Of a stretch of DNA of 57,804 nt, positions 1 to 57,804 are shown piece after piece (the stretch's first letter is position 1; every line of letters starts with the position of its first letter). Origin of the DNA: Alphaproteobacteria bacterium. GTDB lineage: Bacteria > Pseudomonadota > Alphaproteobacteria > Reyranellales > JAQSWP01. Where the stretch lies: positions 1 to 57,804 of the forward strand of contig JAQSWP010000001.1 of NCBI GenBank assembly GCA_029266575.1, given 5' to 3'. The notes beneath the pieces were generated by a model, which did not search any database, was not told the origin of the DNA, and was given only the letters and a program-made list of their open reading frames with translations. A program made the translations under genes and the position numbers.

Positions 1-802
1 CACGGTGATCGACGTCGCGCCCGACGTCACGCATGTGAAGCCGGGCGATCGGGTCGCGGCCTTGTCGCAAGGTGGCGGCGGCATCGCCGAACGTTTCGCC
101 GCACCAGCGCATACGGTGTGGAAGATTCCCGACGGTCTCGACGATGCCAGCGCCATGATCGTGGCCGGCACGCATGGCAGCGTGTTCCTGTCGCTCGACT
201 GGGCGGCGCGGCTGCAAGAGGGCGAAACGCTGCTGGTGCATGGCGCGGGCGGCGGCAGCGGATTGAGCGCGGTCATGCTGGGCCATGCGATGGGGGCACG
301 GGTGATCGGCACCGCTTCCAGCGCCGACAAGCGCGCCGCCGCGACCGAGGCCGGCGCTGATGCGATGATCGATTCGCGCAACGAGGATGTACGCGGCCGC
401 GTACTCGAACTGACGCAGGAGCGCGGCGTCAACGTGGTGTTCGATCCGGTGGGCGGGGATCTGTTCGACCAATCGCTGCGCTGCGTGGCACCGGAAGCGC
501 GCCGGGTCTGCTACGGCTTCGCCTCCGGCCGCATCCCGCAGATCCCGGCCAACATCCTGCTGGTCAAGAACATCACCGCCATCGGCTACTACTGGGGCTA
601 TTACATCGGCTGGGGACGGCAGATGCCGCCGCCGGAGAATTTCGTTCGCCTTCGCGACACCATGAGCATGTTGATGCAATGGGCCGCTGAAGGAAGGCTG
701 CCGAAAATGCCGGTAACGCGCTTTCCTGTCGAAGATTTTCGTGCCGCCATGCGCATGGTCGAGCAGCGCGAGGCGATCGGCAAGATCGTGCTGGAATTCT
801 AG
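1..802 (+). CDS. NADPH:quinone oxidoreductase / MDR superfamily (zeta-crystallin-like), 5'-truncated by window edge
   Basis: LLVHGAGGGSG nucleotide-binding motif, GVNVVFDPVGG, GFASGRIPQIPANILLVKN, C-terminal IGKIVL; the frame is open at the window start. Confidence 0.85.
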   Translation, partial: TVIDVAPDVTHVKPGDRVAALSQGGGGIAERFAAPAHTVWKIPDGLDDASAMIVAGTHGSVFLSLDWAARLQEGETLLVHGAGGGSGLSAVMLGHAMGARVIGTASSADKRAAATEAGADAMIDSRNEDVRGRVLELTQERGVNVVFDPVGGDLFDQSLRCVAPEARRVCYGFASGRIPQIPANILLVKNITAIGYYWGYYIGWGRQMPPPENFVRLRDTMSMLMQWAAEGRLPKMPVTRFPVEDFRAAMRMVEQREAIGKIVLEF

Positions 803-819
803 TTCGCCCCGCGCCTTTA

Positions 820-849
820 CACCTCGCCCCGCTTTAGCGGGGAGAGGTG
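820..849. repeat. GC-rich palindrome (REP-like / possible bidirectional terminator) between convergent genes
   Basis: CACCTCGCCCCGC-TTTA-GCGGGGAGAGGTG, 13-bp arms with one mismatch, in the gap between two stop codons. Confidence 0.6.
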
Positions 850-856
850 ATTAAAA

Positions 857-2476
<1,620 letters not shown>

Positions 2477-2559
2477 GCCCTATCCTCCCTGATGATCAAG
2501 GGCTTATAGCCGCCGCTGCCGATGCAGGCAAACAGCAGGGCGGTTTCGCGGGAGGAACC

Positions 2560-3027
2560 ATGCAGATCGAGCAAATGCTGAAGAAATTCACCGATGCCGT
2601 CGAAAAACACGATGGCGCAGCGCTGGGCAGACTTTTTGCCGAGGACGGCGTTTACCACGATGCGTTCTATGGCGCGTTCCATGGCCGGACCAAGGTGGCC
2701 GAACTGATCGACGTCTGGTTCTACAAGACGGCCAAGGATTTCAAATGGGACATGATCGAACCGGTGTTCGACGGCCGCACGCTCTATGTGCGCTACGTCT
2801 TCTCCTACAATTCGATCCTGCCCGAGGCCAAGGGCGCGCGGGTGATGTTCGAAGGCGTCAGCATCATGAAGCTGAACCAGGACGGGCTGATCGAGGAGTA
2901 TCGCGAAGTGGCCGATACCGCCCCGGCGCTATTGGGCCTGAATTTCCCGCCCGAGCGTGTCGCCAAGATCAAGCTCAAGCACGGCGCCGAACTGCGCGGC
3001 AGGGCAGAGGCGAAAGGGCATCTTTAA
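2560..3027 (+). CDS. NTF2/SnoaL-like domain protein
   Basis: 155 aa; LFAEDGVYHD...G.FHGR, FEGVSIM, GLIEEYRE pattern; GGAGG RBS. Confidence 0.8.
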   Translation: MQIEQMLKKFTDAVEKHDGAALGRLFAEDGVYHDAFYGAFHGRTKVAELIDVWFYKTAKDFKWDMIEPVFDGRTLYVRYVFSYNSILPEAKGARVMFEGVSIMKLNQDGLIEEYREVADTAPALLGLNFPPERVAKIKLKHGAELRGRAEAKGHL

Positions 3028-3040
3028 ACCCTCTGTCCCT

Positions 3041-3112
3041 ATCAAGGATATCAAGGACATCAAGGACATCAAGGACATCAAGGACATCAAATCTATCAAG
3101 GCAATCAAGATT
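3041..3112 (+). repeat. Tandem 9-bp array (ATCAAGGAC consensus), 8 units with the last three degenerate
   Basis: ATCAAGGAT, ATCAAGGAC x4, ATCAAATCT, ATCAAGGCA, ATCAAGATT read directly; two more units at 3168-3185. Confidence 0.95.
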
Positions 3113-3114
3113 CT

Positions 3115-3168
3115 TAGGGACGCTGTTACACCGCGCGCCTTGAAGCGCGTGGTGTGACAGTGTCCCTA
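3115..3168 (+). repeat. 24-bp inverted repeat / hairpin with TAG...CTA ends
   Basis: TAGGGACGCTGTTACACCGCGCGC-CTTGAA-GCGCGTGGTGTGACAGTGTCCCTA; the three non-Watson-Crick positions are all G-U on the + strand. Confidence 0.9.
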
Positions 3169-3289
3169 TCAAGGATATCAAGGACAAAGAGCTGGCGGCG
3201 AAATAAGGCTGTTTTGCTGGTCCGGAGGCTTGCTGGACAGGCCTGCATTCCCATGTGAGCATGCGTCTGCAAGGTAGCGAGGAAACGCC

Positions 3290-4411
3290 ATGGCCAAGCG
3301 CGACGATCGTCATATCACGCACGACAAGGCCTACAACACCGTAGCGCCGGACGATTTCCGCGCCATGATCGACGTCGATCGCTACGAGACGCGCTCGGAC
3401 GCCTTCGACGGCATTATCTCGGCGACGCACGATCATTTCTGGGATCCGTACGACCCGGCCTATCTCGATTTCACGCAGAAATTCGACGTCGAGAACGAAT
3501 ACCTGCTGCCGCCGGAACGGCAGATCGAGCTGAAGTCGGCGGTGGCCGACAAGCTCGATGAGAAGCAGAAGATCCGGCTGGTGAACGAGAACGTGCGCTG
3601 GTCGATGTCGCAGATCCTGCATGGCGAACAGGGCGCGCTGTCGCTGTCGGCCAGCCTGTGCGACATCCTGTTCGATCCCGGCGCGCAGGAATATGCCGCC
3701 AACCAGGCGCGCGAGGAAGCCCGTCACGTCGCGGGCTTCGGCCGCTATGTGAAGCTGCGCTGGGGCAAGCCCTATCCGGTGGGCGAAGCCTTGGGCGATC
3801 TGATCAACGAGCTGGTGCTGACGCCGATCGTCTACAAGAAACTGGTCGGCATGCAGATGCTGATCGAGGGCCTGGCGATGGGCGCGTTTGCGCACACCCA
3901 CGCCCACACACGCGATCCGCTCTTGAAGCGGCTGGTGCAGCTGGTGATGACCGACGAGGCCTTCCACCACAAGTTCGGCAAGATCTGGGCCGACCGCACG
4001 GTGCCGAAGCTGACGCCGCAGGAACACGAGATCGTCGAGGACTGGGCGGCAAGCTGTTTCGAGACCCTGCTGTTCAACCTTACCAATATCCGCCAGCGCC
4101 GGGTGATCTACGAGCAGTTCGGGCTGGACTGGGAATGGGTGCGCGATGCCGTGCGCGAGGTCTATTCCGACGACAATAGGCGCAACGACACGCGCGACCA
4201 GGGCAACATCTTCAACGTGCTGGCGCGCACCTTGTGGAAGGCCGGCATCATTACCGACCGCACCAAGCATGTGTACGCCGCCTGGGTCAATATCGAGGGC
4301 TTTGCCACCGACGGCGACTTCATGATCGGCGATGCGGTGGCTGCCGAAGGCATCGAGATGCTGCGCGAAATCAACAAGGGTCGCCGCCGGATCGGGCAGA
4401 AGGTCGCCTAA
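3290..4411 (+). CDS. Ferritin-like di-iron protein (AurF/N-oxygenase-like fold)
   Basis: Paired E...EEARH and E...DEAFH di-iron ligand motifs; 373 aa; GAGG RBS. Confidence 0.8.
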   Translation: MAKRDDRHITHDKAYNTVAPDDFRAMIDVDRYETRSDAFDGIISATHDHFWDPYDPAYLDFTQKFDVENEYLLPPERQIELKSAVADKLDEKQKIRLVNENVRWSMSQILHGEQGALSLSASLCDILFDPGAQEYAANQAREEARHVAGFGRYVKLRWGKPYPVGEALGDLINELVLTPIVYKKLVGMQMLIEGLAMGAFAHTHAHTRDPLLKRLVQLVMTDEAFHHKFGKIWADRTVPKLTPQEHEIVEDWAASCFETLLFNLTNIRQRRVIYEQFGLDWEWVRDAVREVYSDDNRRNDTRDQGNIFNVLARTLWKAGIITDRTKHVYAAWVNIEGFATDGDFMIGDAVAAEGIEMLREINKGRRRIGQKVA

Positions 4412-4491
4412 ATCCGAACAGTCGGCGGATCGGCGCAGACGAGCGTTGCGCAAGCGCCGCCTTGGCATGGACTGGCGCGTCTGGTACCCCT

Positions 4492-4509
4492 ACTGAACAA
4501 CCGTTCAGT
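4492..4509. promoter_or_regulatory. Candidate repressor operator (TetR-type palindrome)
   Basis: ACTGAAC-AACC-GTTCAGT, perfect 7-bp arms just upstream of the hydrolase start. Confidence 0.5.
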
Positions 4510-4520
4510 CAGTGGTATCC

Positions 4521-5408
4521 ATGACCAGCTCCCTCGTCCGCGCCGCCGGTTCCTCCAGCAAATCCGGCCCTGAGCGCCTGACCTTCCAGATCAAGGAAGG
4601 CCTGGTCCTGACCGCCGATGCCTATGGCGACCCAGCCAACCGGCCGGTGCTGCTGGCCCATGGCGGCGGGCAGACGCGGCATGCCTGGGGCGGCACCGCC
4701 AGGACTTTGGCCGAGCACGGCTGTTACGCCGTCTCGCTCGACCTGCGCGGTCATGGCGACAGCGACTGGTCGCCGGCCGGCGACTACCAGATCGATTATT
4801 TCGCCGATGACGTGCGCCAAGTGGCGGCCGAGCTTGGCCGGCCGGTGATGGTCGGCGCCTCGCTCGGTGGATTGTCGGCCATGGTCGCCGGCGGCGAGGA
4901 GCCAAAAGCAGATTTCGCCGCCGTGGTGCTGGTCGATATCGCGCCGCATATCGAGATCAAGGGCTCCGAGCGCGTGCTCGATTTCATGCGCGACAAGCTC
5001 GACGAAGGGTTCGCCACGCTCGAAGAGGCGGCCGATGCGGTCGCCGCCTATCTACCGGAGCGGCCGCGCCCGACTGACCTGAAAGGCCTGGAAAAGAATT
5101 TGCGCCGGCGCGACGACGGACGCTGGCGCTGGCACTGGGATCCGAAATTCGTCAGCGGCGACCGCAAGGTCGATGGCGCGCGCAAGCCGGACCGGCTGGC
5201 GGCCGCGGTCAAGAACATCACCTGCCCCATGCTGCTGGTGCGCGGCCGCATGAGCGACGTGATCAGCGAAAACTCCGTGCGCAAGTTCCTCGAGCTGCAG
5301 CCGACAGCCCGCTTCGTCGATATCGCCCGCGCCGGCCACATGGTGGCGGGCGATGCCAACGACGTCTTCACCGAAGCCGTGACGACGTTCCTCGACGAGT
5401 TGCGCTAG
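4521..5408 (+). CDS. Alpha/beta fold hydrolase
   Basis: HGGGQTRHAW, DLRGHGDS, GASLGG nucleophile elbow, AGHMVAGD; start could also be GTG 4512. Confidence 0.88.
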   Translation: MTSSLVRAAGSSSKSGPERLTFQIKEGLVLTADAYGDPANRPVLLAHGGGQTRHAWGGTARTLAEHGCYAVSLDLRGHGDSDWSPAGDYQIDYFADDVRQVAAELGRPVMVGASLGGLSAMVAGGEEPKADFAAVVLVDIAPHIEIKGSERVLDFMRDKLDEGFATLEEAADAVAAYLPERPRPTDLKGLEKNLRRRDDGRWRWHWDPKFVSGDRKVDGARKPDRLAAAVKNITCPMLLVRGRMSDVISENSVRKFLELQPTARFVDIARAGHMVAGDANDVFTEAVTTFLDELR

Positions 5409-5415
5409 CCTTACG

Positions 5416-5859
5416 CTACGAAGAAGTCGAAATTCCGTCTTTTCTGTCAAGGTAGTTGGCCAGTGCGGCATCTGCCTGCACGATATGGTCGCTAAGTTCA
5501 AACAGTGCCGGGAGCGCCGGATGTTTTAGTGCTTGATTGCGGTCAAGTCTGACGCCAAATAAATCGGACGACGCCCAAGCTGATTGGGCCGCATCAACAA
5601 TATTGACGTTGTACCGATCTTCATCTGCCCAGATATGGCAGAAGAATGCCGATCGACTTCCTGACCCTGCCCGCCTCGTCCAATCGCCGATGCCGATCAC
5701 GACATCGGCGCGAGGTTCATGTCCGCCTTTGGTAAGAACGGCTTTGTAGATCGCGAAAGGTGCGCCGTCGCGGGCAACGAAGCGGGTCAATATTTCCTGT
5801 TCGGCTCCACAGCACTGACATTCGTTAATTTCTGGTTGGTCGAACTCAATTTCATACAT
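5416..5859 (-). CDS. Hypothetical protein with N-terminal CxCC motif, atypical codon usage
   Basis: 147-aa ORF fills the gap exactly; ATG directly follows the amidohydrolase TAA (TAAATG); many A/T-ending codons. Confidence 0.7.
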   Translation of the reverse strand: MYEIEFDQPEINECQCCGAEQEILTRFVARDGAPFAIYKAVLTKGGHEPRADVVIGIGDWTRRAGSGSRSAFFCHIWADEDRYNVNIVDAAQSAWASSDLFGVRLDRNQALKHPALPALFELSDHIVQADAALANYLDRKDGISTSS

Positions 5860-7593
5860 TTATAAACGTCCCGCATCATGCACCACCGTGCCTGAGAACC
5901 AGGTGCGCAGCACTTGCGTTGAAGGCAGATCGTCCAGCGAGCAGGTGAAAGGATCGCGATCGAGCGCGATCAGGTCGGCGTGATGGCCGCGCGCCAAGGT
6001 GCCGATGCCGTCCCAGCGCATCACCTTGGCCGCATCGCGCGTCCACATCATGATCGCTTCCAGCCGGCTGACTTTGTGGTCCGGCGTGTCGTTGCGGTGA
6101 CCGCTGCCGCAGAATTCGTGGGTCTCGGCATAGCGGATGTGTTCGAACAGATTCTTCGGACCCCAATCGGTGCCACAGCCCACTTTCAGTCCGGCATTCA
6201 GCAGGCGCTTCAACGGCACCAGATCTTTGAGCACATGCTCGCCGATGCGCTCCCGATAGAGATCGCCCTTGCCCCAGGAGAAGCTCATCGAGGTGGTGAT
6301 GTCGCAACCCAGCGCCTTGTAGCGGCGCGCGTGCAATTCGGTGGTCAGGATGGAATGCTGGATCAGCCAGTCCTGGCCGGCGATCGCATGTGCCCCCTTC
6401 ATCCGCTCGCAGGAATCGAGGAAATCGTCGTGGTCGCGATAGCCGCCGGCGAGATAGTTGGCGCGCAGGCCGTGATCGGCGCAGTAGCGGATGAACTCGT
6501 CCTGCTTGTCGAGTGAGATGAAATCCATGCCACGCGTCGGCTCGCCCCAGGGATCGCGGTACGGCTCGTGCATGCGGATGAAGCCCGGCCAGCACGGGCC
6601 GCCGGCTCCCAGCGTAGCGCCCTCGATGCGCAGGAAATCGTCGTCGGTGACGGTCAATGAGCGCGCCAGATCGAGATTGGCGCGGAACTGTTCCATCGAC
6701 AGCGGCTGAAACGGCGGAAAGGCGGTCGGCTCTATCTCCAGCGCTGCGGCAACGCGCACCGTCATTGCGTTCCTGGCGCGCAGGCGGCGGTAGGCGTCGA
6801 TATGGGGCAGCACCATGTTGTGGCCCTCGTAGGCCGTGGTGACGCCCAGGCGATTGTACATCGCCATCGCTTTGATGGTGGTCGCTTCCAGATCGACGCC
6901 GGCCGCGGTCGGCAGCTTGGCCAGGATCTGGGTCCAGAACGGATCGAAGGTGTAATAGTTGTTGACCGGCCCGCGCAGGATGCCGGTCGGCTGGCCGTCA
7001 GCGTCCTTCTCGATCTCGACTCTATGCACTTTGTCGGGAAGCTCGCTGGTGATGCCGACGGCGCGCAGGCCAGCCGAGTTGAAGGCGCAGACATTTGGCG
7101 TCACCGGACCATAGGCGGAAAGGACGACCGGGTGGTCGGGCGTGGCGCGGTCGAGCACGCTTCGGTCGGGCAGTTTGCCCTCGGGCAGATCGCGCCAGGA
7201 GCGGCGGATGAAATAGAACGGCTCGCCAACCGGCGTGGTCATGATCCACTGGCCCTTGGGCGTGACGGCGGCGCGTTCGGCGATGCGGGCGACGATGTCG
7301 TCGTGATCCCTGGCATCCGACAGATCGACCAGCAGGCCGGAACGGGCGGCGAAATGCAGCATGTGCGGATGGGTGTCGATCAGTCCGGGCATCAAGGTGG
7401 CGCCGTGCAAATCGGTCTCCTGCGCGCCCTTGCCGGCAAGAGCGCGCATCTCGGCCGGACTGCCCAGCCCCAGGATGCGGCCATCGGCGAAGGCCAGAGC
7501 TTCATGCGTTGCAAGATCGCCGCGGCAATCGCGCACGTTCGCGCCGACGATCACTGTTGCGTTGGGCTGGCTGTCGCGATGCGTCCCGGTCAT
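5860..7593 (-). CDS. Amidohydrolase family 3 (YtcJ-like) metal-dependent hydrolase
   Basis: PGLIDTHPH metal motif, LDRATPDHPVVL, GTDW, GTLARGHHADLIALDRD; start taken at ATG 7593. Confidence 0.87.
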   Translation of the reverse strand: MTGTHRDSQPNATVIVGANVRDCRGDLATHEALAFADGRILGLGSPAEMRALAGKGAQETDLHGATLMPGLIDTHPHMLHFAARSGLLVDLSDARDHDDIVARIAERAAVTPKGQWIMTTPVGEPFYFIRRSWRDLPEGKLPDRSVLDRATPDHPVVLSAYGPVTPNVCAFNSAGLRAVGITSELPDKVHRVEIEKDADGQPTGILRGPVNNYYTFDPFWTQILAKLPTAAGVDLEATTIKAMAMYNRLGVTTAYEGHNMVLPHIDAYRRLRARNAMTVRVAAALEIEPTAFPPFQPLSMEQFRANLDLARSLTVTDDDFLRIEGATLGAGGPCWPGFIRMHEPYRDPWGEPTRGMDFISLDKQDEFIRYCADHGLRANYLAGGYRDHDDFLDSCERMKGAHAIAGQDWLIQHSILTTELHARRYKALGCDITTSMSFSWGKGDLYRERIGEHVLKDLVPLKRLLNAGLKVGCGTDWGPKNLFEHIRYAETHEFCGSGHRNDTPDHKVSRLEAIMMWTRDAAKVMRWDGIGTLARGHHADLIALDRDPFTCSLDDLPSTQVLRTWFSGTVVHDAGRL

Positions 7594-7627
7594 TTCCCGT
7601 CCTTGTTTTCCCGCCATGGTGCCGTTC

Positions 7628-7652
7628 GGAACCGGCCAAAGCCACACGCGTT
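7628..7652 (+). promoter_or_regulatory. Sigma-EcfG (general stress) type promoter
   Basis: GGAAC-N16-CGTT, 31 nt upstream of the MgtC-family ATG. Confidence 0.75.
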
Positions 7653-7683
7653 TTTACCGCGATACCAAAAATTCAGCGGGACA

Positions 7684-8190
7684 ATGGAAACGATCTGGTT
7701 CGACGACCGGCTGGCCGGAATGGACTTCGCCGATGCCGCCTTGCGGCTGGGCCTGGCGCTACTGTGCGGGCTGGTGGTGGGTATCGACCGCGAGGTGCGC
7801 AACAAGCCAGCCGGCATGCGCACCCATATGCTGGTCAGCCTGGCGGCAGCGAGCTTCACCTTGATCAGTTTCGATTTCCATTTTCGATTGGTCGCGCAAG
7901 GCAATGCCGCCAGCAGCGACCCGATCCGCGCGCTGGAAGCGGTGGTGGCGGGCGTCGCCTTTCTCGGCGCCGGCACCATCATCCAGTCCCGCCACAAGGT
8001 CAGCGGCGTCACCACCGGCGCGGGCATGTGGATGGCCGGCGCCATCGGGCTCGCCTGCGGCGGCGGGCTGTTCGCCATCGCCATCGCCCTGACCGTGGCG
8101 ATGTTGGTGGTCGTCACCGTGCTGGGATTTATCGAAGCCTGGTTCGAACGGCGCGCCGGCAAGCCGCCCGAAATGGAGGACAGCCGATGA
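7684..8190 (+). CDS. MgtC/SapB family membrane protein
   Basis: GIDRE...KPAGMRTHMLV, DPIR...VVAGVAFLGAGTI, GVTTGAGMW..GAIGLACGGG. Confidence 0.9.
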   Translation: METIWFDDRLAGMDFADAALRLGLALLCGLVVGIDREVRNKPAGMRTHMLVSLAAASFTLISFDFHFRLVAQGNAASSDPIRALEAVVAGVAFLGAGTIIQSRHKVSGVTTGAGMWMAGAIGLACGGGLFAIAIALTVAMLVVVTVLGFIEAWFERRAGKPPEMEDSR

Positions 8191-8357
8191 CATTGGACAA
8201 GAAACCCGCCGCACCGGCCAAGCCGGGCGTCAAGGAAGACACCAAGCGCCGGCCCCGGAAGCCGGAAGACAAGAAGAAGACGGCGCCCGGCCACGAAGGC
8301 GCGCGCTATGGCAACGAGAAGGCCCGGCCCAAGGATACCGGGCGCGAAGGGGCGTAG
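8187..8357 (+). CDS. Small basic hydrophilic protein (56 aa)
   Basis: ATGA overlap with the MgtC-family stop, GGAGGA RBS, GC3-rich codons; MTLDKKPAAPAKPG...GREGA. Confidence 0.6.
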   Translation: MTLDKKPAAPAKPGVKEDTKRRPRKPEDKKKTAPGHEGARYGNEKARPKDTGREGA

Positions 8358-8371
8358 ACGCCTTCTTGACG

Positions 8372-8467
8372 CCCTCGCCCTTCGACGAGCTCAGGGTGAG
8401 GGGCTTTAGCGTCCGCTTAGCCGGAGCACAAAGAATTCCTCATGCTGAGCCCGTCGAAGCATGAGGG
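8372..8467. repeat. Inverted pair of REP-like hairpins (core CTGAGC-N4-CGAAG)
   Basis: CCCTCGCCCTTCGACGAGCTCAGGGTGAGGG (8372-8402) and CCTCATGCTGAGCCCGTCGAAGCATGAGG (8438-8466) in opposite orientation between convergent genes. Confidence 0.8.
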
Positions 8468-8485
8468 TTCACAGGCAGCGGCCGC

Positions 8486-8944
8486 TCACCCCCGCCCCTT
8501 CATCATCCGCTTAGGATCGTAAAGCAGCACCGTTTCGCCGCGCTGGTTCTTGACCTCGTTGCTTGTGCGGACGATGGCGCGGTTGCCGATCGAGGTCTGG
8601 CGCAGTTCGGTGACCTCGAACTCGACATGGATGGTGTCGCCGACGAAGGTCGGGCCCTTGACGTCCAGCGTGCAGCCGAGAAAGGCCAGGCCGGTGCCCT
8701 GCATGGTGGACTGGATCAGCAAGCCCTCGGCGAAGGAATAGACCAGCGCGCCCGGCACCGGACGGCCGCCCTTGATGGCCGATTCGGTCTTCAGGAACTC
8801 GACGTTGTTGAACAGCACCTCGCCCATGCCGGTGACGGCGATGAAGGCGGCGAGATCGGCCTCGAAAATGGTGCGGCCGACGGTGCGGAAGCGGTCGCCG
8901 ATCTTGATGTCCTGCCAGTAGAAGCCCAGTCCCACCGTCTTCAT
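8486..8944 (-). CDS. MaoC family dehydratase (hotdog fold)
   Basis: MKTVGLGFYWQDIKIGDRFRT.GRTI.EAD, PTFVGDTI, KNQRGETV; ATGA overlap with the upstream gene. Confidence 0.85.
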   Translation of the reverse strand: MKTVGLGFYWQDIKIGDRFRTVGRTIFEADLAAFIAVTGMGEVLFNNVEFLKTESAIKGGRPVPGALVYSFAEGLLIQSTMQGTGLAFLGCTLDVKGPTFVGDTIHVEFEVTELRQTSIGNRAIVRTSNEVKNQRGETVLLYDPKRMMKGRG

Positions 8945-10152
8945 TGCGCATTTCCTTTCGGTTCGATCACGATGCCGCGCGCGACCAGCGCGGCAATTTC
9001 CGCCTCGGCCACGCCCGCCTCCCGCAACACCTCGCGGCTGTGCTCGCCGACCAGCGGCGCCGGGCGGGTGATTTCGCTGGGGCTGGCCGAGAAGCGCACC
9101 GGCGGATTGACCATGCGGATGGCGCCCTCGGTGGGATGCTCCATGGTGACGAAGAGATCGCCGGCGTTGAGGTGCGGATCGGCCAGGATGTCTTCCAGCG
9201 AATTGATCGGGCCGCAGGGGATTTCCGCCTGCATCAGCTTCTCGAGCCACTCCGCCGTAGTCTTGGTGGCGGCGATTTCGGTGATCCGCTCGTAGAGCTC
9301 GACGATGTTGTGGCTGCGGCCGGCGACCGTGGCGTATCGCGCATCGTTTGCCAGATCGTTGCGTCCGGCGATGCGGAAGAAATTGGCGAAGTGGCGCTGG
9401 GTGTAAGGCAGGATCGAGACCCAGCCATCGGCGCTGCGATAAGGCTTGCGCCCCGGAGCCATCATGCGGTTGTAGCCCGGCTTGTTCTCTTCCGGCGCGA
9501 AGCTGCGCATAAACATGTGCTCGATCAGCAGATACTGCGCCATGGTCTCGAACATCGGCACTTCGACCGACTGGCCCTCGCCGCTGCGCAACTTGTGCAC
9601 CAGCGCCGCCAACACGGCATAGGCCAAGGTCAGGCCCACCGTCTTGTCGGCGATGATGGTGGGAGCGTATTTCGGGATGCCGTCATGCATGCCGTTGAGC
9701 CAGGCGACGCCGGAGACGGCCTGGATCACGTCGTCGTAGGCCGGCCGGTCGCCATAGGGGCCGTCGGCGCGGTAGCCGTAGGCGCCGACATAGACGATGC
9801 CGGGATTGACCTTCTTCACGCTATCGTAATCCAGCCCCAGCTTTTTCATCGCCTGCGGCCGCATGGCATGCACCAGCGCATCGGCCTTGGCGATGACCTT
9901 GCGCAAGGCCGCCAACGCCTCGGGCTGCTTCAGGTCCAGCGCCAGCGAGCGCTTGGAGCGGTTGACGCCCAGATGCAGCGGGCCCATGCCGGGATTGACG
10001 CGCGAAGGGCCGATATGGCGCAGCATTTCGCCTTCGGGCGGTTCGACCTTGATAACGTCGGCGCCCTGGTCGCCCAGCAGCTGCATGGCATAAGGACCCA
10101 GCACCACCGCCGTCATGTCGAGAATGCGCAAACCCTTGAGCGCGCCAGCCAT
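8941..10152 (-). CDS. CaiB/BaiF family CoA-transferase (class III)
   Basis: ALKGLRILDMT...GADVIKVEPPEG, NRSKRSLALDLK, PAYDDVIQA, PAPLVGEHSREVL. Confidence 0.92.
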   Translation of the reverse strand: MAGALKGLRILDMTAVVLGPYAMQLLGDQGADVIKVEPPEGEMLRHIGPSRVNPGMGPLHLGVNRSKRSLALDLKQPEALAALRKVIAKADALVHAMRPQAMKKLGLDYDSVKKVNPGIVYVGAYGYRADGPYGDRPAYDDVIQAVSGVAWLNGMHDGIPKYAPTIIADKTVGLTLAYAVLAALVHKLRSGEGQSVEVPMFETMAQYLLIEHMFMRSFAPEENKPGYNRMMAPGRKPYRSADGWVSILPYTQRHFANFFRIAGRNDLANDARYATVAGRSHNIVELYERITEIAATKTTAEWLEKLMQAEIPCGPINSLEDILADPHLNAGDLFVTMEHPTEGAIRMVNPPVRFSASPSEITRPAPLVGEHSREVLREAGVAEAEIAALVARGIVIEPKGNAQ

Positions 10153-10311
10153 TAGCGTTCCTCGCTTTTCATTGCCGCGCAGCCTGCGGCAGGCAGACAG
10201 CAGCGTCAAAGCCTTTATCGCCGTATTCCGGTTGGCGAACGGCGATGCTTGACACGGCTGGCGCGAGCCTGAAACTCAAGGGCAAAACGGTTCGATCGTC
10301 GCGGAGGAAAT

Positions 10312-11853
10312 ATGGACGTGCAAAGCGTGATGCGCCGTGCAGCGCAGTTCTACGCCAACAAGGAAGCCATCGTGCATGGCGCCCGGCGCCTGACCTTCGC
10401 GCAAGCCTGGGAGCGCGCCATCCGCATGGCCAACGGGCTGATCGCGCTTGGGCTGCAGCCGGGCGACCGGGTCGGCGTGCTGGAGGACAATTCGCTTGAG
10501 GCCTCCGACATCTTCGTCGGCGCGGCGATCGCCAACGTGGTGCGCGTGCCGCTCTATCCGCGCAACAGCCGTGAGGCGCATCTGCACATGCTGGGCCATA
10601 CCCAATGCAAGCTGCTGGTGGTCGGCGCCAATTACGCCCATGAGATCGAGGGTTTCAAGGCCGAGCTGCCGGATCTCACGCACGTCATGATCCGAGACGG
10701 CAACTACGAGGCCTGGCTGGCGCAACAGTCCGACGCCGATCCCAACGTGGCGGTGAAGGAAGACGACATCTATATCATCCGCCACACCGGCGGCACCACT
10801 GGCCGCTCCAAGGGCGTGGCCTACACGCACCGCTCGTGGCTGGCGGCGGCACGCGACTGGTTCTATCTCTACCCGCCGGTGGTGCCGGGCGATTCCTGCC
10901 TGCACCTGGGACCGATCAGCCATGGCTCGGGCTATCTCTTCACCCCGATCTGGATGGGTGGCGGCAGCAACGTGATGATCGACAAGTTCGATCCCGCCGC
11001 CGTCGTCGATCTGATGGAGAAGGAGAAGATCGGCTACATGTTCATGGTGCCGACCATGCTGAACGCGGTGCTGCGCGTGCCGGGCATGCACAAGCGCGAT
11101 TACTCGCACCTGAAATGCCTGCTCGCCACCGCCGCGCCAATCGCCGACGACACGGCGCTGAAGGCCTATGAGGTGTTCGGGAACGCCATGTATCAGGGCT
11201 ATGGCCAGACCGAAGTGCTGCCCATTGCCATCATGGGGCCGGCGCAATGGTTCGCCAGGGACGTGCCCGGCTCCAATCCGTTGCGCGCCTGCGGCATGCC
11301 CCTGCCCTTCGCCGAGCTGCAGATCTGGGACGAGGACAACAGGCCGGTGAAGCCGGGCGAGGCAGGGCAGATCGTGGCTCGCACCGACGGGCAGATGAGC
11401 GGCTTCTGGCAGGACCCAAAAGCCACCGCCGAGCGCATGATCGGCGGCTGGGTGCTGACCGGCGATGTCGGCATGCTCGACGCCAACGGCTATCTCTACA
11501 TGATGGACCGCGCCAACGACATGATCGTATCGGGCGGCTTCAACATCTATCCGGCGGAACTGGAGAACGCCATCGCCGACCATCCGGCGGTGATCGAGTG
11601 CGCGGTGTTCGGCGTACCGCACGAGAAATGGGGCGAGGCGCCGCTGGCCGTCTGCACCGTCGATCCCAAACTCACGGTCAGCGAGCAGGAGATCATCCAG
11701 CTCTGCGTCGAGAAGCTCGGCTCGTACAAGAAGCCGCATGCGGTCGAGTTCCGCAGCGAGCCGCTGCCCAAGACGCCGGTCGGCAAGATAAAGCGCAAGG
11801 AATTGCGCGAGCCGCACTGGCAGGGCCATACGCGGCGGGTGGCGGGGAGCTGA
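10312..11853 (+). CDS. Acyl-CoA synthetase / AMP-binding protein
   Basis: HTGGTTGRSKG, YGQTE, TGDVG..D, SGGFNIYPAELE, LPKTPVGKI; GGAGG RBS. Confidence 0.92.
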   Translation: MDVQSVMRRAAQFYANKEAIVHGARRLTFAQAWERAIRMANGLIALGLQPGDRVGVLEDNSLEASDIFVGAAIANVVRVPLYPRNSREAHLHMLGHTQCKLLVVGANYAHEIEGFKAELPDLTHVMIRDGNYEAWLAQQSDADPNVAVKEDDIYIIRHTGGTTGRSKGVAYTHRSWLAAARDWFYLYPPVVPGDSCLHLGPISHGSGYLFTPIWMGGGSNVMIDKFDPAAVVDLMEKEKIGYMFMVPTMLNAVLRVPGMHKRDYSHLKCLLATAAPIADDTALKAYEVFGNAMYQGYGQTEVLPIAIMGPAQWFARDVPGSNPLRACGMPLPFAELQIWDEDNRPVKPGEAGQIVARTDGQMSGFWQDPKATAERMIGGWVLTGDVGMLDANGYLYMMDRANDMIVSGGFNIYPAELENAIADHPAVIECAVFGVPHEKWGEAPLAVCTVDPKLTVSEQEIIQLCVEKLGSYKKPHAVEFRSEPLPKTPVGKIKRKELREPHWQGHTRRVAGS

Positions 11854-11907
11854 GGTGAACCGAAAAGTAGCGTGACGCAACTGAAGCTGGCGATTAATGT
11901 GCCGGCG

Positions 11908-12780
11908 ATGAATTTGTCCGCCTATTTGCGTCTGGCCCGCCCGCTCGACTGGCTGAAGAACGGCTTCGTGCCGCTGGGCCTGCTGTTCGCCGAGGCCTGG
12001 CATCATGCGCCGCTGGTGATCGACGTGGCGCTGGTAACGGTCGCCTTCTGCCTGGCCGCTTCCGCCGTTTACGCCTTCAACGACGTTTCCGACGCCGATG
12101 CCGACCGCAAGCATCCGCGCAAGCGGCAGCGGCCGGTGGCCAGCGGCGCCATTTCCGTGCGCCAGGCGCTGGTCTTCTCCATCTCGCTGGCTTTCCTGGC
12201 GCTGGCGATCGCCGCCTGGGTGCGCGCCGAAGCGTTGGGCCTGGTCGGCGCCTATCTGGTGCTCAACCTGTTCTATTCGCGCCTGCTGCGGCGCATTCCC
12301 TTCGTCGACGTGCTGACCATTGCCGCGGGCTTCATGCTGCGCGTGCTGGCCGGCACGGTCGGCGTCGGCATTCCGCCTTCGGGCTGGCTGCTGGCGACGG
12401 CGCTGGCGCTCACCCTGTTCCTGGGTTTCGCCAAGCGGCGGGCCGAGTTCGTCGCCGCCAATGGCGAGCCGGCGCGCGCCAGCCTCGCGGCCTATAACCA
12501 GCGCCTGCTCAATGGCCTGACCGTGGCAACCGCGCTCGCCGCCGGCGCGCTTTATGTCGGATTCACCTTCGATGCCCGCTCCATCCAATGGCATGCGGCG
12601 CCAAATCTGTGGATGACGGCGCCGCCGGCACTGGCGGTGCTGGCGCGCTATACATGGCTGGCGTTTCGCAACGGCAAGGGAGAGAATCCGGCGCGCGAAC
12701 TGATCGGCGATGCGTGGATCGCGATCTTCGCTCTGCTGTGGCTGGCGATTACGATGGCGGTGATCGGCGGTTTTACCTAA
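11908..12780 (+). CDS. UbiA family polyprenyl-phosphate phosphoribosyltransferase (DPPR synthase / NoeC-like)
   Basis: RPLDWLKN, Y..NDVSDADADRKHPRK..RPVASG, DVLTIAAGFMLRV.AG, LFLGFAKRRAE; multi-TM; start may be GTG 11872. Confidence 0.85.
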   Translation: MNLSAYLRLARPLDWLKNGFVPLGLLFAEAWHHAPLVIDVALVTVAFCLAASAVYAFNDVSDADADRKHPRKRQRPVASGAISVRQALVFSISLAFLALAIAAWVRAEALGLVGAYLVLNLFYSRLLRRIPFVDVLTIAAGFMLRVLAGTVGVGIPPSGWLLATALALTLFLGFAKRRAEFVAANGEPARASLAAYNQRLLNGLTVATALAAGALYVGFTFDARSIQWHAAPNLWMTAPPALAVLARYTWLAFRNGKGENPARELIGDAWIAIFALLWLAITMAVIGGFT

Positions 12781-12799
12781 GCCGGAAACAGTTGGGGAA

Positions 12800-14338
12800 A
12801 TGGTGGCGGCAACAGGCGACAGGGACGGGCTTCTCCGCGCGGCGCTCCTCGCCGCGGGGGCGCTCTGCCTTGCCTGGCTGTGGCTGTTCTTCACCTTCAC
12901 CGCCGACGATTCCTTCATCACCTTCCGCTATGGCCGCACCCTGGTCGAGCACGGCGTGTGGAACTGGAATGCGTCCGGCGCGCTTGCCGAGGCCTACACC
13001 AGCGGCCTTTATGCGCTGCTGTCGATCGTCCCTGCCGCGCTTGGCCTGGCGCCAGCGCCGATCTTCAAGCTGCTGGGCATGGTTGCCTTCGTGCTGATCC
13101 TGCAGCGGCTGTGGCGCTACGGCGGCATTACGGGACTGGTCTATGGCGCCACGGTTGCGGCCTTCACGCCCTATCTGTTCGTGCATGTCGCGTCGGGCCT
13201 GGAGACGCCGGTCTTCATCCTGCTAATGGTGGAAATCGCTGCGCGCCTGCTCACCGGCAGGGCGGCGCAACGCCAAGGGTTGTTCTTTGCGCTCTTGGCG
13301 CTGCTGCCGTTCGTGCGGCCGGAAGGCGCGGTGCTTTCGGCTGTGGCGGCGCTGCTGCTGGCGAAGCAGATCGGCTGGCGCAACCTGCACTGGCGCTGGC
13401 TGGCGCTCGCGGCGCTGTGCGGCGTGGTCTATTTCATCGGACGCTGGATCTATTTCGGTCTGCCGCTGCCGACGCCATTCTATGCCAAGACCGGTTTCAA
13501 TCCGGCCGACCTCGTCGCCAATCTGCTGTCGTTCCGGCTCTATCTCGTGATTGCGCTGGCGCTGCTGGTCCTAGTGCGCAACGGGGCCTTCCGCCTGCTG
13601 CTGGCCGTGCAACTCGGCGTCGTCGTGGCGCTCTATGCGCCGGCCCATCTGCAAATGAATTTTGCCGACCGCTTTCCGTTGCAGGCGCTGCTGCCGCTGG
13701 TCCTGGTGGCGCCGCTGGCGATCGCGCATCAAGGCACGGCGAGCAACAACAGGCGCTGGCATCTGATGGCCATGGCTGCGATGGCGCTGATGGCGGGGTT
13801 CGGCAATCTGTCGCAAAGCCATGTCGCCTGGCTGATCGGCTACACCTCGGCCGCCACGCAGACCCATCGCGCTTTGGGCCTGGCGCTGGCGCCGTTCGCG
13901 CCGCAGGGTTACACCATCGCCATGGCCGATTCCGGCCTGATCGCCTATCACGCCGGCTGGCGGGCGATCGACCTGGTGGGGTTGGCGGACAGCGAAGTGG
14001 CGCGCCGCGGCAACAGTCTTGCCTATATGGAGCAGGCCAGACCCGACATCATCGTGCTGTACAGCACGAGCGCGCGGGCGGCGGATATTCGCACGCACGG
14101 TCTGGGGCACGACGCAGCGGGCGAATTCCTGCAACGCCATCCGCAATGGCAGCCGACGGTCGGCCTGCCGTGGAACGACAGCTACTGGCTGGTGGTTTTC
14201 CGGCGTGCGGATCTGCCAGAGCGGACGAAGCTCGATCAGGCTTTGCAGAAGGTCGAAGCCGATGCCCGCGCCTGGAGCGAACAGCGCTTGCGCAGCAAAC
14301 TGTGGCGGGCGCTGAGCCTGCAGGACGCGTTTTACTAG
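12800..14338 (+). CDS. Polytopic membrane glycosyltransferase, GT-C fold (AftB/ArnT-like)
   Basis: DDSFITFRY in the first loop, EAYTS, SGLETP, RPEG, PTPFYAK, C-terminal soluble domain with DSGLIAY...IDLVGLAD. Confidence 0.7.
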   Translation: MVAATGDRDGLLRAALLAAGALCLAWLWLFFTFTADDSFITFRYGRTLVEHGVWNWNASGALAEAYTSGLYALLSIVPAALGLAPAPIFKLLGMVAFVLILQRLWRYGGITGLVYGATVAAFTPYLFVHVASGLETPVFILLMVEIAARLLTGRAAQRQGLFFALLALLPFVRPEGAVLSAVAALLLAKQIGWRNLHWRWLALAALCGVVYFIGRWIYFGLPLPTPFYAKTGFNPADLVANLLSFRLYLVIALALLVLVRNGAFRLLLAVQLGVVVALYAPAHLQMNFADRFPLQALLPLVLVAPLAIAHQGTASNNRRWHLMAMAAMALMAGFGNLSQSHVAWLIGYTSAATQTHRALGLALAPFAPQGYTIAMADSGLIAYHAGWRAIDLVGLADSEVARRGNSLAYMEQARPDIIVLYSTSARAADIRTHGLGHDAAGEFLQRHPQWQPTVGLPWNDSYWLVVFRRADLPERTKLDQALQKVEADARAWSEQRLRSKLWRALSLQDAFY

Positions 14339-14398
14339 AGCAAATCAGGGTCTGACGGAATCGCTTGCGATCCCGTCAGACCCTGTGAATTTGCTCTA
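14336..14398. repeat. Palindromic MITE-like element with TAGAGC...GCTCTA ends, supplies the stop codon of the GT-C gene
   Basis: TAGAGCAAAT/ATTTGCTCTA outer arms, CAGGGTCTGACGG/CCGTCAGACCCTG inner arms, 3-nt bulge. Confidence 0.75.
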
Positions 14399-14402
14399 AA
14401 CA

Positions 14403-14861
14403 TTAAAGAGTGGAGCGGGCCAGAACCCGCTTGCGCGCGGCGCCGACATCGGCATCCTCGAGATAGAGCAGCCCGGCCAGCCGGCGCATCAGGCTGGTCT
14501 CGTAATGATGCGCCTCGCCGTCGGCATAGACCACTTCCCACAGCAATTCGACGATCTGCAGCCGTTCCTCGGGTGAGAAGCGCTTGTTCAAGGCGCTGGT
14601 GAAGCGGAAGACGTCGGAGGCGTTGTCATGCAGGGAGACGACCGCGTCCACCATGTTTTTTGCGGCGGCTTCGTCGAGCCGGAACTGCGCCTGCAGCAGT
14701 CCCTCGATCATGCGGCGCTCGCCGGCGGAGAATTCGCCGTCGCGGGCGGCGACTTCGACCATCAGCGCCGCTGCGGCCATGACGCGATCGCCGGCATGCA
14801 CGGCCGCATGCGAGGTGGGGCCGCTTTCCGCGGCGAGAAACGACTTCAGCCAGCCAATCAT
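14403..14861 (-). CDS. TerB family protein
   Basis: AAAALMVEVAARDG...ER, FRFTSALN, LLWEVVYADG..HHYE..LMRRLAGLL. Confidence 0.88.
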   Translation of the reverse strand: MIGWLKSFLAAESGPTSHAAVHAGDRVMAAAALMVEVAARDGEFSAGERRMIEGLLQAQFRLDEAAAKNMVDAVVSLHDNASDVFRFTSALNKRFSPEERLQIVELLWEVVYADGEAHHYETSLMRRLAGLLYLEDADVGAARKRVLARSTL

Positions 14862-14900
14862 GGCTCTGCTATCGCAAGTGCTGGCGGCGAAAGCAAGGCA

Positions 14901-15329
14901 TCAAAGATCGAATTCCGCATCATAGGCGCGCGCCAGGCGCAACGCACAGAGCCGGCCGAAATGGATGGTCAGGCTCTTGCGGGTGGCGGCGGCCATGCTG
15001 CGCCTGGCCGGTTCGACCAGCACCTCGCCGCCATAGCGGTCGGCGACGATGATGCCGGTTTCGGGCGGCAGATGCTCCATCGGGAAACCGTTGGGCACGG
15101 CGAAATAGAACAGATCGCAATGCGGCGCGTATTCCGGCCATTTGCCGTCGCGCTGCAGGTCGATCAGCGAAGTCTTGATCTCGACAATGCTGATGCAGCC
15201 CGAGGCATCGACGCCAAAGACGTCGGCGCGCCGCCCGCTGGGCAATTCGACCTCGACGGTCGACATGATTCCCATGTGGCGGAACAGGCGCAGCACGCCG
15301 CGGGTGATGATGGTGGTTTCCTGGCTCAT
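14901..15329 (-). CDS. mmcB: DNA repair putative endonuclease MmcB
   Basis: EVELPSGRRADV, IVEIKTS..D...DGKWPEY..HCD.FYFAVP, GIIVADRYGGE (PD-(D/E)xK). Confidence 0.85.
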   Translation of the reverse strand: MSQETTIITRGVLRLFRHMGIMSTVEVELPSGRRADVFGVDASGCISIVEIKTSLIDLQRDGKWPEYAPHCDLFYFAVPNGFPMEHLPPETGIIVADRYGGEVLVEPARRSMAAATRKSLTIHFGRLCALRLARAYDAEFDL

Positions 15330-15392
15330 GCCGGGCGCATTCTAGCGCCGCGATCGGGCGATGCCAGAATCGGGAACGACAGCGAAACGCTG

Positions 15393-16262
15393 TCAGCCGC
15401 CCAATACCTTCGGCTTCCTGTAGTTGGCCAAACCGATATAGGGCTTGCTGCGATCGTGGTCGGGCACTTCGAAGAAGGTCGAGCGGTTGTTGTTGTGCAC
15501 GCCGCCATCGACGCGAATGAAGGCGCCGGTGATGTAGGCGGCCGCTTCCGACAGCAGGAAAGCGACCGCAGCGGCGATCTCCGATTCGGTGCCGTGGCGC
15601 TTGAGCGGCACGCGCTTGACGACGCTGCGCAGGGTCTCGTGCGCGCTTTCGGGATATTTGTCGAAGCCGGAGGAGGCGATGAAGCCCGGGATCACCTGAT
15701 TGAGACGCACGCCCGAGGCGGCCCATTCGATCGAGGCGGTCAGGGTGAAATTCTCCTGGCCGGCGCGGGCGGCGCCGTTATGGCCCATGCCCGGCATGCC
15801 CAGCGGCCAGTCGGCGCCGATGCTGACGATGTTGCCGCCGTGCGCTTCCATCCACTGCAGGAAAACTTCCTTCGACACCAGGAATGTCGCGGTCATGTTG
15901 TTGGCCACCACCGCGTTCCAGCCATTGAGGCTGAGATCGCGCAGGCGCGAGGGGAACTGGCCGCCGGCATTGTTGACCAGACCGTCGATGCGCCCGCCCC
16001 AGCCGAGCACGGCGGCCACCATGTCCTTGACCGGCTGCTCCTGGCGCAGATCGCAGCTATGGATGAAAACGCCGTCGCCGCCGCCCAGCTCGTCGCGCAC
16101 CGTCTGCAGCTTTTCGACATTGCGCCCGATCAGCGCGATGCGGGCACCCAACGATTTCAGTTCATGGGCGATGCAGCGGCCGATGCCGGAACCGCCGCCG
16201 GTGACGATGATGGTCTGGCCGTGGAACAGGCCGGGACGGAAGACGGAGCGATAATCGACCAT
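15393..16262 (-). CDS. SDR oxidoreductase (trans-2-enoyl-CoA reductase / AtuB-like)
   Basis: TGGGSGIG, NNAGGQF, MGHNGAARAG, VPLKRHGTESE. Confidence 0.88.
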   Translation of the reverse strand: MVDYRSVFRPGLFHGQTIIVTGGGSGIGRCIAHELKSLGARIALIGRNVEKLQTVRDELGGGDGVFIHSCDLRQEQPVKDMVAAVLGWGGRIDGLVNNAGGQFPSRLRDLSLNGWNAVVANNMTATFLVSKEVFLQWMEAHGGNIVSIGADWPLGMPGMGHNGAARAGQENFTLTASIEWAASGVRLNQVIPGFIASSGFDKYPESAHETLRSVVKRVPLKRHGTESEIAAAVAFLLSEAAAYITGAFIRVDGGVHNNNRSTFFEVPDHDRSKPYIGLANYRKPKVLGG

Positions 16263-16276
16263 GGAGCGGCTCTTTC

Positions 16277-17293
16277 TCAGACAGGCTTGCGGCCAAAGAT
16301 GCGGCTCAGCACGCCGGGAATGAAGGGTTCGGATTTGACGTCGATGAAGCCTGCCTTGGAGAAGAATTCACGGCAATCGGCTTCGGAATGCGCTGCCCCG
16401 GTGCTGCCCCAAATGGCTTCGTTCAACCCCCACAGCGCGGGATCGAGTGGCCCGGTGCGTTCGTCGTTCAGGGCCTCGCCGACCAGATGCATCTCGCCGC
16501 CCGGCGCCAACGCATCGAAGGCTTTGCGCACCACAAGTTGGATCAGCTCGGCGGAATATTGCGGCAGGTTGGAGGCCATCAGCACCACATCGACGCCGTG
16601 CGGAAAGTCATCGCGTGTGAAATCGCCGCCCATCGCCTCGACTCTCCCCGAAGCGCCGGCCTTGGCGATGAACTCGCGCGCCACGATGGCGACCGGCGGC
16701 AAGTCGAACACTGTTGCCCTCAGGCCAGGAAACGCTTGCGTCGCCATGATACTGTAGGCGCCCGAGCCGCCGCCGAGATCGAGCAGATGCTTGCGGCCCG
16801 TCAGGTTGACGGTACGGGCGAAATGGCGGGCCGAGCCGGTGCCGATGGAATAAGTCGCGTCGTGATATTTGCGCGCATCCTCGACGGTGAAATTCTCGTA
16901 CACGCCCAGCCGCGCCTCCGCGTGCCGCTTCAGATGCGTGGCCAACTCGCCCCACTGGTTCCACACCGGCTTGGTGAACAGCATCCACGGGCCGGCGAAA
17001 CGTTCTTCGGTGCTGACCAGGAAGCGCTCGACGTCGTCGGCGTTGCGATAGCGCTCGCCGTCCTTGTGCAGCAGCTCCATCGCCGTCAGCACCGTCGCCA
17101 GCCGGCTGACCTGGCGTTCGGCCAGACCGCGGGTTTTAGCGATGGCGGCGATAGTGTCGGCGCCCTGCGAGATGGCAGTGAAGATGTCGAGCTCGATGGC
17201 GGCGAACAGCGCGCCGCTTTGCCAATAGGCGCGCGAGAGATGCTGCAGGCGGGTGAGATCGACGCGTTTTTGCGGCGCGGATGAAGCTGCCAT
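16277..17293 (-). CDS. SAM-dependent O-methyltransferase with N-terminal dimerisation domain
   Basis: LFAAIELDIF, LLDLGGGSG, VFDLP, GGDFT, ALAPGG; start ATG 17293 with GAGG RBS. Confidence 0.88.
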   Translation of the reverse strand: MAASSAPQKRVDLTRLQHLSRAYWQSGALFAAIELDIFTAISQGADTIAAIAKTRGLAERQVSRLATVLTAMELLHKDGERYRNADDVERFLVSTEERFAGPWMLFTKPVWNQWGELATHLKRHAEARLGVYENFTVEDARKYHDATYSIGTGSARHFARTVNLTGRKHLLDLGGGSGAYSIMATQAFPGLRATVFDLPPVAIVAREFIAKAGASGRVEAMGGDFTRDDFPHGVDVVLMASNLPQYSAELIQLVVRKAFDALAPGGEMHLVGEALNDERTGPLDPALWGLNEAIWGSTGAAHSEADCREFFSKAGFIDVKSEPFIPGVLSRIFGRKPV

Positions 17294-17405
17294 GATCCTC
17301 CGGGAACGGCCAAGCTGGCCGGTCCCCACTCAATCAGACCGGATCAACCGCGAGCAAGCGACAAGGCCGCCCGCTTCCGCTTAGCGGTCGCCGGTTCCGA
17401 GAAGA

Positions 17406-17708
17406 TCAATGGCCGCGGCGCTTACGGGTGGCGGCGGCCTTTTTAGCTGACTTGGATTTCGCCGCCTTGGATCGGGCGGCGCTGGCCTTGCCGCCAAGCT
17501 TCCCGCCCTTCTTGGAAGCGCTCTTGTTCTCTTTCTTGCCACGGCCGGAGCCGCTTTTCTTGCCGCCGCCGCTTTCCTTGTTGACGGTGGCCCAGGCGCG
17601 GCGCTCGGCTTCCTTCTTGGAGACGCCGCTCTTCTCGTAACCCTCCTCGATATGCTCGGCCTTGCGCTTTTGCTTGCCGGTGTAGGACGCCTTGCTGCCT
17701 CGTGCCAT
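17406..17708 (-). CDS. Small K/A/G-rich stress protein (often annotated 'plasmid stabilization protein')
   Basis: MARGSKASYTGKQKRKAEHIEEGYE..GVSKKEAERRAWATVNK, KGG motifs, basic tail; 100 aa. Confidence 0.82.
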   Translation of the reverse strand: MARGSKASYTGKQKRKAEHIEEGYEKSGVSKKEAERRAWATVNKESGGGKKSGSGRGKKENKSASKKGGKLGGKASAARSKAAKSKSAKKAAATRKRRGH

Positions 17709-17719
17709 GGCTGCCCTTG

Positions 17720-17875
17720 CTACACCCTGCCAGTCACCAGCAGGATGACCAGGATGATCACGACCACGAGTGCGATGCCCGACGGGCCATAGCCCCAACT
17801 CCGGCTATAGGGCCAGGCCGGCAGCGCGCCCAGCAGAATCAAGACCAGGATGATCAGCAGAATGGTGCCCAGCAT
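17720..17875 (-). CDS. DUF3309 family small membrane protein (51 aa)
   Basis: Hand-translated MLGTILLIILVLILLGALPAWPYSRSWGYGPSGIALVVVIILVILLVTGRV; GAGG RBS; below the ORF-track cutoff. Confidence 0.88.
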   Translation of the reverse strand: MLGTILLIILVLILLGALPAWPYSRSWGYGPSGIALVVVIILVILLVTGRV

Positions 17876-17908
17876 GGGGTGTTTCCTCTTGTTGCGGTCA
17901 GAGCCTGC

Positions 17909-17933
17909 AACGCTCCTGCCGCAACACGGTTCC
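17909..17933 (-). promoter_or_regulatory. Sigma-EcfG type promoter
   Basis: Minus strand GGAAC-cgtgttgcggcaggag(16)-CGTT, 33 nt upstream of the DUF3309 ATG. Confidence 0.8.
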
Positions 17934-17976
17934 CACCTACCCGGCGGCGCCTGGCGGCCGCCAGGATTCTCGCGGC

Positions 17977-18723
17977 CTAGCCGCGGCCGATGAAGGGCAT
18001 CTTGGTCGCCATGATGGTCATGAACTGCACATTGGAATCCAGCGACAGGCTGTCCATGTAGACCACCGCCGAGGCTACGTCGTTGACGTCCATCAGCGGC
18101 TCGACGGCGATACGCCCGTCGGCCTGCGGCACGCCGGCCTTCATGCGCTCGGTCATTTCGGTGCCGGCATTGCCGATATCGATCTGGCCGCAGGCGATAT
18201 CGTATTTGCGCCCGTCGAGCGAAGCCGACTTGGTCAGGCCGGTGACAGCGTGCTTGGTCGATGTGTAGGGCGCGGAGTTGGGCCGGGGCGCGTGGGCGGA
18301 GATCGAGCCGTTATTGATGATGCGCCCGCCGCGCGGGCTCTGGTCCTTCATCAGGCGGAAGGCTTCCTGGATGCACAAGAAGACGCCGGTGAGATTGGCA
18401 TCGACCACCGCTTTCCATTGCTCGTAGGTCAGGTCTTCCAGGTTGACCGGCGGCGCGCCCATGCCGGCGTTGTTGAACAGCAGGTCGAGCCGGCCAAAGC
18501 TCTTCTTGGTTTCGGCGAAGATCTTCTTCACGTCGTCGGGCTTGCCGACATCGCCCGGCACGATCAGCGTCTTGCCCTGTACCAATTTGGCGGTGGCTTC
18601 CAGCGGCTCGCGGCGACGCCCCGTCAGGGTGACGCTGTAGCCCGCCTTGAGCAGAGCCAGCGCCACGGCGCGGCCGATGCCCGTGCCGGCGCCTGTGACG
18701 ATTGCGATTTTTGCTGCAGCCAT
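17977..18723 (-). CDS. SDR family oxidoreductase
   Basis: [25 protein letters not shown] catalytic motif. Confidence 0.9.
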
Positions 18724-18775
18724 GAAACGGGTCTCCCTGTCGCTGATGGGCGACAGGGTACACGTCAGGACCGGG

Positions 18776-19561
18776 TCATTTAAAGACCGGTTCGCGCCGT
18801 TCGGCGAAGGCGGCCAGGCCTTCCTCGACATTGGCCGAGCGCAGCCCGTCGGTCACGGCCTCCAACTCGGCGTCGATGCCGGCGCGCAAGGTGCCGTCGA
18901 GCCCCTGGCGGCTCAGGGATTTCATCAAGGCGATGCCTTGCGGATTGCGTTTGCCGAGCTGGACTGCATAGGCCATCGCCTTTTCCTGCAGCTCGGCATC
19001 TTCGAACACGGCATTGGCCAGGCCCCAATCCATCGCCTGTTCGGGCAAGAGCCAGGCGCCGGAATACATCAGATCCAGCGCCCGCCGCAGGCCGACCAGC
19101 CGCGGCAGGCGCTGGGTGCCGCCCCAGCCGGGGATCAGACCGTATTGCGCATGCTGGTCGCCGAAACGAGCGGCCTTGCCGGCAAACACCACGTCGCAAG
19201 CCATGGCTAATTCCAGCCCGCCAGCCAGCGCCAGCCCATGCACCACGCCGATCACCGGCAGGCGCGAGGCTTCCATGGCGTAGAGCGCTTCATGTCCGCG
19301 TCCCAGCCAGTCCTTCAGGGTTTCGCGCTTGGCGCGCGCCGCCTTGACCTGGTCGAGATCGGCGCCGGTGCAGAAATGCTTGCCGTTGGCCTTCAGCAGC
19401 ATCACCCGCACCGACTTGTCGGCCTCGAGCTGGCGCACCGCGTCGAGCAGACCGGCTGCCAGTTCGCGCGAGATGCAGTTGAACTTGGCTGGCCGGTTCA
19501 GGGTGGCAATGCCGACCGCGCCTTGCTTGGAAACCAGAACCGGCGCTTCGCTGTCGCTCAT
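18776..19561 (-). CDS. Enoyl-CoA hydratase/isomerase (possible BadK role)
   Basis: [45 protein letters not shown]. Confidence 0.88.
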
Positions 19562-19571
19562 CTGGCTCTCC

Positions 19572-20720
19572 TCAATAGGGCACCGCGACGCGGCCGACGC
19601 GCTCGCGGGCGATGATCATCTTCTGGATCTGCTCGGTGCCATCGCCGATCTGCAGGCCCATCACGTCGCGCAGGCGCTGCTGGTGCGGCAGGTCCATGCT
19701 CCAGCCGCCATGGCCATGGGTCAGCAGGCAGCGATGGATGGTCTCGAACGAGGTCTTGGGCACCCACCATTTGCACATGGCAGCTTCGGACGTGTGCGGC
19801 TTCTGCTGATCGCGCAGCCATAAAGTGCGATAGCACAGCAGGCGGCAGGCGGTGAGCAGGGTTTCGGCCTCGGCCAGCGGCTCGGTGACGCCTTGGAATT
19901 TGGCAATGGGATGGCCGAACGCCTTGCGCTCGGTGGCGTATTTCCACGTCTCCTGCAGCGACTCCCAGGCCGGCGCCAGCACCTGCAAACCTATCAATGC
20001 ACGGGAATAATCGAAGCCCTGCATGACCTGGCGGAAGCCCGCGCCTTCGTCGCCGATCTTGTACTCGGCCGGGATGCGCACGTTGTCGAAGAACACCGAG
20101 CCGCGGCCGATGATCTTCGATCCGAGATCGGTGAAGGTGGTGCGGCTGATGCCCGGCAGGTCGAACGGCACGAAGAAGCCGGTGACGCCCGAAGCGCCGG
20201 CATTGCCGGTGCGGGCCAGCAGGATGATGGAATCGGCCTGCGCCACCAGCGAGATCGAGGTCTTCTCGCCGTTCAGCACGTAGCCCTTGTTATCGCGCTC
20301 GGCCTTGAGGATCAAATTGCCGGCATCGGAGCCGCCGCGCGGCTCGGTCAATCCCAGCGCCACGAGGGATTTGCCGGCGCAAATGTCTCCTACCACCTCT
20401 TTTGCCAATTCGCGCGGCGCGTAGCGGCACAGGATAGAGCCCATCAACGAGCCCAAAAGCTGCACATAGGCGACGTTCATGTCGCCGCTGGCGATGTTCT
20501 CCATCACCAGCCCGGCGGTGATGCTGTCGGACGACAGCCCACCGAACGCTTCCGGCAGGTCGACGCCGATCAAGCCCAGCGAACCCATCTCGCGCATCAG
20601 ATCGCGCGAGATCGAAGTTTCCTTTTCGCGCGCCTGGTAGAACGGTGCGAGTTTTTCATCGGCAAAACGCCTTGCGGTGGCGCCAATCTGTTCCTGATCT
20701 TCGGTGAAGGCGAAATCCAT
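19572..20720 (-). CDS. aliB: Cyclohexanecarboxyl-CoA dehydrogenase (acyl-CoA dehydrogenase)
   Basis: LTEPRGGSDA, GEKTSIS, QVMQGFDYSRALIGLQ, EAAMCKWW.PK, QQRLRDVMGLQIGDGT; adjacent to badI. Confidence 0.82.
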   Translation of the reverse strand: MDFAFTEDQEQIGATARRFADEKLAPFYQAREKETSISRDLMREMGSLGLIGVDLPEAFGGLSSDSITAGLVMENIASGDMNVAYVQLLGSLMGSILCRYAPRELAKEVVGDICAGKSLVALGLTEPRGGSDAGNLILKAERDNKGYVLNGEKTSISLVAQADSIILLARTGNAGASGVTGFFVPFDLPGISRTTFTDLGSKIIGRGSVFFDNVRIPAEYKIGDEGAGFRQVMQGFDYSRALIGLQVLAPAWESLQETWKYATERKAFGHPIAKFQGVTEPLAEAETLLTACRLLCYRTLWLRDQQKPHTSEAAMCKWWVPKTSFETIHRCLLTHGHGGWSMDLPHQQRLRDVMGLQIGDGTEQIQKMIIARERVGRVAVPY

Positions 20721-20731
20721 CCCCTCAACCT

Positions 20732-21523
20732 CTATTTATAGAATTCGCGGAAGCGCGGCGTGCGCTTTTCGTTCAGCGCGTTGACGCCTTCCTTGGATTC
20801 CTCGGTCATGTAGTAGAGCCGCAGCGCCTGCATGCCCAAGCCCCCGATGCCGCGGATATTGTCGCTGTCGGCGTTGAAGGATTTCTTGGCGATGGCGATG
20901 GCTGTCGGGCTGCGCAGCACCAGCTCGGCGCACCAGGCATCGACTTCGGCGTCAAGCTGGTCATCGGGCACGTAGTGATTGATCAGCCCCATCTCCTTGG
21001 CTTCCTTGGCCGAGTAGCGCTTGCACATGTACCAGATCTCGCGCGCCTTCTTCTCGCCCACGACTCTGGCCAGATAGGCGGTGCCGAAACCGGGATCGAC
21101 GGAGCCCATTTTGGGACCGACCTGGCCGAAGATCGCGCTCTCCGCGGCGATGGTCATGTCGCACAAAGTCGCCAGCACGTTGCCGCCGCCGATGGCGTAA
21201 CCGCGCACCTTGGCGATCACCGGCTTGGGCACGTCGCGGATCATGCTCTGGAATTCCTCGATCGGCATGCCGATGGTGCCGCGCGTGCTGCCATCGCCAT
21301 ACTGGCCGCTGTGATCGGACTGGTCGCCGCCGGTGCAGAAAGCCTTGCCGCCAGCGCCGGTCAGCACGATGGCGCCGATGCTGGTGTCCCAGCCGGCTTT
21401 CATGAAGGCGTCGAGCATCTCGACGCAGGTGCGCGGACGGAAGGCGTTGTAGACCTTGGGGCGGTTGATGGTGACGGTGGCGACGGCGTTCTTCACGTCG
21501 TACAGGATGTCTTCGTATGTCAT
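20732..21523 (-). CDS. badI: 2-ketocyclohexanecarboxyl-CoA hydrolase
   Basis: MenB-like crotonase: AFCTGGDQS, RGTIGMPIEE, QVGPKMGSVDPGFGT, VGEKKAREIWY. Confidence 0.85.
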   Translation of the reverse strand: MTYEDILYDVKNAVATVTINRPKVYNAFRPRTCVEMLDAFMKAGWDTSIGAIVLTGAGGKAFCTGGDQSDHSGQYGDGSTRGTIGMPIEEFQSMIRDVPKPVIAKVRGYAIGGGNVLATLCDMTIAAESAIFGQVGPKMGSVDPGFGTAYLARVVGEKKAREIWYMCKRYSAKEAKEMGLINHYVPDDQLDAEVDAWCAELVLRSPTAIAIAKKSFNADSDNIRGIGGLGMQALRLYYMTEESKEGVNALNEKRTPRFREFYK

Positions 21524-21580
21524 GCTCGTTCCCGCCCGCGAGGCGCTCCTTTGTCAAACCGGTTGGCAGAAGCTTTTCTA

Positions 21581-21596
21581 TCGAATAGTAGTTAGA
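21581..21596. promoter_or_regulatory. Degenerate TCTAAC-N4-GTTAGA operator in the badI/tetR divergent region
   Basis: TCGAAT-AGTA-GTTAGA matches 10 of 12 arm positions of the perfect site at 23147. Confidence 0.45.
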
Positions 21597-21613
21597 CAAA
21601 TTACGGGGACGCA

Positions 21614-22264
21614 ATGCCCAAGACCAGCGCCGTTTTGGCCACCGAATCGGTCCGCCAGCCGGCGAAATCAACCGCCACCAGGCGGAAGATTCTCGATGCC
21701 GCCGCCCGCACCTTCCGCGACAAGGGCTATGCCGCCACCACCTTGAACGACATCGCCGATGCGGCCGAAATCCGCGCCGCCAGCCTCTATTACTATTTCC
21801 GCTCCAAGGAAGATTTGCTCGAGGCGGTGTTCGGCATCGGCATGCAGCGCGTGGTCGATGCCGTGCGGCAACGCTCGGCCGCTCTGCCGGCGAACGCCAC
21901 GCTCGCCCAGCGCATCGAGGTCGCGATCGAGGCGCATCTGGAGATGCTGCTGCAGCAGGGCGACTACACCTCGGCCAATATCCGCATCTTCGGTCAGGTG
22001 CCGAAATCGGTGCAGCGCAAGCAATTGCCGCTGCGCCAGGACTATGCCGAATTCTGGCGCGAGCTGCTAGAGACGGCGCAACGCAGCGGCGAGATCCGCC
22101 CCGAGATCGATCTTGGCATCATGCGCATGCTGATCTTTGGCGCGCTGAACTGGTGCACCGAATGGGCCGATCCCAAGAAGGGCCCGGTGCGCGAGATCGC
22201 CCGTCAAGCCTGCCTGCTGGTGCTGAACGGCATTGCCGCAGAGGGCAAGCTGCGCAAAAAATAG
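21614..22264 (+). CDS. TetR/AcrR family transcriptional regulator
   Basis: ILDAAARTFRDKGYAATTLNDIADAAEIRAASLYYYFRSKEDL HTH. Confidence 0.93.
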   Translation: MPKTSAVLATESVRQPAKSTATRRKILDAAARTFRDKGYAATTLNDIADAAEIRAASLYYYFRSKEDLLEAVFGIGMQRVVDAVRQRSAALPANATLAQRIEVAIEAHLEMLLQQGDYTSANIRIFGQVPKSVQRKQLPLRQDYAEFWRELLETAQRSGEIRPEIDLGIMRMLIFGALNWCTEWADPKKGPVREIARQACLLVLNGIAAEGKLRKK

Positions 22265-22265
22265 T

Positions 22266-23123
22266 TCAGGCGATCTTGAAATAGTCGGGCCGGCCGGACG
22301 ACCAGAAATCGCCCCACATCTGCTGCCCGCCATCGATGGTCAGCATCTCGCCAGTGATGAATTTGCCCGACGGCGCCGCCAAATAGACGCACGCCTCGGC
22401 CACGTCCCAGACATCGCCCGGCCGGCGCATGGGATTGCTTTCCGAGAAAGTGCGGCGGCCTTCTTCGGTGTATTGCGCGAAGCCGCTGCTCTCCACCGCG
22501 CCGACACCCAGGCAATTAACGCGAATGTTCAGGGGCGCCCATTCGACCGCCACGGTTTTGGAAGCGTAGATCACGCCCGCCCGCGCGCCGGTCGAATGCG
22601 CCATGCCGGGCAGGCCGCGGGCGATGGTGGCGGTGATGTTGACGATGTTGCCTTCGCGCTTGGCATCGCGCCAATGGCGGGCGGCGTTCTGCATCATGTA
22701 CCAGGTGCCGTTGAGGTTGGTGTCGACCACCGCGTTCCAGCCCTTGACGCTGAAATCGATGGCCGCTTGCGCGAACTGGCCGCCGGCATTGTTGATCATC
22801 ACGTCGATGCCGCCCCAGTCGTCGAAGCAGCGGTCGATAAACTTGCCGACGTTTTCCGCCTCGCGGATGTTAAGCGTATCGCCATGAACCTTGGCACCGG
22901 TGCGCTTGAGAAACTCGACGGCCTCGGCGAGTTTCTCGGGCTTACGCCCACAAACGATAAGATCGGCGCCCAGCCGGCCGAACAGAGCTGCCGTCGCCTT
23001 GCCAAGGCCGGAACCGGCGCCCGAGACCAGCACGGTCTTGCCCTTGAAAAGATTCGGGGCATAGACGGTCGGATGGCTCAGCAGCTTCTCGTCGGTGAAG
23101 CCGAAATCGGACGGGCTGGGCAT
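22266..23123 (-). CDS. SDR oxidoreductase (2,4-dienoyl/enoyl-CoA reductase-like)
   Basis: SGAGSGLG, NNAGGQF, MAHSTGARAG, AVEWAP..IRVN, TGEMLTIDGG. Confidence 0.87.
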   Translation of the reverse strand: MPSPSDFGFTDEKLLSHPTVYAPNLFKGKTVLVSGAGSGLGKATAALFGRLGADLIVCGRKPEKLAEAVEFLKRTGAKVHGDTLNIREAENVGKFIDRCFDDWGGIDVMINNAGGQFAQAAIDFSVKGWNAVVDTNLNGTWYMMQNAARHWRDAKREGNIVNITATIARGLPGMAHSTGARAGVIYASKTVAVEWAPLNIRVNCLGVGAVESSGFAQYTEEGRRTFSESNPMRRPGDVWDVAEACVYLAAPSGKFITGEMLTIDGGQQMWGDFWSSGRPDYFKIA

Positions 23124-23146
23124 GGCTACTCCTCAACGACGCGGTT

Positions 23147-23164
23147 ATCTAACGAGTGTTAGAT
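23147..23164. promoter_or_regulatory. Candidate TetR operator
   Basis: ATCTAAC-GAGT-GTTAGAT perfect 7-bp arms, 23 nt upstream of the SDR start. Confidence 0.6.
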
Positions 23165-23197
23165 TTTTGCATCGTGGAGGAGCGGCCGCAAGCGCCT

Positions 23198-23587
23198 CTA
23201 CCCCACCACTTTGATATAGGTGTCCTTGCGCAGGATTTTCTGGCCGCGGAAGGTGTAGATGTCGACGCCGAGCCATTCCTGCTTCTCGCCGTTGCTCAGC
23301 GTGGCGGTGCGGTGCCATTCGGTGATGCCGCGATTGCCGATGACGTATTCGGCGGTGTGGCGCCATTTGATGTCGGCGCTGCCGGCGAACAGGCCGGTGA
23401 AGAATTTTCTGATCTCGCCCTTGCCCTTGTAGCTCTTGCCCCAGATATCGGGGCCTTTGGCGTTGCGAAACTCGCCATCCTCGGCGAAGGAATCGACGAT
23501 GCCGTCCACGTCGCGATTGGCGAAAGCCGCGCCGATCCTGCGGATTGTCTCGAGGCTGACCGGTTCGCCGGTTTCGATATGGTCCAT
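23198..23587 (-). CDS. NTF2/SnoaL-like domain protein
   Basis: AFANRDVDGIVDSFAEDG, GNRGITEW, GVDIYTFRG.KI.RKDTY; GGAGG RBS before ATG 23587. Confidence 0.82.
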   Translation of the reverse strand: MDHIETGEPVSLETIRRIGAAFANRDVDGIVDSFAEDGEFRNAKGPDIWGKSYKGKGEIRKFFTGLFAGSADIKWRHTAEYVIGNRGITEWHRTATLSNGEKQEWLGVDIYTFRGQKILRKDTYIKVVG

Positions 23588-23624
23588 GGTTTCCTCCTGC
23601 GAAGATGCCGTTAGTATGGGCCCG

Positions 23625-24095
23625 ATGTCCGCCCGTAAACAATTGCTGATCGTGGCCCACACGCCCTCGCCCAACACCGAGCGGCTGCGCGACGCCGTGA
23701 TCGAAGGCGCATCCTCGGCGGAGACTTCCGGTATCGACGTGGCGTTTGTCGCCGCCTTGCAGGCCAGGCCGCAGGATGTGCTGCGCGCCTCGGCCATCAT
23801 TGTCGGCACCACGGAAAACCTCGGCTACATGAGCGGCGGGCTGAAGGATTTCTTCGACCGCATCTACTATCCCTGCCTTGAGCAGACCCAAGGCCTGCCC
23901 TTCGCCGCCTGGATCCGGGCCGGCAGCGACGGCACCGGCACCAGCCGGGGCATCGAGACCATCACCACCGGCTTGCGCTGGCGTGCCGTGCAGGAGCCGC
24001 TGATCATGAAAGGCGAATGGCGCGAAGAGTTCGTCGAACAGTGCCGCGAGCTGGGACTGGCAATGGCGGCGGGGCTTGAAGCAGGCGTGTTCTAG
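23625..24095 (+). CDS. Flavodoxin family protein
   Basis: LLIVAHTPSPNT, GTTENLGYMSGGLKDFFDR.YYP, AGSDGTG. Confidence 0.85.
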   Translation: MSARKQLLIVAHTPSPNTERLRDAVIEGASSAETSGIDVAFVAALQARPQDVLRASAIIVGTTENLGYMSGGLKDFFDRIYYPCLEQTQGLPFAAWIRAGSDGTGTSRGIETITTGLRWRAVQEPLIMKGEWREEFVEQCRELGLAMAAGLEAGVF

Positions 24096-24823
24096 AGGAT
24101 CAGCCCGCCATCGACCGGGATGGTCTGGCCCACGACATAGGCGGAAAGATCCGACGCCAGGAACAGCGCCACACCGGCCATATCCTGTGGCGTGCCCAGC
24201 CGGTGCAGCGGGATGCGTTCGAGCGTACCTTGCAGGCGCTGCGGATTGCTGGTGGTGACCTTGGTCATCTTGGTGTCGACCAGGCCCGGCGCGATCCCGT
24301 TGACGCGAATGCCGTCCACCGCCCAGGCCTCGCCCAACGTGCGGGTCAGGCCGAGCGCTCCGGTCTTGGACGCGTTGTAGGCCGGATTGCCCTTGGTGGA
24401 ATGGTAGGCGGCGGTCGAGGAGATGATGATCAGCTTGCCCTTGGCAGCGCACAGCGCCTTGTAGAACTTGGCGGCGCAGGCCATCAGGCTGTTGAGATTG
24501 ACGTCGATGACTTGCTGGAAGCCTTCGATCTCGAACTCGGCGCGCTTGTAGAGCACCTGGCCCTGCGACAGCACCAGCACGTCAAGCCTGTCGAGATCGG
24601 GTTGGCGCTTGATGGCGTCGAAATCGCCGACATCGACCTGGGCGTAGGACAAGCCCGCCATGTCGCTGCCGTCGTCCTTCTTGTAGTCCGACGCTTGCGT
24701 GCGCGTGCCCCAGACCGCGACCTTGGCGCCGCGAGCGCGGAAGGCCTGGGCGATACCATTGCCGATGCCGCTCGAGCCGCCCACCACCAGCACGCTCTTG
24801 CCGCTGAAATCGAGCTCCTTCAT
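24092..24823 (-). CDS. SDR family oxidoreductase
   Basis: VGGSSGIG, YNASK, IRVNGIAPG, GQTIPVDGG. Confidence 0.9.
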   Translation of the reverse strand: MKELDFSGKSVLVVGGSSGIGNGIAQAFRARGAKVAVWGTRTQASDYKKDDGSDMAGLSYAQVDVGDFDAIKRQPDLDRLDVLVLSQGQVLYKRAEFEIEGFQQVIDVNLNSLMACAAKFYKALCAAKGKLIIISSTAAYHSTKGNPAYNASKTGALGLTRTLGEAWAVDGIRVNGIAPGLVDTKMTKVTTSNPQRLQGTLERIPLHRLGTPQDMAGVALFLASDLSAYVVGQTIPVDGGLIL

Positions 24824-24836
24824 GGCACCCTCCCGT

Positions 24837-26771
24837 TCAGGCGGCGATTCGCGGTCCGCCATCCTTGCGCTGCACGACATAGTCGCGCAAATCGGCCCTG
24901 GAAGTCATCTTCCAGTAATCGACCAGCCGCCACGGCGAATTGGCGATCACCCGGCCCTTCGCATTCTTGTACCAGTTGCTCATGCCGCCATGGGTCCACA
25001 CCATGCGCTCATGCGCGGCATCGACCCTGGCGTTGTAGTCGTCGTGCACGTCAGCGCGGACTTCGACCGCGGCCAGGTTGTCCGCCATCATGTGGTGCAA
25101 CAGATCCATGATGTAGCGGATCTGGCATTCGGCGTGGAAGATGGCGCTGCCGCCATGCCCCAGATTGGTGTTGGGCCCGTACATGATGAAGAGATTGGGG
25201 AAGTCGGGCACCGTGACGCCGAGATAGGCGCGCGGATCGTCCTCGCCCCAGACATCGCGCAGGGAACGGCCGCTCTTTCCTTTGATCTCCATCGGCCACA
25301 GCATGCGCCCGGCCTGGAAACCAGTGGCCAGCACGATCACGTCGGCTGGATGCTTGTTGCCGTCCTTGGTGACGACGCCATCGGCTTCAACGTGATCGAT
25401 ATGGTCGGTGACCAACTCGACATTGTCGCGTGTCAGCATCTTGTACCAGTGATTGTCGATCAGGATGCGCTTGCCATAGGGCGGATAGTTGGGCACCACC
25501 TTGGGCAGTAGGTCCTTGCGCTCGCCGACTTCGCGCTCGATATGGCGCACCATGTTGATGCGATAGCGCTCGTTGGTGGCGTTGAGCGATTGCGCCGGCC
25601 TGTCCCAGCTCGGGTCTTTCTGCAGCGCCGGCCACAGCCCGTCGGCGAAACCCCAGAAGAGCTGGAAGCGATACCACTGCACGTAAAAGGGGATGTGGCG
25701 CAGCACCCATTTCTTCTCGTCCTTCACCGAGCGATGGTAGTTGGGATTGGGGACCACCCAGTGCGGCGAGCGCTGGAAGATCGACAGCTTCTCGACCAGC
25801 GGCGCGATGGTGGGGCCGACCTGCATGCCCGAAGCGCCAGTGCCGATCATGGCGACGTTCTTGCCGGCGATGTCGGCCGAGTGATCCCACTTGCCGGTAT
25901 GGAAGGCCGGGCCTTTGAACGTTTCCAGCCCGGCGATCTTCGGCACCGACGGCCGATTCAACTGACCGACGGCGGAGATCAGCGCGTTGGCCTCGATGTT
26001 TTCTTCCGTGCCGTCCTGGCGTTTGGCACGCAGTTTCCACGTCTGGCGCGCCTCATCGTACTGCGCAGAGGTGACTTCGGTATTGAAGCGGATGTGGCGG
26101 CGCAGATCGTGCTTGTCGGCCAGGCGCTCGAAGTACTGCCACAGCGCATCGCGCTTGGAGAAGAAATGCGTCCAGTCGTGGAACAGTTCGAACGAGAACG
26201 AATAGAAATGATTGGGCGTATCGACGCCGCAGCCAGGATAGAAGTTCTCGTACCAGGTGCCGCCGACGGTGGCGTTCTTCTCGAAGATGGTGAAGGGGAT
26301 GCCCGCTTGCTGGAGCTTGATCGCCATGCCGATGCCCGACATGCCGGCCCCGACGATGGCGACGGAGAAATCGCGGTCCGCCGGCTTGCGCCATTGCCGC
26401 TCCTTCTCGCCGCCATCGACGGAAGATTGCTCCAGCAGCATCGGCGCGTATTCGTCCGGGATCGCCTGACCGGCGGCCAGGGCCATCATGGTCTGCAGCA
26501 GTTCAGGTTTGGGCGGCGGCGGCAGCGCGCGGCCGGCAGCGGCATAATCTTTCAAGGTCGCGATCAGCCGCTCGCGCGTTTCGGCTTTCAACTCGGGCGG
26601 AATGTTTTCCGAGTAGTCCCACGGACCGTTGACGTGGGGGCGCAGGCGTTCGAGAAACTCGCCGTCGCCGGCAAGCTGCGCCTGCGACAGCGCCAACGGC
26701 ACGGTGTCGGCGACCGCCAAAGCTGCCCGCAGCGTGGCTTCGTCGGAAACTATCTCTTTGAAATCAAACAT
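24837..26771 (-). CDS. Type I Baeyer-Villiger monooxygenase with N-terminal extension (4-hydroxyacetophenone monooxygenase-like)
   Basis: GAGMSG, GGTWYENFYPG, BVMO fingerprint FKGPAFHTGKWD, GTGASG, ATGF; long N-terminal extension before the FAD motif. Confidence 0.88.
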   Translation of the reverse strand: MFDFKEIVSDEATLRAALAVADTVPLALSQAQLAGDGEFLERLRPHVNGPWDYSENIPPELKAETRERLIATLKDYAAAGRALPPPPKPELLQTMMALAAGQAIPDEYAPMLLEQSSVDGGEKERQWRKPADRDFSVAIVGAGMSGIGMAIKLQQAGIPFTIFEKNATVGGTWYENFYPGCGVDTPNHFYSFSFELFHDWTHFFSKRDALWQYFERLADKHDLRRHIRFNTEVTSAQYDEARQTWKLRAKRQDGTEENIEANALISAVGQLNRPSVPKIAGLETFKGPAFHTGKWDHSADIAGKNVAMIGTGASGMQVGPTIAPLVEKLSIFQRSPHWVVPNPNYHRSVKDEKKWVLRHIPFYVQWYRFQLFWGFADGLWPALQKDPSWDRPAQSLNATNERYRINMVRHIEREVGERKDLLPKVVPNYPPYGKRILIDNHWYKMLTRDNVELVTDHIDHVEADGVVTKDGNKHPADVIVLATGFQAGRMLWPMEIKGKSGRSLRDVWGEDDPRAYLGVTVPDFPNLFIMYGPNTNLGHGGSAIFHAECQIRYIMDLLHHMMADNLAAVEVRADVHDDYNARVDAAHERMVWTHGGMSNWYKNAKGRVIANSPWRLVDYWKMTSRADLRDYVVQRKDGGPRIAA

Positions 26772-26832
26772 GTTTATTACGCTCCGCGATCCTACGGTAG
26801 ACGAGGCCACGGCGAACCTATGCACCAGCAGG

Positions 26833-26846
26833 TAAACGAGCGTTTA
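26833..26846. promoter_or_regulatory. Candidate operator palindrome upstream of the BVMO
   Basis: TAAACG-AG-CGTTTA in an AT-rich intergenic stretch. Confidence 0.45.
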
Positions 26847-26866
26847 TATAAAAAAGCGCCGCGAGT

Positions 26867-27679
26867 CTAGAACCGCGGTTGCGCGTCCAGCCGCGCCACG
26901 ATGCCCTTCAGTTCCGCGCGCGGGGCATCGTAACGCTCCAGCACCAGCGGATCGTGGCCGGGAATGACGTTGTTCTTCTCGCTCGCCAGGCGATGGACGA
27001 AGCGATGGCCTTCCAGCATGTCGGCGACGTTGAACACGATGGGGAACGGGCGGCTCTGCTCCATGTTGGCGTAGTAGTGGCTGGCATCGGATGCCAGCAC
27101 CATCCAGCCGCGCCGCGTCCATATCCGCACCACCTGCAGGCCCATGGTGTGGCCGCCGACGTGGTGCACGCTCAGGCCGGGCGCGATCTGCGACACGCCG
27201 TCATGGAATTGCACGCGGCCCTCGAACACCTTGCGCACCATGGAGGTAACGTCTTCCACCGCATAGGCATGGCGCAGCGAGGCATGGCACATGCAGCGGC
27301 CGGTGCCGTATTGCATCTCCTTGTCCTGCAGATGATAGCGCGCCCTGGGGAAGAGATCGTTGTTGCCGGCGTGATCGTAGTGCAGATGGGTGATGATGAC
27401 ATTGTCGATCGACGCCGGATCGATATCGAGCTTGCGCAAGCCCTCGCCCACCGGGCAGAGAATCTTGCGCTGCCGCCGAGCTGCCATGGCCTCGTCGAAG
27501 CCGCTATCGACCACGAAGGTGCCGTTCGGCCCGCGCACCACCCAGACGAAGAAATCCAGCGGCATCGGTGGATCGTCGTGCGGGTCATGGCCGCCGATGA
27601 AATTCTCGCTGGTGCGACGCTCCTCATGGCGGGCGTAGCGGATGGCATAGACCTCGTAGGGCTGCAAGGTGTCGGCCAT
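26867..27679 (-). CDS. Metallo-beta-lactamase fold hydrolase (AHL-lactonase family)
   Basis: THLHYDHAG, GGHTMG, LASDASH, PGHDP. Confidence 0.88.
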   Translation of the reverse strand: MADTLQPYEVYAIRYARHEERRTSENFIGGHDPHDDPPMPLDFFVWVVRGPNGTFVVDSGFDEAMAARRQRKILCPVGEGLRKLDIDPASIDNVIITHLHYDHAGNNDLFPRARYHLQDKEMQYGTGRCMCHASLRHAYAVEDVTSMVRKVFEGRVQFHDGVSQIAPGLSVHHVGGHTMGLQVVRIWTRRGWMVLASDASHYYANMEQSRPFPIVFNVADMLEGHRFVHRLASEKNNVIPGHDPLVLERYDAPRAELKGIVARLDAQPRF

Positions 27680-27693
27680 GGCAAATCTCTCCT

Positions 27694-28476
27694 TCAGGCG
27701 CGGCGCAGGCGCGGCTTGGCACTGGCTTCGTGCGCTGCCAGCTTGCCGCGCAAGCCTTGCGCGCTGCCGCCCAGCGACTCGGTGATGCCGATCGCCGACT
27801 GGAACAGCAGGCTGGTCATGCGCCGCACGTTATCGTCTGTGAAGCGCTCGCGCGGGCCGGAGAGCGACAGCGCGCCCACCGCCACGTCGCCCGGCCCGAA
27901 CACCGGACAGGAGAGGCCGGCGCAGACCGGATCGCGCTCGCCATGGGAAATCGCCAGCAGATCGCGGCGGATCGTGTCGTAGCTCTCACCCTCCTCGCCG
28001 GCGAAAGCCAGCAGCACGCGGCCGGCGGCGCCGCGGCGCAAGGGCAGCAGGTCGCCGGGATGGATGCGGTCGAGCGTCGAATGCGCCGAGTCGCGGCGGA
28101 ACAGGCAAAGCCGCTGGCTGGCATCGTGCCAGACATGGAAAGACGGGCTCTCCGTGCCCTGCGCCACCAGCTCGTGCAGCATAGGCTCGACGTGATTGCG
28201 CAACGGCTGCGAGCGCTCATAGGCCACGCCCATCCTGAAGGCGGTGCCGCCCAGGCTGTAGCGCCCATCGCGCAGGCGCACCGAATAGCCGAAGCGATCG
28301 AGCGACACCAGCAGGCGCAGCAAGGTGCTTTTGTAGTAGCCGGTGCGCTTGGCCAGCGCCGCCAAGGTCAATGGCTCGCCCGCTTCCGCCAAGGTGGCGG
28401 CAATGGTCAGCGCGCGCTCGACCGCGGCGACGCCACCCGATCCATCTCTCTCCTTGTCAGCCTGTCGTGCCGGCAT
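27694..28476 (-). CDS. IclR family transcriptional regulator
   Basis: VAAVERAL...LAALAKRTGYYKSTLLRLL, GAAGRVLLAF, ALSLSGP..RF; GGAGG RBS. Confidence 0.92.
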   Translation of the reverse strand: MPARQADKERDGSGGVAAVERALTIAATLAEAGEPLTLAALAKRTGYYKSTLLRLLVSLDRFGYSVRLRDGRYSLGGTAFRMGVAYERSQPLRNHVEPMLHELVAQGTESPSFHVWHDASQRLCLFRRDSAHSTLDRIHPGDLLPLRRGAAGRVLLAFAGEEGESYDTIRRDLLAISHGERDPVCAGLSCPVFGPGDVAVGALSLSGPRERFTDDNVRRMTSLLFQSAIGITESLGGSAQGLRGKLAAHEASAKPRLRRA

Positions 28477-28495
28477 GGTCAGCCTCCCTGTCCAT

Positions 28496-29374
28496 TTACG
28501 TTTTTGCTTTTTCAATGTGCCGAGAAATCACGGGCCAATAGGCATCGCCATCACCCGCTGCAATCGCCGCTTGCAGATAACGTTCGGCCGTTTCCGCGCC
28601 CGGCAAACGCAGGCCGTTCTCGCGCGCCAGATCGAGCGCGTAGGACAGATCCTTGAGCGCATAGCGAGCGGAGAAGGCGCGCTCGGGAAAAATGCCGGGC
28701 AGCACCGCCTTGATGCCGTGGCTGCGCAGGGCGAAGCTGTCGGCCGAGCCTGTGGTCAGAGTCTCGAACATCGCCTTGCCGTCGATGCCTGCGCTTTGCG
28801 CCAGCGCCAGCGCCTCGCCCAAAGCGGCGACGGTCTGGAACAGCACCATGTTGTTCAGGATCTTGGCCATCTGCCCGGCGCCAACGCCACCGCAATGGCT
28901 GATATCGCTGGCGCAATGCACCAGCAGCGGCTCGATGCGATCGAACACCGGCTTGGCCGCGCCGACCATGATGGCAAGCGTGCCCTGCTCCGCCGCCTGC
29001 CGCGTGCGCGCCACCGGTGCGTCGGCATAGTCGATGCCGCGTTGGGCGAAGTCGTTGGCCAGGGCTTGCGTCAGGGCGACCGGCGAGGTGCTGAGATCGA
29101 CCAAGGTCTGGCCCTTGCGCATCAATGGCAGCAATTGGCGCGCGACGCTTTCCACTTCCTTGCCACTGGGCAGCGAGAGGAAAACGATCTCGGCCTGCTC
29201 GGCAATGCAGGGCAGATCGGCCCGCACCACGCCGTGGGAGGCGAGGCGTTCGAGCGGTGCTGCATCGAGGTCGCTGGCCAGCAGGCGCAGGCCGCTCCTG
29301 ACCGCCATATTGCGGCACATGGGCTCGCCCATAACGCCCAGGCCAATGAAGCCGATGGTGCCGATGTCAGCCAT
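28496..29374 (-). CDS. NAD(P)-dependent beta-hydroxyacid dehydrogenase (3-hydroxyisobutyrate/tartronate semialdehyde family)
   Basis: IGFIGLGVMG, DAPVA, GAGQMAKILNN, KDLSYA. Confidence 0.88.
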   Translation of the reverse strand: MADIGTIGFIGLGVMGEPMCRNMAVRSGLRLLASDLDAAPLERLASHGVVRADLPCIAEQAEIVFLSLPSGKEVESVARQLLPLMRKGQTLVDLSTSPVALTQALANDFAQRGIDYADAPVARTRQAAEQGTLAIMVGAAKPVFDRIEPLLVHCASDISHCGGVGAGQMAKILNNMVLFQTVAALGEALALAQSAGIDGKAMFETLTTGSADSFALRSHGIKAVLPGIFPERAFSARYALKDLSYALDLARENGLRLPGAETAERYLQAAIAAGDGDAYWPVISRHIEKAKT

Positions 29375-30815
29375 CGAGCCCCCAATACAGGCTCTTAGCC
29401 TGCTGATAGAGGCGCAGGCCTGAGAGGCCCTTCTCGCGGCCGATGCCGCTTTGCTTGAAACCGCCGAAGGGTGCGGCGATGGAAAGCTGCTTGTAGGTGT
29501 TGATCCACACCGTTCCGGCCTCGATGGCGCGTGCCACGCGCCACGCGCGCTTGTAGTCAGCGGTCCACAGCCCGCAAGCCAGCCCATATACCGATTCGTT
29601 GACCTGCGCGATCAGATCGTCCTCGCCATCGAAGGGCAGCACCGCCAGCACCGGGCCGAAAATCTCTTCGCGGCAGACGGTGGCCGCGCCCGACAGGCCG
29701 TCGATCACGGTCGGCAGATAGAAGGCGCCGGCTTGCAGCGCCTGATCCGCCGGGCGCTGGCCGCCCGCCAGCACCTGGCCGCCCTCCTCGCGCGCGCTGG
29801 CGACGAAGCTTTCGACGCGCTCGCGCTGGGCGAAGCTCGCCAGCGGACCGATCTGTGCGCCGGATGATTCCGGCAGGCCCGGACGCAAGCCGCGCGCGGC
29901 GGCAGCGATGCGCTCGACGAAAGAGCTGTATATGGCGCGTTGCACGAACAGCCGCGAGCCAGCGACGCAGGACTGGCCGGTAGCTTCGAAAATGCCGCCG
30001 ATCACGCCTTCGATGGCGGCATCGAGATCGGCATCGGCGAAGACGATGTTGGGCGATTTGCCGCCCAGCTCCAGCGCCGCGGGGATCAGGCGCAAGGCGG
30101 CGACCGCGGCGATGGCTCGGCCGGTGCCGGTGCCGCCGGTGAAGGAGATCATGCGCACGGCATCGTGGTTGACCAGCGCCGTGCCGGTCTCGCGGCCATT
30201 GCCCGGCAGTACTTGCAGCAATCCGGGCGGCAGTCCCGCTTCCAGCGCCAGGCGCGCCACGATCAGGCCGACGCCGGAGGTGATCTCCGACGGTTTCAGC
30301 AGCACCGCGTTGCCCGCGGCAAGCGCCGGCGCGATCTTCTGCGCCTCCATCGTCAGTGGCGAGTTCCACGGCGTGATAGCGACGATCACGCCATAGGGCT
30401 CATAAACCGTCTGGCCGAAATAATTGCCGCGCGCCGGTGGCGTTTCGGCTTCCATAGTCTCGCAGGCGGCGGCGTAATAACGGAAGGTGGCGGCGGCACT
30501 GGCTGCCTGGGCGCGGCATTCGGCCAACACCTTGCCGTTCTCGATCATCTGCTGGCGCGCCAAAGCCTCGCCATTGGCGGCGATGGCGTCGGCGATGCGC
30601 GACAGCAGGCGCGCACGCTCATGCGGCTTCTGCTTGCGCCAGCCGGCATCGCGCACCGCTTGCTGCGCCAGGGTGGCGGCGCGGTCGATGTCGGCTGCAT
30701 TGGCGCCGGCGATTTCGTAATTGGTCAAGCCGTCGGCGGGATTGATGCTGCGCAACACGGCGCCGCTGCCGCCTGTCACCTTGTCGCCGATCAGCAATCC
30801 ATCCATGGCGCTCAC
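29367..30815 (-). CDS. Aldehyde dehydrogenase
   Basis: ITPWNSP, FTGGT, LELGGKSP, GQSCVAG, EEIFGPV, PFGGFKQSGIGRE. Confidence 0.93.
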   Translation of the reverse strand: MSAMDGLLIGDKVTGGSGAVLRSINPADGLTNYEIAGANAADIDRAATLAQQAVRDAGWRKQKPHERARLLSRIADAIAANGEALARQQMIENGKVLAECRAQAASAAATFRYYAAACETMEAETPPARGNYFGQTVYEPYGVIVAITPWNSPLTMEAQKIAPALAAGNAVLLKPSEITSGVGLIVARLALEAGLPPGLLQVLPGNGRETGTALVNHDAVRMISFTGGTGTGRAIAAVAALRLIPAALELGGKSPNIVFADADLDAAIEGVIGGIFEATGQSCVAGSRLFVQRAIYSSFVERIAAAARGLRPGLPESSGAQIGPLASFAQRERVESFVASAREEGGQVLAGGQRPADQALQAGAFYLPTVIDGLSGAATVCREEIFGPVLAVLPFDGEDDLIAQVNESVYGLACGLWTADYKRAWRVARAIEAGTVWINTYKQLSIAAPFGGFKQSGIGREKGLSGLRLYQQAKSLYWGLDG

Positions 30816-32299
30816 CGGTTCGACAGGCGCGCGGCCGAGGCGCCGGCAATGCGGCCGAACACCATGCCCGACAGCAGGCCGGTGCCACCGGGATAGTTGA
30901 AATAGAACAGCCCGCCGACCAGCTCGCCGGCGGCGAACAGGCCGGGGATCGGCTCGCCATCGGTATCGATGACTTGCCCATCGTTGGTGATGCGCAGGCC
31001 GCCGAAGGTGAAGGTGATGCCGCAGGTGATGGCGAAGGCCAGGTAAGGTGGCTTGTCGAGCGTGTTGGCCCAGTTGGATTTGGGCACTGAAAGGCCTTTG
31101 GTGGCGCGCCCGTCCTTGACCGTGGGGTTGAACGGCGTCGCCTGCTCGATAGCCGCGTTATAGGAGGCAATCTCCTGCAGCGCGGCCTGCGGATCGACGT
31201 CGTCCAGCTTCTGCACCAGCTCTTCCAAGCTGTCAGCCTGCACTTTGGTGACCTGGCGGATGCGATATTCATCGCGCAGCAGATGCACGACCTTCTGGTC
31301 GAACACCTGCCAGGCGAACTGGCCCGGCTGCTCCAGGATCACGCGGCCGTATTTGGCGTAAGTGTAGTTGCGGAAATCGGCGCCTTCGTCGACGAAGCGC
31401 TTGCCCCTGGCGTTGAGCATGATGCCGAAGGGATAGGAGTGCTTCTGGAAGCCGTCGCCCACCGCCAGATCGCCGAATTCGGGCGCGTTGCGGTCCCAGC
31501 CGACGGCGTGGCAGCCCGACCAGTTGCCGTAAGGCTGCGCGCCGATCTCCATCGCCATGCGGATGCCGTCGCCGGTGTTGAAGCGGCTGCCGCGCACCTT
31601 GGCGAGATCCCAGCCCGGCCCGAGATAGCGCGTGCGCCATTCGCTGTTGGCCTCGAAGCCGCCCGAGGCCAGCACCACGGCGCGGGCGCGGATTTCCTCC
31701 GTCTTGCCATTCCTGCGCAAGCGCACGCCGTGCACGCCCGCCTCATCGGCCAGCAATTCGGTGACTCTAGCGCCGTAGAGAATCTCGATGCCCTGCTTGC
31801 CGGCGATCGTGTGTTCGGCCTCAACCAGGCCCGGGCCGCCGCCCCAGGCCTCGATTGTCAGCCCGCCCCAGAACTTGAACGTGCCGTCGATCTTGAAAGC
31901 CTGGCGCGCATACATCGGCACGAAGCGCACGCCCTTGCCGTTCAGCCAGCGCACCGTGCCGTGGCTGCGGCGCACCAGTAGCTCAACCAGATCGGGATTG
32001 GCGCGGTGCTGTGTCACCCGCGCCATGTCGTCGAAGAACTGGTCCTCGCTATAGGTGCCGAAATCGGTGGTGCGCTTTTCCTCGTCGGAGAGATCGGGCA
32101 TCAGCGCGAAGAGATCGTCCACGGTATTGTAGGCCACGCGCACCGCACCGGCGGTGAAGGCGGAATTGCCGCCGCGCTCGTCCGCCGGGGCTCGCTCTAG
32201 CACCAGCACTTGCGCTCCAGCTTCGCGCGCGGCGAAGGCGGCGCACAGGGCGGCATTGCCCGCGCCAACAACCACCATATCGACCGATTTTGCGGCCAT
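30812..32299 (-). CDS. tcuA: FAD-dependent tricarballylate dehydrogenase-like flavoprotein (TcuA family)
   Basis: VVGAGNAALCAA..ARE.GA.VLVLERAP...RGGNS.FT, ASGGFEAN, GITFTFGGL, GLFAAGE...NYPGGTGL. Confidence 0.78.
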   Translation of the reverse strand: MAAKSVDMVVVGAGNAALCAAFAAREAGAQVLVLERAPADERGGNSAFTAGAVRVAYNTVDDLFALMPDLSDEEKRTTDFGTYSEDQFFDDMARVTQHRANPDLVELLVRRSHGTVRWLNGKGVRFVPMYARQAFKIDGTFKFWGGLTIEAWGGGPGLVEAEHTIAGKQGIEILYGARVTELLADEAGVHGVRLRRNGKTEEIRARAVVLASGGFEANSEWRTRYLGPGWDLAKVRGSRFNTGDGIRMAMEIGAQPYGNWSGCHAVGWDRNAPEFGDLAVGDGFQKHSYPFGIMLNARGKRFVDEGADFRNYTYAKYGRVILEQPGQFAWQVFDQKVVHLLRDEYRIRQVTKVQADSLEELVQKLDDVDPQAALQEIASYNAAIEQATPFNPTVKDGRATKGLSVPKSNWANTLDKPPYLAFAITCGITFTFGGLRITNDGQVIDTDGEPIPGLFAAGELVGGLFYFNYPGGTGLLSGMVFGRIAGASAARLSNR

Positions 32300-32316
32300 T
32301 TCGGCATTTTCTCCGC

Positions 32317-32335
32317 AGTTCTGTATAGCAGAACT
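32317..32335. promoter_or_regulatory. Candidate IclR operator of the tcuA-like operon
   Basis: AGTTCTG-TATAG-CAGAACT perfect 7-bp arms, 17 nt upstream of the tcuA-like ATG in an AT-rich patch. Confidence 0.6.
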
Positions 32336-32528
32336 ATTATTCTGTTAATTAATCGACTCGTAGCCGGGTGCCGCAAGGGATGCAAGCGGCATGAATTCGC
32401 GCGGCCAATCATGGCGAAACGATGAAATCGTCAGGCGTGCTGAGCAGCGACGGGGAAGCTTGGCTTCACGATCTCGTATTGCTTGCTGACGGCTTCATCT
32501 GGGAGGCCACGTCGACGAGGAGAAAAAA

Positions 32529-32702
32529 GTGAACAGCAGGCTTGTCCGCACTGTGCTGACCGTTCTCGCCCTTTCCATTACTGGTGTCGGGCTTGCTGCC
32601 TGTAACCAGCATGGGCGTGGCGACCGCCATGGCTGGAACGACCGGTACGATCGCGATGGCGATCGTGACCGCGACCGCCGCGGCTGGGACTATCGCCGCT
32701 AG
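32529..32702 (+). CDS. Small lipoprotein with Arg/Asp-rich tail (57 aa)
   Basis: Hand-translated MNSRLVRTVLTVLALSITGVGLAAC-NQHGRGDRHGWNDRYDRDGDRDRDRRGWDYRR; lipobox LAAC, GAGGAG RBS, downstream terminator. Confidence 0.72.
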   Translation: MNSRLVRTVLTVLALSITGVGLAACNQHGRGDRHGWNDRYDRDGDRDRDRRGWDYRR

Positions 32703-32720
32703 AGTTGAGTGGTACGCGTA

Positions 32721-32753
32721 AAAGAAGAGGCCGGCGCCAACCGGCCTCTTTTT
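32721..32753. terminator. Bidirectional intrinsic terminator
   Basis: A-rich run, AAGAGGCCGG-CGCCAA-CCGGCCTCTT, T-run; lies between convergent genes. Confidence 0.8.
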
Positions 32754-33931
32754 CATTCCGCCGCCAGCGGCTGCAGCTTTCGCGTCTGACGCGGCAGTCC
32801 AAGTGCAATGATGACACCCAGCACGTTGCCGCCGCCGGCAACGATTACCGCCGTGGTGTAGCCCCCGGTGAGATCGAACAGATGGGCCGCCAGCCATGGC
32901 AGGCTCAGGGCTGCAATGCCCCAGAAAATTTAGAGCCGGCCGGCCACGCGACCGTAATCGGCGCTGGGCCAGTAATAGGCTATACCGCCCGCGAGCGCAC
33001 CCGAGACGAAGCCGTAGCCCATCGCGATCATGCCTAGTCCGGTTGCTGCCATCCACGGTGCTGGAAACATAGTCAGACCCAGCGCGCCGATCAGCGACCA
33101 GACGTGAGCGAAAGCCATTACCGCCGGCACGGAGAACTTGTCGAGCAGCCAGCCACCACCCAGCCGCCCGCCTGCGGCGCAGGCAAGGATCGCCGTGCTC
33201 GCCAAGACGGCCAAATCCGTCGTGCCGCCATAAGCAACGATGATGCCGACCTGCTGGCTCAACACCATGAGACCGGCAGACGCCGCTAGGAAGAACACAA
33301 CAGACATCTGCCAAAACACACGCCGGGGCGGCCGCTTGCCGGCAACGGCAGTGAGCGTTTGAGGCTGAACCAGACGCATGTTGGCCACGAGGCAAAAAGC
33401 CAACGCCAGCGCACCAGTTACCAGCATCCCCGCGGCAAGTCCCTGCAAGGTCGCGCGCAATCCGAAGGTGTGAAGCGACCAGCCGAAAATCGGCAGCAGC
33501 AGCATGGCGCCGGCCGGGTAGAGGCTGACGATGTAGCCGTTCACTAGCCCGTGATTGCCCTTAAGCATGAAGTTCACGCCCTGCTGCATGCCGATATAGG
33601 CGACGCCGGCGCCAAGCACGAACAGCAGGCTGTAGCCAATCCCCAGCATGACAAGACTGTCGGCAAAAGCGGCAAGGACGATGCCGCTGACGCCGGAAAG
33701 CGTGCACAGCGTCACGAGGACTGGTGCGCTCAAAAGATTAAAGAGCCGTGGCGCAAGCAGCATCGCCAGGCTGAATACTGCAGTCGCCACCCCGAAGATG
33801 ATGGAAAGATCCGAGCGCGTTACACCGAGCGCCTGTTCCAGCGGCCGCAGGAAAATGCTGAAGGCGTAGAGTGAGCCGAATGGCGCATTAAGCAGCGTAG
33901 CAGCGGCAATTGCCGCCCATGGACGTTGCAC
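32753..33931 (-). pseudogene. MFS transporter (OFA/oxalate:formate antiporter-like) interrupted by an in-frame TAA at 32930-32932
   Basis: GSLYAFSIFLRPLE, GGRLGGGWLLDK; after GRVAGRL* the same frame continues for 58 aa (IFWGIAALSLPWLAAHLFDLTGGYTTAVIVA...) to TGA at 32753. Confidence 0.78.
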
Positions 33932-34110
33932 GATGATTTCCTCTCGCGCCGGTTTTGTCGCGGGCTTGCCGGAAGCCTATGCGGCAGGACGCCATCGGCA
34001 AAGGGGCAAAAACGCCGAGGCTGCGTTTCGCATTCCAGCTATGCCGCACGCCCGATTTGAAGCGCCGGCCGGAGCGGCGCAATATCGACCGATAAACCCG
34101 GAGGAAAACG

Positions 34111-35643
34111 ATGAGCGAAGAGCGGACGCCGATCCTGGTCGGTTGCGGCGACGTCACCGACATGACGACGCCGATCGAAAAAGGCCGCTCGCCATTCGAC
34201 ATTGCGGCCGAAGCCGGACGACTGGCCTTGGCCGATACAGGGGCGAAAAACTTTGCCGCCAGCATCGACACGGTGGCGATGATCCGGCTGTTCTCCGATA
34301 CCTCGCACCGTTTCGCCACCAGGCTCGGCACCTCGAGCAATCCGCCCAAAAGCGTCGCCGATCGCTTGGGGATCAAGGCCGCCCGCCATATCTATTCCTG
34401 GAATGGCGGCAACATGCCCCAATACCTGGTCAACAAATTCTCCGAAGCCATCGCCAACGGCGAGATGAAGGCGGCGATGATCGTGGGTGGCGAGGCGCTG
34501 CGCACGCAGCACGCGGTCGAGCGCACCGGTCTCAATATCTCGTGGACTGAAAATCCCGGCGGCGAGCCGGAATTGATCGGCGATCCGCGCCGCGGCTGGA
34601 ACGATCACGAAGACCGGCACAACATGCGCGCCGCCATCGCCATGTATCCGCTGTTCGAGAATGCCATCCGCGGCGATCGCAAGCGCGGCATGGCCGAACA
34701 CATGAAGGCGATCGGCAAGCTGTTCGCGCGCTTTGCCGATGTCGCGGCGAAGAACCCGCTGGCCAGCCGGCGCGATGGATACAGCGCCGAAGAGATCGCC
34801 ACGGTCAACGACAGCAATCGCTGGATCGGCTTCCCCTATCCGAAGCTGATGAACTCCAACGCCTATATCGACCAGGCAGCGGCGGTGATCATCACCTCTG
34901 TCGCCGAGGCGAAAAGGCAGGGCATCCCGCGGTCGAAATGGGTCTATCTGCATGGCTGCGCCGATGGCCACGACCACTGGTACGTCTCCGAGCGGATCGA
35001 TTTCCATTCCTCGCCGACCATCAGGCGGGGCTCGCGCCTGGCGCTGGATATGGCCGGGCTTGCGTTGAAGGATATCGGCACCTTCGATCTCTACAGCTGC
35101 TTTCCCTCCGCGGTGGAGATCGGCTGTCAGGAACTCGGACTGGCGGAGGACGATCCGCGCGGGCTCAGCATCACGGGCGGCCTGCCCTATTTCGGCGGCC
35201 CGGGAAACAACTACGTCACCCATTCGATTTCGCACATGGTGCGGGCGATGCGGGCGAAGCCCGGCACCTACGGGCTGGTGACGGCCAATGGCAATTACGT
35301 CACCAAGCATTCCTTCGGCATCTACTCGACCATCCCGACCAAAGGTGCGTGGAAAAGAGAAGCGCCGGCGAAGCTGCAAGCGGAGCTGGATGCGTTGCCC
35401 AAGGCGCCGTTCACCGAAACGCCCTCAGGGACGGCCACCATCGAGACCTATACAGTGATGCACGGCCGCAATGGACCCGATTACGGCATCGTAGTTGGCC
35501 GGGAGAACTCAAGCGGCAGGCGCTTCATCGCCAATCCACCGCCGGATCCGGCGGTGCTGATGAATTTACAGGAGCGCGAAGGGCTTGGACGAACGGGTGC
35601 TGTGGTCAACAAGGACGGGCACAACACTTTCGTGCTGTCCTAA
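34111..35643 (+). CDS. Thiolase-like protein (non-canonical) with extra C-terminal domain
   Basis: GGNMPQ, DQAAAVII, FDLYSCFPSAV, TGGLPYFGGPGNNY, C-terminal TATIETYTV; GGAGG RBS. Confidence 0.85.
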   Translation: MSEERTPILVGCGDVTDMTTPIEKGRSPFDIAAEAGRLALADTGAKNFAASIDTVAMIRLFSDTSHRFATRLGTSSNPPKSVADRLGIKAARHIYSWNGGNMPQYLVNKFSEAIANGEMKAAMIVGGEALRTQHAVERTGLNISWTENPGGEPELIGDPRRGWNDHEDRHNMRAAIAMYPLFENAIRGDRKRGMAEHMKAIGKLFARFADVAAKNPLASRRDGYSAEEIATVNDSNRWIGFPYPKLMNSNAYIDQAAAVIITSVAEAKRQGIPRSKWVYLHGCADGHDHWYVSERIDFHSSPTIRRGSRLALDMAGLALKDIGTFDLYSCFPSAVEIGCQELGLAEDDPRGLSITGGLPYFGGPGNNYVTHSISHMVRAMRAKPGTYGLVTANGNYVTKHSFGIYSTIPTKGAWKREAPAKLQAELDALPKAPFTETPSGTATIETYTVMHGRNGPDYGIVVGRENSSGRRFIANPPPDPAVLMNLQEREGLGRTGAVVNKDGHNTFVLS

Positions 35644-37244
35644 CCAGCCAGTTTCTCGCGCCGCACCTTGATGCCGGCCTTGTCGCGGTCCCAGGTGTCC
35701 GTTGTGACGCCTTCGGTGCGGATGACGTGCTTCTGCACTTTCTGCGTTGGCGTCTTGGGCAGGTCCGCCAGCACGCGCACGTAGCGCGGGATCATGAAAT
35801 GCGCCATGCGCGGGCGCAGGAACTCGATCAACTCCACGGGATCGAGCGTCGCGCCCTCGGCCAGCGACACGGCGACCAGCAACTCGTCCTCGGCAATCTC
35901 GCTCTTCACCGCGACAGCCGCCGCTTCGCGCACCGACGGATGGGCGATGATCTCGGCTTCGACTTCGAATGAGGAGATGTTCTCGCCGCGGCGGCGGATG
36001 GCGTCCTTCATGCGATCGACAAAGAAGAAATAGCCTTCCTCATCGACCCTGAAGGCATCGCCGGTATGGAACCAGCCATTGCGCCAGGCCTTGGCGGTGG
36101 CTTCGGGGTTTTTGTTGTAGCCGCTGTTCATCGACCATGGACGGTCGGCGCGGACGATCAGCTCGCCGACCTGGTTCGGCCCGACTTCGCAATCGTTCTC
36201 ATCGACCACGCGCGCTTCGATGCCGGGCCGCGGCTTGCCGCAGGTGCCCGGCACGCTGGGATTGAGCTCTGAGACCAGCGGGCAGGAAACTTCCGTCATG
36301 TTGAAGAGCGTGTAGACATCGATGCCGAAGCGCTTGCCGAAGGCGATGCTGTCCTCGTCGAACGGCACGCAGTGGACATGGCGCAAGGTCGTGTCCTTCT
36401 CGTCGCCCTTGTCGGGGCGCTTCATCAGAAACCCGGCCATGACGCCCAGCAGGATCACATAGGTGGTGCCGGTGCGTTTGACCGTGCTCCAGAATGATTC
36501 GGTGTCGAAGGCTTCGATCAGCGCAATCGAACCGCCGCGCGCCAGCATGGCGTAGCACGGCAGAGTGCCGCCGACATGGAACAGCGGCAGGTTGACCATG
36601 TAGCGATCGGTCTCGTCGAGGCAGTCGATCGGCTCGCCGGTCGAATAGAGCTGCAGGTAGGAATTCATCACGCCCTTGGACGGGCCGGTGGTGCCGGACG
36701 TATAGACGATGCATTGCAAATCCCAGGGCTGGATGTCGCGCGCCAGCGGCAGCACATCGCCATCGCCCTGGCTCAAGATCGCGCCGTCCAGCATCTTGAG
36801 GCTTCCGATCGGTCTGACGGTGCCGCTGAGAACCGCAATCTGCTCCAGCTTCGCCGTTTTGACCTCGTTCAGCCGCTCCGCCAGGCCGGCATGGACGATG
36901 GCGAGCTTGGCATCGGAATTCTCCACCACATGCTCGAGCAGGCGGCCGCGATAGGCGGTGTTGATCGGCACATAAACGGCGCCGATATAGTTGATGGCGA
37001 ACCAGATGCGCAGGATGTCGGGCCCGTTGGGCAGCCACACCAGCACGTTGTCGCCCTGATTGACGCCGAGATCCTGCAAAGCGCACGCGGTTTGGCGAAC
37101 GCGCTTGTGCAGTTCGCCATAGCTCCATTGCGAGCCGTCGGGGAAGATGGCGTAGAGGCGATCGGGATGCTCTGCAGCGCGCCGGTCGAGCAGCGGGCGC
37201 AGCACGCAGATGTCGGGGGCGGGAATGCGAGGGTCTGTTATCAT
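35640..37244 (-). CDS. ATP-dependent acyl-CoA ligase (CaiC-like)
   Basis: YTSGTTGPSKG, FHTGDAF, DRMKDAIRRRGENISSFEVE, LPKTPTQKV; start ATG 37244. Confidence 0.92.
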   Translation of the reverse strand: MITDPRIPAPDICVLRPLLDRRAAEHPDRLYAIFPDGSQWSYGELHKRVRQTACALQDLGVNQGDNVLVWLPNGPDILRIWFAINYIGAVYVPINTAYRGRLLEHVVENSDAKLAIVHAGLAERLNEVKTAKLEQIAVLSGTVRPIGSLKMLDGAILSQGDGDVLPLARDIQPWDLQCIVYTSGTTGPSKGVMNSYLQLYSTGEPIDCLDETDRYMVNLPLFHVGGTLPCYAMLARGGSIALIEAFDTESFWSTVKRTGTTYVILLGVMAGFLMKRPDKGDEKDTTLRHVHCVPFDEDSIAFGKRFGIDVYTLFNMTEVSCPLVSELNPSVPGTCGKPRPGIEARVVDENDCEVGPNQVGELIVRADRPWSMNSGYNKNPEATAKAWRNGWFHTGDAFRVDEEGYFFFVDRMKDAIRRRGENISSFEVEAEIIAHPSVREAAAVAVKSEIAEDELLVAVSLAEGATLDPVELIEFLRPRMAHFMIPRYVRVLADLPKTPTQKVQKHVIRTEGVTTDTWDRDKAGIKVRREKLAG

Positions 37245-37409
37245 GCTGCCGCCATTCTCCACCGGTTGAGGTGCCTGCGCCCACGGCAAAACCCGGAAAA
37301 TTCCGGTCTGCGATGGCGCATCGCCCGTTTGCGGAATTGCCGCCGCGGACAAGGTGCGCGCGGGTGAACAAGCGCGTAGTCTGCCGCCGGATTTGACCCC
37401 AGGAAAGCC

Positions 37410-38936
37410 ATGTCGGACGAGAAGAGCTTCAAGCCGAAACGCCCCGATCTGGAGCGCGTACTCCAGGCGCGCGCCGCCATTCTCGATGTGGCGCGGCCGA
37501 AAGCCGTGGAGAAACAGCGCAAGCGCAAGCGCTGGACGGCGCGCGAAGGCATTGCCGGTCTGGTCGATCCCGGCAGCCTGGTCGAGTACGGTGGGCTGGC
37601 GCGGCCGGCGGTCGAGGGCATGGAGGGCGCGGCCGACGGGCTGGTGATGGGCACCGCCCAGATCAATGGCGTGCCGGTCGATCTGGTGGTCTACGACTAC
37701 ACCGTCTATGCCGGCACCCAGAGCGCCGTGAACCATCCCAAGATCAGCCGCATGTTCGCCCATGCCGAGCAGCATCGCCTGCCGGTGATCTGCTGGCTCG
37801 ATGGCGGCGGCGCGCGCCCGCACGACATGCTGGTCAACAACCGCGCCTCGACCTCGACTTTCGTCATCTTCGCAAGGCTTGCCGGTCTGGTGCCGACCAT
37901 CGGCATCCTGCCCGGCCGCGCCTTTGCCGGCCACGCCAACCTCGCCGGCATGTGCGATGTGCTGATCGCCACCAAGGATTCGTCCATGGGCATGGCCGGC
38001 CCGCCGCTGGTCGAGGCGGCGCTGGGCATCAAGCTGACGCCGGAGGAGCTGGGGCCGGCGTCGGTGCATGTCGCTTCCGGCGTCATCGACATTCTGGTCG
38101 ATGACGAGGCGCAGGCCATTGCACTGGCAAAGAAGTACCTGGCTTATTTCAAGGGGCCGCATGCCAAGGCGGAAGCGCCGGACCAGAACGCCATGCGCGA
38201 GGTGGTGCCGGAGAACCCCAAGCGCGCCTACAACGTGCGCAAGGTGATCGAGATTCTGGCCGACAGGGATAGCATTCTCGAACTGAAACCCGCCTACGGC
38301 CGCGCCATCGTCACCTCGCTGATCCGGCTCGACGGCCGGCCGGTGGGCGTGGTAGCCAGCCAGCCGATGTTCCTGGCCGGCGCCATCGACGGGCCGGCCT
38401 CGGACAAGGCAGCGCATTTCATCCAGATCTGCGATGCCTTCGACATTCCCGTGGTTATCCTATGCGACACACCGGGCCTGATGGTGGGGCCGGAGGTGGA
38501 GAAGACCGGGCTGGTGCGCCGCTCGGCGCGCATTCTCACGGCGCTGGCCAATGCCACGGTGCCGATCATGACCGTGGTGCTGCGCAAGGCCTATGGGCTT
38601 GGCTATTACATCATGGGCTCGCCACCGCTCGATCCGGCGGTGCTGGTGGCGTGGCCGACAGCGGAGTTCGGCGGCATGGGGCTGGAAGGTGCGGTCAACA
38701 TCCTGCACGGGCCGGAGCTGGATGCCGCGCCCGACGCGCAGGCGCGCACCGCCCTGCAAGCCAAACTGGCGGAGAAGCTGAAGGCGCACAACACGGCGCT
38801 GGAAGTAGCGTCCCGCTATCTGGTCGACGACGTGATCGACCCCGCCGAGACGCGCGACATCCTGCTCAAGACGCTGGCCAGCCTGCCCCAACCCGAACCG
38901 CGTACGAGCCGCAAGCGCATCATCGAGCCGTTCTGA
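37410..38936 (+). CDS. Acyl-CoA carboxylase carboxyltransferase domain protein (stand-alone)
   Basis: YDYTVYAGTQ, DGGGARP, GMAGPPL, CDAFDIP..LCDTPGLMVGP, RKAYGLG, WPTAEFGGMGLEGAV. Confidence 0.9.
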   Translation: MSDEKSFKPKRPDLERVLQARAAILDVARPKAVEKQRKRKRWTAREGIAGLVDPGSLVEYGGLARPAVEGMEGAADGLVMGTAQINGVPVDLVVYDYTVYAGTQSAVNHPKISRMFAHAEQHRLPVICWLDGGGARPHDMLVNNRASTSTFVIFARLAGLVPTIGILPGRAFAGHANLAGMCDVLIATKDSSMGMAGPPLVEAALGIKLTPEELGPASVHVASGVIDILVDDEAQAIALAKKYLAYFKGPHAKAEAPDQNAMREVVPENPKRAYNVRKVIEILADRDSILELKPAYGRAIVTSLIRLDGRPVGVVASQPMFLAGAIDGPASDKAAHFIQICDAFDIPVVILCDTPGLMVGPEVEKTGLVRRSARILTALANATVPIMTVVLRKAYGLGYYIMGSPPLDPAVLVAWPTAEFGGMGLEGAVNILHGPELDAAPDAQARTALQAKLAEKLKAHNTALEVASRYLVDDVIDPAETRDILLKTLASLPQPEPRTSRKRIIEPF

Positions 38937-40293
38937 ACACCAGCATCGTCGCCAGCAGCAGCATCGCCAGCACGGCCGCGCTGCCGGCAAAGACATAGAC
39001 AAAGGCGATCACGAAGGCGGGCTGCGGCCCATAGCCCGCGCCAAGCGCACCAGCTTCGAGAATGGCGTAGGCGGCTGCCAGTACCGTAGCGCCACCGACC
39101 GTTCCCAAAGTGCGGGTCAGCATGGCCAGGCTTCCCGCAACGCCGCGCTCCTCGACCCGCAAGGCGGCGACCACCATATCGGTGTAAGCGACTTGGAACC
39201 CGCCCAGCGCGATGCCTTGCAGCAGCAGCGCCGCGCCGATCAGCATCAGCCCGGTATCGAGGCCGCACAAGGCCGCCAGCGCCAGGCCAAGACAGAGAAT
39301 CCAGCCGTAGCAGAACGCCAATAGATGCTGCGAAACGCTTTTCACCGCCAGCTTGCCCGCTGCCCACGCGCCCAGCATGGAGCCGGCAGCCCATAAGGTC
39401 ATGACCAGGCCGACGGCGCGCACTTCCAGCGCCAGGATGCGCGTCAGATAGTACGGCACCAGCAGAAGTGCGGCGAAGCCGACCAGGAAGATGGCGATGT
39501 TCAGCAGGTTGATGGCGCTGAAGCGCGCACTGGCGAACAGCGACAGGCGGATAGTCGGATTGGGCGAGTGGCGTTCGCGGCGGATGAACAGCGCCAGCAC
39601 CAGCGTTCCGGCGCCCAGCAGGCCAAGCGCAATTCCTGCCGGAATGCCCGGCGCTTGCAGCAGGGCGAGGCCGAGCAAGATAGTGCTCATCCAGAAGCCC
39701 AGCAGCAGGGCACTGGAAAAATCGAAGCGGTCGAGCGCCGCGCGTGTTCCCGGAGCAAGCACGAAACTGGCGCAAAGCGCGGCAAGCGCGATGGGAACGC
39801 GGAACCAGTAGACGCCCTGCCAGCCCAGCGCCTCGATGGCGAAGCCGCCAATCAGCGGGCCGCCGGCAATGCCTGCGGCATAGAGCATGCCGTAGAAGCT
39901 GAGCGCTCTGGTGCGTTCCGATTCGGGATAGAGCGCCACGGTCAGCGCCGGCGCGCAGCTCATCACCAGCGCCGTGCCGATGCCTTGCAGCACGCGGAAC
40001 GCCAGCAGCATGGGATAGGTCTCAGCCAGCGCGCACAGGATCAGCGCGACAGTGGAGATCAGCAGGCCGAGGCGGAAGATCAGGCGATAGCCGAAGAGAT
40101 CGCCCAGTCGGCCGCACACCAGCACCATGGTGGCGTAAGTCAGCACGTAGGCGATGGCGATCCACTGGATCGATTGCAGCTTCAGATCGAAAGCTGCAGT
40201 GATGGCCGGAAAAGCGACGTTGACGGAGGTATCGAGCGGCTGCAGCGCCGCGCCCAGACCGATGACCAGCAGCGGCAGGACGCGGCTTTGCAC
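38920..40293 (-). CDS. MFS transporter (DHA2-like)
   Basis: LDTSVNVAFPAI, GRLGDLFGYR, FRVLQGIG, GWQGVYWFRVPI; many TM segments. Confidence 0.88.
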   Translation of the reverse strand: MQSRVLPLLVIGLGAALQPLDTSVNVAFPAITAAFDLKLQSIQWIAIAYVLTYATMVLVCGRLGDLFGYRLIFRLGLLISTVALILCALAETYPMLLAFRVLQGIGTALVMSCAPALTVALYPESERTRALSFYGMLYAAGIAGGPLIGGFAIEALGWQGVYWFRVPIALAALCASFVLAPGTRAALDRFDFSSALLLGFWMSTILLGLALLQAPGIPAGIALGLLGAGTLVLALFIRRERHSPNPTIRLSLFASARFSAINLLNIAIFLVGFAALLLVPYYLTRILALEVRAVGLVMTLWAAGSMLGAWAAGKLAVKSVSQHLLAFCYGWILCLGLALAALCGLDTGLMLIGAALLLQGIALGGFQVAYTDMVVAALRVEERGVAGSLAMLTRTLGTVGGATVLAAAYAILEAGALGAGYGPQPAFVIAFVYVFAGSAAVLAMLLLATMLVFRTAR

Positions 40294-40296
40294 TGG

Positions 40297-40995
40297 TCAG
40301 CGCCGGAAGTCGACGACGTCGGCCAGCTTGGCGCGGCTGGTGCGATATTTGTTGATGGGATGGCTTTCGTCGGGCCAGCCGAAGGAGATGCCGCAGACGA
40401 TGCGGCGGTCGTCGCCGATATCGAAATGCTTGTGCAGGAACTGCGATTGCCGCGCTACGGCGGCCTGCGCGATGGTGGCGACGCCAAAGCTTTGGGCGGC
40501 GATTAGGAACGAGCTGACGTAAAGCCCGCAATCGACCGCGCCATAGACGCCCAGCGCCTCCTCGGTGTGGATGATGGCGACGTGCGGCGCGCCGAAGAAA
40601 TTGAAGTTCTCCAGCGCCTGCATGGTGCGGGCCGGCATGTCCTTGTGGCCGATGCCGACCGCATCGTAGAGCTGGAAACCGCTTTCGCGCCGCCGTTCCT
40701 GATAGACGCCGCGATATTCGCGCGGATAGGGAAAATCGGAATCGTCCGGCTCGTTGGTCATGCCGCGTCCATGCATTTTCTGGCGCAGTTCTTCCGTCGC
40801 CTTGCCCGACGTGACGACCAGCTTCCACGGCTGCGAGTTGCACCACGATGCGGTGTGCTGCGACATGGTGAGGATGCGCTCGACGATGTCCTGCGGCAGC
40901 GGGTCGGGCTTGAAGCTGCGGCACGACCAGCGCGCTTTCAGCAAATTTTCGACCACGTCGGGGGCATTTGCGGGCGGCTTGGTGGCGATGTTCAT
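40297..40995 (-). CDS. Nitroreductase family protein
   Basis: RWSCRSF, ASWCNSQPW, FFGAPH, VCGISFGWPD; AAGGAG RBS. Confidence 0.9.
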   Translation of the reverse strand: MNIATKPPANAPDVVENLLKARWSCRSFKPDPLPQDIVERILTMSQHTASWCNSQPWKLVVTSGKATEELRQKMHGRGMTNEPDDSDFPYPREYRGVYQERRRESGFQLYDAVGIGHKDMPARTMQALENFNFFGAPHVAIIHTEEALGVYGAVDCGLYVSSFLIAAQSFGVATIAQAAVARQSQFLHKHFDIGDDRRIVCGISFGWPDESHPINKYRTSRAKLADVVDFRR

Positions 40996-41011
40996 TTGAT
41001 ACTCCTTGAAT

Positions 41012-41869
41012 TCAATTGCCGGCGCGCGCCAGCACGCGCTGCGCCAGCACCAGATGCGGCTTGTCCAGCATCTTGCCTTCGAGGCCAATGGTGCCGGAAT
41101 CGGGATTGGCGGCGAACACCGCCACCACTTTACGCGCCCACTCGATCTCCTGGGCCGAGGGCGTGAAGGCCTCGTTGATGATCGGCACCTGGTCGGGATG
41201 GATGGCGATCTTGCCGGTATAGCCTTCGCGACGGGCGGCAATGCATTCGCCGCGCAATCCCTCGCCGTTCCTGAAATCGGTATAGACGGTGTCGATCGGC
41301 TGCACGTCGGCCGCCGAAGCGCCTAGTAGGCAGAGCGCGCGGGCGAGGCGGAAGCTGTCGTCGTAAATGCCGTCCGGCCGGCGATTATGCGCGGCGCCGA
41401 TGGCGGCGGAGAGATCCTCCGCACCCCAGGACAGGCCTATTAGGCGCTCGGAGCAGCCCTCGTAGCCGCCCAGCTTGAACATGGCGCCGGCGGTTTCGGT
41501 GGCGATGCAGAAGATGCGGGTCGAGCCTACCTCGCTGCCTGCGGCAGCTTCGAAGGCCGAAAGATAGTGATCGAGTTCGACCGTGCCTTCGGGCGTGCTT
41601 TTGGGAAACACGATGCCGTTGGGTCGGGCCGGCATGATCGCCGCCAGATCCTTCAAGGTCTCGCCGCTGGAGAGCGGGTTGATGCGAACGTAGAATTTCT
41701 GGTCGGGATGCGGCGTCGACAGCATTTGCGCCGCGATCTTGCGCGCCTCGACTCTCTTGGAAGCGGCGACCGAATCCTCAAGGTCGATGATGAGGCCGTC
41801 GGCGCCGGAGATCTGGCCGCGGGCGAATTTTTTCTCGCTGTCGGCGGGAATGAACAGCATCGAACGCAT
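41012..41869 (-). CDS. CitE/HpcH family CoA-ester lyase
   Basis: MRSMLFIPAD, IDLEDSV, VRIN, WGAEDL, GKIAIHPDQV, GKMLDKPH. Confidence 0.9.
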   Translation of the reverse strand: MRSMLFIPADSEKKFARGQISGADGLIIDLEDSVAASKRVEARKIAAQMLSTPHPDQKFYVRINPLSSGETLKDLAAIMPARPNGIVFPKSTPEGTVELDHYLSAFEAAAGSEVGSTRIFCIATETAGAMFKLGGYEGCSERLIGLSWGAEDLSAAIGAAHNRRPDGIYDDSFRLARALCLLGASAADVQPIDTVYTDFRNGEGLRGECIAARREGYTGKIAIHPDQVPIINEAFTPSAQEIEWARKVVAVFAANPDSGTIGLEGKMLDKPHLVLAQRVLARAGN

Positions 41870-41879
41870 GAGTCTCTCC

Positions 41880-42335
41880 TTATGCTTTCGGCTTGCAGCG
41901 CATGAAGGCGGAGCGATGGCACAGCGCCACCATTTCGCCGCGCTGGTTGGTGGCGGTGTGCTCGAACACCACGATGCCGGCATCGCTGCGCGACTTGCTC
42001 ATGCGCTTGGACAGCACCGTCGTCTTCACCCGCAACGTGTCGCCATGGAATACCGGCTTGGGAAACTCGACCTTGGTCATGCCGAGATTGGCGATTGTGG
42101 TGCCCAACGTCGTGTCGCCGACGGAAATGCCGATCATGACGCCAAGCGTAAAAAGAGAATTCACCAGGCGCTGGCCGAACTCGGTCTTCTTGGCGAATTC
42201 CTCGTCCAGGTGCAGCGGCTGCGGATTGTGCGTCAATGCGCTGAACAGCACGTTGTCCATCTCGGTAACGGTGCGCGTGAGATCATGGTTGAACACCTGA
42301 CCTTCGCTGAATTGTTCGTAGTAAAGACCGGCCAT
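41880..42335 (-). CDS. MaoC family dehydratase
   Basis: [28 protein letters not shown]...[12 protein letters not shown]. Confidence 0.92.
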
Positions 42336-42347
42336 GACGTACTCCCT

Positions 42348-43430
42348 CTATGCTTGAGCCCGCGCACGGGCGATGAGATCGCTGCCCAGCCGCGCCTGGC
42401 GAATGGCACGCGGGCCGCGGGCGATGTTCAGACTACCGCGCAGGTCGTTGAGGATAGAGGCGAGGCTCGCGTCGGCAGGCAAGGTTTCGATCAGCGCCAT
42501 CATGCGCTGCACAGTCACACGCAGGCCGACCAATTGCGCGGCCGCATCCTTGTTTACCCTGCCATCATCCAGCGGATCGACCACCGCCGCCAGCACCGGC
42601 ACGATCAGCGCCTGCAACGCCGCCAGCTCGCCCAAGATCGCCAGAGTCTCTGGCGGCTGTTCGCTATCGAGACCGCGGGCAATGCGGCGCAGCAGATGGT
42701 TGACGATGCCGATCATGCCACCGGCGCCGACGCCATCCTCGACATCGCGGAAACGCAACGACATGCGATCGAATGCGGTGCCTTCGCTGCCCAGCATTGA
42801 GGACGACGGCACACGGCAGTTCTCCAGTTTCAACTGGCAATGCGGCGAGGGCTTGAGAAAATCGAGCGGCTTGGTCGGCACGATGCTGAAGCCCGGCGTG
42901 TCCTTCGGCACCAGGAAGGCGGAGAAGCGATTGCGTCCCTCCTCGTTGGAGGTGATTGCCATGACGATGAAGAGATCGGCAATCGGCCCGTTGGTGACGA
43001 AGGCCTTTTCGCCATCGAGGACGAAGTCGGAACTGTCGCGACGGGCAGTCGCGTTCAGATGTTTGGGATGCGCGCCGATGCCAGGCTCGGAGATGGCGAC
43101 AGAGGCCGTCAGCTCGCCGCTGGCCAGACGCGGCAGATATTGCTGCCGCTGCGCGTTGTTGGCGAAACCGTCGATGAACCACAATGCCGTGAGCTGATGC
43201 CCGGTCCATGACAGGCCGAAGCCGAGCGAGCCGCCCTCTTCCACCAGAGCTTTTTCCGCTTCCGCAATGGCACGATAGCCGCCGCCGGTGCCACCGAATT
43301 CCTCGCGCAAGCCGATGCGGAACAGGCCCGCCGCACCCATCGCCCGCCACAGATCGTGTGGGAAAGCATCGCTGTGCAGGTCGCGGCCCGCCACATGCGC
43401 GCGGGCGAAGTCGCGCATGGCCGAACTCAT
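42348..43430 (-). CDS. Acyl-CoA dehydrogenase family protein with divergent C-terminus
   Basis: WRAMGAAGL, EEFGGTG, AISEPGIG, LDGEKAFVTNGPIAD. Confidence 0.8.
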   Translation of the reverse strand: MSSAMRDFARAHVAGRDLHSDAFPHDLWRAMGAAGLFRIGLREEFGGTGGGYRAIAEAEKALVEEGGSLGFGLSWTGHQLTALWFIDGFANNAQRQQYLPRLASGELTASVAISEPGIGAHPKHLNATARRDSSDFVLDGEKAFVTNGPIADLFIVMAITSNEEGRNRFSAFLVPKDTPGFSIVPTKPLDFLKPSPHCQLKLENCRVPSSSMLGSEGTAFDRMSLRFRDVEDGVGAGGMIGIVNHLLRRIARGLDSEQPPETLAILGELAALQALIVPVLAAVVDPLDDGRVNKDAAAQLVGLRVTVQRMMALIETLPADASLASILNDLRGSLNIARGPRAIRQARLGSDLIARARAQA

Positions 43431-43906
43431 TTCAGATGGCGTTCCAGCAGTTCCAGCGCGCCCTTGGCGAAGGCACGCATGTTGGCGACGCGATCGGGGC
43501 TACCGGTTTCCAGCGTGACGCTCTGCTCGACCGGACCCATCACGGCAAAGCAGCTATGGCCCGCGGCATCGCCATAACCATTGCCGGTGGGCCCGGCGGC
43601 GCCGGTCTCGCACAGGCCCCACGTAGCGCCCAGCTTGGTGCGGACCAGGCCGGCCATGAAGCGCGCATAGGGCTCGCTGGAGGAGCGCATGCCGGTCATC
43701 TGCTCGCGCGTGATGCCGAACAATTCCTTGCCGGCAATGCGGGTATAGATGACGCCACCGCCCTGGAAATAGACTGAGGCGCCGGGCACCGCCAGCAGCG
43801 CCGCCGAGATCAGCCCGCCGGCCGAGGATTCGCTGACCGCCACGGTTTGCTTGTGTTCTTTCAGCCGCGCCCCGATGCGGGCGGCGATGGGCAGAAGTTC
43901 CTGCAT
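43427..43906 (-). CDS. CinA C-terminal / PncC family protein
   Basis: VAVSESSAGGLISAAL..VPGAS.YF.GG, ETGAAGPTG. Confidence 0.87.
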   Translation of the reverse strand: MQELLPIAARIGARLKEHKQTVAVSESSAGGLISAALLAVPGASVYFQGGGVIYTRIAGKELFGITREQMTGMRSSSEPYARFMAGLVRTKLGATWGLCETGAAGPTGNGYGDAAGHSCFAVMGPVEQSVTLETGSPDRVANMRAFAKGALELLERHLK

Positions 43907-44014
43907 GGTTTCCTCTCGCGCTTTCCGGTGGCGACTTTACACTGGCGCAGCCGCCGGTCGACGGCAAACCGGCGCGGCCAGATGGGCCGCACCGCGAAAC
44001 GAGGGAGAGAAGCG

Positions 44015-45025
44015 ATGGAACTGCGCAGGCTGGGAAAATCGGGAACCCTGGTATCGCCGATCTGCCTGGGCGCGATGATGTTTTCCGATCGCACCGACGA
44101 GGGCGAGGCCAGGCGCATCGTGGGTTCCGCCAAAGACGCCGGCATCAATTTCATCGACACCGCCGACGTCTATGTCCAGGGCAAGTCGGAGGAGATGACC
44201 GGCAAGCTGCTGAAAGCGGAGCGCAATCACTGGATCATCGCCACCAAATTCGCCAACCAGATGGGCAAGGACCCCAATCAAAAAGGCGGTGGCCGGCGCT
44301 GGATCATGCGCGCCTGCGAGGACAGTCTGCGGCGGTTGGGTGTCGACACGATCGATCTATATTACATCCATCGCGACGATCTCGATACGCCGCTGGAGGA
44401 GACCATCGCCGCCCTGGGCGATCTGATTCGCGCCGGCAAGATCCGCTATATCGGCCTGTCCAATTTCCGCGCCTATCGGCTGACCGCCTTCACCCTGCTA
44501 TGCCGGCAGATGGGCGTGCCGCAGCCTGTGGCGCTGCAGCCCTACTACAACGCCATGGACCGCACTGGTGAGGTCGAGGTGCTGCCGGCCGCCAACTATC
44601 TCGGGCTGGGCGTGGTTTCCTATTCGCCGCTGTCGCGCGGAGTGCTGACCGGCAAATATGCACCCGACGGCAAACCCGAACAGGGCACCCGCGCCGGCCG
44701 CGCCGACCGGCGCATGATGGAAACCGAATTCCGTCAGGAGTCGCTGGTGCTGGCGCAGCAGATCAAGAAGCATGCCGAAGCGTGCGGCATTACCGCCGGA
44801 CAGTTCGCGCTCAACTGGGTGCTGAACAACAAGCTCATTACATCGGTGCTGGCCGGACCGCGCACCATGGAGCAGTGGCAGGAGTACGTGAAAGCGCTTG
44901 ATTACAAGTTCACCAAGGAGGACGAAGCACTGATCGACGGCATGGTGAAGACCGGTCACGCGTCGACGCACTACTACACCGACCCGGCCTATCCCATAAC
45001 CGGGCGCGTATCGCGATCGAGCTAG
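44015..45025 (+). CDS. Aldo/keto reductase
   Basis: LGKSG..VSPICLG, FIDTADVY, IATK, SLRRLGVDTIDLYYIH, GKIRYIGLSN, YSPLSRG.LTGKY. Confidence 0.93.
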   Translation: MELRRLGKSGTLVSPICLGAMMFSDRTDEGEARRIVGSAKDAGINFIDTADVYVQGKSEEMTGKLLKAERNHWIIATKFANQMGKDPNQKGGGRRWIMRACEDSLRRLGVDTIDLYYIHRDDLDTPLEETIAALGDLIRAGKIRYIGLSNFRAYRLTAFTLLCRQMGVPQPVALQPYYNAMDRTGEVEVLPAANYLGLGVVSYSPLSRGVLTGKYAPDGKPEQGTRAGRADRRMMETEFRQESLVLAQQIKKHAEACGITAGQFALNWVLNNKLITSVLAGPRTMEQWQEYVKALDYKFTKEDEALIDGMVKTGHASTHYYTDPAYPITGRVSRSS

Positions 45026-46530
45026 GTCGCGTCGAAACGGCGGCGGCGGATCAGCAGCACCAGCGGGATCGGCAGCAGGGTGAGCCAGAACAGCAGGGTG
45101 AAATCGTCGAGATAGGCGATCATGCCGGCCTGCCGCACCAGCTCTGCATGAATGAGGCTGACGGCCTGCAGGCGATCGACCGTGGCGCCCCCGGCGGCCA
45201 GCGCTTCAGCCACTTGTTCGGCGTCGAAATTGGCCCGCCACGACAATTCGATCACGCCGGCATCGGTCTGGTGCGTCAGCACCGCCACCACCATGGAAAT
45301 GCCGATCGAGCTGCCGAGATTGCGCAGCAAGGCATAGATGCCCGTGCCCTCCGGCCGCAGCGCCGCCTGCAAGGTGGAGAACGTCACGGTGGTCAGGGGC
45401 ACGAACAGCAGACCCAGGCCAAAACCCTGGATGAAGCCGTTGACCAGCAGACGCCGCAGGCTGACATCGAGAGTGAAGGTCGTCATGTCCCAGGTCGCAT
45501 AGGCTGCGACCAGCAGGCCGCTGATGATGAAGATGCGCAGATCGAAACGGTTGAGCAAGCGGCCGACGATCAGCATGGCGAGCATGGTGCCGACGCCGCG
45601 TGGGGCGATCACTTCGCCCACCGCCATCACCGGATAGTCCTTCAGTTGCTGCAGGAATGGCGGCAACAGCGCCAGCAGCGAATAGAGCAGCAACCCGACC
45701 AGGAACATCAAGGTGACGCCTAGCACGAAATTGTGGTCGCGGAACAAAGCGAGGGAGACGAAAGGCTGCCTGGCCGTCAGCGAATGGACGATGAACATGG
45801 CGAGCGCGGTTGCCGCGACCAGAGCTTCGAGCTTGATCTCCAGCGACTGGAACCAGTCCTCGCCCTGGCCGCGATCGAGCATGAGCTGGAACGAGCCAAC
45901 CGCGAGGCTCAGCAGGGCAAAGCCCAGCAGATCGAAGCGAAAGCGGCGATGCTCGGCATTGTCGGGAATGACCAGCATAATGACGGCAACGCTCAGCACG
46001 CCGATCGGCACGTTGATGTAGAACACGTAGCGCCAGCCATACAGCTCGGTCAGATAGCCGCCCAAGGTCGGACCCAGAATGGGGCCGATCATGACGCCGA
46101 TACCCCACAGCGCCATGGCGCTGCCGTGCTTTTCCGGCGGATAGGTGTCGAGCAGCACCGATTGCGACAGCGGAATGAGCGAGGCGCCGAACACGCCTTG
46201 CAAAATGCGGAACAGCACGATCTGTCCCAGATCTTGCGCAGCGCCGCACAGGCCCGAAGTAATGGTGAACCCGGCCACGGCAATGGCGAAATAGTTGCGC
46301 CGCCCAAAGCGGGCGGCCAGCCAGGCGGTGGGCGCGGTCATGATGGCGGACGCCACGATATAGGAGGTCAGCACCCAGGCGATCTGGTCGTGCGTCGCCG
46401 ACAGCGATCCCTGCATGTGCGGCAGAGCGACATTGGCGATGGTGGTGTCGAGCGCATACATGATCGCCGGCACCATCACCGCCGCCGTGACGATCAGCGG
46501 GTGCCTGGCCGGCGCCTCTGCCCCCACCAT
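45022..46530 (-). CDS. emrB: DHA2 family efflux MFS transporter (EmrB/QacA)
   Basis: LDTTIANVALPHMQGSL, WVLTSY, FRILQG, GPILGPTLGG, WRYVFYINVPIG. Confidence 0.88.
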   Translation of the reverse strand: MVGAEAPARHPLIVTAAVMVPAIMYALDTTIANVALPHMQGSLSATHDQIAWVLTSYIVASAIMTAPTAWLAARFGRRNYFAIAVAGFTITSGLCGAAQDLGQIVLFRILQGVFGASLIPLSQSVLLDTYPPEKHGSAMALWGIGVMIGPILGPTLGGYLTELYGWRYVFYINVPIGVLSVAVIMLVIPDNAEHRRFRFDLLGFALLSLAVGSFQLMLDRGQGEDWFQSLEIKLEALVAATALAMFIVHSLTARQPFVSLALFRDHNFVLGVTLMFLVGLLLYSLLALLPPFLQQLKDYPVMAVGEVIAPRGVGTMLAMLIVGRLLNRFDLRIFIISGLLVAAYATWDMTTFTLDVSLRRLLVNGFIQGFGLGLLFVPLTTVTFSTLQAALRPEGTGIYALLRNLGSSIGISMVVAVLTHQTDAGVIELSWRANFDAEQVAEALAAGGATVDRLQAVSLIHAELVRQAGMIAYLDDFTLLFWLTLLPIPLVLLIRRRRFDAT

Positions 46531-46533
46531 GAG

Positions 46534-47568
46534 TTAGCGCCGCGCGGGTGCCGGCGTTTGCGCCGCCGCGCCCTGCTCGCCGGTATCGATGGTGACGATG
46601 GCGCTCATGCCCATGCGCAGCGGCGGCTTGGCGGGGTCGGCCTCGATCGCCAGCCGCACCGGCAGGCGCTGCACCACCTTGACCCAGTTCCCGGTGGCGT
46701 TCTGCGGCGGCAGGATTGAGAACTCAGCGCCAGTGGCGGGGCTCAGGCTTTCGACCTTGCCCTTCCATTCGACGCCGGGATAGGCGTCGACGGTAAAAGT
46801 TACGAGCTGGCCTTCGCGCACCTTGGTGAGCTGCGATTCCTTGAGATTAGCCTCGATCCAGATTTCCTCGACCGCCACCAGATTGAGCGCCGGCATGCCG
46901 GCGCGCACATAGCCGCCGCTTCTGATCTGGTCGAGCCGGCCGACGATGGCGCGGGTCGGCGCGTGCACCACCGAGCGGCGCAGATCGAGCGCCATCTGGT
47001 TGCGGGTCTGCAACGCCATGCGAAAGCGCGGATGCTCCTCGGCCTTGATGTCGGGATCGCCGGAGAGATCGGCCAGCAGCTTGCCCGCCTCCTGCTTGAG
47101 CACAGCTACGCGCTGGTTGGCGACATCGAGCCTGGTGCGCGCCTCGTCCAGCCGCGCTTCGGCCGCGACCCGGCTGGCGACCAGCGAGGACTGGCGCTTG
47201 AATTCGCGTTCGGCGAACTCGACATTGGCCGCTTCCTGCTTCTGCAGCTCCAGGTTCTGCCGCAACGTGGCGCGCATGGCATCGATCTGGTCGCGGATCA
47301 GCGCCAGCTCGGCATCGGCCTTGGCCAGCCCGATGCGCAGCGGCTCGTCGTCGATGCGAAACAACTCGGCGCCTTTTTCGACCAGCTGGTTTTCCTCCAC
47401 CAGCACGGTGGCGACCCTGCCGGAGATTTCCGGGCTGATCTGGATACGCACGGCCTTGACGTAGGCGTTGTCGGTCTCGATGTAACGGCCGCCGCTGAAC
47501 AACAGCCAGGCGCCAACGGCGATGCCGACCAGCAGGACCAGCCCCAGCAACACGAAGCGGTTCGTCAT
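46534..47568 (-). CDS. emrA: HlyD family membrane fusion protein (EmrA-like)
   Basis: ETDNAYV, ISPEISGRV, ANLKESQL, SPATGAEFSILPPQNATGNWVKVVQRLPVR. Confidence 0.88.
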   Translation of the reverse strand: MTNRFVLLGLVLLVGIAVGAWLLFSGGRYIETDNAYVKAVRIQISPEISGRVATVLVEENQLVEKGAELFRIDDEPLRIGLAKADAELALIRDQIDAMRATLRQNLELQKQEAANVEFAEREFKRQSSLVASRVAAEARLDEARTRLDVANQRVAVLKQEAGKLLADLSGDPDIKAEEHPRFRMALQTRNQMALDLRRSVVHAPTRAIVGRLDQIRSGGYVRAGMPALNLVAVEEIWIEANLKESQLTKVREGQLVTFTVDAYPGVEWKGKVESLSPATGAEFSILPPQNATGNWVKVVQRLPVRLAIEADPAKPPLRMGMSAIVTIDTGEQGAAAQTPAPARR

Positions 47569-48014
47569 GGCCGCGCTCCATGGCTGCGGCCATTGCCGTT
47601 GGAGAGATTGGTGCGCACGCGCACCAGCATTTCGATCAGCTTGCTCTGCTCGCTCTCGCTCAGGCCGGTCATGGCGCGCTTGCGCGATTGCAGGCCCAGC
47701 GCGAAGACGCGCTTCAGGGCCGGCCGGGCTTTCGCAGTGAGATGCAGCGAGCGCGCCCGCTTGTCGCCATCGACGGCGCGGCGTTCGACCCAGCCTGCCT
47801 TCTGCATGCGATCGAGCGTCCGGCCCAGAGTGATCGGCGCCACGTCGAGGATTTCGGCCAGGCCGGCCTGGTTGATGCCTTCGCAGCGCGAGAGATGCGC
47901 CAGCACCGACCATTGCGCGCGCGTCAGTCCGAGATCGCGGGCGCGCTGCTCGAAGTCGCGCCGCATCAGCCGCGCCCCGTCATGCAGCAGAAAACCAAGC
48001 CGTTCGCTGTCCAT
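47565..48014 (-). CDS. MarR family transcriptional regulator
   Basis: LGFLLHD.ARL, GLTRAQW.VL, GWVERR...DKRA..LHLT. Confidence 0.92.
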   Translation of the reverse strand: MDSERLGFLLHDGARLMRRDFEQRARDLGLTRAQWSVLAHLSRCEGINQAGLAEILDVAPITLGRTLDRMQKAGWVERRAVDGDKRARSLHLTAKARPALKRVFALGLQSRKRAMTGLSESEQSKLIEMLVRVRTNLSNGNGRSHGARP

Positions 48015-48055
48015 TGTTTCCGGCGTTTCCCAATACGGCCTGTGCCGGCCGTTCG

Positions 48056-48067
48056 TAAGCTAGCTTA
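48056..48067. promoter_or_regulatory. Candidate MarR/SlyA-type operator
   Basis: Perfect 12-bp palindrome TAAGCTAGCTTA, 41 nt upstream of the marR start. Confidence 0.6.
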
Positions 48068-48112
48068 GTATATTGCCGGCGACGGCCGCAAACGGAGGAT
48101 TTGTAGGGGAAA

Positions 48113-49102
48113 TCAGGCTCTTGCCAGCCGCGCCGCAGCCGCCAGCAGGTCGAACACCTCGACCAGACGCGCGACATAGGGATCGCGGGCGGTGAAGGCG
48201 GCATCGCGGCCGTCGCAGAATTGCTGCTCCAGCGTATCGATCAGCCGGTGCAGGCGGCGCTGATGGATGCCGAGTTTTCGTTGCAGCGGGTCGGCGATCA
48301 TGCCGGCGAAAGCGGCAGCGACGGCGCCCACCGCCAGCAGCCCGCCGGTGACGCCGACCAGCAGGACCGGCGAGATGGCGGCGGGAAAAATGCCGAACCA
48401 CAGGCTACCCGCGCTGGCGCCAAGCGGAAACGAGGCGACGGCGGCGTGATGCGCCACAGCCGCCGCCAGCGCCGGCCCCAGGGACATCACACCCGGCGTA
48501 GCCTGATGCAGCACGGCAGCGCCAGTGCTCAAGGCCAGCAGCGAGGTGGTGATCTCCGAGGCGGCGGCGCGCGTGCCGGCATAGGTCAGCAAAGCCTCTT
48601 CCAGCTTGCCGCGGAAGCCTGGCTCGTTGCCGTGCCGCGCCAGTTCGGAAAGGGTAAGCCGCAAGGCGTTCTCGATCTTGGGCATGGCGAGAATGGTTTC
48701 CTGCAGCGCATCCTTGTCGCTACGCAGCTCGCCGATCTGGCAGGGCAGTTGCAGCAGGTCTGTGATGATGCGCCACTGGATTTCCTGGCCGACGGCGGTA
48801 TCCATCAGCAGCTTGCGTGAGCCCAGCCAGCTACTGGTGCGATGCGCGCCCACACGCTTGGCGCCGGCGGCGGCCAGCTTCAGCCCGACACTAGGCACCG
48901 CCATCGCAAGATTGACCGGCGCCTTGAGAATGTCCCAGCCCAAAGCGCGCTTGTGGATCGAAGCCGAACCCTTGACACCAAAGTTGCACGCCACGAAATC
49001 CTCGACCCGGGCGTGACGGTCGGCGAAATAGCGCCGCGCCGCCTCGCGCACCAGCGCATCGAGCTCCTCGCGGCTGGGTGGGATCAGCGCCGGAAGAGTC
49101 AT
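48113..49102 (-). CDS. Conserved hypothetical membrane-associated protein (DUF6635-like)
   Basis: ATGA coupling to the upstream dehydrogenase; hydrophobic C-terminal segments; family name from recollection only. Confidence 0.65.
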   Translation of the reverse strand: MTLPALIPPSREELDALVREAARRYFADRHARVEDFVACNFGVKGSASIHKRALGWDILKAPVNLAMAVPSVGLKLAAAGAKRVGAHRTSSWLGSRKLLMDTAVGQEIQWRIITDLLQLPCQIGELRSDKDALQETILAMPKIENALRLTLSELARHGNEPGFRGKLEEALLTYAGTRAAASEITTSLLALSTGAAVLHQATPGVMSLGPALAAAVAHHAAVASFPLGASAGSLWFGIFPAAISPVLLVGVTGGLLAVGAVAAAFAGMIADPLQRKLGIHQRRLHRLIDTLEQQFCDGRDAAFTARDPYVARLVEVFDLLAAAARLARA

Positions 49103-50208
49103 TTCGCCGGGACGAGCCGCCATACCGCGCCGTCGCTGGCATCGGTCAGCACCAGCAGCGAGCCGTCGGCAGCCTGCTTCACCTGGCGTATGCGCGTTCC
49201 CAGATCGATACGCTCTTCGCTGGCGACGCGGTCGCCGTCGAGGATCAGCCGCACGATGCCGGGATAGACCAGCCCGCCGACGAAGGCATGGCCGCGCCAT
49301 TGCGGCACGACGCTGGAATCGTAGAACGTCATGCCCGAAACGGCGATCACCGGCGTCCATTGGTAGAGCGCGTCGACCAGATCGGGTCGCGTCGGCGGCT
49401 TGGCGATGGGCTGGCCGTTATAATGATCGCCCCAGGAAACCAACGGCCAGCCGTAGTTCTTGCCCTTCTCGGGGATGTTGATCTCGTCGCCGCCTTTTGG
49501 CCCATGATCGTTGATCCAGATCGCGCCGCTGCGCGGGTTGATCGCTGCGCCCTGCATGTTGCGATGGCCGTAGGACCAGATTTCAGGCTTGGCGCCGGCG
49601 CGGCCGACGAAAGGATTGTCTGGCGGCACGGTGCCATCGGGATTGATGCGGATCAGCTTGCCGAGATGGGAGTTCAGATCCTGCGCCGGATCGAACTTGA
49701 AGCGCTCGCCGGTGGTGATGAACAGCTTGCCGTCGGGCGCGAAGACGACGCGCGAGCCGAAATGGTTGGGGCCGCTGACTTTGGGTTGCTGGCGGAAGAT
49801 CACCTGCACATTGGTCAGCGCATTGCCCTCGAGCTTGCCGCGCGCTACGGAGGTTCCCGCCCCGCCCTCGCCCGCTTCGGAATAGGACAGATAGACCATG
49901 CGGCTTTCCGTGAAATCCGGCGCCAGGGTGACGTCGAGTAGGCCGCCCTGGCCGCTGGCCACGACTTGCAGCACACCCGAGATCGCCGCCGATATTTGGC
50001 CTTGCGGCGATATCAGGCGCAGGCGGCCGGCGCGTTCGGTGACCAGCAGGCTGCCGTCGGGCAGTTCAGCGATGCCCCAGGGATGATCCAACCCCTGCGC
50101 GACGGGGCGGATTTCAAGCCGCGTCGCCTGGGTGGCGATGGTGCGGTTTTGCGCCAGAGCGGGCGCAGCGACGAAAAGAGCGACAAAGCCCAAAGCCAGA
50201 ACGCGCAT
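49099..50208 (-). CDS. PQQ-dependent sugar dehydrogenase (YliI/Asd-like), secreted
   Basis: Signal peptide, GLDHPWG, GQGGLLDV, HFGSR, IWSYGHRNMQG, HGPKGGDEIN, NYGWP. Confidence 0.92.
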   Translation of the reverse strand: MRVLALGFVALFVAAPALAQNRTIATQATRLEIRPVAQGLDHPWGIAELPDGSLLVTERAGRLRLISPQGQISAAISGVLQVVASGQGGLLDVTLAPDFTESRMVYLSYSEAGEGGAGTSVARGKLEGNALTNVQVIFRQQPKVSGPNHFGSRVVFAPDGKLFITTGERFKFDPAQDLNSHLGKLIRINPDGTVPPDNPFVGRAGAKPEIWSYGHRNMQGAAINPRSGAIWINDHGPKGGDEINIPEKGKNYGWPLVSWGDHYNGQPIAKPPTRPDLVDALYQWTPVIAVSGMTFYDSSVVPQWRGHAFVGGLVYPGIVRLILDGDRVASEERIDLGTRIRQVKQAADGSLLVLTDASDGAVWRLVPAK

Positions 50209-50237
50209 GATTCCTCCCTGGAACGACGTGCTTTGGA

Positions 50238-50262
50238 AATGTGGGGAGGAACGGAGGGTTCC
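50238..50262 (-). promoter_or_regulatory. Sigma-EcfG type promoter (variant -10)
   Basis: Minus strand GGAAC-N16-CATT, 29 nt upstream of the PQQ dehydrogenase ATG. Confidence 0.55.
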
Positions 50263-50278
50263 GCCAGAGCGGATCGAG

Positions 50279-51424
50279 TCAGTCGGTTTTCAGCCTGCCA
50301 TAGGTCGAGGGCACGATGCTTTTGCCGGCCGCCCGCTTGGCCAGCCAATAGGCTTGTGGCGGCGGCACCAGGGCGAAATCGCGATCCAGGCCAAGCTTCT
50401 GGGCCGCATCCATCGGCCAGTTGGGGTTGTAGAGTATTTCCCGCGCCAGCGCGATCAGATCGGCCTGGCCGCGCTGCAAGATCTCTTCCGCCTGGTCGGC
50501 GTGCACGATCAGCCCCACCGCCATGGTGGCGATTTCGGCTTCGGCGCGGATCTTCTCGGCATAGGGGACCTGGTAGCCATAGCCGATTTCACCCACCGGG
50601 TTGCTGGTCATGCCGCCGGAAGAGCAGTCGATCACATCGACGCCCTTGGGCTTGACCCATTTGGCGACATTGACGCTCTGCTCGGGTCCGAAGCCGACAT
50701 TGTCTTCGCAGGACAGGCGCAGGAAGACCGGCTTGTGCTGTGGCCAGACGATGCGGATGGCTTCGGCGATCTCGATCACCAGGCGCGCGCGATTCAATTC
50801 AGTGCCGCCATACTCATCCGTGCGCTGATTGGAGAAGGGCGAGAGGAATTCGTGCAGCAGGTAGCCATGCGCGCCGTGGATCTCCAGCACGTCGAAGCCG
50901 GCTTCGTTGGCGCGACGCGCCGCCTGTTTCCAATGGTCGATCAGTTGGGGAATCTCACTGCGCTCCAGCGCGCGCGGCACCGGATCGCTGGCAGGGGCTG
51001 TCAGCGCAGACGGCGCCACTAATTCCCAGTCGTTCCAGTCGTCGATCTCGGGCGCCGCTTGCAGCGGGCCGCCGCCCTCCCACGGCCGGGCGCGGCGGGC
51101 TTTGCGGCCCGAGTGACCGAGCTGGATGCCGGCGACCGCGCCATGGCTCTTGATGAAATCAACGCAGCGTTTCAGGCCGGGCACGAATTCGTCGCGCCAC
51201 AGGCCGAGATCGCCCACCGTGCCGCAGCCGCGGCGTTCGACCTTGGTCGATTCCATGAACACCAGCCCGGCGCCTCCGGCGGCGTAGCGGCCGACATTCA
51301 TCAGGTGCCAGTCGGTGGCGAAACCTTTCACCGCTGAGTACTGGTGCATCGGCGCCACCGCGACGCGGTTCTTCAAGGTGATGTCGCGCAACTGCATAGG
51401 CGTGAAGAGCAGCGGGGTGCTCAT
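50279..51424 (-). CDS. NADH:flavin oxidoreductase (Old Yellow Enzyme, YqjM-like)
   Basis: NRVAVAPMHQYS, GIQLGHSGRK, EIHGAHGYLLHEFLSP..N.RTDEYGG, GYQVPYA. Confidence 0.9.
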   Translation of the reverse strand: MSTPLLFTPMQLRDITLKNRVAVAPMHQYSAVKGFATDWHLMNVGRYAAGGAGLVFMESTKVERRGCGTVGDLGLWRDEFVPGLKRCVDFIKSHGAVAGIQLGHSGRKARRARPWEGGGPLQAAPEIDDWNDWELVAPSALTAPASDPVPRALERSEIPQLIDHWKQAARRANEAGFDVLEIHGAHGYLLHEFLSPFSNQRTDEYGGTELNRARLVIEIAEAIRIVWPQHKPVFLRLSCEDNVGFGPEQSVNVAKWVKPKGVDVIDCSSGGMTSNPVGEIGYGYQVPYAEKIRAEAEIATMAVGLIVHADQAEEILQRGQADLIALAREILYNPNWPMDAAQKLGLDRDFALVPPPQAYWLAKRAAGKSIVPSTYGRLKTD

Positions 51425-53097
51425 ACGCTCTTCTCCACCATGGCCTCGATGACGCACGGCCCGTCGGTTTTCTGCAATGCTTCGGCAAGTGCTGCATCGA
51501 ATTCAGCCGCCGTGGCGACACGGGTCGCCGGCACCCCCATCGAGCGGGCCAGCGCACCCATGTCGATCGCGGGATCCTGGAAATCCATGCCGATGAATTT
51601 TTCGTTGCCGTGAAAGGATTTTAGCCGCTGCTTGATGATGCGATAGCCGCCATTGTTGGCGATCAGGAACACCAGCGGCGCCTTGTAATGTGCCGCACTC
51701 CACAGCGCCTGAATGGAATACATGGCGCTGCCATCGCCGATCACCGCCACTACCTTGCGCTGCGGCAGAGCCAACTGGATGCCGACAGCGGCAGCAATGC
51801 CCCAGCCGATGCCGCCGGTGACATTGCCGAAATAGGAGTGCCGGTCGCGATAGGGGTAGAAGGAAAGCAGCGAAAAAGCCGTGGTCAGGCCTTCGTCGAC
51901 CACCACCGCATCCCTGGGCAGCGAGTCGGACAGGCGCAGCATCAGCCAGTCTGGCGACAGCGGCGATTTACCGGACAGGGTGGCAGCGGCCTGCGCCTTT
52001 TTCGTCCGCTGTGCCGACCAGTTGCGCGCACCCAATTGTTTGAGTGAAGCCGCAGCGTGGTCGGCAAGCTTTACGCCGCCGAGTTTTTTCAGCACCGGCA
52101 CCAGCGCCTGCAAGGTTTCCTTGACGTTGGCGCGCAGAGCGATCTCGGCCGGCCAATTCTTGCCCATCTCCCAGTCGCGCAGGCCGATCTGCACCAGCTT
52201 GGTATTCGGCGGCAATGGATCGACCGGCGAATACACCGACATGGTCAGCACCTCGGCGCCGAGGCAGATCAGCAAATCGTGCGGCGCAAGATTGTCGCGC
52301 ACCTGCGCCTGATTGCGGTTGAGTGCGCCCATATAGAGCGGATGCTCGGACGGGAAATGGGCGCCGGTCTGCACCGATTGCTGCCACACCGGCGCGCCCA
52401 GCGCATCGGCCAGCGCCACCGCCTCGTCCCAGGCGTTGGAGGAATAGATTTCGCTGCCCGCCAGAATCGCCGGCGACTTGGCGGCCAGGATGCGTTTGGC
52501 GAAGGCTTCTATGGCGGCATCGCTGGGACGCCCGGCGGTGTCGACCTTGGTGGTGTCGCCCAGATCGATGGCCGCACTTGAATTGAGGATGTCGCCCGGC
52601 AGCGAGATGAACACCGGCCCGGTCGGCGCGGTCTGCGCCACCTTGGCGGCGCGGCGCATGATGCGGGGCAGATCCTCGATGCGGTTGACCTCAACCGCCC
52701 ATTTCACCACCGGTTGCGCGATGGGAACCAAGGGCGCGTAGAGCAAAGGCTCGGTCAGGCCATGGCCCTGCTCCTGCTGGCCGGCGGTGACGATGATCGG
52801 CGTGCCCGAGACGTGGGCGGTGTAGAGCGTGCCGATGGCGTTGCCGAGGCCGGGCGCGACATGGACGTTGCAGGCGACCAGCTCGCCCGAGGCGCGGGCA
52901 TAGCCGTCAGCCATGGCGATGACCACCGATTCCTGCAGGCCCAGCACGTAGGAGATCTCCGTCTGCTCGGTCAGCGCATGCATGATCGGCAATTCGGTGG
53001 TGCCAGGATTGCCGAACATGCGCCGCACCCCTTCCTCGCGCATCACGGCGAGGAAGGCGCTGCGGCCGGCAATGGCATTGTTTGGCGCGTCAGGCAC
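51421..53097 (-). CDS. ThDP-dependent enzyme (benzoylformate decarboxylase-like)
   Basis: FGNPGTTE, LQESVVIAMADG, NVHVAPGLGN, GDGSAMY...NNGGY ThDP motif. Confidence 0.88.
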   Translation of the reverse strand: MPDAPNNAIAGRSAFLAVMREEGVRRMFGNPGTTELPIMHALTEQTEISYVLGLQESVVIAMADGYARASGELVACNVHVAPGLGNAIGTLYTAHVSGTPIIVTAGQQEQGHGLTEPLLYAPLVPIAQPVVKWAVEVNRIEDLPRIMRRAAKVAQTAPTGPVFISLPGDILNSSAAIDLGDTTKVDTAGRPSDAAIEAFAKRILAAKSPAILAGSEIYSSNAWDEAVALADALGAPVWQQSVQTGAHFPSEHPLYMGALNRNQAQVRDNLAPHDLLICLGAEVLTMSVYSPVDPLPPNTKLVQIGLRDWEMGKNWPAEIALRANVKETLQALVPVLKKLGGVKLADHAAASLKQLGARNWSAQRTKKAQAAATLSGKSPLSPDWLMLRLSDSLPRDAVVVDEGLTTAFSLLSFYPYRDRHSYFGNVTGGIGWGIAAAVGIQLALPQRKVVAVIGDGSAMYSIQALWSAAHYKAPLVFLIANNGGYRIIKQRLKSFHGNEKFIGMDFQDPAIDMGALARSMGVPATRVATAAEFDAALAEALQKTDGPCVIEAMVEKSV

Positions 53098-53106
53098 GGC
53101 GTACTC

Positions 53107-53844
53107 CTAAAGATTGCGGCGGAACAGATCGAACAGCCGCTCCCAATGCCGCTCAGCCGCCTGCTTGTCGTAGCAATGCCGCCCGGGGAACGCGAAGCCG
53201 TGCTCGGCGCCGGGGTAGAATTCCACTCTATAGTCGATGCCGGTGCCGGCGAGATATTTCTCCAGCGCCACTCCTTTCTCGGGCGGGAAATAGTGGTCGA
53301 TCTCGGCGCAGGCGAAATAGATCTCGCCACGGATATTGGCCGCCGTCAGATGCGGGCTGTTGGGCTGATCGGTCATCAGGCCGGCGCCATAGATCGAGGC
53401 GATGGCCGAGAAGCGCTGCGGATAGGCCGCACCGATGGCAAAGACGAACTGGCCACTCATGCAATAGCCGACGCAGCCCACCGAGCCGGTGCGCGCCTTG
53501 CGGTCTTCGTCGATGAAGGCCAGCAGCGCTTCGGTATCGGAGACGATCTTGGCGTTGTCGATGCTGCGCAGCCAGTTCCACATCTTCTTGCGCACCGCCT
53601 CGTCGCCGTGGAAATTCTCAGCCCCGACATTGAGCTCCTCGCCGCTGCGGTAATAGAGGTCGGGCAACAGCACGCAATAGCCGACCGTGGCAATGCGGCG
53701 GGCCATGTCGCGCAATTCCTCGCGCAGGCCGGGCGCATCCATGTAGAAGATCACTGGCGGAAAAGGCCCTTGGCCATCGGGATGGAACACGGTGCAGCCC
53801 ATGCTGCCATCGCGCGTGGCGATGCGAACCTTGCGCTCCTGCAT
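53107..53844 (-). CDS. Dienelactone hydrolase family protein
   Basis: YMDAPGLR, GYCMSG nucleophile, YPGAEHGF. Confidence 0.9.
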   Translation of the reverse strand: MQERKVRIATRDGSMGCTVFHPDGQGPFPPVIFYMDAPGLREELRDMARRIATVGYCVLLPDLYYRSGEELNVGAENFHGDEAVRKKMWNWLRSIDNAKIVSDTEALLAFIDEDRKARTGSVGCVGYCMSGQFVFAIGAAYPQRFSAIASIYGAGLMTDQPNSPHLTAANIRGEIYFACAEIDHYFPPEKGVALEKYLAGTGIDYRVEFYPGAEHGFAFPGRHCYDKQAAERHWERLFDLFRRNL

Positions 53845-53935
53845 GTTTCCTCCGCTTGCCCCCCGCTTGCCTCAGTCGGGCTTTCTCAGGCTATATCCCG
53901 CCACAGCCAAGAACAACGCCGGAGGAACAGTCCCC

Positions 53936-55051
53936 GTGAAACTGCAAGGCGTGAAGGTCATCGACCTGTCGAGCTTCCTGCCCGGCCCGCATCTGACCAT
54001 GATGATGGCCGATCACGGCGCGGAAGTGATCAAGATCGAGCAACCGGGCGCGGGTGATGCCACGCGCTCGATCGGCCAGTCGCAGAACGGCCACACGGTC
54101 TATTTCCGCAATGCAAATCGCGGCAAGAAGAGCGTGGCACTCGATCTCAAAGCGCCCGCGGGGCGCGAAGCATTGCTACGGTTGGTCGAGGATGCCGACG
54201 TGCTGCTGGAAACTTTCCGGCCCGGCGTGGCGAGACGGCTGGGCATCGATTACGAAGCCGTGCGGAAGGTGGCGCCGCAGATCGTCTATTGCTCGATCTC
54301 GGCCTTCGGCCAGGACGGGCCGCTGCGCGATCAGCCGGCGCATGATCTGTCCGTGCTGGCGCTGTCGGGGGCGCTGAGCCTGACCGGCGATGCCGAGCGC
54401 GGGCCGCTGCTGCCGTCGATCCCCGCCGCCGACATGGCGTCGTCGCTGATGGCGCTGTCAGGCATTCTGATGGCATTGCTGCGCGCCAGGCAGACCGGGC
54501 AAGGCGACTACATCGATCTCTCCATGCACGATGCGCTGGTGTCGTGGATGGCGCATCTCACCGGCTCGCTGTTCGCGCATGACGAGTTGCCGGTGCCGCG
54601 GAACGAACGGCTGCTGGGCGGTGCGGCGCTTTACGGCATCTATCGCACGCAGGATGGCCGCTTTCTCACGCTTGGCGGGTCGGAGATCAAATTCGCCGAG
54701 AATTTGCTGACCGCCCTGCAGCGGCCGGATCTGATTGGCGCGGCACGCCAGCCGGCCGGACCAGCGCAGCTGCCGGTACGGCGTTTTCTCGAGGAGACTT
54801 TCGCCAGCCAGCCGCTCGCCCACTGGATCGAATGGTTCAAGGGCAAGGATGTGTGCTGGGGACCGGTGCTCGATTTGCGCGAAGGGCTCAATCATCCGCA
54901 TGTGTGGGCGCGCGGCATGCGGCTGAAGGATGGTGCAGGCAACGACCATCTGGGCGTGCCGATCCGTTTCGCCAACGAACCGGCGCGGCCGAATTTCGAT
55001 CCGCCAGATTTGGGCGCCGATGGACCTGACTTGCTGCGCCAGAACAGTTGA
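53936..55051 (+). CDS. CaiB/BaiF family CoA-transferase / racemase
   Basis: LQGVKVIDLS.FLPGP, NRGKKSVALDLK, ETFRPGV..RLGIDY, PAADM; GGAGG RBS before GTG. Confidence 0.9.
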   Translation: MKLQGVKVIDLSSFLPGPHLTMMMADHGAEVIKIEQPGAGDATRSIGQSQNGHTVYFRNANRGKKSVALDLKAPAGREALLRLVEDADVLLETFRPGVARRLGIDYEAVRKVAPQIVYCSISAFGQDGPLRDQPAHDLSVLALSGALSLTGDAERGPLLPSIPAADMASSLMALSGILMALLRARQTGQGDYIDLSMHDALVSWMAHLTGSLFAHDELPVPRNERLLGGAALYGIYRTQDGRFLTLGGSEIKFAENLLTALQRPDLIGAARQPAGPAQLPVRRFLEETFASQPLAHWIEWFKGKDVCWGPVLDLREGLNHPHVWARGMRLKDGAGNDHLGVPIRFANEPARPNFDPPDLGADGPDLLRQNS

Positions 55052-55103
55052 CACCGTACGAAGCTTGCGCCGAAATTCGCCCTGGCCTTGGAGGGAGATT
55101 GCC

Positions 55104-55523
55104 GTGCGGAAAATTCGCTATTTTGCCGTTTTAGCGCTTGGCGCGCTGGCGCTGGCCTTTGCCAGCATCGCCACCGTGCAGGCGCAGGCGCCGTGGCGCA
55201 GCGCCGATACGCTGAAGACCGAAATCTATTTCGGCCTGCGACAGGCCAGCGGCAAGGTGATCAGCGAGGAGGACTGGGGCAAGTTCCTGTCCGAGGCGGT
55301 GGCGCCACGCTTTCCCGGCGGGATGACGGTGATCGACGCCACCGGCCGCAGCGCCAACGCCGCCAGGGGCGGCAATCCCACCAAGATTCTGGTGCTGGTG
55401 CATCCCAATGTCGGCGATTCGCAGGAGAAGCTGTCGCAGATCAAGGAGGAGTTCAACCGGCGCTTCGACAATGCCGGCATCTTCCACACCGATTCGCCCA
55501 TCCGCATCGCGCCGGCGAAGTGA
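55104..55523 (+). CDS. DUF3574 family secreted protein
   Basis: Signal peptide; TEIYFG...ISEEDW.KFL...V.PRFPGGMTV.DA.G. Confidence 0.78.
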   Translation: MRKIRYFAVLALGALALAFASIATVQAQAPWRSADTLKTEIYFGLRQASGKVISEEDWGKFLSEAVAPRFPGGMTVIDATGRSANAARGGNPTKILVLVHPNVGDSQEKLSQIKEEFNRRFDNAGIFHTDSPIRIAPAK

Positions 55524-56116
55524 GCAAGCGACACGCACCGGCGACCTTACGCAATCGCGACGCCATCCTCGCCGTCCTGCAGCGGATTGCGCCACAGGAC
55601 GGGGTGCTGCTGGAAATCGCCAGCGGCACCGGCGAGCATGCAGCCTACATGGCTTCGAACCTGCCCGGCCCGCTGCGCTGGCAGCCGAGCGACGGCGATG
55701 CCGATGCTTTGAGCAGCATCGATGCACATGCCGCCGGCAATCCGCGCATCCTCCCTGCCCTGCTTGTCGACGTCACGGCGAGGAAGTGGCCGATCGATCG
55801 GGCCGCGGCGATGTTCTGCGCCAATATGATTCATATCGCGCCGTGGCAGGCGAGCGAAGGCCTGTTCGCCGGAGCCGGCCGCGTGCTGACCTCAGGCGCG
55901 CCGCTTGTCCTGTATGGACCGTTCAAGCGCGATGGCGCGCATACGGCGCCATCCAATGAAGCCTTTGACGCATCGCTAAGATCGCGCGATCCGAGTTGGG
56001 GTGTGCGCTGCCTCGACAGCGAGATCGCGCCATTGGCGAAGCGGCATGGTCTCGTCCTTGGCGAGATCGTGCCGATGCCCGCCAACAATCTCAGCGTTAT
56101 CTTCCGCCGTCGCTAA
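55520..56116 (+). CDS. DUF938 family SAM-dependent methyltransferase
   Basis: APAT.RNRDAIL, LEIASGTGEH, WQPSD, NMIHIAPW, LYGPF, MPANN; GTGA overlap. Confidence 0.9.
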   Translation: MSKRHAPATLRNRDAILAVLQRIAPQDGVLLEIASGTGEHAAYMASNLPGPLRWQPSDGDADALSSIDAHAAGNPRILPALLVDVTARKWPIDRAAAMFCANMIHIAPWQASEGLFAGAGRVLTSGAPLVLYGPFKRDGAHTAPSNEAFDASLRSRDPSWGVRCLDSEIAPLAKRHGLVLGEIVPMPANNLSVIFRRR

Positions 56117-56122
56117 CTTCTT

Positions 56123-56212
56123 TCCGTCATGCTGAGCGCAGCGAAGCATCTTGCCTCACTGGAAAAACCGTCGGGTTGAAACAAGATCCTTCGCTCCGCT
56201 CAGGATGACGGA
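56123..56212. repeat. Inverted REP-like doublet (core CTGAGC-N4-CGAAG)
   Basis: 31-bp arms 56123-56153 and 56182-56212 with 3 mismatches, between convergent genes. Confidence 0.85.
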
Positions 56213-56220
56213 TATGAGGT

Positions 56221-57804
56221 TCACCACGTATCGATGTTCGGCCGCTTCTTGTGGGTGCGCGGCGGCGGCGCGGGCACCGAGCGCAAGCCCGACAGCACCC
56301 AGTCGCGCGTGGTGGCGGGGTCGATGACGTTGTCGATCTCGAACAGGCTGGCGGCGCTCAGCGCCTTGCCGCGCTCGTACATGCCGGCGACCATGCGATC
56401 GAACTCCGATTTGCGCCGGGCAGGATCGTCGATGGCGGCCAGTTCGTTGCGGAAGCCGAGTTTGACCGCGCCCTCCAGACCCATGCCGCCGAATTCGCCG
56501 GTCGGCCAAGATACCGAGAAGAACGGCGCGTGGAAGCTGCCGCCGGCCATGCCCTGTGCGCCCAGCCCGTAGGCCTTGCGCAGCACCACGGTGAAGAAGG
56601 GCACGGTGATGTTGGCGGCGGTGACGAAGACGCGGCAGCAATGGCGCACCAGCCCGGTCTTCTCCGCTTCCGGCCCGACCATGTTGCCGGGCGTGTCGCA
56701 CAGGAACAGCAGCGGGATGTCGAAGGCATCGCACAACTGCATGAAACGCGTGGCCTTGTCGGCGCCGTCGCTATCGATAGCGCCGCCCAGATGCTTGGGA
56801 TTGTTGGCGATGATGCCGATCGGTCTTCCCCCGATCCTAGCGAAAGAGGTGATCATGCCGGGACCGAAGCCGCGGCGCAGCTCCAGCACCGAGCCGGAGT
56901 CGCACATGGTCTCGATCACACCGCGCACGTCGTAGACGCGCAGCCGGTTCTCCGGCACGGCACGTCGCAGCAGGCGCTGGTCGGCGCAGTCCCATTCCTT
57001 CAGCGCACCCTGGAAGTAGGACAGATATTTCTTGGCCGCGGTGACGGCTTCGATCTCGTCCTTGACCGCAATATCGACGACGCCATTGGGCACCTGCACG
57101 CTCATCGGCCCGACTTCTTCGGGGCGGAACACGCCCAGCCCGCCGCCTTCGATCATCGCCGGGCCGCCCATGCCGATATTGGAGTTTTCCGTGGCGATGA
57201 TGACGTCGCAGCAGCCCAGCAGCACGGCGTTGCCCGCGAAGCAGCGGCCGGAGGTGACGCCGATCAGCGGCACCAGCGCGCTCAGGCGGCCAAAATCCTG
57301 GAAGGTGCGGATATGCAGGTCGCCCGCGATGATGGCGTCGGTATCGCCCGGTCGCCCGCCGCCGCCTTCGGTGAAGAACACCAGCGGCAGCCGATACTGC
57401 TCGGCGATCTCGAACATGCGGTCTTTCTTGTGGTGGTTCTTTTGGCCCTGCGTGCCGGCCAGCACGGTGTAGTCGTAGGACACGGCGACGGCGCGGGCAG
57501 CCTCGTCGCCGAATTTGTCGCCGTTGATGCGGCCGATGCCCATGACCATGCCGTCGGCCGGCGTGCGGTCGATCAATTCCTCCAGCGAGTGGCGCGTGCG
57601 GCGCGCCGCGACGGTCAGCCCGCCGAATTCGTGGAACGAGCCCGGGTCGCACAATTGCGCGATGTTCTCGCGCGCGGTGCGCTGGCCGGTCTTGCGCCGC
57701 CTGGCCACCGAATCGGGCCGTGCCGCGTCCTCCAGCTGTGCCTGCCGCGCCAGCGTTTCCGCCAGATCGGGCCGGATGGCGTCGAGGTCGATCTGCTCGT
57801 CGCG
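56221..57804 (-). CDS. Acyl-CoA carboxylase, carboxyltransferase domain; 5' part beyond the window (probably a multidomain BC-BCCP-CT enzyme)
   Basis: Frame open to the window end (RDEQIDLDAIRPDLAE...); YDYTVLAGTQG, EGGGGRPGDTD, DTPGNMVGP, WPTGEFGGMGLEGAV. Confidence 0.9.
   Translation of the reverse strand, partial: RDEQIDLDAIRPDLAETLARQAQLEDAARPDSVARRRKTGQRTARENIAQLCDPGSFHEFGGLTVAARRTRHSLEELIDRTPADGMVMGIGRINGDKFGDEAARAVAVSYDYTVLAGTQGQKNHHKKDRMFEIAEQYRLPLVFFTEGGGGRPGDTDAIIAGDLHIRTFQDFGRLSALVPLIGVTSGRCFAGNAVLLGCCDVIIATENSNIGMGGPAMIEGGGLGVFRPEEVGPMSVQVPNGVVDIAVKDEIEAVTAAKKYLSYFQGALKEWDCADQRLLRRAVPENRLRVYDVRGVIETMCDSGSVLELRRGFGPGMITSFARIGGRPIGIIANNPKHLGGAIDSDGADKATRFMQLCDAFDIPLLFLCDTPGNMVGPEAEKTGLVRHCCRVFVTAANITVPFFTVVLRKAYGLGAQGMAGGSFHAPFFSVSWPTGEFGGMGLEGAVKLGFRNELAAIDDPARRKSEFDRMVAGMYERGKALSAASLFEIDNVIDPATTRDWVLSGLRSVPAPPPRTHKKRPNIDTW

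Follow-up and report, generated by a model that had tools for sequence, protein, structure and literature searches.

An intergenic array of 9-bp repeats with a long hairpin in an alphaproteobacterial genome: a probable orphan target of a Rep-like, initiator-type protein

The intergenic element at positions 3034-3186 of the window, by which we mean the whole 57,804-nucleotide stretch of alphaproteobacterial DNA that was analysed, is probably an orphan iteron-plus-hairpin module. Its cognate partner would be P365, a protein resembling replication initiators of the Pi/RepE/RctB type and encoded on another contig of the same genome. The link between P365 and the array is purely comparative, being drawn from sequence. 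The initial annotation had offered two alternatives for the element, a non-autonomous repeat unit or an iterated protein-binding array, and had likened it to short-period tandem arrays associated with small four-helix-bundle or nuclease genes. Both alternatives gained support, the first from the copy number (three here, five in the genome of a sister species), from empty orthologous sites and from a one-unit variation among strains, and the second from the tie of the same array type to one protein family in many genomes. The suggested gene link is not supported; the candidate partner is a 365-aa, apparently two-winged-helix protein on a different contig.

The element and its neighbours have the following parts (positions are those of the window):

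2560-3027: gene for a SnoaL_2 protein, the 5' flank of the element
3034-3040, + strand: head motif TGTCCCT
3041-3112, + strand: array of eight 9-bp direct repeats, ATCAAGGAT, four ATCAAGGAC, ATCAAATCT, ATCAAGGCA and ATCAAGATT
3115-3168, + strand: long hairpin with arms 3115-3138 and 3145-3168 of 24 nt each and a 6-nt loop
3161-3186, + strand: second head and two units (TGTCCCT ATCAAGGAT ATCAAGGAC A), overlapping the 3' hairpin arm and forming the second copy of the 26-bp repeat
3290-4411: gene for an AurF-like di-iron protein (Pfam score below cut-off), the 3' flank

The architecture described in the initial annotation, namely 26-bp direct repeats, an eight-unit array decaying toward its 3' end and a 24-bp stem, was recovered in full. 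The 26-mer TGTCCCTATCAAGGATATCAAGGACA is found twice, at 3034-3059 and 3161-3186, and because the flanking bases of both copies differ, the direct repeat is exactly 26 bp long. The array units start at 3041, 3050, 3059, 3068, 3077, 3086 (ATCAAATCT), 3095 and 3104, with units 6-8 decayed; TRF analysis of 3041-3090 gave a period of 9 with 5.6 copies and 97% matches. The hairpin arms are 88% complementary, and the outer pairs are the head in inverted form (TAGGGAC/GTCCCTA). Since all three of the non-Watson-Crick positions in the stem are G-T on the + strand, a + strand RNA would have 24 continuous pairs.

The element had also been considered A-rich on one strand and unlike its surroundings, in agreement with the base counts. 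Adenine makes up 32 of the 81 bases of 3034-3114 (39.5%, versus 17.9% window-wide), the GC content of this segment is 39.5% versus 64.3% for the window, and the array is locally the most AT-rich stretch. The heptamer ATCAAGG is present 25 times in the window compared to 5.94 ± 2.30 times in shuffled sequences, with none of 100 shuffles reaching 25; eight of the 25 fall within the 143 bp of 3041-3183, every one on the + strand. Neither of the two flanking genes encodes a transposase or nuclease, as had been stated. Other identities considered for the repeats were dropped: antitoxin repeats of type III toxin-antitoxin systems, for wrong orientation and units that are too short; IHF sites (WATCAANNNNTTR), for a TTR part missing by eye; and CcrM GANTC sites, which are not consistent from unit to unit.

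The element is covered from end to end by contigs X1 and X2, which come from two other public runs of separate studies. Relative to the window they have 6-9 substitutions and exactly one 9-bp unit fewer near 3050. The element is therefore not a mis-assembled or collapsed repeat, and the number of units varies among strains.

Searches with a covariance model located three such modules in G000, the genome to which the window belongs (316 contigs totalling 3.66 Mb, 82% complete), at the window locus, C179:6394-6515 and C85:36667-36788. Five were located in G004, a sister species of the same genus, three of them orthologous in site to the three of G000; such relatives are few and non-independent. 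A module is 120-155 bp long and consists of a GTCCCT head, 9-bp direct repeats of the ATCAAGG type and a long GC-rich hairpin. In six copies, termed type 2, GTCCCT is followed by three or four ATCAAGG/ATCAATG units, then by ATGCGGAA, another two units and a hairpin of 19-22 bp. Units are more numerous than in type 2 in the window copy and its G004 orthologue, which carry the inverted head as the outer hairpin pairs followed by a second head, after which there are two units in the window copy and three in the orthologue. In a MAFFT alignment the second head of the window copy aligns with the heads of the type-2 modules. The head has the consensus (G/A)TCCC(T/C) 5' of the first unit in every family copy, being GTCCCT or GTCCCC directly 5' of the first ATCAAGG unit in all eight copies of G000 and G004, and the same place is taken by CCCC, CCCT or ACCC in most gene-adjacent arrays elsewhere.

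In the other 59 relatives, the covariance model of the type-2 module found nothing but one marginal match, in G026 (E 0.008). Exact two-unit matches number ten in G004 and two in G006, with none in G001 or G003; the DNA matches in G030 and G041 consist of a single unit with no array. No hairpin copies without an array were found in G000. Five genomes from other orders have their extra two-unit matches entirely in open frames, with no orphan array among them, and the array is gene-adjacent only.

The gene next to the C85 array encodes P365. It is an open reading frame of 365 codons at G000:C85:36813-37907, single-copy in the genome, and the C85 module starts 19 bp upstream of its start codon in divergent orientation. 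Among 61 relatives, P365 is found only in G000, G004 and G006, which are the sole genomes with non-coding arrays. By tblastn, P365 homologues with 40-58% identity adjoin the same head and array in five genera (Rhizomicrobium, Brevundimonas, Allopontixanthobacter, Phaeobacter and Sphingomonas). A scan of public genomes that started from the array, with a loose pattern, returned at least 117 stretches, mostly coding (P-I-K-x-I-K); about ten of the stretches listed are true arrays, and every non-coding array from the scan, in the five genera named, has a P365 homologue of 40-51% identity directly beside it.

Because that association had started from the array, a test starting from the protein was added. 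It drew on 25 metagenome loci with a homologue, several of them duplicates, of which 20 include upstream DNA. An array of the form CC(C/T)ATCAAGGnnATCAAGG... lies directly upstream of the gene in 19 of these 20 loci, the exception being the most divergent homologue (L211, 37% identity). The 108 units of 22 gene-adjacent arrays have the consensus (A/T)TCAAGG(N)(N). Of the 86 distances from one unit to the next, 53 are 9 bp, and the last one or two units are typically set off by a step of 18-20 bp. The distance from the head to the P365 start is only about 20 bp in gene-adjacent copies. In many loci a possible promoter of the P365-family gene itself can be picked out by eye, with TTGAT in the first unit as its -35 element and a conserved TAGCAC some 20 bp off as its -10 element.

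Of 300 other genomes sampled evenly from the class, one (G150) has a P365 gene, which contains two in-frame TGA codons and lacks an array. The P365 of G006 is divergent: it has lost several otherwise invariant residues, and the array next to it has different 9-bp units. Canonical ATCAAGG units nevertheless persist in an orphan array of G006, an observation that counts against the array being a target of P365. Across the genomes compared, the array type and the P365 family travel together.

The P365 gene lies between GlcE-like and GlcF-like genes in G000, G004 and G006, these names being inferred from FAD_binding_4 and CCG/Fer4 domains; in G003 the GlcE-like and GlcF-like genes are adjacent with no P365 between them. 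Between G000 and G004, P365 has a dN of 0.33 and a dS of 0.70, compared to 0.07-0.09 and 0.48-0.57 for the neighbouring genes. P365 is therefore old at this site, with the protein evolving about four times faster. Such fast evolution could mean that P365 is decaying.

A more distant homologue of P365 (29% identity, pairwise E 8e-31) is encoded on a circular, phage-like Citrobacter record of 8,580 bp. From 26 bp past its stop codon there are six ATCAAKG units (ATCAAGG/ATCAATG) at 10-bp spacing, with an 8-bp hairpin 3' of the array; the orientation of the array relative to the gene is opposite to that in the alphaproteobacterial loci. Further genes on the record are those of a capsid protein resembling Gp13, a tail protein resembling lambda I and a tyrosine integrase. 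Its annotation shows no other gene for replication, its 1.2-kb gap has no long open reading frame, and the P365 homologue is the sole candidate replication gene of this 8.58-kb circle. An Enterobacter record has four tandem copies of the Citrobacter unit, and E. coli genomes gave no match to the Citrobacter gene and array. For the tie between protein and array, no single piece of evidence is stronger than the Citrobacter record. Phage-satellite origins are comparable: SaPI/PICI elements have short iterons (6-8 bp) 3' of rep, and P4 has an ori plus a distant iteron cluster, crr. The Citrobacter episome shares with them short iteron-like units directly after the gene of the candidate initiator, but the phage-satellite initiators are helicase/primase fusions and P365 has no helicase or primase domain.

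Searches of Pfam, NCBIfam, PHROG and PADLOC with P365 returned no family above threshold. The sole Pfam match was MarR_2 (E 0.0096, below cut-off), with no transposase or HUH signature, and the sole PHROG match had an E value of 0.024. A profile search of the PDB gave no matches at E ≤ 1. The wider family, clustered at 50% identity, comprises 1,129 clusters at E ≤ 0.001 and 897 at E ≤ 1e-10. Ten sampled members are named "hypothetical protein" or are nameless, and 16 distant members have no Pfam domain beyond weak winged-helix matches. No relatives were found in IMG/VR viral contigs or in the phage collection, and the literature searched contained nothing on the P365 family or on an ATCAAGG iteron.

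The AF2 model of P365 has a pLDDT of 85.9 and a pTM of 0.82; the C-terminal half folded alone (6 sequences) reaches a pLDDT of only 50.2. Foldseek on the PDB returned matches to the single N-terminal winged helix only, with E values of about 0.01, and the ESM Atlas returned "hypothetical" clusters with HTH_36, DnaD_N and RepL as weak neighbours (TM 0.35-0.42). Outside Foldseek, the top structural match is Pi bound to iteron DNA (2nra), with a Z score of 8.2, a value near 8 being borderline by the search tool's own note, and an rmsd of 5.3 over 179 aligned residues covering residues 28-322 of the model. The top 20 rows of the second structural search consist entirely of RepE54 or Rep-iteron-ssDNA complexes (Z 6.9-7.8, 168-176 residues aligned, 27-321), RepE54 reaching Z 7.8 with 174 residues aligned, and domains 2-3 of RctB match with a Z of 6.0 over 167 residues. 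The Rep structures compared were PDB 2nra, the RepE54 entries and 8aan/8ac8. Pi, RepE and RctB are the only matches that cover both P365 domains (27-322), all with borderline Z scores. The model makes P365 most likely a Rep-type (WH1-WH2) protein that binds iterons, its C-terminal extension being helical and about 45 residues long.

We propose that P365 occupies neighbouring ATCAAGG units in a row, with a two-domain monomer probably spanning two adjacent 9-bp units. On ancestral small mobile replicons, of which the Citrobacter episome may be an example, the array would have served both as replication origin and as auto-regulatory operator. In the lineage of the window, the gene-adjacent module would have gained the long hairpin and then been copied to a few intergenic sites. 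The orphan array most likely gives P365 an additional place to bind, as a sink or for pairing, in the manner of incA/incC or crtS, and it may modulate the promoter next to it. An active origin at this site is unlikely.

By analogy, the proposed pair would work like the iteron-Rep systems of F, R6K, P1 and Vibrio chromosome 2, yet it lacks several features that mark members of that class. Iterons served by Rep_3-like initiators (Pi, RepE, RepA) are about 17-22 bp long and in helical phase, classical ones being about 19-22 bp, and extra repeat sets are found away from the origin in F (incC) and P1 (incA). Like the iteron origins of mini-F (RepE, ori2/incC) and R6K (Pi, gamma ori), the present loci have tandem repeats in the same orientation by the gene of a predicted two-winged-helix protein, with one repeat set at the gene's own promoter region. 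The differences are the repeat length of 9 bp (10 bp in Citrobacter) rather than ~19-22 bp, the absence of DnaA boxes and AT-rich 13-mers from the window element, and the scattered chromosomal copies, each with a GC-rich hairpin of 19-24 bp. In an iteron system the cognate initiator gene stands beside the repeats; here the candidate gene is absent from the window and present at C85. P365 itself has no sequence similarity to iteron Reps by Pfam or PDB profile search, and has in addition its C-terminal extension. The 9-bp spacing, about half that of classical iterons and out of helical phase, speaks against the iteron reading, as does the long hairpin, which is outside the family-wide architecture and for which the iteron model leaves no account.

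The remote sites have their closest parallel in Vibrio cholerae, where, according to two reports (PMC6212839, PMC3937223), RctB is a plasmid-type initiator, now chromosomal, that binds remote sites. However, crtS is one site without repeats and lies on another replicon, whereas the remote sites here are full iteron arrays; and RctB/crtS controls a true second chromosome, whereas there is no second replicon here. A further report describes Rep proteins as also contacting one DNA strand next to the iterons (PMC10602881). The window element resembles the IncQ (RSF1010) oriV in that iterons are followed by a strand-specific hairpin, which in oriV works single-stranded. The IncQ oriV has iterons plus ssi hairpins, primase signals paired on opposite strands, but only one hairpin is present here and no primase gene is nearby.

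The hairpin has been kept by compensatory changes and, to judge from the aligned copies, is under selection: the six type-2 hairpins keep 19 pairs, 8 of the 19 by changes on both sides. Four of the eight copies fold better as the + strand than as the - strand, by 4.0-10.1 kcal/mol (10.1 kcal/mol for the window hairpin); in the other four the strands are within 1 kcal/mol of each other, and the - strand is never favoured. This bias of wobble pairs to the + strand points to a single-stranded role, as RNA or ssDNA, as it is unneeded for duplex binding. Outside G000 and G004, a significant hairpin lies within 110 nt in one of 20 alphaproteobacterial gene-adjacent arrays. Together with the survey of orphan arrays, this indicates that orphan copies and the long hairpin arise together, and in this lineage only.

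A selfish, non-autonomous repeat of the MITE/REPIN type, with no host function and mobilised by P365 or another enzyme through the + strand hairpin in a RAYT-like fashion, could also produce such a pattern, and we consider this explanation unlikely. As a discrete unit, the module occupies some orthologous sites and is missing from others, a pattern that also counts for the iteron reading, and its copies are dispersed in intergenic DNA. In G001 and G005 there is no such element in the SnoaL/WrbA-like intergenic region, and the site of copy L028 of G004 is empty in G000 (C22:6489-6502), with about 12 bp compared to about 148 bp. L028 and L029 of G004 are 95.7% identical (110/115) and are 89-90% identical to the gene-adjacent copy L031 of the same genome, versus 82-83% for orthologous pairs; the higher identity within G004 suggests copying from the gene-adjacent module after the split of G000 and G004. 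REP/REPIN elements are hairpin-bearing dispersed intergenic repeats, and a single-copy RAYT transposase gene is flanked by one of them. By analogy, the genomic behaviour of the module resembles that of REPIN-RAYT pairs, as one copy lies beside a single-copy gene, the repeats occur only in genomes bearing the gene, and the hairpin is strand-specific, but the partner is not a transposase: RAYT has the HUH fold, whereas P365 has the predicted winged-helix fold of a replication initiator. Moreover, there are merely 3-5 copies rather than the hundreds of REPINs, and the module contains a tandem array. No target-site duplication is present at the junction of L028 when compared with the empty G000 site, and terminal inverted repeats, with an inverted head at the far end, are seen in copy L002 only. 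Two orphan copies have been kept at orthologous sites since G000 and G004 separated, and the orthologous modules are better conserved (85%, 83% and 64% identical) than their intergenic flanks (63-70%, 64-67% and 47%, respectively). The selfish-repeat and iteron readings overlap, both being compatible with protein binding, and differ in who benefits.

It is also conceivable, if rather unlikely, that a Rep-type protein and the origin belonging to it now form a pair in the chromosome, with the origin module (iterons and strand-specific hairpin) copied to new intergenic sites and kept there as a genome-wide initiator-binding network. The gene-adjacent copy would then be the master, and the orphans would be 'origin-derived MITEs' that need a Rep-type protein and not a transposase.

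A structured RNA from the + strand, acting either as a stabiliser or terminator in the SnoaL 3'-UTR or as a sponge whose AAGGA motifs titrate an RNA-binding protein, seems doubtful. The element begins 6 nt past the SnoaL stop codon in the same orientation, its + strand RNA folds at -67.5 kcal/mol compared to -45.5 ± 4.5 kcal/mol for shuffles (z -4.9), and the G-U wobbles on the + strand and the compensatory stem changes would suit such an RNA, as would a weak RsmY match on the G000 loci (E 0.98, 17.3 bits) that reflects GGA motifs. However, Rfam gave no relevant family at threshold on the three G000 loci, and nothing relevant on five loci from other taxa and the Citrobacter record; the gathering score of RsmY is 57. 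A scan of 2800-3500 found no promoter-like or terminator-like sites. Sponge RNAs of the CsrB/RsmY/RsmZ type have a family model, a promoter of their own and a terminator, all of them missing here. The orientation relative to neighbouring genes also varies, the window copy and its G004 orthologue being co-oriented and the C85, C179 and L028 copies opposed, and the Citrobacter array is reversed relative to its gene. Finally, the ~20 bp between the head and the P365 start leaves no room for a promoter of the RNA's own.

A working secondary chromosomal origin fired by P365, to which the iteron-like array with its Rep-fold partner, the local AT-richness of the array and the P365 homologue on a small circular episome might point, is very improbable: positions 2900-3300 contain no DnaA box (TTATCCACA or TGATCCACA with at most one mismatch) and no AT-rich unwinding element separate from the array, no integrase, partition or other mobile-element gene lies beside any G000 copy, and three to five origins under one plasmid-type initiator would disturb chromosome replication.

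The preferred reading of the window element as an orphan target of P365 would give a likely role and a DNA motif, ATCAAKG, to an unannotated family of 897 clusters (50% identity, E ≤ 1e-10), with the motif kept from Alphaproteobacteria through Enterobacteria. The arrays would be iteron arrays with an unusual spacing of 9-10 bp, present in a chromosome as scattered and conserved orphans. They bear on the taming of plasmid-type initiators and on the origin of short intergenic repeats. If the protein and its origin are indeed a chromosomal pair, they would represent a new way in which non-autonomous elements arise and spread, and a new case of plasmid replication machinery domesticated for control at the level of the chromosome.

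The type-2 modules at loci L002 (~1640-1760) and L003 (~1290-1400) of G000, the genome containing the window, as well as those at L030 and L031 of its sister species G004, extend about 150 bp past the main hairpin. Two more hairpins lie in this extension: the second is variable, and the third has the sequence GCCCGCC-TGG-CGGCGGGC and precedes a conserved CATGAGGCTTGGCAAG(C/G)AGGA. The third hairpin shows the compensatory variants GTGCGCC/GGCGCAC and GCGCGCC/GGCGCGC. Within G000, the extension block is found only at L002 and L003.

A further repeat was observed at L003 (contig C85), in the interval that separates the module from the GlcE-like gene: at 1128-1340 stands a long palindromic REP-like element composed of CCTCATCCTGAGCCCGTCGAAGGATGAG... 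and its inverse, which is also present at L193 of G004. It matches Rfam AaHKsRNA41 on both strands below threshold, scoring 47 bits where the gathering score is 97. This element represents an intergenic repeat family distinct from the module family. At the empty intergenic site following the SnoaL gene in the relative G001 (L187), a 14-bp direct repeat, TTCGATTACCGG, is present twice and is unrelated to the module.

At loci of the Sphingomonadales and Rhodobacterales types, a conserved stretch lies about 130-170 bp past the array, in the direction away from the homologue of P365, the protein with a Rep-initiator-like fold. Its parts are arranged in the order of a promoter-like TTGAATTTTAA...TATAT, then ACAGCTTCGGCTGCTTCGGC..., and a terminal GGGGAGAG-loop-CTCTCCCCTTTCC. 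The stretch resembles a small RNA gene with its terminator; an Rfam search of it returned no match. At two loci that belong to other orders, the P365 homologue is followed directly downstream by a gene for a roughly 240-residue protein with a PemK/MazF-like toxin domain.

Features flanking P365 homologues in other taxa
L058:567-1295, minus strand, PemK/MazF-like toxin-domain gene (E 2e-7)
L065:616-1335, minus strand, PemK/MazF-like toxin-domain gene (E 3e-9)
L058:~2700-2850, conserved stretch beyond the array
L065:~2700-2850, conserved stretch beyond the array
L141, L204 and L207/L208, conserved stretch beyond the array

A P365-like gene is also carried by a circular Citrobacter 'plasmid' whose whole record is 8.58 kb (L183, NZ_CP056897.1), together with genes for a Gp13-like capsid protein, a lambda-I-like tail protein and an integrase. 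The element appears to be a very small episome, phage-like or satellite-like in character. The 34.3-kb Enterobacter kobei record NZ_CP110875.1 (L184) is made up of four tandem copies of this unit.

An evenly drawn sample of 300 genomes from the class yielded a single P365 homologue (L150, G150:C32:30008-31216), which contains two in-frame TGA codons. No array was found upstream of this homologue; it is possibly a decaying copy. In the relative G006, an array with a 9-bp period and different units precedes the P365 gene (L152:~1150-1330), with TTCGA/TTCCA on one side of GTGTCCC and CTTGAGG/CTTCAAGG on the other. In the adjoining P365 copy, residues that are invariant elsewhere have been replaced (K84A, Y161H). 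The sequences of this protein and its array may reflect co-divergence of P365 and its putative site.
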